From Vezdaea acicularis (Eukaryota), in contig JAPEUI010000029.1 in the NCBI GenBank assembly GCA_026025075.1, positions 124,001-169,199 of the forward strand: 45,199 nt of DNA. Direction: 5' to 3'. Position 1 is the stretch's first letter; every line of letters starts with the position of its first letter. Position numbers and translations under genes: made by a program. Below, one piece after another: positions 1-45,199 of the stretch. The notes below the pieces were generated by a model. The model was not told the origin of the DNA and ran no database searches. It saw nothing but the letters and a program-made list of their open reading frames with translations.

Positions 1-1806
1 CTGAAAACCAAGGATAAGCTTCTTGAGCGTAGGTGTCCGCCGCATGAACAGCGTCAGCGAATGTCTGTGCAGTAGCAAGCTCTCTAGGCGGCATAAAAGG
101 GGCTTTCGTTTTAGCAGTAATATGACTGATTTTGCGTGTCTCACGAATGATATAAAGGGATTCCTTCTTCTCCATTGTGAGATAGTGCCCCGCCTGTGTT
201 GAAAGAACGTATTTCTCTTTCGCTACCTCAACCCAAGCAAGGGGGCTCAAGGCGCGTATATGTCTCTCGCCTGAAGTATCCTCGATCAGCTCGAACACGG
301 AATCATAATCCGTGAAGGTGACAGTGCTGCTAATGGATTTGGAATTCATCACTCGATTCTTTGATGTTGACGAGACCTGCTGCTGCCGCTCCTGCTCTGC
401 TTTTTTGCGTTCTAGGGCTTTCAAATCTCCAACCTTGGCTCCATCAACAAGTACTGACGGGTCTAATCCAAAAAGCGTCGGTATAGTAACAATGCCAGTC
501 TCCAGTGAAGCAACCATGTCAATGATATGGCAGTCCTTCTTCCCGGGGTACAAGCGCATCCCTCGGCCAATCATCTGTACGAGCAGGTTTCTTGACTTAG
601 TAGGGCGAGCAAGCAATACGCAGTCGATGTTTGGGATGTCTGTGCCTTCGGTAAACACTCCGCAGTTGATGATGACGGGGTATTCCCGCCTTTTAAAGGC
701 GTCAAGCCGTTGGCTCCGTTCTGCTTTTGGAGTGTCTCCCGTAACGAACCTTGCATCAAAGCCATGGTTGCGAAAAGCATTTGTCAGTCCTGCTACATGG
801 GCAAGATCTACACAAAACACGATTGTCGATTTCCGTTCACCAGCCCTAGATATCCATGCTCGAACAGTCAAGTCATTTGTCTGATCCGTGTTGATGGCCC
901 TTGAGAGATCAGAAGGGTTGAAATCTCCGTTCACGCCGTTCTTGACCGCTGAGATGTCCGCTTTTGATTGTACAGTAGTGAAGAGCACATCTGCGAGCCA
1001 CTTTTCTGATATCATATCCACATAATCCCTGAATAATCAGTTTAGAGAACGATTAGATGATCTGGATGATTTTACTTATGATAGACGATGTGATCTATTA
1101 CCACCCCAAGTTTGACACCATCAAATCGTGATAGGGTAGCGGATACGCCGACAAGTGCTGGCGAATTGCTAGAAGGTTTCAGCAAACCGAAATGATCAAG
1201 CGTTCGCATGTAACCAGGCGTGACTGCATGATGACACTCATCAATAAGGACCAGTTTGAATCTTGTCCTATCAAACTTCGCCAGTCGATCACCCGAATTG
1301 ATGCTCTGAATCGATGCTATTGTGATGTCGGCGAAGCCAGAGGCATGCAAGTTTCCCATTTCTATCTCAATGGTTTTATCGGGGTACACCCTGCTGCAGT
1401 GGCTTGCAGCTTGCTCGACAAGTTCCCGGCGATGAACGAGGATAAGTGTCTGGCTTGCATTTTGAACAGTGTGAGGTACTTGCTCAATCAGGTGCGTAAA
1501 GATGACCTATAAAGAGTCAGCTTGGTATAGTGTATAGTTCGACGAGCACCTCCTGACCGTCTTGCCACTGCCTGTAGCCAGCGATATGCCAAGCCTCCTC
1601 CTTCCTTTCTCTAGATTTGAAAGGACTGATTGGATACATTCCTCCTGATACTTCCGCAACCTGGTCTTTATTGCTTGGCTCGGCGGAGACCCGAGAGCGT
1701 TAGGGGAAACATGAGGTGTTGTTGCTAAAAATGCCAAGGACTGGCGAGCGAACTGCTTTCTGGGGCGAACAAGGGCGCAAGATAACTTTAGGGATGTAAA
1801 ATTCAT
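1..1806 (-). CDS. IRC3: Mitochondrial DEAD/H-box (SF2) ATP-dependent helicase Irc3; 3' end runs off the window
   Basis: Exons 1806-1558, 1506-1076, 1028-<1 (GT-AG introns 1557-1507, 1075-1029). Q-motif LRKYQEEC, Walker A ATGSGKT, DECHH, SAT. The antisense of 520-680 reads [39 protein letters not shown] (HelicC). Basic N-terminal presequence. Confidence 0.92.
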
Positions 1807-2508
1807 CCCATAGCACGAGGGAGACTTCAGTGCGTAGTCTCTTCAGCTTAGGGCTCAAAGCTAAGCCTCATTGAGCTTATGAATGAAGTGAAAGAGCGAA
1901 CTGACTGGCCTGTGTGGTTCAACGGATTGGAAGTTCATCGCTTAGCAGGCACCCCACCTATGACGGAACTCCTACTGGACAGTCCAGCAAACGTTCCCTA
2001 GAAGCAAGGCGTATGCACGGTGTGCACTTCGGTCAACTTAAGTCTTGTGAGCTTCGTCCCCAGACGTGAGAGAGAGCAATGACTTGAGAGTTCTTTCGAG
2101 TCGCTGGCGTGACGAGTCTGGATTTATATGAAGCTTGCCCTTCTGGTTCTCCCAATTGAAGTTCTAGCACAACCTATATCCACGACTTTCCTCCTCGAAA
2201 CCTTTAAGCCATATCATTCACTCTGCTTACCATAATTATTTCGAACATTCGCTCGCTATTGCGTCTGCCTTGCGATCGTTTTGGAGTACTGTATACGCCT
2301 TCAACTTACCCTGATGATATCACCTCGAGTAACGTCTGGATCGAGTGCTTCTATGCTTATCCTCCTTCGGCAGAGCTCTGGTTTACAAGGCTTGATACAT
2401 CTACGCTAAGAGTTACTATCCCACTATCCCTATCCGGACCCGGGCAGTTCAAGCTATCGGTTTTTTTGGAAGCAGGCATTACCAGTTGAGCCGCATGTTC
2501 TCCACACA

Positions 2509-4941
2509 ATGGCCAAATCACAACAGTTCAAGACAATGAACACCTGGATATATGACTCAATCTTATGGGCTTTCTCTATACTCGTTGACCTTTTCTTTAG
2601 GGAAGTTCACCCACGTGGATCATGGAAGATTCCAAGAAGGGGGCCTGTTTTGTTTGTCGCTGCGCCTCATGCTAATCAGGTAATTTCTTACGTATGCGTA
2701 TCTTTCAGAAGCACTGACACTGCTTAATAGTTTGTGGACTCTCTCATTATGATGCGCACAATATGGATCGAAGCTCACCGCCGAGTTTCTTTTCTCATCG
2801 CGGAGAAGTCAATGCGTCTCAGGTTCATTGGCCTAGTTGCCCGTTTGGTTGGATCAGTCTCAGTTGCAAGGGCTATGGACTCTACGAGGCCTGCGACAGG
2901 AAAGATTTACCTTCCTGACCCTCAAAATGATCCATCTTTAGTCAGAGGTATTGGGACAAAATTTGATAGTTCTGAGGTTCAAATTGGAGGCCTCCTAGTT
3001 CTCCCGGCAGTGAGTGGGAGCACAGCAAGCGGAGAAGTAGCAGAAGTACTCGGCCCTGAAGAATTAAGGCTCAAGAAGGTTTTCAAAGGAGCTATTGCCA
3101 TGAAACAGTTAACTGGCCGTGACGACATCGATGAGGATGGAAAGCTTGCCAACGGAAATGAATCTTTCCAACAGGGACCATCTCAAGGGTACCAAGGCTC
3201 GACGTTCAAGACTGCGCCAAAAATCGACCAGTCAAAGGTTTACGACACTGTGTTCCAGGCCTTGAACAGTGGGGGCTGCATTGGTATCTTCCCTGAGGGC
3301 GGAAGTCATGATAGAACTGAACTTCTTCCACTTAAGCGTACGTTCCCAGTCATCTCATTCAAACTATAATCGAGGACTGAAACTTGCTACAGCTGGAGTT
3401 GCAATTATGGCTCTTGGTGCGGTTGCAGCATCACCAGATTGTGACGTCAAAATTGTACCGTGTGGCATGAATTACTTCCATGCTCATAAATTTCGTTCAC
3501 GCGCTGTCATCGAGTTTGGTCACCCTTTAGAAGTGCCTCCGGAGCTAGTAGAGTTATACAAGAAGGGTGATAGGCGCGAAGCTGTCCGCCGTCTACTAGA
3601 AACAATATATCAAGCATTAGTCGCCGTTACAGTTACTAGTCCCGACTACGATACATTAATGGTAAGTTTCTTTCGATCAACATACATAGTCTTATTTACT
3701 GACTATACTTTCAACTCTAGCTTATCCAAGCGGCACGTCGTCTTTACAATCCTACTGGAAAGAAGCTACCCTTGCCAATGGTTGTCGAATTGAACAGACG
3801 GCTCGTCAAGGGCTATACTCAATACAAGGATGACCCTCGAATGGTGAGTCTTAAGGTATCCGTGAACGACTACAACAATCAGCTTCGCTTGCTTGGATTA
3901 CGAGACTATCAGGTTGAATACGCAAAATTTTCTATACCCAAAGTCGTGTTTACCTTAATATATAGAGTCGGAAAACTTTCCGTGATGGCTATTGGGACCT
4001 TGCCCGGCCTAGTATTATTTGCGCCAGTATTCATTGCAACCAAGATAATCTCGATTAGGAAGTCCCGCGAAGCACTTGCTGCTTCAAGCGTCAAGGTCCA
4101 GGGCCGGGATGTCATGGCAACATGGAAACTGCTGGTTGCCCTTGCTTTTGCTCCTCTTCTATATGCCTTTTACATCGTACTTCTTACCTGGTGGACGTAT
4201 CGAAACCGCGTGCAAGGTATAATTCCAGGTTGGGTGCCTCTATGGGCTGTGGTTGTATTTGGAATGGGATTCTTCCCTGCTATTACTTTTGCCGCCCTTC
4301 GCATAGGTGAGACGGGTATGGATATCCTCAAATCACTGCGTCCTCTCGTGCTATGTTTGAGACCAACAGCAGCCAATACTTTCGTTCGGCTGAGGGAGAA
4401 GCGGGCCCAGCTATCGACTGAAGTCACAGCTCTCATCAATACTCTAGGTCCGGAGATGTATCCTGACTTTGATTCAGCTCGAATAGTCGCCGATCCATTT
4501 CACGAAGAAACTTCGCCTTTAAGTGCTTCTTCGCGGCTTCCACGGGAAGCTGTTGATCATTCTGAAGGAGATGAAAGGTCTCATCGAGAAGAGCATGACA
4601 CAAAAGATGTACCATCTGCTCATGGTCATCTACCTCGAAATGAGTCCTTTGGAAATCTAGGGAGCATTGGCCTTTTTGCAACCCGCCCCCCAAGTCGTTC
4701 TAGAAGTCGAAGTAATTCAAGTGGGGGGTCTGTTGGGGCTGACGGATTCCCGTTGAAGGGATTTTCAAGTCTCGGCTCCAAAGCGGGATTTGACGAAGTT
4801 AGCCAGAAGATTAGGGGTGCCATGGTAGAAAGAGGAAAGTTGAGGAGCAAAAGACGTAGTGAAGTGGACAGTAGCTGGGACATGGCAGATGACAGCGATG
4901 CAGCTACGCATGCTTCGGAAGAAGGGAAAAAAACAATCTGA
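2509..4941 (+). CDS. SCT1: Glycerol-3-phosphate/DHAP O-acyltransferase (Sct1/Gpt2 family)
   Basis: Exons 2509-2679, 2731-3337, 3393-3661, 3721-4941. PlsC motifs APHANQFVD, IGIFPEGGSHD, IVPCGMNYF; C-terminal TM helices. Confidence 0.93.
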
Positions 4942-5715
4942 GGAGAATATCACTTCTCGATGTGGGCTTCATTCAAGGCGATCGTGGAGTTTTGGCTGTC
5001 TGTAGCGGGCACAGGTTTGGTATGGAATACCAGGAGGGTCATGGCCTTCACGTTAGGTGAAACGAGATACCTCAAACATGCTTAAGTCGATTTTGCAGCT
5101 GCGAGAATCCCACGCGGCACTGATCTGTTGATCGACTAAAGGCTGTCCAAGAGAACTCAGTAATTAACACACGTATAAAGTCGGCAACGTTTGCAATAGG
5201 TTTTGAGCAATACTACATGTATGGCTGTCGTCGCTCGCCGTATCTATTTAGCCCCATACGAACAACGATCTTAACCTGATAATTGAACGTAACATCTATT
5301 TGCCCGCTTTAATAGCTTGATAACCACTAAAGTGTGTCTTCGTCTTGATTCGATACGTTATCACCTCGATCGCTCGAAAAGATCACCAATCTTCAAACCC
5401 TCGAAACCACCCTGATCAAGGCCTACAACCGCTCCTTATAAGGAACTCAAACCCCAACCAAGGGCGACTTCATTCCCAAATGGCTTATTGAACCTTGGCT
5501 TCTGGCTCTGCATCCGCCTGATGTAACTCCATTTGGTCGCCCCTATTGCCCTCTTGTTGCTGTCAGTCTATAATGCGTAGTAGTAAAGGGCAAACGTCCA
5601 CAACGTTCTTCACAACATTCGAACGTAAAAGCATATGCAGGGACAAAGGCAGGCTGCCAGCACTCGACAATTTGAAGTGTTCGAATGAGTCGTTGAATAC
5701 ATAGAAGCGCGTGAA

Positions 5716-8210
5716 ATGTCTGATATTGAAGAAGGCGAATACACAGGTCATGATGGGCAGCTGCAGACATACGGAGGAATGAACGTCTCTCACAATTTAC
5801 CTGTCGCATCATATTTTCAAGATATACCCTTTCAGCTCCCAAGTTTGCAAGGCAGAATGGATTGGCAACAACCAGAGATGTCTGCATATGATGGCTTCAG
5901 TGCTCCTAGTGTTCCTACTCGTAACGGAAGGCCCTTCATACCTCCAAATCCGCACGATATCCTCCACTACGATGAAATGTCTACAGGCAGGCAAAACACA
6001 GTCGGCGGTAGACAATCTGCTACTTTACAGACTGAGATGGCTAGTAGCTATCTGACCAAGCAAGGTAATCTTGAGCAGCGCTCACCTCACCTCAAGAATC
6101 CCAAGGTAAGTTCCCTACGTTGCTGCTCGTTTTACAGCGATTTAGAATCAAACAACAGGGCGATCAAACTCGTACACTCCACAATATCGACTATTCTCCG
6201 AGCCTAGAAACAAGCCATAGGAGAGGCTCGTTGTCTCAGTCGGCCTCTCACACGCCAAGTAGTAACCGCGTCGCAAGAAGTCAAGCTGAAGTCTCAGCTC
6301 ATACCGCTGCTGATCTGAAAGCGAAGCTAATTGCCCAGAAGAAATTCAGGGCGGCGAACTCGCTGAGCCCTGCTTCTGCTTTGCCGACAAGTTCAAAAGC
6401 TGCTTCAACAAAGAAGAATGATTACACCCCGCCGCAACCAATTGTGCATCAAACTCAACAAGCTACCGAGACGGACATAGACACTTTGTTTGCAGAGGCA
6501 CAAGCGGTTGTGGACGTCACTAAGAAGCATGACCTTAAGGAGGCACAGAGAACGGGGAACCAATTCAATAAATCAATTGCAACGGACAGGCCTTCCGCTG
6601 GATTACGTGATAATATCAATATGCCCCGGGAACCCCTAGGGACAAGTCAGTCTGTCCAACTCTCATCACCACGTCAACCCGCCGCTCATTTGAGTTCAAA
6701 TGGTCACAAAGAGACACCTGAGCCTGGAGAAATCCAAGAAGATGAAGCCCCTCCTAGCTTACGCAATGTAAATCGGCATGACTCAGTGGGGCGTTCTGAT
6801 GTAACGAAGATGCAACAGACGATACCACCAATCAAGGATGACAAGATGGCTAACCGGAAGGATTTGAAGGCAGGAAGTAGTAACAACACCATCAAACAGT
6901 CGCGCCTAGCAAGCAATCCGAAGTTGATTCCAAGCAGCCAGACTGAGTCTGCTGTTGCGACTACTCCTAGCCTTGTGCAGAAAGACTCAAGCAAGCCTTC
7001 TACGCATGATATTTCAGTACGCTTAGCCTCGGTTGAGTCTCCCTTACAGAAAAGCTCGCAGGCTTCAGAGCAAATTGGGCATTCATCTCAGCGTAACGAC
7101 TCAGGCGCCAATCGAGATGAGAACCGTCCTGATCACGATCGCCCAGGCTTAAGCAACAGCAACGCCTTAGGAATTGACATTACTGATTTGACGGACGGCT
7201 CGCCACGCCTTAAAGACGTGCAGTCCTGGGATCAGGTGACAGACTTGGCCGACTGGCTCGAGATTACAGGATATCATGACATCGATTACCGCAAGAGAAC
7301 TCTAAGGCGCCATCAAGATATGCTTGAACTTGATGCTTTGAGAGCGAGGCTAGTGCGAGAAGCGCAAGAAGATAATGAAGGGAGGATGCTCCGCAACCAA
7401 ATGGCGGTTACAAGCACGATTGCAGATGCCACGTTACGTCCTGCCTCTGTGCATAGGCTGGTTCGATCTTCTTCGGCCCTCTTCATGCCCCCTTTGACTA
7501 AGCCTACTAATGACGCGAAATCCGTCCTTCCTACCTCCGAGATCAAAGCCATGGATCCTAATAGCCTAAAGCGAAGGCATTCATCGAATAACACCGACGC
7601 ATCTCTGCTAAGCTTGGCTACTAAAATTGTACGGAGGGAATCGGAAAGAGATGGTGAATCTCTTGGCAGTGAATCGGACTTTCAATTATCAAGACTGAAA
7701 ACGAGACTCGAAAGTCATAGCATAGAAGATACCCCTCAGACCAAAGAAATCCAACCAAGCAGGATCGAAGATTCCCACGACCAACCAACACTTTCGCGAG
7801 AAAAGGGCGGGCACGTAGAGAAGTCCAATGTCCATGATGAGCGGCGTGAATATGAGAGCTTTAAGCCCGATTACAACTCTCCACGGGAGTATGCGAGTCC
7901 TCGTGACCCTGGAAAATCCTTTAGGAGACCGAGTTTATATAGCAAAGAGATGTCGCCAAGGCGTGGATCGTACGATGAACACGCTACTCCTCCAGGGTTT
8001 TCCTCCCAAATTCATCGAGGAGACGATATCGATCGTCCACGTTATGCGAACGAAGAGAGTAGAAATAGCTACTACCCCAGCCAAGGTTTTGAGGATAATG
8101 GTAGGTATGGCTCTGGCAGAGGGCGAGGTCGTGGTCGGGGGAAGTCCTGGAATCGAGGTGGAAATGATCGCTCTTCAGGACGACCGTATCCTCCGAAAAC
8201 CGAAAGATAG
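5716..8210 (+). CDS. Uncharacterised, largely disordered protein with a conserved DWLEITGYHD helix and an RG-rich tail (resembles the N-terminal part of fungal YTH-domain proteins)
   Basis: Exons 5716-6105 and 6159-8210 (intron GTAAGT...CAACAG, phase 0, frame-preserving). ~2 kb open exon, S/R/D/E-rich, RGRGRGRG near the C-terminus. Confidence 0.7.
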
Positions 8211-9390
8211 TCCACCGGTCGTGTCATTCAGGTTCAATAAAGCGGTCAGTAAATAGACTCTCATCATCATTCTCATTATTTGAATCTCCCTCGAAGCTCT
8301 TCAGGAACTGGGATGGTCACGAGAGAGCAAAACTTGACGTAAGTAGCATATTGTAACATAACAATATTATCCACACAGGTCTGAAAATGAGGTCAGTGCC
8401 CGGGTATCGGCGAATACCTCGAAGGACAACTAAGCGTCCTTTATACATTTGAAAAACTACTTCAACCTTTCTCCGCAGTTCTTCACCTGAGTTGGCGGCC
8501 ACAGTCCGTATGTCCTCTCACATCAAAAGTGAGCCTGTCGCAATTGAGTTAGGTCATCTTCTCTGAGACAGAAAACTCTAATATCTATCATTAAAAGTCG
8601 AAAACGGCTATATTTGAACGCTGATCTCAGGTTCAGTCGATTCAACAACTTTTCCGGGAGATTCATAATCATTAGGCGGGCCCGTCTTAAATAGAAAAAA
8701 GATGTATCCGAGCAGCGCATATTGAGATAGGTGCTTCCTGAATATACCCTCAAAGTTTGGATTCATCGCAACAAGAGGCCTCACACGCTAATTGTTTCTA
8801 ACCTCAACCCACATAGCTGTAGCTTGATAAATTAGATTTGCAACAGAATAAAAGATTTTACAAACATATCAATTGATCTCAAATTATTCGTCTGATTACA
8901 CCTACATGAGATTCAGGAAGCGGCCTACTACGCTGAAATCTGCATTGGAGGGCATGGGCTGTAGCCACGGCAGCGAAGCCGCTTCAAGCTTCAAGCGCTG
9001 TCTACCCAAACCCTTCTGCACACAACATCGTTCTCGAATGTTGTGAACTGAACATGTTCTGTAAGGCCAGCGCATCTCATGGCGCCTTTGCGTATTCTGA
9101 ATCCGCAAGAAATTCACTCGGGAGCCGCACTTTTGCAGGTCTGAGCTAAGCTTGGTTCAAAGCCCGCAAACTGGTGCTCTGGGGCGATTGCTCGTGCCAG
9201 ACAGGAAACGACCCAGTTACGCGCAGCCCAACTAAGTTAAGTTTGCAAGGATCCTTGCAGTCCCTAGAGCGTTGTGATCGCCCTTTGACCCGCTAGAACT
9301 CGTCCAGTACTTAGGCCGATACAGATTTACCATTGAGATTCCCTGAAGTACGTCAGGGCTTGCTGTATTTCGAATATTAACGTGCCAGTC

Positions 9391-10411
9391 ATGTCATTGA
9401 AGTAAGTATCTTTTTGCAGTCGTCAGTACTTTTCCGACTCCAAATATCATAGAAGAGGTCCCTCTTATAAGAAGGCAAGAAACCTCCATACGCTAAGGCC
9501 TCATTTACAATTTTGCGCAATGTTCTCCTGGCGATTGTGCTCCTAAATTCACTGATAAATTATTTTTCCGTCTTTCACAGCTGGGTAATGCTCTCCGCAA
9601 CAGGAGAGTTCGTCAGACTACCGAATGAGCGGATCATATATTCCTCTCCATTGAGGACATCAATCTCACTATCAACCGCGAATACATACCCTGGCGCTGA
9701 GCCACTCTCCTTGAGTAGCAGCTCGGGCTGTGTTCATCTAACGAACCTTCGTGTAAGGAAAACCTAATACTTCCCAAATGGTAGAAAAGAGAACTGATTC
9801 TCTACAACTAGGTCATCTATGTAGCTGCCAATCGACCAGCAGCCCTTGAATCATTCTCGGCACCTGTACTTAATTTTCATGACACGCATGTCTCAGCACC
9901 CTTCTTTGGACCAAACGTCTGGACTGCAGCCGTTCAACCCATCGCTGGCGGTGGCATATCGTCCAAACATGCTCTAGTACAAGTCAGAATGATCTTCAAA
10001 GATGGAGGCGCCTATGATTTTCATCAGAATTACGAAAGAGTGAAGGAGGTCCACCACCAAGCCGTAGAAACTGCGCAGCAACGAGGCGGGGGTGTAGAGG
10101 TTTCTGCGGGCAGAGGAGGTGGGGCGCTAACTAGTTTGAATTTGGCAAATATCAACCTAGAGCAACTACCGGCCTACGAAGACTCGCACTCTGCCCCATT
10201 AGTGAATACGGCCACGTCCGCACCGTTGTCACCGATATCGCCTCCACTATCAACACTCCGAGATAGCGGCATAGTTGTTGGCTCAGAGGACGAGCGGATT
10301 AGAACTCCACCTCCAGAAATCAGACCAACAGAGCCACCCCCAGGGTACGAGGAAGTCCAACGTGAGAGCGTAGCAACAGATTTGGAAAGGCGCCTAAGAA
10401 ACTCGTTATAA
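9391..10411 (+). CDS. WBP2-like / UPF0664 PH-GRAM protein with PPxY motif
   Basis: Exons 9391-9401 (micro-exon), 9581-9752, 9812-10411. Spliced MSLNWVML...GCVHLTNLRVIY...APFFGPNVW...IFKDGGAYDF; LPAY and PPPGY motifs. Confidence 0.85.
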
Positions 10412-10959
10412 AGTTCGAATACTATAATATTTATGAAAGTACAAATCACGGCGCTGACTGGACAATGGTGTTTAAGGGGCGTAGGAATGCTGCAATGGGA
10501 ACGTCCGAAATACTTTAGGCACGCTACTGATGTGGCGGGCTATTTTTTGATTCATAGAGGACAGCCTCCATGGACTAACCCTTTAAATCCCAATAAGGCA
10601 ATTTCTAATAAATTTCAAAATAAATTTCATCCTTAACTTATACCTTGCCTGCTTGCATTTCCTTCAAAGGCTCGTTGTTGAGACATTAGCGAAGGTCTCC
10701 GTTGCTATACTGTAAAAAAAGCTTAGACGTTGTAGCGTGTCGACCGACGTCATAAAAGCAAACCTCGAATTCGTTGGCCAATTGAGCACGTAGCCATGAA
10801 GCTTTCGTTTGCCTTATTTGTTGTAACTTCATAGTCCTCACGTTAGGAGAAAGAAGGAGGCCGCTGAGCGCGCATGTGGTCATCTACCATTATTCTCTAA
10901 TTGTTGGTTGCGCACTATCAGGACAGTTCACAATTGTTTCCACAAATTATACCTCAATC

Positions 10960-12773
10960 ATGGTATGCCCTACAAGGATGGGCGGTTAGGAAATTTTGCT
11001 AATCTCCTCATCGGCTTCACTCTTGCGTCAAATCGTTGCTGGTCCACGTGCGCGCCATCCAGAGGCCGGCCTCGACCTCTGCTACGTCACGGAAGACGGT
11101 AAAGACACCATCAAGCAGCTCCTATTAACCCCCATATTTACTTTGACGCAGTCATCGCGACATCCGGACCGTCCAACACCTATCCGCAGCTTGCCTATCG
11201 TAATCCCCTGAATGAGCTAGTCAAGTTTCTTGATTCCAAGCATAAGGAAGAATGGCAGATATGGGAGTTCCGAGCAGAAGGGACTGGCTACCCGGATGAA
11301 GAGGTTTACGGACGGATACGGCACTATCCTTTCCCGGACCATCATCCACCACCATTCGCGATTGTACCTAAAGTCATGGCAGATATGCGCAACTGGATGC
11401 TCGCCGGCAATGGTCGTGTCATCGTGGTACATTGTAAGGCAGGAAAGGGAAGATCCGGGACCATGGCGTGCTCGTATCTGGTCTCCGAATGCGACTGGAA
11501 GCTTTCTGATGCTCTCGCTCGCTTCACAGAACGGCGCATGCGTCCTGGGTTTGGGCAAGGAATTTCTATACCTAGTCAGCTACGATATCTTTACTACGTT
11601 GACCGTTGGGTGCAGCATGGTAAACTCTATGTGGAAAGGCAGGTAGAAATTTTAGAGGTACGCACGTGGGGGCTGAGGGACGGCGTCAAGGTCGCGATCG
11701 AGAGCTATGTGGACGATGGCAAGCTCATCAAGTCTTTTCATATATTCAGTCGGGATGAGCGAATTATATTAGACGACAAGGAGGTTCAGAAAGACGAGAC
11801 AGCCTCAGCGGCAAGCTTAGACAATCAGAAGAAGGTAACCGCATTGAATTTCCAAGAAGGGCATGATTCTGTAGAGAACGGCGGACAGATACCAAAATCC
11901 AACACGACAAGCGATGTCAAAGACAAACATGGACCGTTCGTCCCGCCGCCAGACGAGACTCATACAGGAGAAGAGCGAGGTGGTACCGCGGTCATTTTTA
12001 GACCAAAGCGTCCAGTCATCATACCAACAAACGATATAAATATTGACTTTGAACGACGGAACAAAGCCGGATATGGATGGAGCATGGTCACATCCGTTGC
12101 GCATGTCTGGTTCAACTCGTTTTTCGAAGGCAACGGTCCAGAAAACGAAGGTCAAGCTGCAGAGTCAGGAGTTTTTGAGATTGATTGGGATAAGATGGAC
12201 GGGATCAAAGGTAGTATCCAGAAGGGTACTCGAGCGCTTGATAAAGTCGCCGTTGTCTGGCGTATCTACAAAGGAGCCAAGCCAGAGGTCATCAGAGAGC
12301 CTCAGAAGGGCGAGGCTGTTTCACAGATGAAGCCTGCGGACTGGAAGGGTATCGAAAACCCGAGTAAAGACCTAGGCTTAAGATCAGAGACTCCACGCAG
12401 TGCTAACGTGAGCAAAGCGAGTAGTGTGCATAGCGCACATGAAGACGAGGAGGATAAGGACGCTGAGGGCGTCAAGGCAGAGCTGTCACCTGCAGATCGT
12501 GAAAGACCAGCGGACCAAATAGCATCTCGGACAACAGTTGATACGCCAAACCCCAGCGCAGTTGAAGCCACAGAAAGCCTAGATGCAGCAGATTACACAT
12601 CGCCTGCATTCAAAACAGATGCTGAGAGTTCTAGTGTGGCTGGCATTATCCAAGGAGCGCAACATGTAGCAACGGGTGATCTTCCTGGAGGAAAACCAGA
12701 GAATGAGATGAAAGATGCGCATCAGAACGTTCCTGGTCATCTAGAAAAGATAAAAAATGCTTTCTCTAAATAA
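10960..12773 (+). CDS. TEP1: PTEN-family phosphatidylinositol-3,4,5-trisphosphate 3-phosphatase
   Basis: Probable exons 10960-10962 (ATG), 11014-11098, 11152-12773. ASLLRQIVAGPR, LDLCYVT, YRNP, FPDHHPP, catalytic HCKAGKGR, GISIPSQLRY, C2-like HVWFNSFFEG. The first acceptor is non-canonical (see findings), so the start is uncertain. Confidence 0.9.
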
Positions 12774-13212
12774 TCAAATTATTGGAAGCCTGCTTGCAGA
12801 TTTTGGGGTTTGGTATTTGGCATGTAGAGATTATGCATTAGCATCGGCGCGGAGTAATTGCTTCATGACTCAGAAGTATCATAGTTCAACAAGGAGTAAA
12901 ATATGGTCAATTCACCAATACATTATACTATGTCAGGATATATCGTCGTCAAGAATTATCCACTGCACCATTCAAGGTCTGTAATAGCCCAGTCAGAAAA
13001 AGGGCGAGGGACCATGGTGGGAGATGGCTGCTCATAAGCTAACAACTAAATTAAGACTTTAACCAATCTTATCAAAAGGAATCCAAATTAATCTTGATAT
13101 TATCTGGGCCATACCGATCAATTCGTTCGAGTGTCCAGAAGATTATAGATGTTCACTCATATCATGGCCTGAGATTCGTTGCTCGGAAATGGACAGAGCC
13201 TTGCTGACTAAT

Positions 13213-13218
13213 ACGCGT
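13213..13218. promoter_or_regulatory. MCB-like element (ACGCGT) upstream of ASK1
   Basis: ACGCGT ~85 bp before the ATG, plus ACGCGA at ~13236. Confidence 0.35.
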
Positions 13219-13300
13219 CAAGCAAAGAGATGCAAACGCGATAACCCCACCGAGGGCAAACAAACCCAAAGCGCTGGTTCCTCACATGCGTCATTGAGAT

Positions 13301-14676
13301 ATGTCGCGCTCAAGTACGGCAGGGCCAGCTCGAAGTTTGTCCTTGACGGAAGAGCTGGAGAAACTTGAACAGAGCATCACATTGACGTTACAAGGTAAGC
13401 TCCATAGAGTGCTGGGAATCGGATTTAAAGAAATGACGAGAAGATTTATCTAGAAATCGACCACAACTTCTCTCGAGCGCACCGAATTGTGACTACAAGT
13501 ATATTACCTATTGTAGAACAGTATGCCGAGCATTCTAAAGCTGTATGGGATGGCTCAAAGGTACTGTGGACCCGACAGGGTCAACGATATGGGAAACGGG
13601 CTGTGGCTAATTGAAAGTATAGTTCTGGAAACAGTTCTTCGAAGCCAGCGCCAATGTGTCTCTTTCTGGCTACGAAGAGCTCGCCTCGGAACATGCATCA
13701 GATGGCGAAGAAGAATCGTCAGCACTCAGCCATTCGGAGACCTATGGCGCCTCACCTTCCAACGCTTACGAGGAAAGCGCTTCGGATTCGCCCGCGAGTG
13801 TACGGCAGCCAACAAGCACCTTCACGGATACAAACTCTCTCCTCTCCTCTCCTTCCCTTACAGAGTCTACTCCCCGAGCTGGAAATGACTCGAAAACAGC
13901 ACCAAAGGCTCCTTCATTTGCAGACTACCCATCCCCATACGAGGCTTTAAAGCGAGAAGTCGCCAAGGCTTCACCCTCAAGTAGGCCTCAGCAACCTGCT
14001 CCTACAACACCCGGTCAGGCATCTTCTCAAAGACTCCCAGACATGTCAATGACACCACAATCTTCCCCTTTCGCGCCCTTTCCCCAATTAGCTTCCACAG
14101 CGAGAGGCAAGGATCCACTACTGCATCGTGTGCTTGACAAAAATTATCGCTTGAATGCAACACCACACACTCTGACAAAATCCGACGATAAACATCAGTG
14201 GCGAGGCAGCGATTCACCAACGTCATCGCCAGATGTACAGGCGCCGAAACTACACGCGGAGATATTTTCATCTCCAATATCACAAGCTCCAGGCAAGGGA
14301 GCACCAAGGACACCAGGTGTATCGGTGCAGACGCCGAGAGCGAAAGTAGGAAGAAGGAGCGGGTGGGAGAGTAGCGACAGCGAAGACGATCAGGATCAGG
14401 GGTACCCGGAGGGGATGAGCCCTCCTAAAACGATGCAGTTTGCGCTACCACGGGCTGCCGTGATGAAAACGCCAGGTAGAGTTTAATGCATCTTACCTCA
14501 GTATGATACATTCTTCTGACGACTGAGCAGCACGAGAAGCCAGTAAACGTATCGTGGAAGACTTGCTATTGACCGCAGGCGCGAATGACACTGAAGACTT
14601 CGATGATAGTCCGGAGATCATTGGAGGCAGAAGGACAGATCATGGTGTCGGGTTGCTCGAAGAAGAAACTTTCTAG
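13301..14676 (+). CDS. ASK1: DASH/Dam1 complex subunit Ask1
   Basis: Exons 13301-13394, 13454-13560, 13623-14475, 14531-14676. Spliced LTEELEKLEQSITLTLQEIDHNFSRAHRIVTTSILPIVEQYAEHSKAVWDGSKFWKQFFEASANVSLSGYEE; SP/TP-rich middle; TPAREASKRIVEDLL. Confidence 0.93.
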
Positions 14677-14800
14677 CTCTGTTGGGTTTTGATATATGCC
14701 AATAGTGTGACCCTCGCTGCAATGTCAACGTAGTTGAACAGAGACTATTGACCCAGCGAGTTGTATACTCGCTCCAAGTAGAATTAGACGTCAGTGCCGT

Positions 14801-14874
14801 GGCGCGCTAATGCAAGCACTTCATGTGCTAGCGCGAAAAGTCGCGTCGCTCGCGTAGGTTCAAGCTTCACGCGT
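14801..14874. promoter_or_regulatory. Cluster of MCB/SCB-like CGCG cell-cycle elements upstream of MCM3
   Basis: CGCGAAA 14832-14838, CGCG cores at 14842 and 14851, ACGCGT 14869-14874, all within ~140 bp of the MCM3 ATG. Confidence 0.55.
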
Positions 14875-14943
14875 TCCTCTGTTGATCACTCTTCATGCGA
14901 TATACTCAAACCTAACCTAACCTATCCATCACGCTTTACAATC

Positions 14944-17758
<2,815 letters not shown>

Positions 17759-18015
17759 GGCATGGTATTGATCACAGGATGTTTGATGTCATTCATGATT
17801 AGGTCATCAGGGGCGTCGCACCAATATTTGATGTTTGTTTTCTATGATGGAGATGCAGAGCGGATGATTCGTTCAGCTTTGTACAAATGTAGAAGTACAT
17901 GTTACATGAGGTGACCCGAACGGACGCTGTGATGCTACGACAACCGAAATATGCAAGGGCAAGAAAATTCTTAGCCAATCCCAATCCCAATGTTGCTGTT
18001 GCATTTCTAGCTTGT

Positions 18016-19206
18016 TTATACAACAACCTCTCCACAATCGATGTGAGCAGGAGTCCATGGCCGGTCTTGCGCATTGGGCTCTTCCATATCGCTTGGCACC
18101 CTGTACTCCACAGGTTGGTAGAGGTACCAGCTTTTCAGTGCGGCAATGGCAGCCCTTGTCCTCGCCTCATCCAAACTTGAGCCCGCTGCTTCCCCTAGCT
18201 TGTCCTGGCCAGAATAAACAGCAACTACAAAGACAGGAGTTAGACTGCGCCTCCCGGTCTCGCTCATGATCCGAGCAATAGGGGACTCAAAACCTTCTCT
18301 TGCGCATAGCCGCGAAAGATCTCGTGTAGGTTGTGCGAATTCGAACATGTCTGAGATCTTCAGGTCTCGGGACAAGATATGCGATTTGAAGAAATCTCTT
18401 GACGCGCTCCGTCCAGCATGCAGATATATTGCCCCGAATACAGCTCTTGCAAAGGCTGTTTGGGCTTGGTCAAGTGGAATACCGTCGTCTCGTGGCAGAT
18501 TATCCTGTGATTGTGCTTCCCACCTCGAGGCAAACTCTTCGCCGAATTCATTGTTGTACACCGTCGCGGCAGATATGCTTTTTCGCCATTTCATCTGGAG
18601 CCTTGGCTTCGTGGTTGCTTCTCCTTTCTCGCCGTTCCACGCCATGCGCGGCGGTAGTCTCTTGAATTGTAAGAGAGCTGGTTCTACCTCCCCACCCGGC
18701 TCAGCAGCAGCTTCGACGCCCCATTCTTGGGCGACTAAGGAGAGAGATTTCGGTCCCGCATATGCCCAGGCCGCGTCAAAGAGTACTGACATTGGTAATC
18801 GTGGCCACCGGCAAATTATGTACTCTGCGGTCCAGTAGCCCAGTAAGTGGTTACCTAACTGGGCTAAGCTGGTATTGTTGAAAGCGGGTGAAGGGTCTGC
18901 GGATTTATGTACAAGTGTCCTGGCGAGAGTCTGTAGTGGTAGTTTCGTAGGAAGATTGAGTCGGGCATGCAGTGCAGCTAGGGGTGCGGACTGTAAAGCT
19001 GCTGAGGGCGGTGGAGAAGGGAGTGATGAAAGGTGGTCTGGAGTTATAGGAGCAACTTTAGGTTTGATGTCATTATCTCGAAGCGCAGCTGTTGCAGTCG
19101 ACTGGTGTTGTATGCGAAAGTCCTGGTTCGGGAGTCGAAGGTACGCCTGCCGTATTCGCGGTGACGAGTTTTGGCGGGCCCATCTTTCTATCCGTAACCT
19201 CTTCAT
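18016..19206 (-). CDS. MRPL3: Mitochondrial ribosomal protein mL44 (RNase III-like + dsRBD)
   Basis: Intronless; likely start MKRLRIERW at 19206 (the ORF extends to 19323). LAALHARLNLP, NNTSLAQLG, QPTRDLSRLCAREGFESPIARIMSETGRRS, ALKSWYLY, DCGEVVV. Confidence 0.9.
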   Translation of the reverse strand: MKRLRIERWARQNSSPRIRQAYLRLPNQDFRIQHQSTATAALRDNDIKPKVAPITPDHLSSLPSPPPSAALQSAPLAALHARLNLPTKLPLQTLARTLVHKSADPSPAFNNTSLAQLGNHLLGYWTAEYIICRWPRLPMSVLFDAAWAYAGPKSLSLVAQEWGVEAAAEPGGEVEPALLQFKRLPPRMAWNGEKGEATTKPRLQMKWRKSISAATVYNNEFGEEFASRWEAQSQDNLPRDDGIPLDQAQTAFARAVFGAIYLHAGRSASRDFFKSHILSRDLKISDMFEFAQPTRDLSRLCAREGFESPIARIMSETGRRSLTPVFVVAVYSGQDKLGEAAGSSLDEARTRAAIAALKSWYLYQPVEYRVPSDMEEPNAQDRPWTPAHIDCGEVVV

Positions 19207-19446
19207 GTAAATCACCGTATGCTGATGCAGTGTTTGAGGTGCATTGAATGCAGTATTAAAGATGTCGCGTGGGTTATTATGAGCTCTCCTATGGTTCGTG
19301 TAGAAAAATTTCTGGATCCCCATAGCTGTTTGACGAAGTTCATGCGATGACCTATTACATAAGCAACCCAGGAATCGCCAGTAACCCCATTCGTAGAGCT
19401 CGGGATGTTAACAACACTAGCACCTGAAACTGCGCAATTGATCAGT

Positions 19447-19891
19447 ATGGTCAGTATGCGTCATCTATATTCCCGCGATATAAGTACTGACATCTCTTAA
19501 GGGTGGTGGCAGCAAAGTCCCGTAAGTCAAGGATCGCTGGGCGCTCCATTCAAAGCGATCTTTGACCATTGATTTATCTAGGTATCCAAAGCATGTCTGG
19601 TCACCATCGGGTGGCTGGTACTCACAGCCGGCAAATTGGAAATCGAACACTGCAATAATGGGACTTGTCATATTTGGAATTACAGCATTCGCGTGGAAGA
19701 TTAGTGCAGAGAGGGAGTTTAGAGCGAAATTTCCAGAGGAAGGGAGGTTCTTTCCGAGTCGTTGGTATGTACAAAGCTTGTCGTCGGTAACCCAGATGTC
19801 TTTTCAAGCTGACCTAGTTGTTTCACACAGGTGGAGCAAGCAAATTATCGAGCATGAGAGACAAGAGAAGGCTAAACAGAGTAAAGCCTGA
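19447..19891 (+). CDS. Small single-TM protein, NUUM-like accessory subunit of mitochondrial complex I
   Basis: Exons 19447-19449, 19502-19521, 19582-19764, 19831-19891. Spliced MGGGSKVPYPKHVWSPSGGWYSQPANWKSNTAI-(TM)-...FFPSRWWSKQ resembles the fungal MGGG..YPKHVWSPxGGW family. Confidence 0.8.
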
Positions 19892-19955
19892 TTCGCCAAA
19901 GATAGTATATACCAACCCTTGTAATATATCTCTACCTGAGGAGGTTTCTTACGAA

Positions 19956-21273
19956 TTATACGGGCTGTTCATACGTCTCTAAAATCCTCATGTAGCAATC
20001 AACACGGCTATCAGCGCTTTCGCCGTTCCAAGTCTCTTTCAAGGCGTCGAAGTTAGACTTTTCTAAGTTTGGAACCCCTACCTGCTCAATAGCAAAGCTC
20101 GCAGCTATTGTTCCCCACGTTGCCGCAACTTCAAGTTGCCGAAACACAGGCATACTTGATTCTCTAGCGAGGCTCACCGCTAGGGCTCCGAGAAATGCGT
20201 TCCCGGCCCCAGTGGGATCAACAACCCTACCTGCCCCCGTGATCTCTGGTCTCGTCCCATGGTATGCTGGGAGCCACCTCTGTTGACCTTCCCCTGTAAT
20301 GCAACATCCAATCTTCCCCGCTCTTACTACTACCGCACCGCCTTTGCCATACTGCAATCCGAAGGAATAGAAGTATTGGCTTGCTAGGGATACCCACGCG
20401 AAGTCCACCTCTCCAGTGGCTGCATCAGTAGCCTGGACACCCCATAGCCTAGCAAGCTCATCATGGTTGGGACTGAATACGTCGATGTGCTCCACAGCCT
20501 CACGAGTGTTGGATAATTCCTCGGGCGTGCAAAAGTCAGGCACGGGCTCCCATACAAATAGGGGCCGAGCAGCTGTGGGATCAATCTGGACGCGTCTCCT
20601 CTCTATATTTTCAACGAGTTCCATGCACCTCTTCGGAGAGCATATCAAGTGGAAGACCCGAGCGAAAAGGTGGGTGTCCGGTAACGAATCCTGGTCAAGC
20701 CGAAGCTTGGGCGTAAGGTATTTGAATGCTTTACAAAGGAGAGTTAGAGAAGTCTATCTGACAGGCATAAAACGACAGTACGCCACACCTCTTAGATTAC
20801 CAGCATAAGAGTTCCAACCTCTTGTGGTTAGTCTTTCTCTTGACTGACGTAGCACACATCCTGTCTCCCACGTTTCAATAGTACGTCGAATTTCATCAGG
20901 GAAGTCAGATCCCGCATCAACAATCCATCCCACAGATTCTGATTTTGGCGGCGGAGAGAAAAGGCGCGCTCCAAATGCAGCATAAGTACCAGCTCCTCCA
21001 AGAACGTTGAGAGCAGCAGGTGTAGGTGGTGGAAAATAGATATCGTCTACATGACCATACAGATGTCAGTGAGCACAGAAAAGTCCAACATTTTGAATTT
21101 TATGGATCGAAAAAGTGCGGACCTATTATAAACATTCCCAGTGTACAAAATATCATTGCTTTATGCTCTTTGAGAGGGGCTCGGGGGTTTTGGGAGGCGC
21201 GATTTTCTTCAAGCTTTAGACTCGATAATTCTTTCTCTAAGACAGATAGTTCTGCCTGTGGTTGTTCGTCCAT
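19956..21273 (-). CDS. MAK32: PfkB/ribokinase-family carbohydrate kinase, Mak32-like
   Basis: Exons 21273-21123, 21046-20789, 20728-19956. FCTLGMFIIDDI, LGGAGTYAAFGAR, VDAGSDFP, FHLICSP, FSPNHDEL, PfkB signature VVDPTGAGNAF, ASFAIEQVG. Confidence 0.85.
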
Positions 21274-21841
21274 TATTATGATCCTTATCAGGAATCTAAA
21301 AGGTCAACGAGATAGAACGGAGGGGTCAAAGTCTACAACGGGATTCACGGCACAGCGATGCTGCTGCTTTTAGTACCTGGACTCCTTTCTTGCTCAAGTG
21401 CTACCGTCCAGGTACTGCTATTATAGCTCTAGTTATTCGGAAACGCTTGTAATCTTTATTGGATTATGCATCTAAGAGGGCAGACAAGCAGATATTTCTC
21501 TCTTACATGCTCAACTTTTGAGGCCAACCAGCGTCACGACAGGGAATGACGAAGGCCTTGGGCATAACCGAGCTTCTAGAAGTTCTTGGAGCGTGCTCCT
21601 GACTTCAGCTGCCCCCAAGTCTAAGTGCACCGCAATCTATTTATGCGTACGATTTTGACAGACCACATTCAGCTGGGTCCCTCCGTCACTTATTGAAGTG
21701 CATTCGTTTTGACGTAATAACTCGTCTTCGTGTCCATAAGCATACTTGGCTCCGCCTCTGCAGAATTCTGTTTCTAAAAAGACTAACCACGAGGCGCATC
21801 CAAAGTTACGAAACATCCGCGCAGGTTCAACAGACGCAGTC

Positions 21842-23690
21842 ATGGCGACCAGCAATATGCACAACCTTACTACGTTGATAAAGCGGTCAGTCAGGTCTTT
21901 CATCCAATTTAAGCCCTGCAGGACTTCCATAATCCGCCGAGGCAACTGCTTCGGACCTCTCGCCTTTCCAAGCTTCGAAATTGTTCTGTACGATCCTGAC
22001 GAGTCCAACTTATAGGCTTGAAGCTGCAACGTTACGCTTAGAGGATATGGCCATAGCATCTGTTGATCAGTCAGCACCAGCGACCGGCCATCCGTCCATA
22101 TCCTCCGCATCGGGCGTTGGCGCTGTTGGCGCTACCAGCAATGGCTCACAGCCACCACCGCCGCCTGTAAAGACTCCTGAGCCTCTACCGAGAGGCATTG
22201 AAGAGTTTGACGGTTTAATAAATGGGGAAGTCACTAAGTTCGTGAATCTAAGTGAGGAGATTGGAGGCTTGGTTGCTGAGCAGGTATGACGGGCATCGCG
22301 CTGTAGGACGAGTGTGAAACGAGCTGATCTTCGCATGACTTTAGGCTTCAGGAGTCTTACGGGCTTTTGCAGCGGAGCGCAAGATATTGCTCGTAGCCAC
22401 TAAGGCTAAGAAGCCTGATGTGCAATCGGCATCCTACATGGAGATTCTCACCGAGCTGCAGCATGAGATGGGAGCCGTCAGCGATATCCGGGAAGCAAAT
22501 CGCGCCTCTCCTCTTTTCAACCACTTGACTACGGTCACCGAGGGCATTCAGGCTCTAGCCTGGATCACCATCGACCCTAAGCCTGCAACGTACATCTCGG
22601 ATACGATCCCTAGCGCTCAATTTTATGGCGACCGGATATTAGTGTCATATAAGGACAAGTAAGTTATTGATCATCAGCCATATTGCATGCTGTGCTAAGC
22701 TTTAACAGAGATCGGAAGCATACAGACTGGGTCCGCTCCTTTTATCAAATTTTTCGTTCTCTCACGACTCTGGTCAAAGACTATTATGGGGGTGGCTTGA
22801 CATGGAATAATAAGGATGGTATAGATGCGAAGGATGCCATGAAGCAGGTTCAGGGTGGGAAGACCTCGATTGGGGGACCAGCCCCTATATCGCCCCCAAC
22901 CGCAGGCGGAGCGCCACCACCACCTCCACCCCCTCTTCCAAACTTTGACAACCCACCTCCAGGACCAGGGACACCAGCAGCAGGAAAGGGAGGGGACATG
23001 GGCGCAGTATTCAACCAACTGAATCAAGGCTCTTCTGTTACTTCTGGTTTACGAAAGGTGGACCCATCGCAAATGACACATAAGAATCCTTCACTCCGGG
23101 CCGGCGCTACAGTGCCTCAACGGAGCGATAGTGGATCATCGTCAACTCGAGGCAAGAGCCCCGCGCCCCCAGGCAAGAAACCCAAGCCGGAGAGCATGCG
23201 CCAGAAGAAGCCTCCTCGTAAGGAACTCGACGGGAACAAGTGGCTGATAGAAAACTACGACTCGCCCTCGGCGCCACTTGAGATTAACGCTGAGATCAAC
23301 CATTCGATCCTGATCTCAAGATGCGTTAAAACGGTAGTCGTTGTCAAGGGGAAGGCCAATGCGATCAGTGTAGACAACAGCACAAGGCTAAGTCTAGTGA
23401 TCGACAGTCTGGTCAGCAGCGTGGACGTCATCAAAGCGCCCAACTTTGCTCTGCAAGTCATGGGTAAATTACCTACGATACTGCTGGACCAAGTAGATGG
23501 CGCACAGATATATCTGTCGCACACAAGTCTGGGGACGGAGCTCTTCACAAGCAAGTGCTCGAGCATAAACGTCAATCTTCCTGGAGGGACGGAGGAGGAC
23601 GACTTTTTGGAAGAGCCGCTACCTGAGCAAATCAGAAGCTTCATAAGTGGTGGCAAGATGAAGAGTGAGATTGTAGAGCATGCCGGATGA
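21842..23690 (+). CDS. SRV2: Adenylyl cyclase-associated protein (CAP)
   Basis: Exons 21842-21885, 22016-22283, 22345-22658, 22709-23690. LIKRLEAATLRLED, poly-Pro, WH2-like LRKVDPSQMTHKNPSLR, CARP beta-helix, ends EIVEHAG. Confidence 0.96.
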
Positions 23691-24043
23691 GCAACGTGAC
23701 GGTGATGGGGATAATCTACCAGCGAGCTCTAATTGTATATCACTGTCAGTTCTGCGAAGCCTAATCTCACTTTTTGTACGCTATTACGCTAGAACCATCA
23801 GCGAAATCGCTTTTCTTATCAACGCGGTCGTCTGATACCTACGGAAATTAGACCACCGCCAAACTATGTTCCGCTCGAGCGCCTGGAAAAAGACAAATTC
23901 ATGCTATGCTCGATCTTAAATCTTCCAATGTAAGCCTCCAATAAGTACTCGTCAGTTATACTGAAGTCTTGTCCGCTAGCCAGCAATGCGTATCGATAAC
24001 TCCATAAGAAAGCAAGGAGAAAAACGATTGAAACCGTATGCTC

Positions 24044-25899
24044 TTACTCCGTCTTGAGAAATTTCGCTCGAAGTTCTTCTTCATCATGGACCACTCCTGA
24101 GCTACGTCTCTTCTTTGAGATCAGTTTTTCGACAGGGCTTGGGTCGGAAGCCGTGAAGGACATATCAGGAGCTGAACCAGAGGCCTTAGATGACACTTGG
24201 CCTGAAGACTGGACATTTGCTTCACCGAGCGCAGGCTCTTTCTTAACTTCGTCTGCGTTGGTCTTACTGTCGCCGTTCTCGAGGCGAGCGCGCTTCTCCT
24301 CTTCCACCCGTTGTTTAAGCTCCCTAAGCTTTCTGATGGCCCCATCAGCCTTCTCATCTCCTTCGAACTCGCTCTTGACAGGTAGTAGGCTGGTCGTTTC
24401 AGGCTCCGGGTTCTTTAGATTACTAAACAGATCAGTTAGAGAGGGGCATATGTGATGTTAGCAGGTCAAGAAACATACTGAGAATCACCGTAGGGACGCT
24501 TCTGTCGACTGTTGTCGCGGCCGCCTCGCCCATATGGCCAGTCTCGCCCCCGACCACGTTGCCCTCTGTGACCCCTTCCACTTCCATGCCCGAAGCCCCG
24601 GGGCGCACCGCGTCCGCGACTTCCTTTCCCTTGATCGAACTGTCTCCTTTTTTTCCAATCATCCTTATCAAACTTCGCGGCAAATTTGCCCTCGCCTCTC
24701 GCCATTTGTCCGGCCTTCTCTTCGACATAATCTCGTTTAGACTTCCACAACAGGGAATTACCGTTGAATTTTGGCTTCTCTGCCATACCCAGGAGTTTAT
24801 CTTTGGCTTCCTTTGTAGGGAACTCAACGAAGACAGAGCCTTTAAAAAAATTGTTCAATTGCGCTCGACGTAATCGAACAGCATTTATGGGACCATAGGG
24901 AGCAAAGAAAGCTTCGATGTCTAGTTGAGTAGTCGGTTTCTCTTTACCGAAGCCTTTCTGAAAGAAGTTCAGCGGATAGGAGCAGGAAATGATCCTATGA
25001 CAACTTACGGCATAGAGAGATCGATCAATAGTTTCATTCTCTAGAATCCTCCTTGAGTCTAACAAGCTGGAACCTATCTTCTCTTTTGGAAGGCCCTCTT
25101 TGCGATGAACATGCTCATCATTGGTGACAACAAGAAAATCGCTCTCTTTAAGTGCTGCCACTACGGCTTCGTATGGCTGGAAGCGTTGCATGCGTTTGAA
25201 ACTGTGAATTACGCGGATTGAGACTGGCAGATTGTTTTCAAAGTCCGTTTTTTTGAGCATGAAGAAGTCGGTGATCAAATTTGAGTCCGAGAAATAAAAC
25301 TCAACCTAACGGTGGGTCTAGAATCAGCTCGGTCTGGCTGAGTAATGACAGAGTGCTACACATACCTGTTTGCGAATCTCGACTGGATCATCAGACTCTG
25401 GAAGTACAGAAGGATCGAACTTGCTTTGATTATCCTGCCGACTAATCCTGGGCTTAGTGTGGTCGCCGAAACTACTTTTCCAGCCATCAGGCTTCTCCTC
25501 ATTCTTGAAATGAACTCCGCCGTCCTCCCTCGTGGCCTCGGAAGCCCCATTCGATTGGTGTTCAGATTCGCTGTTGACACCCTTCTGCTCGCCTGGCTTC
25601 TGCTCGTCTGATTGTGGAACAGAGACACTACCATTAGTGGTGATAACTTTGTTGAGGAGTGACTCGGATGTGTTCCAATTTCTCTCTTCATTCTTGACCA
25701 CAACATCATCTTCGGGCTTCTCTGGTCCTGAGCCAGTAACAGCCACTTCAGCGGGTGCAACTTTGTCAAGCAGACTGCTCGCTGCTCCACTAGCAGCTTC
25801 TCCACCGACAGCTGTCATCTCCCGGTTGTATTTGCTCTCGATACTAGGCGTTTTTGTAAGGAATGGTTCTACCACCCCAGCGTTAATGTTCTGAGTCAT
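24044..25899 (-). CDS. LHP1: La protein (La motif + RRM + RGG tract)
   Basis: Exons 25899-25366, 25305-25009, 24957-24479, 24422-24044. Spliced IRKQVEFYFSDSNL, HSFKRM, SLYAKGFG, RNP1 KGSVFVEF, RGG-rich segment. Confidence 0.9.
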
Positions 25900-26235
25900 G
25901 AACTAGTGATGTCGTTTTAGCTGCCAATGCAAGAAAAGTGCATTGTAAAAATGTGTGCTTAAAGTTCAAGGGTTTCTGAAGAGTAGCGCTGAAAGTCCAG
26001 ACCCAATTGAGACGAAAGTTGAGCTATAATGTGATCTTGGAAATACGTTTTGGTGGGGCTTAGAAGAGTGGAGGAGGGGTTGACTTCTTGCGGTGAAGCT
26101 TCATGGAGCTCGGGAATTGTGCGCAGTAGTCTAGCTAAGCGATCGCCAAGATTTTCCCTCTAAACGAAGGGAAGGGATCTATTCCGCCAGCTTTTTGCAC
26201 CTGAATATGAATGCGCTATTGTAAACATCAGCAGA

Positions 26236-27694
26236 ATGCCAAGGATAGCACCTCGATTTCACGGTCTCAAACAAAGTGTGAGTCCTCCATGGTTTGTTAT
26301 GTTTAATTTGCCTTGTCAAGGCCGCAACTGAAAATGAAGCGTTCAGAAAATCAGAGCCTCATGGCACAAGAACAACCTCTACATCCTAGCTAAGACGAAG
26401 GCCCAGAATGTCAGGACAGATACCTACTTTCAGCAGAAATGGAGAGCAAAAGCCTCCACAAGATCCTACCACGGGGAACAGCTTCGTGAGAGACAATGGG
26501 AAAACATGTTTCGACCTCGGATAAACTCAGTCGTCGAGATGGATCATGAATACCTCGCCGCAAACGACGGGTCGGAGCAGGCAGCAGGAAGGGGTTCAGG
26601 TATCCAGCGGGCCCTCGTAAAGCCTGGGGAGGACGACCTGCCTGCGCAAATTCCATACATGCATATGGTTTACGCGCCGATTGAGAGGAGGCTGGACAAT
26701 GCTATTTTCAGGGCCCTTTTTGCGAGTAGCGCAAGGCAAGCGAGACAATTCGTTGTCCACGGTTACGTGAAAGTCAACGGGAAGAAGGTATGCAGAGACT
26801 CCCTGAGCTTGTTCATTGAGCTGCTGCTAATACATTGGTCCTTAGATGAAGCACCCAGGGTACCTCCTCAACCCGGGAGATATGTTCCAAGTCGACCCCG
26901 AAAGAGTTATGTTTGCGACTGGGCATATTGGGACCAAAACTTCTCGAAGGCAAAAGAGAAAACTCACAGACAAACCAAAATCAGCTTCAGCCGCCTCCGC
27001 AGACGAAACTTCGGAAGAAGCCGAACGATCTGAAGTCGATGAAGCTGAAGTAGTGGAGTCAGAGGAAGCCGACGAGGCTCAAGAATCAACACCTTCAACG
27101 ACACCACTGAGTGGTAGCGAGGGTAAGGGGTCTTCGAAGAACATACTCCGAAGTCCCAACGCCGTACTGGCAATCGCCCGCGAGATGGCACTCGATTCAC
27201 GAGGCGTGTGCAGCCCAGAGCGCCCAGGCCTAATACACAAGCTCCAGCGGCACGTGAAAGCCGTCCTCAGCTCATCCTCCTTGGCATCTTCCGAGTCAGC
27301 AGCAGACGTCGACGTACAAATGCGCGAGATCACACGAGCCCTCGAGGAGAACAAGTCCTCCATGATCGCCCCTCCTTCCGTTCAGAACGAGGAAGAGGCT
27401 GGCAACCGCAAGTTCCAAGTCAATAAATTCGACCGCAATGCGCTTCAAGCGGCATTGACGGAGCTGTCTGAGAACCCGAGCGATGGGACTAAGCCTTATG
27501 GGACACCCTGGCGACCGAGAGACTACATGAGCGCGTTTGCATTCATACCAAGGTTCTTAGAGGTAAATCAGAATATCTGCTCGGCGGTATATCTAAGGCA
27601 TCCGGTGGCAAGGCCTGGCCTAGCAGAGGTGCCGAGTCCGTTTGGGGGGGATACCCATCAGTTAGCGTTTAATTGGTATTTGAGGCGGCGGTGA
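26236..27694 (+). CDS. NAM9: Mitochondrial ribosomal protein uS4m
   Basis: Exons 26236-26277, 26347-26787, 26846-27694. [18 protein letters not shown]4 domain [47 protein letters not shown]. Confidence 0.94.
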
Positions 27695-28061
27695 GAGGAG
27701 TGGGGGGGGGTTAGATGGTATATACTGTATCATAGCTGTATTTGTCGAATATGATGAAACCAACTCCTATAGAAATCACTCTTGAGCCACTCGTATTGAT
27801 TGATAAGCATTTGATTTATTAGACAGTAACCACGAATCGTAGTCATGGTGACAGACGCTTGCGCGACAAGAGTACCAAGATACGCTATAAGATTAAGATT
27901 CCCTACCCAGAAATGCTCCGAATCTACAATGATAACGGAACCGGATTTTATCAGCGTGCCAACCACTTGCGCGTTATGACCAATCCCGCCCATACCAACG
28001 CCTTGTAACGACCAGTCCACTACAGATAATGTACAGTATAACAGAACGCCGAAGGGGCTAA

Positions 28062-29579
28062 TCAGGAATGCCGCCTCTCTTCTTTTTCCAGAACCTCCTT
28101 CCAAAAGACTTTGATCTCGTCGCAGATGCCCTTTTTGAGGCGCCACGAGGCGAACTCATGCTCGAGATCACAGCCGACGTACATGACTTGCTCCCAGACG
28201 TCTTTCTCGAGGTCTTTGCCAAATTTCTCGATCGTGTCTTCGCGTGGACCCCACATCCTGTGCCGCGTGCCGTTGCTATACTTCGTCACGGCCTTGTCTG
28301 TTAAAATGGTGGAGGGGTTGACTTTGGGGAAGTTTGCGTGCACGAATGCTCTCCGAGGAGTGGGTGCGACTGATTCGTCCACGAGGCGTGAAAGGTTGTG
28401 TTTGGTGAGGTTGTAGTCATCAAAGGGATGGTATTGGACCATCGCCGTGCCGTGCCATTCACCTTCGAGATCTTTGTAGCCGATGGCACTGACTCTCTCC
28501 TTGACGGAGTAGAAGGGCGCGTTGAGGGCCATGGCTGCGGCAATGAACGTTTCTTTGTCGCCTTCACCAGGAGCACCTTGTGAAAGGAGGGGATAGTAGT
28601 GTTCGGGACCCCAGTAGTTGTAGTATACGGCCAGGAAGAGTGTGGTCGCATGGGACTTCTTCGAAATGAGGACTTGGCCGGATTCTGTTGAGGCACGGGC
28701 GGAAAGGGGTGGAGGTGGCTGTGAGGTTATTTCGTAGAAGAGGTCGGAGGCAGTGGACGCCCAGAAGTCGGGCCAAGTGACCATGCCTGTTGAGACATAG
28801 GGTTCGGAGTTGAAAAGTTCTTCCGGTTTGTAGATGACCATATTGTCTGCATCAAAGAAGAGAATGTCTTCGAATGAGGAGAAGAGCATAGCAAACACTT
28901 TAAATTGGTATTTCTCGATTTCCAGGGGCTCAGGAACTGCTTCGAGGATGTCGGACAAAACAACGCATCTCGCGTTGAGTGAGGGAAGAATATGATCGCA
29001 GAGACGCGGTTCAAACTCGCTGTGTGATGCTAGGAAAACCTCGACAGGCAGTCTTGAGCCTGTGAGTCGAAGCATTCGGAGGGACACAACGAGGGTAGGC
29101 ATATAGGGGCCCCCAGCTGTCGTGACCAAGCCTCGAGTACCCGCCCTATAGGGTAATTTAGGTGCTGAGTCTACCATCCTGCTCACGAATTCTGTATGCG
29201 CAGCTTTCATCTCCTCCACATCCACTCGCGACATGTTGATTAGATGCGGTCGGGTCGCGTTCTCTAGCGCAAGGGGGTTGTAACCCACGGTGGTTGCTCC
29301 CTCGTTCAGTTTCTTCGGCGCTGGACATTTCGGACGATTTGAGAACACGATCTTGGAGAACGAGTCCCAGAATGCGACTATGCGCTGAGGATAGTCGCGA
29401 TCTGTCGTCGGAGCCGGTGGTGCAGCTGTGGGTGTTGATACCCCCGTATTGGTCTTCCCATGATCACTGCCAATAGGCCGGTAGACTACTGTCGAATAGC
29501 GCGAGATTAACTGGTAAGATAGAAAGAAGAATAACAAAGTGATCGACACTTGAACTGTCACACGCCGGTATGAACGCAT
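28062..29579 (-). CDS. MNN2: Golgi alpha-1,2-mannosyltransferase, Mnn2/Mnn5 family (GT71)
   Basis: Intronless 505 aa; N-terminal signal anchor; RGLVTTAGG, LPVEVF, SSFEDILFFDADN (DxD), WPDFW, ESGQ, GEGDKETF, FVHANFPK. Confidence 0.88.
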   Translation of the reverse strand: MRSYRRVTVQVSITLLFFFLSYQLISRYSTVVYRPIGSDHGKTNTGVSTPTAAPPAPTTDRDYPQRIVAFWDSFSKIVFSNRPKCPAPKKLNEGATTVGYNPLALENATRPHLINMSRVDVEEMKAAHTEFVSRMVDSAPKLPYRAGTRGLVTTAGGPYMPTLVVSLRMLRLTGSRLPVEVFLASHSEFEPRLCDHILPSLNARCVVLSDILEAVPEPLEIEKYQFKVFAMLFSSFEDILFFDADNMVIYKPEELFNSEPYVSTGMVTWPDFWASTASDLFYEITSQPPPPLSARASTESGQVLISKKSHATTLFLAVYYNYWGPEHYYPLLSQGAPGEGDKETFIAAAMALNAPFYSVKERVSAIGYKDLEGEWHGTAMVQYHPFDDYNLTKHNLSRLVDESVAPTPRRAFVHANFPKVNPSTILTDKAVTKYSNGTRHRMWGPREDTIEKFGKDLEKDVWEQVMYVGCDLEHEFASWRLKKGICDEIKVFWKEVLEKEERRHS

Positions 29580-30200
29580 GACTGCGACTCTTCGACTGAG
29601 AAATGCGGATTCCCCTTGCGCGTTGGAGGTAGTTCAATATTTGAGGCGTGGCTTCAGGGAACTTTCGGTCCCCACTGGCCGTGAGATTTCCCTTAAGTCC
29701 CGACCCCAAGCTAGGCGAGGTTGGGTAAGCCTTCTCCTATCCGTCACAAGCCACTCCCCCTTTCATGGCTGCCAAGTTGCAATCTCGCTATTAATAACCT
29801 CTCTCCGAATCCCTTCCGATGACTTCACTTCTAGAGCGCTCATTTCTCTGTCTGCATATAATAACGCTCCATACCCGACTGCGTGATCAAACCTCAAATT
29901 ATTCACGCGTGTTTGTACGACGGTTGTGATGTGGCTCATGCAGGGCTTCCGCACGATGCCGCTAGTGCACTACCTCGCTTCCTTGAATGGGTCAACGAAA
30001 CCAGGTACCTCCTCGCAACATGACCCCGATCGTAAATAACAAAGGTCATCTTTACAACAGCATTCCGTCTGTCCGTCTATGACACGAAACGGGGCTGACT
30101 GGATAGGTTTAGAAATGTTCTCGGGAATCATGCGCGATAGCAGTATCAAATGGAGATGAGCGTGTTCCTATCCTTTACACCATGTATGGCTCATAAACCG

Positions 30201-31946
30201 CTAGCTGGCCCGTGACCTAATGCTACGACCCCATAAGTCCTTCCAAAACTCCTTGAACCCGTATTTTGGCCGCCGTTCATCCCATACTTTGGCTTTACTG
30301 CCACCAAATCGTTCCATGATCCCACCAGGCGTGTGTCCGACTCTCTCAACGCGTATGACAGGAGCCCTTGCCCGTTCCCTGATCTCCCTTGCAAGCTGGG
30401 GTGCCACGTCCGCATAGCATGCTCGCAGTTCGCGACTGAGGTTGTAATAGGGTTTCTTAGCCAATTCTGGAGCCATCAGGTTGTACGAACGTGTAAGGTT
30501 GTTAATTGAGGTGATGGAGAGCGTATGGTAGGAGTGTTCCGTTTTCTCCCACGTTGAATCTCTAAAGGGGGAAGCTATTGGTAGTGGATTCGAATCTTGA
30601 GGGAACCCCATCTGATCTGCTGGTTGTTTGGTCGATGAAGGCTGCCTAGGCGAGGATGAGTCGACATCTTCAAGGGGCATTACAGGTTCCCTCTCATCCA
30701 AAGTGGCCAAGACTTCTGTGCTGTCTTCTTGCAGACGCTCGGTTGATCTAACCTTCGGGTTTGCTATCAGCTCCGCTGCCGCGTAGCTATTCGCTTTTGC
30801 AATCTGCTCGTGCAAAGTGCCCCCTTTGCTCGCAATAGACCGGGCCGCATGCCGCCGCCATTCAGATCTCAGACGCTTTCGAAACGCATTGACCTCTTTG
30901 GAGAGCTGCTGCTGCTTCTCAATCCATGGCGGCACTATGTCTTGCCGTTTGACCATCTTGTTCATAAGATATTCTGTCGTGTCAATGAACGGGCTGCTAG
31001 CCTGATAGTCTCGCTCCAACGTCTTTCCGCGAGGAAGATTTTTGAACTGTCCACGAGCAATGGCATTTTCAATACGCTCATTTGCAAGGGATGCTAGACC
31101 CTGCACAGAAGCCGGTATGTGCCTTGCACCAGGAGAGAAACGTTCTTTGAGCTCCTTCCGCATTTGCTCCCGGTCTTTCTCAGATACGGTCATGTCCTTT
31201 GCTAAAGCATATGTCGAGGACCGGTCTCTTGCGTTTGCTAGCCTCTCACCTGAAGATCTCCTACTAGGCCGACGAGCGGGATCTACATTTACAGGATCGC
31301 CGCGGGGCGTCGGCGCTTTTGTACTTCTTGCACCCCTCAGCGGCTTGTGTTTGTCGACCAGCATCCGGAGTACGGTATCCTGAGTTGTTTCAAAGCCACT
31401 CCAGGGCTGCGCTAAAGCCACATCAACTGTACCTTTCCCTGCGCTTGTCTAGAGATGTTGAAGTCCAGTCAGCAATTGGCCTTAGTATAGTAATCCTTTT
31501 CGGACCTCAGTACTTACTAGCATATCCACTTGCGCAAATGCTTGGACGTTTTCTGTTCTAATGATCGATTCTGTAATCCTAGATTCTAGCTTCTTTTTCA
31601 GTTCCTCCGAAAATCCTCCTTCTTCAATAGATTTGCCTGCACGGACACCAGAATCGTCCAAGGACTGTTCGGTCATTTGCTGTAATCTTCGCGACATCGC
31701 TCCTGGCTCAACCGATGTAGTAGCCTCATTATGAGAGGGCTCTGTCGGTCTTGATGGTCTATTTGCATCCACATCGCCAGCCTCTCCACGGTTTCCTTCT
31801 GTCACAGGATGGAGAGATTTACCTAACGTAAAGAATGTCCGAAGGAGCGTTTTATGACGGACTATGAACCTTTTTCTGCCACCGAGACATAGGTCTCGCA
31901 AGCAGCGAACGTGAGTGCGTTGAAAATAGCTTGCTGTGCAGTGCAT
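30201..31946 (-). CDS. DUF1992 (DnaJC28 conserved domain) protein, probably mitochondrial
   Basis: Exons 31946-31518 and 31448-30201. ERIENAIARGQFKNLPRGK...DTTEYLMNKMVKRQDIVPPWIEKQ and INNLTRSYNLMAP; Arg-rich, acid-poor N-terminus. Confidence 0.82.
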
Positions 31947-32496
31947 ATAGGATGTCGCCAACTTGAAGCTTGGAAGTCACCCAGAAAGTTGCCTCTGGAT
32001 AAGCTTTTCGTGGATGCTGCGACGCTTTGAATTTTTTGGGCGAATCATAGCGACCTAAAGCGTCATGCGCTAGCTTGTCAAATGCGGATACAACCGCTCC
32101 TTTTCGGCACCCTCAGCATCAGACGCAAAGAATTGTGACAAAGCTTTGCGTAGCAACGTCAGGACCGCAGAAAGCTTCGCGAGGTTATGTAAGACCTTCC
32201 CGGCTCTCCGAACTCGCATTTCCAGTCTTTCTTCTGGCGAGTGCGCGTAAGGAATCATCTGGTAGTACTCATTCCCGCCAAAGTACAGGGGGGTGTGCGG
32301 CAGTGCTCAACTTCCCGCTGCCCGTATCTGCGTATCTTTTGTCGGCGCATTTGCTCCTCCTCAGCTCTGTCACTGTCACGTCCTATGGATGCTGCTATCT
32401 TATAGCTATCCTCGAAGCTCCACGAAAAGGTCGCTCTCACTTATGACCGTTTAAGAGCATAAAATCTTATGGCTGCAGCCATGTAGTGTATCGTCC

Positions 32497-35016
32497 ATGA
32501 AATCTTACTTCAACATGAACGGCAATGGATTTCGCAGGTCTCCAGTCCCCCCAGCCCATGAAGTAGACTCGAGAGATGGGAACTTGCAACCTGCGCGAGT
32601 CCCTTACGGGCGTCCTCCTCCTCCCAAGGTGTTGATGGAGGAGTATCAGGAGTCCATGGAGCATCCGATAGAGGAACGGCCCCGATATAACCCTGTGAGT
32701 TGCGGAAATAGGAGAGGAAAGCGCTTTTGCTGACACTGAGTAGCTTAATAAAGCTCGACCCCAGAGTTCGACTTTACTTAACATAAACGATCCTGTCGCA
32801 ATGCATCTGCTTGTGGAAACAGCCATCGGAGACAGCCAGGAGTACGAAGTCCTTTCCTTCGAAGAAATAGATGAACTCAAGAAAGAGTTATCCCTCTTAA
32901 GTAATCGGATCGATGCGTCTCGTCGAAAACTGGCCTTAGAATCGAAGGTTCGCGACGCTGCTGCTTCATTAAGCAGACTATATGGCAAAAAAGGTGATAG
33001 TACTGATGGATCTCCTCGAAGGCATAGGAGAAGTTTTATGGGCAGCCGTGGAAGTGGGGGGGAGATCCTAGAAAAGACGGACGATGAACTGGCAGTTAGC
33101 ACTAGGAAGTGTGAGGAGTTGGCAGAGGATTTATGGAGGCTGGAGAAGCGAGCTACCGAGATTCATAAAAGAATCTTACAACATACTGCAGGTATCTTAC
33201 AGATGACGCATCGCACAGTTTTCAAGAAAAACAACTCAGACCAACTACGGCCAGGCAGCCCTGAGAGTATGTATACTTCTTCTCGAAGCAGCGCGGTACC
33301 TCTCAACAGCGACTATGAATGGGATGAGAGGAGCCAGTATAGAGTTATGGACAGGATGGATGAATTTTTAGACGGACATTCACAATTACCCGGCCATTCA
33401 GGATCTCATGGATCAGATATGCAAGTTGTGTTAGTAACGGAAAAGAAGCTTCGAGACTTGAACAATAAGCTGCGAGGCCTCATCATTGAGACTAATCCCC
33501 AAGAACACAACAACTACCAACATCCGCCTCAGCATGGACCCAACGGCTTGGCCCCACAAGGCGCCCCGCCACTTCAGGATCAATTGAACTATCTTGAGAA
33601 AGGACTCGAGGTCGTGGAACGAAATTTACCTCGCATATCGTCCGGTGGTAATACAGTCAACGCTCAAGAATGGGAAAGCGTTCTCGTCGGGCTATGGAAC
33701 GCGCTACAGACTGCGGAGGAAGACGCTCGGCATCGTAAAACTCAAAAGCGCCAAGCTCGCGCAGCGAATCCCAATCAAGCTGATGCTGACAGTGACCTTT
33801 CACCTGATGAGGACTTCATACCAAACGAATCCTTTTCTCTTCACGCATTTTCAGCTAAAGTTCAGTGGCTGTCCCGCAGAGTCACCAGTCTAAAGGAGCA
33901 AAAATCCATCTTGCGTCGGCAGATCAAACAACAACGCCTGCTCAATAACAAGTCAGATACTGAACGTGAAACAGAAGTCGAGAACCTAAAGGCCAGACTT
34001 CGAGATACAGATGCAGAAGCGACAAAAGCGCGAGAAGAAGTGAGCATCGTCATGGATCGACTTGACAATGCACAAAGAGAACTTGGTATACACGAGCAGC
34101 GACGAGGAGAAGGTGCTGATCTTGCGGCGGAGTTGCAATTGAAGCGAGAAGAGATATCTAGAATACAAGGCGAGCTTAGTGGATTGCGGAATGAGACAGT
34201 TACTGCTGCGGCCAACGCCCAATCGAGAATTCAGAGGCTTGATGATGAGTTGCGAAGCGTAAGAGAGAAAGAAAGGACCGCAACAGCGCAAGAAGCCGAG
34301 ATGAAACATCTACTCGATGATAAAGAACTAGAAAGGGCCGAGCTTGAGGGACAAGTAGTCCGCTTGCAGACTGAAGTCACTATAGCTCGTGCAGAGCTTG
34401 AAGGCGCGTACGGCACACGAGCGCAGCGGGCTGCAGAGGTCGCGGCAAACGTAGGTCAGAAGGAACTTGATGAGCTGGGCCAGAAGAACAAGAGTCTTAC
34501 GGACGAAATCGCTGCGCTCAAGCTTGCAAATGAGACGTCTACGTCCAATACCGAGCAGATGCAAACACGAATGCAGACCCTGGAGAAGGAGCTTCGGGAG
34601 ACAATAACCGAATATGAAATTTTAACAAAACAAAGCATTGATTTCGAGAAAGAAAGAGAAGCCATGGAGCAGTCGATTGATGGCTTAAGGGATAAATGCG
34701 AAGGCCTAGAGACTCAGCTGACGGATGAAAAAATGAAATCTCTCGGTGTAAGATCTGGCAAAGAAGGCGGGGCTGGGGAAAGTACTAGTACGATGGTTCT
34801 GCGAAATGAATTTAAGAAGATGATGAAAGATACCCGGGCTGAAAATATGAAGGCTCTTAAGGTAAGTACAAACGTATCTATATTACTTGTATGGTGTCTA
34901 ATATGAGACAGGCTGAGCAAGAAGAACGAAGGAAGCTCGAAGCACTAGTTAGGTCCCTCAAGAAGGATCAGGCTCCTGGGAAGTCCGCATTAAGTCAGAG
35001 TCTTACCGTCTCCTGA
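32497..35016 (+). CDS. Uds1 (up-regulated during septation) domain coiled-coil protein
   Basis: Exons 32497 (or 32515)-32694, 32744-34861, 34912-35016. DPVAMHLLVETAIGDSQEYEVLSFEEIDELKKE, ILQHTAGIL, long coiled coils, ARAELEGAYGTRAQRA, EFKKMM. Confidence 0.83.
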
Positions 35017-35748
35017 AAAGTGTTGGAACGGTGCATGTGTGGGTCTAGGTGCTTTGGGTGGCGTTTATCGCATATATTGGCTTTTTTCAGCCATCTGACA
35101 CCATCAATCGTACACGGCATTACAAGGTGTTCTTCAAATATCCCGATAACCTCAATAATCGCAGACTTAAAGCAAGACACGTCTATTCCTTCCAGGTTTC
35201 TCGCCAACCGAGTAACTTTCATCGAGGGCTAACCAGTTCTAACCCTTTGGCTTTTGATAGCCTTGTCGAGTGCCAATCAGATCTTCGCTTATCCCACCAT
35301 CTTTTTTGCGCAATTGCCAGCCTTGCAGGTTGAGCCTCAGCCGGTCTCCCGATTGGTATATCAAGCGCTAATTTTTATGTCCTTCTTAAGCCCACCACTC
35401 GCGGCTGTCCGATCTTCTGCATGCCCTCACCACCACCGTCTCCTGTGAATTTCAGCCTGACCCATCAAATGCGCGGCGTGATCAAATAAAAAGCATTATG
35501 GCGCCGTGCATGCATGTTCTAGGCTACCGTCGAGTCATCTCATCCTAGTATTCGGAAATAGGGCCAGGACTGGTGTTGGGTAGGGCAAGTTCTGTCAAAC
35601 CCGCGACTCACCCCTCTCCCATGAGGAAACTTATAAACGTATGGCGCCTTGAATCCGTGAAGTCGTTCGTTCTGTTATTGCAGAAGGTAATTTCTAGCCA
35701 TTTCTTATCTATCTCTCTGCTTCTGCAACATTCAACAGTCATCTAAAT

Positions 35749-38086
35749 ATGTCTCAGACCATCAGAGTCGGCAATTTGCCTGCCCGGGCCACACAGAAAG
35801 ACGTTCGTGACTTCTTCAACGCCCGCATTGGAGGGGGAAGAGTCGAATCCGAGATCGTCTCGGTAGTCGGTCCTCTCTGTAGGTACGCAGGCTCAACTGG
35901 ACTGAGATCCACTGTCACTTTTTACCATCACAGCCTTGCAGCTGCTGCGCTGAAGTTGAGGCACAGCGACTTGGATTTCTATGCTACTGAAGGGGGGCAA
36001 GAGCGTATCGACATCGATGATAGCTTCCATAACCTTACTACCGTTTCTGCTGCATTAGACCCTTCAACCCGGAGGCCTACTATAGAGTAAGTAGCCTTCA
36101 CCCTCCAATTTTCTGAGGCTGTGCCCTGCCCGGTCACTAACTGTCAGAAAGTATTGTTGTTCTCCACGGCCTTCGAGGACATGCTTGGGAGTCGTTTGCT
36201 TCTCGACAAGAATTGTCACCGAGGTGCATTCAAGAGGTCAATTGGCTTCGAGATATTCTTCCGAAATATTTGAAGGATAATGGAATTCACGCTAGAGTCA
36301 TGCTATATGGCTATAATGCAAAAGTCTGGGCGAAGGGTGGGGTTAATGGAATCAATGAGCCCGTAGATAATCTCATCAATGATCTGAATACTGAACGTGC
36401 AGGCGTGAGTCAATACACCCCTGACCAGTTTGGTTACATTATACATACTGAAAATGCGCAGGATCGGACTCGGCCCCTATTCTTCATTGCACACAGTTTA
36501 GGGGGCATTGTTGTCAAACAGGTATTGAATCCCCCCCTAACCCTAACGAAAGGTCTCCGATTAACTCACTACACAACACAGGTCATCAATACAATGAAGC
36601 CACCCCTCATTGACGCCGTCGGAGGCTGCCTCTTCTTAGCTGTACCCCACAAAGGCTCAAAGCTTGCAACTTCTCTTGGCCAAATCCTTAATATCCTGAA
36701 CATTGTTCTCGCTCCATCAAAAAAGTTCCAGACTGCCAAGGTCAAGGATTTGGAGGAAAAAAGTAGAGAATTGGCGGAGATAGCAGGAAGATTTGCTCCA
36801 AAAAGGCATTTAAACAATATCGCTGTCATCAGCTGTCATGAAACTCTGGAAACGTCACCATATGGTGTGGTATGTAAAAATAGCTTATCAGCATTGGACA
36901 ATGGTTTAATTAACAGCTTTAGATTGTTGACAAAGATGCGGCAGTGTTAGACTATGAAGGCCATCCACCATACTTCTCTGTCAATTCAAATCACAGAGAT
37001 ATAGCAAAGTTCGCAACTAGAGATGAGCACGGATTGACGTCAATAATGTTTTCCTTCACAGAAGTCATTAAGGAAGTGCTTTCAGGCAAAATTAAAACCA
37101 ATGGCCACTCTACAGTTGCTGAGGGGCTGTCTGGAGGCGGCGAAATGCGTCCACAGCATTCCATCCAGCAAATGCCGCCCTCTCATCCTGGTGTGGAAGA
37201 CCCTTACTTTGCCCTCTCGCGATTTGACACTGTATTTCTAGTCGATGATTCAAGCTCAATGGCTCCGCCTTATACAGCTCCGCCCTTTATGCAAGAGAAC
37301 TCATCTTGTTTACCACCTCCAAATCACTGGAAACATGTTTCAAAGGTGCTGCAAGAATGTGCCTCACGGGCTCTTAAGTACGATAGAGACGGCATTGACA
37401 TCCACTTCCTGAACAACACTGGGAGCGATCGAAACAATATTATATACCCAGAACAGATTGAGTCGCTATTCATGTCTGTTGAGGCTAATGGAGACACACC
37501 ATTATACGACCGGTTGAGGGAACACCTCAATGAGTATATTGACCGCTTCAGAGCAAACAAGAAGATTCCTCACTACAACTTGATCGTCATCACGGATGGA
37601 GAGCCCAGCGATGGCGACTATGAAGACATAGAAAATATTGTTGTAGAATGCGCAAACGATCTGAAAGAAATGCGCGCAAGCCTCACTCAACTAGGCAGTA
37701 AGCTAGTCCTGAATTCTTACTATAACAGATTGCTGACCCTTCATAGTCCAATTTTGTCAAATCGGCGATAACAGGGATGCTACTCAATTTTTCAATCTTC
37801 TTGACAATACAATCAAAGGAGATCGCAAGCTCGACCGGGACGTAAGTTACCCCTGTTATGGAATACATGATCTTTTTTAACAATAGCTTAGATGGTTGAT
37901 ACGACAAGATTTAGTCATTACAACACAAGTGACCCGCAAAAGGCTGAAGAGCTCTATCAAAAGATTCTTCTAGGAGCAATAGTCAGGAAATTCGACAAGA
38001 AGGAGCTCACAAACAGCCCGCCAGGGCCAAACCCCATCCCGCTTCCCATGAGATCTTCTACCACTCCAAAGGAGCTATGGGCTTAA
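35749..38086 (+). CDS. Multidomain protein: RRM-like + SesB/SERAC1-type alpha/beta hydrolase + VWA domain (~667 aa)
   Basis: Exons 35749-36086, 36152-36404, 36462-36521, 36582-36869, 36923-37697, 37747-37841, 37892-38086 splice into one frame (2004 nt). IRVGNLP; DIVVLHGLRG, NWLRDILP, RVMLYGY, AHSLGG, NHRDIAKF; VWA FLVDDSSSM, DGIDIHFLN, GDTPL, VITDG, IQFCQIG, RDMVDT. Confidence 0.8.
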
Positions 38087-39132
38087 TGAATCTTGTGCTC
38101 TTGGCCCATCAAGAGGAGACATTTGTGTTAGAGACTGCCGGAGCAGACAGATAAAACTGGATGAATTTATGAGGAAATGTTATGCCTTGTTGAGATCGCG
38201 TATTGTACGTTGAACGGATCATTATTGTGATTGACTTGATTCAGATTCGGCTACTGAATTATGGAGGTACATGCCCAAAGTATTGTAACACCGCCTTGAT
38301 GGCAGAAAGCGTGTCACTCTAGAACACTATGAGCAGAGGTTTCTGCCCAAAGGGTAGTGTAACAACACTCTGGGCATGTACCTCTATAGGAGCCACGAGA
38401 CTGCCAGCTTTTTGGACGGATCGAATGAGCCGCTCCTTATGTACGCACACAAAGATTGTCAATTATCACACCTACGAACATTGCAGAGTTATTGGCACCT
38501 TGTTCAATATGACCGCCAAATCTTGAGCTCACTTGTTTCACGTCTGATGTCTTGAGGGCCATGCACTTCAAGAGGTTGATCACAATGAAAATTTCTCCTC
38601 TTTCAACATCCTTCATCTTCCTAGTCCACCCTTTAATTGAGATGATCAGCAACAATGAGACGACGACATATAATCTATCTTCTGCTGTAGTTCTGCTTCT
38701 TTTTTTTCGGACTTGCAGAGGTCTCGCTACATCATATGATCCATATTCAGTACAGCAGGGAGACTTCGGGACTTCTGAGTACCCGTGCAGCATAGTCTCA
38801 AGCTGACCACTATCTAGGAGAATGGGAGACCGCCGGTTATGGAACCGCTTACTCCGCCCGCCTGCGTCTATATTATAGGAGTATCCACATTTTTCCTGCG
38901 GTTTTGAAGGTACATAGTATCTTTTGGCCTCTTAATGGAGTATGATACTTCTTTCGCCGACTCTGATAAACCTTTGTCTTGGAAATACTACTTGTTGCTT
39001 GCTATGAAATGATTGACTCTAAACTATTAACACTAGTCTCTCCATTGCTGGATGTTCTACTGGTATCAATTTCCTCCATATTACTATAGCCCGCATCCTA
39101 TTGACGACTCTCTTCTTCATACCCTCGTCTTC

Positions 39133-40323
39133 CTAAAGCTCGAACGTCACCTCCGAAAACTCGGGTACCGGACCTTGGAGCAGCGGTGAAGACTTGCACT
39201 TCAACACCATATCAAGGAACGCGGCAATATATGTAGTGACTATCTGCAGTGCTCGCGCGCCATTGAGGTCTGTGATCAGTAGGTTGGCCGCGACCGTGGC
39301 ATTGAGAACGATCCCAAGCGTCTCCAAGACGATGGGAAAGTCAGAGAAGGTGTAGTGGTTGGAGTTTGCGAGCATGATGTCAAGCTTCCACCCCCGCAAG
39401 TTGTTCCAGAAGTTAAACCATGAGTTGTCTGGATCGAGGGGGGCGCTGTCGTTGGAATGCGTACGGTTAGTGTGTGCCATGAGCATGAATGGTCTATCAA
39501 GCCCCTTCTGCACGACGGGGCCATAAAGATCGCCATCAATGGCTATTCCGCCAGCAATACGGCTGTCGTTGAGCATGACGGCTGCAGTCGCCGCGCCACC
39601 AAGTGAGTGTCCGAACATGGCTACTTTACTTACATCAAGGCCTTGTGAGCAACCAGGAATTAGTTGTGAGACGACGGATGTGTTGCGGAGTTGGTCGAGG
39701 ACGAAGCTCGCGTCTTGCGCGCGGGCAGTGACCGCTATGTTGATGTCGGAAAGGGCAGCAGTGGCGGCAACTGTGGTGTTAAGGAGAATTACCGAACCGT
39801 CTGGGAATTCGACAATGTCAACGTCATAGGGTGCATCAATGGTAACAACGATGTAGCCCGAGCTTGCGATTGTCTGTGCAATGAGACTGTAGAACAGGCG
39901 GGTGGTGGCTTCGGCAGGCGAAAATAGGACGATAGGGAAGTCAGGTGTATATTGGGTCTGGGGTGGTTTGCCAGCCAGTTGAAGGGCAAGTTTCTCGAAG
40001 GTACCGTTTGGGGACATAAGACCAGTGAGGGCTTGCTCCGAGTTATCTTCGTAGAGAGCTGTTTCGGGTGGCATATAACTGACTGGCGTAGTCGGTTCGT
40101 CTGATTTGATAGGATAGAACAAAGATATCATGATACTACGGACTTGAACAGAGGGTGCAAATGGCTGAGTTCTGCTCTCGTCAGTCAACTCCATGGTACC
40201 GACGCCGACTTGGTAAGTGCCATTTGGGTTCGGCAGTAGGACTTGATCGGCGTTGACTGCCGATGAGAATAATGAAATAAGCATGGACATGAAGCAACAA
40301 GACACATGCCGTGAAAAATGCAT
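39133..40323 (-). CDS. Secreted PAF-acetylhydrolase-like lipase/esterase (alpha/beta hydrolase)
   Basis: Intronless 396 aa; signal-peptide-like N-terminus; GTYQVG, SLFYP, IDAPYD, RAQDASFVLDQL, GHSLGG nucleophile, IDG, HYTFSD. Confidence 0.87.
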   Translation of the reverse strand: MHFSRHVSCCFMSMLISLFSSAVNADQVLLPNPNGTYQVGVGTMELTDESRTQPFAPSVQVRSIMISLFYPIKSDEPTTPVSYMPPETALYEDNSEQALTGLMSPNGTFEKLALQLAGKPPQTQYTPDFPIVLFSPAEATTRLFYSLIAQTIASSGYIVVTIDAPYDVDIVEFPDGSVILLNTTVAATAALSDINIAVTARAQDASFVLDQLRNTSVVSQLIPGCSQGLDVSKVAMFGHSLGGAATAAVMLNDSRIAGGIAIDGDLYGPVVQKGLDRPFMLMAHTNRTHSNDSAPLDPDNSWFNFWNNLRGWKLDIMLANSNHYTFSDFPIVLETLGIVLNATVAANLLITDLNGARALQIVTTYIAAFLDMVLKCKSSPLLQGPVPEFSEVTFEL

Positions 40324-40491
40324 GCTCGAAACCTAGTTGAACAATATGAATATGAGATTGAAGTTGACCGAGAATTTTGGCTTTTGAATATTGAGTTTTG
40401 TTTTGCATTTCTGTTCGAGCACAAGGAGACGCTGCAGCCCTTTTATACAAAGTGACCTGGACATCATGAGCTGGTAGGAAATTTGCACAAT

Positions 40492-40770
40492 GACAGACCA
40501 TCCTTGGTCTGGCGGACGCGGACTACCAAGTAGCTGAAGCGTAAGCATTGTTGCAACTGCTCAACAAGCCCCGTTGCTGAACATAGATCGGTCCTCTGCT
40601 ACTCGCCAGTTTTACGACGATGGATCCATTCTTGGTCTAGCGGCTGCTGCGTGCCGATCAAACATAAGCACTGTTGCGCTTGCCTAATACCTCACCTTAA
40701 AGATTAAATCTGACCTCTAGTACCCCGCATCTTTACGAAAATGGACTATTTATGGTCTAGCGGCTACCGA
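40492..40770. repeat. Degenerate tandem repeat, period ~120-128 bp, ~2.3 copies
   Basis: TGGTCT(A/G)GCGG at 40505, 40633, 40753; TAAGCA(T/C)TGTTGC at 40542 and 40665; TTTACGA-NN-ATGGA at ~40611 and ~40732. Confidence 0.65.
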
Positions 40771-41521
40771 AACCAAGAGATCCTTCTTCAGGGTCTGAGA
40801 CTCGCAGGGCGTCGATGTATGGGACGACAAGATCATGTCTAGTCGATTGGAGCTGGGCACAAGGAGATGGTTCGAACCCGATTCACAATGACGACGATAC
40901 GTCGTCTTGTATTAGACGATAGGCTTTATCTGGTTACATTCGTCGCTATTCTAGCCGTAATTGTGGGATGACGAAAAAGTCTGTTGGCAGCTGACGTTTC
41001 TCAACCTGTGGCACAGGTGTGTTTGAAGTAGCTAACTCAATGAGGCTGTAGTTGCGAAGCGGGTGGATCGCCTCTGATGCATAAGCTAGGCGAGCCTGAC
41101 TAGGCGGGTACACGGGGTCGGACCTATGTCTGTTCCGCCAAGAAGTGGCGTTCGATTTTCCTGAGTTTCCACCGTTCACTCCACCACTTCAAACAATCTA
41201 ATTAATAGCAGAAGGCATCCTATCCTACCATGAGATGCCTCTGTACTTTTTTAAATTCCAATCGCATCTGTGGTTGTGGTGCTGAAGTATTGTGAGAATT
41301 GGGCGCGAAGCCTTGGCGGAACAGACATAGGTCACACCCCGTGTACGCACAAGGCAAAATGATACTGCCAAGCAAGTTCTAATGCCTTTGACAGCCCAAT
41401 GAAAAAGTGGGACACCCCTCGAAAGCTTAAGCTTGCGCACCTTGATCAATTGAACATGGTCCATCTGCCGTCTCGAGTCTCTTTGTCGTGGCTACAGAGA
41501 GAGACTTGTAGATTTTCAATA

Positions 41522-41830
41522 TGTTATAGCCACTCGTCCACTATCTGAGAGGAATCATGTCCATACGTGTGAGGCGCGTGCGTATGGGCAGGCAACAGAC
41601 TAGTCTCACTTCGGATGGTCGCATGCGTATCGCATGCGAGTCGCAGGCGGTAGTCAATAGTAGATAGTATTCAATAGATGTCTCTTAGGATTGATACGAT
41701 TGAATACTAAGGAGCTATTCTACAGTGCTTCCCCGCTTTCCTATATGACGGTGGTCACATGACGTATACCTAGCGCTTGCCAAGCGCAGTCGAGTCGCAG
41801 GCTAAGTCACGGGAAGGTAGGTTCGTGACA
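41522..41830 (-). repeat. Putative 3' LTR (~309 bp)
   Basis: Starts TGTCACGAAC directly after the PPT (41830) and most plausibly ends ...GGCTATAACA (41522), an imperfect terminal inverted repeat. The end is inferred because the 5' LTR is not in view. Confidence 0.65.
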
Positions 41831-41845
41831 ACTACCCCCCCCTTT
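41831..41845 (-). other. Polypurine tract (plus-strand primer) of the retrotransposon
   Basis: Minus strand AAAGGGGGGGGTAGT immediately precedes TGTCAC. Confidence 0.8.
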
Positions 41846-42236
41846 ATGCCTGCGGTCCCCGCAGGGCTTATTGTGGCTGATAGGTAGGTGTCAGGGCACG
41901 GGGTGTCCAGACACTGCAAGGACAAGGCGTCCTGGGACGGTTTTATGATGAAAGAGTTGCATTCATTCTATCTAGGGGGATATGCTATATATACGGGTCA
42001 TCACGTGCCCGGTCACGACTGCCCGGTCAGGACAGCGCGGTAAGCGCTGTCCGTTGCAGGGCAGTCGCATGCCTCATAGCGCTGCCCCTATGGGCAGGCG
42101 CTATAAGGAAGCTGCGTCTGTTAGTATATATCGTCGCTACTCCCTGCCCCTATCCTGCTGTCCCACAACAGATTGCCCCCTCCCGAAAAGATATCGTCCC
42201 GATATCCTGTAGTAGTGCCGGAGTGCCATGGCAGAC

Positions 42237-44510
42237 TTATTCCTCTGGAGGCGGTGGCCTTGGAGAGTCAGCGTAGAGGTCATCGTCCGGTAACGCTGCT
42301 TCCTCTTCTCCATTGCCCTCATCCTGATTGTCGTGACCCGTGGGCATACCGGGGGAACGTGGACTGACGTTATTGAACGTCTGAGTCGAGGAACGTCTAT
42401 GGTCAGGGTGTACAGACGGGCCGGGATCGTTGATTGGCTGGAAGCTGGTTGTCTGCGGCAGGACACGATGAGGGGGTGAAGAGGACGGAGCGGGGGCAGC
42501 TTCACGCTGACGCTGACGCTTTTTTCGAGCACTCCGCGGAGCTGGATCCGGTTCCAACTGACGGTCAAGCTCTTCCAGACGTGCCATACGGGTTCTTACC
42601 TCTTCCTTGATAGCTTTTGATTCTTCAAATAGCGCTTTCTTTGATACCTTGTTCAGACGTGATGAACCGCCCTTTGGAGGAGATGAAGCTTGCCGTGGTT
42701 CATGTGTGGCGATATTGGGGCGTGGCTGGGGTTCCAATGACTGTAGGGGTGGAAGACGACGTTGACTAGGGAATACCGTCGAACGCGTTGTATCTGCCGA
42801 TCGACGGGATGCTGCTGGCTTTTTCGTTTGAATGCTTGCATCCTTTCGTCCTGGACCTGGGGGGGTGACGGCGACGACAAAGTTAGGCACGGCATATTGT
42901 CCTGGTCCAACAGATGGTTGTGTCCTGTCTATGCTGGATGCCGGTCCGGGAAGAAAACAGTCTGCCACTGCAAGGTCATCGGGGGGAAGGTCCTGCAGCT
43001 GATCATTCGAGTGGGCGCTTCCAATTGGTAGGTTGTAGTGTCTCGGGATTTTGCCATGAAAATCAGCACCTAGCAGCTTGATGGTGTCCACCACCCCGAC
43101 TCGTCCGTCCACGAAGAAAAATCCTGCCCCTCTCGATACGTAGTTCTTGGCCAGCTGAGCGTCCTTTCGGAAGTTATTTGGCCAGTACTTCAGCCTCATC
43201 CGGTAGGATACCATTGACATGACGACATGCCCCGTAGCTCTGTCGCTCAGGTTAACGTATACCGGGAAGGTCATCAGTTTCCTGTCGTCTGATGAGTATC
43301 CCCGCGAGTCTAGTATAGGCAGGGGGCCCCTCGGGTCGTACAGGAGCCAGTTGGTACCGTTTTTATCGCCGTGTCCGTCAGTAGGTTGCCATGTCCCAGC
43401 GGGGAATTGAGCGCCTGGGGTCCAGAGAGGGTTGGTTCCTGCCCTAGCGGTACGTCCTGTAGTTGAGACCTGGGTGAGAGCAGTGGAGACTTGTTCGACG
43501 GGTTTGGAGGGCGTGGTTGTTGGCGTCGGGGACCGAGATGTCGCAGCCAACGGTCTTGTACGCGGTACAGACAACGTGTCTGGGCTCACAAATGTATCAG
43601 GTTCCCTTGTGTCTTCTCGAGTGCTTGTTATAACAGCATTTATTGTTTCAGACCCGCTTGAGCTTGAGGACGAAGACATGGAGGATGTTATGGACACGGG
43701 GTGTACGACAGAGGCTGTTGGCTGGTGCGTCGCGGACCGTCTGACCTGACGAGGTGGCGCCATGGTTGATTGTACTGGCGACAGGATGGGTTCAACGCTC
43801 TGAATAGCCACGTTTGCATCTGCGCGAGCTATCTTGCCCGATACCGTGTCATTGTGCTCTTCTTCTGGATCCATAGCCTGGGTTGACCCGGATGGGGACA
43901 GTGATCCCATATCCATGGCAGACATCTTCTCGCGCTGGAGCTTGGCCTTTGTAACGTTTAAGGCGTCCGCCCAATTGCCAAACTCGGGTACCGTTGCGAG
44001 AGGATCGTCATAAGCTCCTGTCCCTTCTTCTGCTTCGTCGAAGGTGGGGTATCGTACCAATGTAGCTTCGTGTTCCCAGGACAATCGGTATTGAAGCTTT
44101 GTCTCGATGCCGTCTTCCTTGAGAGCCTGTATGAGGATCTTATTCTTGATCAGGATGTCTTGTTTCAGTGCTCTACCAATCTGGCCATCCGTCTTGTCGC
44201 AGGTGGGGAACGTCTCCTTGAAGAGTTCAACGATGTTGTCGTCAAACTCTGGCTGCTTCTTGATGTTCCAGCCGCGTCTAATAGCACGACAAGGCCAGTC
44301 GTTTGGGTCGTTTTCGATCGCGAAAAGTCTCTTAGCCATCTCACGGTCGGAAGGGCTAGAGAATAGACCAAAAGTTGCGTAGATTGCGCCCTCGATGTGA
44401 CGATCCCTCCAGGAAGGAGGCCAAGCTCTTCGGACGGGTTTAAAGTCATATTTGGCCCACTTGACCGGCGGGACGTTTGTATGCAACGAAGCCATTGCAC
44501 CGGGGGCCAT
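42237..44510 (-). CDS. Retrotransposon-borne additional ORF (757 aa), unknown family
   Basis: Uninterrupted ATG-TAA ORF between the pol stop (44814) and the PPT (41845), in the same orientation as pol; no domain recognised. Confidence 0.8.
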   Translation of the reverse strand: MAPGAMASLHTNVPPVKWAKYDFKPVRRAWPPSWRDRHIEGAIYATFGLFSSPSDREMAKRLFAIENDPNDWPCRAIRRGWNIKKQPEFDDNIVELFKETFPTCDKTDGQIGRALKQDILIKNKILIQALKEDGIETKLQYRLSWEHEATLVRYPTFDEAEEGTGAYDDPLATVPEFGNWADALNVTKAKLQREKMSAMDMGSLSPSGSTQAMDPEEEHNDTVSGKIARADANVAIQSVEPILSPVQSTMAPPRQVRRSATHQPTASVVHPVSITSSMSSSSSSSGSETINAVITSTREDTREPDTFVSPDTLSVPRTRPLAATSRSPTPTTTPSKPVEQVSTALTQVSTTGRTARAGTNPLWTPGAQFPAGTWQPTDGHGDKNGTNWLLYDPRGPLPILDSRGYSSDDRKLMTFPVYVNLSDRATGHVVMSMVSYRMRLKYWPNNFRKDAQLAKNYVSRGAGFFFVDGRVGVVDTIKLLGADFHGKIPRHYNLPIGSAHSNDQLQDLPPDDLAVADCFLPGPASSIDRTQPSVGPGQYAVPNFVVAVTPPGPGRKDASIQTKKPAASRRSADTTRSTVFPSQRRLPPLQSLEPQPRPNIATHEPRQASSPPKGGSSRLNKVSKKALFEESKAIKEEVRTRMARLEELDRQLEPDPAPRSARKKRQRQREAAPAPSSSPPHRVLPQTTSFQPINDPGPSVHPDHRRSSTQTFNNVSPRSPGMPTGHDNQDEGNGEEEAALPDDDLYADSPRPPPPEE

Positions 44511-44813
44511 CGTAACCGGACAGGCTGAGGTGATAAACCGGTATGTTAAATGGTATGTTTATTACGACGGGGCAAGCCCCGCGGTAGTGCTATAGACGTC
44601 AAGAGAATCACCTTGTCGAAGGGTGAGGTGGTGTAAGAATGAAGGATAGATGAGGTGTAGCGACGAAAGGTGAGGTGAGATGAAGCGAGCTACAGCTCAG
44701 CGCAAGTTAAACTAACTATCTAAAATAAGCGAATTCGTAAGCGATATCAATATAGGGGTAACTATCTCAAGATAGTAGCCCCTTTTCAGTATTTCTTAGG
44801 GGATACGACACAG

Positions 44814-45199
44814 CTAACGCCGTGTCTTTTTGAACTTCCGGACCAGCTGAGGGACGTCTGCTGCTATGTTCTCTGCAGGCTCCCAGGTTGGACCGTCGTA
44901 TCCTTCCCACTTGATCTTATAGAAGTCTTTCCCTCCTCGTCTCTCTTGGCCCAATATCCGTTCGACAACCCATTCCTCCTGGCCGTCCACCAGGAGAGGA
45001 CCAGGGGGTGGCAGCTCCCTGCCCTGCGTCAACGACTTGTCGGGCGCCTGTTCCAGGTGTGTCACCGAGATGACTGGATGGATGTCCTGAAGTTCCGGTG
45101 GCAATTCAATCTCGTAGGCTAGGCGTCCTACCTTGCTTTTGATACGGAACGGCCCCATCTTTACTGGGGACAGTTTGCCCGCTCCGGCCAACCTATAGC
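44814..45199 (-). CDS. pol: Pol polyprotein C-terminus: integrase GPY/F region + chromodomain (partial)
   Basis: KLSPVKMGPFRIKSKVGRLAYEIELP...IHPVISVTHLE, then EEWVVERIL...YKIKWEGYDGPTWEPAENI. The frame is open to the window edge. Confidence 0.93.
   Translation of the reverse strand, partial: YRLAGAGKLSPVKMGPFRIKSKVGRLAYEIELPPELQDIHPVISVTHLEQAPDKSLTQGRELPPPGPLLVDGQEEWVVERILGQERRGGKDFYKIKWEGYDGPTWEPAENIAADVPQLVRKFKKTRR

Follow-up and report, generated by a model that had tools for sequence, protein, structure and literature searches.

The locus and its features

The window, by which is meant the whole stretch of 45,199 nucleotides of DNA that was analysed from the lichen-related fungus Vezdaea acicularis, ends within a Ty3/gypsy retrotransposon that is read from the minus strand. 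The last 127 residues of its pol frame match SH3_Tf2-1 (E 6.8e-13, above the Pfam cut-off) and Chromo (E 2.4e-11, 43.8 bits against a cut-off of 25.1), and the presence of a chromodomain in pol places the element among the chromoviruses. The pol stop is a TAG at 44814-44816, with the remainder of pol lying beyond the end of the window. Pol is known here from its integrase end alone, and the order of RT and RNase H is read in a relative, P0014, a 1371-aa pol that is 81% identical to the pol of the window over the 127 residues available and in which the domains are arranged as RVT_1, RT_RNaseH, Integrase_H2C2, rve, SH3_Tf2-1 and Chromo. The element as a whole is known from its 3' part; the 5' LTR, the primer-binding site (PBS) and the target-site duplication (TSD) lie beyond the window.

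Located 303 nt 3' of the pol stop is a second frame, in sense with pol and in the same frame, which runs from ATG to TAA over 757 codons without interruption and ends 67-103 nt upstream of a repeat, termed A, that is probably the 3' LTR of the element (Table 1). As a separate sense frame between the pol stop and this probable LTR it occupies the place of a 3' additional ORF (3' aORF), and its protein is referred to as P0001. The start codon is kept across the homologues and the start positions agree in independent gene calls; RIP and codon indices gave no discrimination. An earlier note on this DNA had described an intact 757-aa sense frame, with no stops over 2.27 kb, lying between the pol stop and a polypurine tract with 3' LTR. 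Direct reading of the frame bears out its size, its integrity and its position 3' of pol, and it is the assignment of the polypurine tract and the LTR that has to be revised.

Table 1 Features of the 3' part of the element and of the adjoining repeats, in the order in which they are read on the minus strand.
Feature	Position	Strand	Basis and remarks
pol 3' end, integrase C-terminal SH3 (Tf2-1 type) and chromodomain	44814..45199	-	Pfam; 81% identity to the P0014 C-terminus
Spacer, 303 nt	44511..44813	-	six in-frame stops; bridged at ~99% identity by X3 record 24 and X4 record 31
Pyrimidine-rich (C/T) tract in spacer	~44617-44689	-	read from sequence
AATAAA in spacer	44558-44563	-	read from sequence
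Branch-point-like TTTAAC in spacer	44545-44550	-	read from sequence
CAG after TTTAAC, 14 nt before the ATG	44525-44527	-	read from sequence
3' aORF	42237..44510	-	757 aa, ~83 kDa, pI 8.6, without TM helix or signal peptide
Conserved N block, aa 58-200	43911..44339	-	54% identity to P0011; helical prediction, low confidence
Conserved central block, aa 356-545, W/Y/F/G/P-rich	42876..43445	-	best conserved part of the family
Conserved basic S/P/K-rich motif, then amphipathic coiled-coil-like helix, aa 611-660	42531..42680	-	58% identity to P0011
Candidate polypurine tract GGGAGGGGG	42176-42184	-	sequence
Purine-rich run of 25 nt, candidate polypurine tract	42140-42164	-	sequence
Repeat A, TGTTG...CTGACA, ~280 bp, contains TATATATAG	41889..42170	-	contig ends and bridging contigs
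Stretch of 58 nt with G-rich tract 41835-41845	41831..41888	-	X3/X4 copies stop before it
Repeat B, TGTCACG...CCTCACA, 263 bp, LTR-like	41568..41830	-	unrelated to A in sequence

Assignment of the 3' LTR

One of the questions raised by this arrangement is which of the two repeats, A or B, terminates the element that carries the ORF. The best local alignment between them scores 22, where shuffles give 17.3 +/- 2.2 with a maximum of 28. Repeat A has a well-defined 3' end at 41889 and a 5' end that is uncertain within 42134-42170, and at 41889 there are loose ends with unlike and mutually different flanks in six contigs of X1, five of X2 and one each of X3 and X4. Repeat A is probably the 3' LTR of the ORF-bearing element, and 42170-41889 is more likely to be that LTR than 41830-41522, the interval that the earlier note had chosen, since the repeat adjacent to the ORF is A and the copies leave at 41889. 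The end that had been proposed at 41522 also has to be moved, in that the second repeat ends at 41568, a boundary (41567/41568) which is seen in X1 record 3, X3 record 18 and X4 record 25. The G-run at 41845-41835 and the TG that follows at 41830, on which the earlier assignment was built, are indeed present in the sequence.

The competing view is that the 3' LTR is 41830-41568 (or 41522), primed from the G-run at 41835-41845, with repeat A being either an internal repeat or a solo LTR of foreign origin. This has the attraction that AAAGGGGGGGG, with a TG four bases further on, makes a textbook polypurine tract and LTR start, that repeat B ends TG...CA, and that the start of repeat A is fuzzy. 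It is unlikely, however, given that the X3 and X4 copies run through the ORF and repeat A and then depart from the window sequence at 41889, where the contigs of X1 and X2 also lose their likeness. Moreover, the 15 loose letters past 41889 in X3 and X4 read, on the element strand, TAT and then TGGTAGC, the latter of which is complementary to the conserved 3' terminus of initiator tRNA-Met in eukaryotes, and TAT with TGGTAGC is the outcome expected of a collapsed LTR-to-PBS path. Nor is there a TSD around repeat A as a solo insert, with CAATC before it and CCTAC after.

With repeat A as the 3' LTR, the 58 nt that separate it from repeat B are probably internal sequence from the 3' end of a second LTR element, in which the ORF-bearing element is nested, and repeat B probably belongs to another element. 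In one contig of X2, the purine-rich run immediately upstream of 42134 is a different one. The window contains no tRNA genes. When metagenome contigs were searched with an 18-mer from the LTR, seven loci were returned, and these are regarded as chance matches because each of them matches over 19-27 nt only.

Linkage of the ORF to the retroelement

The evidence that the ORF travels with the element comes from contigs that cross its borders. Two metagenome contigs, X3 record 24 (44450-45174) and X4 record 31 (44326-45174), join the pol end, the spacer and the start of the ORF, and two more, X3 record 19 (41889-42546) and X4 record 26, run unbroken from the end of the ORF through repeat A, so that other copies of the element also have the ORF in this position. 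In X3 and X4 there is hardly any of the host flank (39000-41000), and what there is has a likeness of ~80%, indicating that these contigs derive from a relative of the source organism and not from the same locus. Contig depth in the metagenome runs is not equivalent to copy number, and X3 and X4 are interpreted only where their contigs cover the stretch. A diverged homologue of the ORF, P0011, and the pol P0014 are each recorded on a single ENA contig of 9431 bp, and from the same source and the equal size we infer that the two share one contig. For these apparent travelling partners the identity to the window is ~44% in the ORF and 81% in the integrase end.

The placing of the ORF in a chromodomain Ty3/gypsy element, as had been suggested from the sequence, is thus upheld by the Pfam matches at the pol end and by the contigs that bridge the junctions. 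The expectation that homologues would lie beside an integrase is borne out by the X3 and X4 contigs and, on the argument from contig size, by P0011 and P0014; it is not borne out by the Vezdaea acicularis metagenome-assembled genome (MAG), from which no pol was retrieved. The reading favoured here, with a probability of about 0.7, is that a chromodomain Ty3/gypsy lineage carries the ORF as a third gene of its own, a 3' aORF.

Could it instead be a gene of the host, either specific to Vezdaea or transduced by an element, that lies amid retroelement debris in the form of a pol fragment and solo LTRs? At least three different repeats are piled up within 41070-42170, the MAG paralogues are found on contigs of 34-405 kb, and the GC3 of the ORF, at 0.54, falls inside the range of host genes (0.45-0.61), all of which would suit such a gene, as does the lack of a MAG pol (a search for it gave three matches among 297 candidates, none of them from NCBI). 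This last absence could be accounted for by a common fungal annotation pipeline that drops transposon-like gene models. A host gene is nevertheless a distinctly improbable explanation, in view of the recurrence of both the pol-spacer-ORF and the ORF-repeat A junctions in contigs of a related organism, the second and diverged subfamily that apparently lies beside pol on a 9.4-kb contig, the tight spacing of 303 nt from pol and 67-103 nt to the repeat, and the lack of an orthologue in other fungi among 1.84 billion representatives.

A gene family under constraint

HMMER finds seven relatives of the ORF protein among the 1.84 billion representatives, and the four that are named all come from the Vezdaea acicularis MAG; no sequence relative outside Vezdaea was found in this set. 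Another search gave three matches at E<=0.001 among 8000 scored candidates. Identity among close copies is 78-92%, the homologues that are open over their full length measure 728, 746 and 768 aa, and the frames stay open at 39-44% identity. As judged from these comparisons the ORF is a multi-copy gene family and not a chance frame, and the element lineage has so far been seen only in Vezdaea-like fungi. Searches for related loci by protein patterns gave 405 matches in metagenome contigs and 79 in genome contigs, with none confirmed in either.

Conservation along the protein is modular. The identity of P0001 to P0011 runs through successive blocks at 54, 25, 55, 29, 58 and 28%, such that three blocks at 54-58% are set between linkers at 25-29%. 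The central block is 90-93% identical to close copies and 44-55% identical to distant ones, and 26 of its columns are invariant in eight sequences. The S/T/P linker consists of 44% S+T+P. The parts of the earlier layout, namely an aromatic N block, an S/T/P linker, a second aromatic block and a short helical and basic stretch, can be recognised in this pattern.

Selection on the ORF, a check proposed with the earlier description, was estimated from a contig comparison in which 35 CDS differences fall within the best-supported 40 of 636. The pN/pS is ~0.38, a value that rests on few sites, and 16 of the 35 differences are synonymous against a spectrum-adjusted expectation of 9.7 (one-sided P ~0.016). 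A frame that is decaying or neutral, without function and open by recency only, would be compatible with the small number of sites, with the close copies at 78-92% identity and with P0003, whose tail is divergent and probably frame-shifted. It is very hard to reconcile, though, with 728-768 codons that are open at 39-44% identity and conserved block by block, and 757 codons cannot remain open by chance. The most improbable of the explanations is that the ORF came with another mobile element, one inserted into the 3' part of the chromovirus. The ORF does lie between the arms of a 13-nt inverted pair (42131-42143 and 44654-44666, 92% complementary), but this pair is within chance because others of similar size occur elsewhere (seven inverted pairs of 12-21 nt in the same 3.9 kb). 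Around the ORF there is no convincing TIR or TSD, the ORF has no transposase, recombinase or other Pfam domain, and its junctions are common to other copies.

Nature of the encoded protein

P0001 is a soluble protein. The maximum of its 19-residue Kyte-Doolittle mean is 1.15 (<=1.07 in P0002, P0011 and P0007) and its N-terminus is not hydrophobic, with no start that resembles a signal peptide. The lack of both a TM helix and a signal peptide, as the earlier note had reported, means that the product is not an envelope protein. The proposal that it is nuclear is weakened because the motif on which it was based, RSARKKRQRQR, has not been kept in two paralogues, one 78% and the other 39% identical, although another basic motif, at aa 611-635, is conserved.

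The protein is otherwise an orphan to the searches that were made. Pfam gave two sub-threshold matches for P0001, Rubella_E1 (14.9 bits, cut-off 27) and SARA, and none for P0002 and P0004; across 12 family members at E<=5, no Pfam family was matched by more than one of the 12. The best E in a sequence profile search of the PDB was 0.26, and the ESM Atlas gave no usable match for aa 350-545. For aa 20-200 the domain DUF6818 was considered, the best ESM Atlas value being 0.81 to oomycete clusters, and was rejected because shuffled proteins attain this value in a third of cases and Pfam does not find DUF6818. The structural check that had been recommended, AlphaFold followed by Foldseek, produced little: the AlphaFold2 model of the central block failed (pLDDT 29.5), and the low-confidence model of the N block (pLDDT 52.9, pTM 0.49) had no PDB match at E<=0.001 in Foldseek and a best Z of 3.8 in the VIA wide fold search, with none of 48161 chains at Z>=5. 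As a test of likeness to Gag, or of a duplicated capsid gene, BLASTP of P0001 against P0014, whose 466 residues ahead of RT were included, returned nothing better than E 1.3, and the helical but low-confidence N-block model matched nothing above Z 3.8.

Comparison with known systems

Additional ORFs are common in plant LTR retrotransposons, where the 3' class includes Athila/Tat, Retand, RIRE and others and where, as with the Vezdaea ORF, the additional frame follows pol and precedes the 3' LTR; their products are described as lineage-specific and fast-evolving, as domainless for the most part, and as frequently having disordered stretches and predicted nuclear signals (PMC11728184). The Vezdaea ORF differs in belonging to a fungal chromovirus and in having no TM segment, unlike the env-like 3' aORFs, and no sequence relative of it was found among the plant proteins. 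In fungi, an "add. ORF" without assigned function is drawn for some full-length Gypsy elements by Novikova et al. (2010, PMC2864245). These are Ty3/gypsy elements with a frame beyond gag and pol, as here, though the text on these elements offers no position, size or sequence for the additional ORFs. Given these fungal drawings and the frequency of aORFs in plants, the "undescribed retroelement group" of the earlier note is an overstatement. As a 3' additional ORF of a fungal element it belongs to a known kind, and what is new is its orphan protein.

A further parallel is CERV, the accessory and non-envelope protein that is encoded by the Ty3/gypsy element Cer1 of Caenorhabditis elegans and is reported to combine folded domains and flexible linkers with a leucine-zipper-like helix and a candidate NLS, its homologues being confined to a narrow host group and strongly divergent between species (PMC10309623). 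The ORF protein resembles CERV in being non-envelope, modular, equipped with a predicted helix, confined to a narrow host group and divergent. However, the mRNA for CERV is spliced from five exons and has exons in common with gag (PMC10309623), whereas the Vezdaea ORF is one uninterrupted frame downstream of pol, and there is no sequence similarity between the two proteins. The features of a Rev or CERV type that can be pointed to in the ORF protein are confined to the conserved basic motif and helix of aa 611-660, and are putative.

The env genes of retroviruses and errantiviruses hold the same position as the ORF, 3' of pol and 5' of the LTR, but the ORF protein has no signal peptide, TM anchor, fusion-protein fold or above-cut-off Pfam match. 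The VANC proteins are anti-silencing factors of the VANDAL transposons of Arabidopsis, which are Mutator-like DNA transposons. They belong to another transposon class and another kingdom, no homology to the ORF protein was detected, and the likeness would extend only to the notion that a transposon carries an accessory protein which evolves fast and could act against host silencing.

Expression and possible function

How might a gene in this position be expressed? The six stops between pol and the ORF imply that translation would proceed from a subgenomic mRNA, and a search for fused pol-ORF proteins had no match among 7067 candidates. Of the seven runs listed, none was of RNA. Such an mRNA could be spliced onto the acceptor-like CAG that precedes the ATG by 14 nt, or it could be started at the C/T tract of the spacer, the motifs of which make it a candidate internal promoter or 3' splice site. 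The protein would then self-associate through its conserved C-terminal helix and act inside the cell, either on the RNA or chromatin of the element or on a host defence factor.

A tentative suggestion is that the protein may be a regulator that handles genomic RNA or an evader of silencing, by analogy with, and unrelated to, CERV of Cer1 or the retroviral Rev type. The suggestion is made because the ORF has diverged far more (~44%) than the integrase end (81%), and faster divergence is the usual pattern in accessory proteins that face host factors. For the putative transactivator, targeting or VANC-like role that was raised earlier, no match by homology or by fold was obtained from Pfam, the PDB, the Atlas or the fold searches. 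More doubtful is the larger proposal that the ORF founds a fungal class of accessory regulators of retroelements. A subgenomic mRNA would give rise to the protein, which would enter the nucleus, form oligomers by way of its conserved C-terminal helix and either take the unspliced RNA of the element out of the nucleus or protect the element against RNAi or heterochromatin silencing, and the rapid divergence would be the mark of an arms race with the host. If true, this would be the first such regulator in a fungal LTR retrotransposon.

In fungi, LTR retrotransposons are as a rule viewed as gag-pol machines, and their extra frames have, to our knowledge, been drawn in figures and never characterised. 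The literature search found no description of the ORF protein or of a characterised fungal chromovirus aORF, and for Vezdaea the titles among the matches listed are taxonomic or floristic only. The locus described here offers a clean case, with an extra gene that is large and intact, shows conservation inside its family, falls outside known families and apparently evolves much faster than the integrase end. If the protein handles the RNA of the element or counters silencing, it would provide a genetic handle on the persistence of retroelements in fungi; if it does nothing measurable, it would still be a useful marker of a genus-restricted element lineage. There is also a lesson for annotation, in that the public MAG annotation treats this transposon-borne protein like any other hypothetical gene.

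Anatomy of the additional gene

The additional open reading frame (aORF) found 3′ of pol runs on the minus strand from ATG 44510 to TAA 42237 as 757 uninterrupted codons, and is as intact as the earlier note had described it. The frame that enters from the window end terminates upstream of it, at TAG 44814-44816 on the same strand, and within its final 127 residues Pfam recognises SH3_Tf2-1 (E 6.8e-13) and Chromo (E 2.4e-11), each scoring above the cut-off; on this domain content the frame encodes the C-terminal end of a chromodomain Ty3/gypsy integrase. Pol and aORF lie in the same phase but are separated by a 303-nt spacer with six stops, and read-through from pol into the aORF is therefore excluded. 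Elsewhere the window is unremarkable fungal chromosome, rich in genes.

Host genes and repeats in the window, and blocks of the aORF protein compared with P0011, its distant 768-aa homologue
Feature	Position	Strand	Remarks
MCM, mannosyltransferase, CAP and Uds1 genes			Elsewhere in window
PAF-acetylhydrolase-like hydrolase, 396-aa ORF	39133-40323	-	PF03403 (PAF-acetylhydrolase/alpha-beta-hydrolase), E 2.4e-16
Repeat B	41830-41568		Preceded by the G-run read as PPT in the earlier note
Repeat A	~42170 to 41889	-	TGTTG...CTGACA on element strand, with TATATATAG box
N-terminal block	aa 58-200		54% identity to P0011
S/T/P linker	aa 201-355		25% identity to P0011
Central block	aa 356-545		55% identity to P0011
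Region after central block	aa 546-610		29% identity to P0011
Motif and helix	aa 611-660		58% identity to P0011
Tail	aa 661-757		28% identity to P0011

Plant LTR retrotransposons commonly carry additional ORFs, of which almost 4000 are cited in one study (PMC11728184); most are without domains and some have predicted nuclear signals. For fungi, Novikova et al. 2010 (PMC2864245) draw some Gypsy elements with an 'add. ORF with unknown function', and Muszewska et al. 2011 (PMC3248453) mention extra domains, chiefly in elements that are complex and nested. Literature searches found neither a description of the present protein nor any fungal aORF that has been characterised. The gene is classed here as an aORF of the 3′ type, borne by a fungal chromovirus, and its protein as a new orphan family; it is a clean, testable case of an architecture that has precedent.

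Linkage to the retroelement

Does the aORF belong to the element? Only the 3′ part of the element is in the window and, because the 5′ half lies beyond the window end, the evidence for linkage is indirect. The aORF starts 303 nt past pol and ends 67-103 nt ahead of a repeat. Contigs from four moss-metagenome runs of one study (X1-X4) were aligned at a likeness of at least 80%, and among these the pol end, spacer and aORF start are spanned by X3 record 24 (44450-45174, 8 differences) and X4 record 31 (44326-45174), while the aORF end and repeat A are spanned by X3 record 19 (41889-42546, 19 differences) and X4 record 26. The host flank is nearly missing from X3 and X4 and, where found, is only ~80% alike (record 17), so these contigs derive from a relative and not from the same locus.

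A protein search with the 127-residue integrase end gives three matches (297 candidates), the best being P0014, a pol relative of 1371 aa with the order RT, RNase H, H2C2, rve, SH3, Chromo. For P0011 as for P0014 the record gives just one ENA contig, and in both cases its length is exactly 9431 bp, from which we infer that they share one and the same contig, of approximately element size. Against linkage, no pol of the NCBI MAG is among the three matches and no pol-aORF fusion protein is present in the database searched, so that pol adjacency of the four MAG paralogues is not supported by the data. The earlier note had also considered a separate nested insertion, against which it can be argued that the aORF is not bracketed by convincing inverted repeats at its termini or by convincing duplications. 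By this indirect evidence, the aORF is a gene in its own right within the element.

The contigs over the pol end in X1 and X2 (records 8 and 16) share a start in the spacer at 44552, which is 42 nt from the ATG of the aORF; this may be a point where copies diverge, some lacking the aORF, or may be a mere assembly break.

The downstream repeats and the LTR

Contig alignment reveals three adjacent repeats 3′ of the aORF. Repeat A is continuous with the aORF in X3 and X4, and its end at 41889 adjoins unlike, mutually different flanks in six X1 and five X2 contigs (consensus agreement 0.48), with an unlike flank also in one X3 and one X4 contig. Its 5′ edge is uncertain (42134-42170), and purine-rich tracts precede both candidate positions. 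Past 41889 the X3 and X4 contigs carry 15 loose letters, TAT then TGGTAGC on the element strand, the latter being complementary to the conserved 3′ terminus of initiator tRNA-Met in eukaryotes. This tRNA primes Ty1 and Ty3, and the collapse of two LTRs by an assembler yields an LTR-to-PBS path; as a lead only, the letters beyond repeat A may be such a path. The window contains no tRNA genes for comparison with these letters.

The 3′ LTR had previously been placed at 41830-41522. It is repeat A, not repeat B, that is contiguous with the aORF, the two are unrelated by alignment, and repeat B terminates at 41568 rather than 41522 (records 3, 18 and 25); on these alignments the earlier LTR position is probably wrong. 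Most simply, the aORF-bearing element would have inserted into another LTR element, immediately upstream of the PPT of the latter. In X1 and X2 the two repeats A and B have greater contig depth than the aORF, which is a hint only, depth not being a copy number.

The third repeated stretch (41070-41567) lies between the hydrolase gene and repeat B, with X1/X2 contig cover above that of the single-copy flank. It contains a 53-nt inverted repeat (arms 41108-41160 and 41294-41346, 81% complementary), and one 1717-nt X1 contig matches it at 98% over 41319-41567 before passing into unshared sequence; the stretch is possibly a foldback or MITE-like element. The hydrolase, encoded by the host gene closest to the repeat cluster, has a hydrophobic N-terminus and is ~99% identical in X1 (record 1).

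A narrow gene family under constraint

A word-indexed search with the aORF protein returns three matches at E<=0.001 (8000 candidates scored), and HMMER, run exhaustively over 1.84 billion representatives, returns seven relatives. Four of the 13 cluster members listed are named, each being annotated as a hypothetical protein in a MAG of Vezdaea acicularis; the others are unnamed ENA or Logan proteins, mostly on contigs of 1.4-3.6 kb, that of P0011 being the 9431-bp one. Among the relatives that are open over their full length, one has 728 aa (78% identical), two have 746 and 768 aa (39-44%) and one has 634 aa (~32-39%), and independent gene calls across relatives begin within a few residues of one point, so that ATG 44510 is the family's start. 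As judged from these sequences, the aORF belongs to a real and very narrow gene family.

The window shows 636 differences from the metagenome contigs, and 35 of the 40 differences listed fall in the coding sequence (16 synonymous, 19 non-synonymous). For these 35, a subset of the 636 picked by the tool, pN/pS is ~0.38, and the 16 synonymous changes compare with 9.7 expected from the observed mutation spectrum (one-sided P ~0.016). Support from this test is modest; the aORF is under constraint. Its divergence far outpaces that of the integrase end, identity to the window being ~44% for P0011 and 81% for P0014.

The protein and its possible role

The protein (~83 kDa, pI 8.6) lacks any hydrophobic segment, with Kyte-Doolittle means over 19 residues that peak at 1.15, and is therefore not an envelope protein, in agreement with the earlier note. 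By sequence it is soluble and modular. A helical N block, modelled by AlphaFold2 at low confidence (pLDDT 52.9), is followed by a linker that is 44% S/T/P, a central block rich in aromatics and glycine with no AlphaFold2 fold (pLDDT 29.5), a basic region (aa 546-620, pI 11.9), and a conserved S/P/K-rich motif that leads into an amphipathic helix and then an acidic tail. With the N-block model, Foldseek returns no fold, nor does the VIA wide fold search (best Z 3.8); the PDB sequence profile and the Atlas search give neither family nor fold, and no Pfam family is assigned to 12 family members. The string RSARKKRQRQR, formerly proposed as a nuclear localisation signal (NLS), is altered in the 78% paralogue and missing from the 39% one, and a better candidate is the basic motif conserved at aa 611-635. 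BLASTP of the protein against P0014, including its 466 residues upstream of RT, gives a best E of 1.3, and the aORF is probably not a duplicate of the gag-side, N-terminal part of the element.

Expression would be from a subgenomic mRNA, for which there are two candidate routes. Transcription could start at a 73-nt C/T-rich tract in the spacer (44617-44689), such tracts occurring at fungal transcription starts, or splicing could use an acceptor-like TTTAAC...CAG 14 nt ahead of the ATG. The protein would then self-associate via the conserved helix and play an intracellular role at the host interface. With Cer1 CERV (PMC10309623) as working analogue, a function in RNA handling or silencing evasion is given a probability of about one in three; integration targeting or a structural role is considered less likely.

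Other observations in the window

Dinucleotide bias of the RIP type is absent from the aORF (TpA/ApT 0.70). Differences between 39000-45199 and X1-X4 are mostly transitions and are strand-asymmetric; in X1 the counts are C>T 116, T>C 104, G>A 78 and A>G 39. An intergenic inverted repeat (38260-38388; 49-nt arms, 80% complementary, 31 nt apart) adjoins the hydrolase gene. Finally, the minus-strand ORF 18019-19323 combines an RNase III-like stretch below cut-off with a dsRNA-binding motif (PF00035, E 1.3e-6) and is possibly an RNT1 or Dicer-related gene, whose proximity to the retroelement, at ~23 kb, is probably coincidental.
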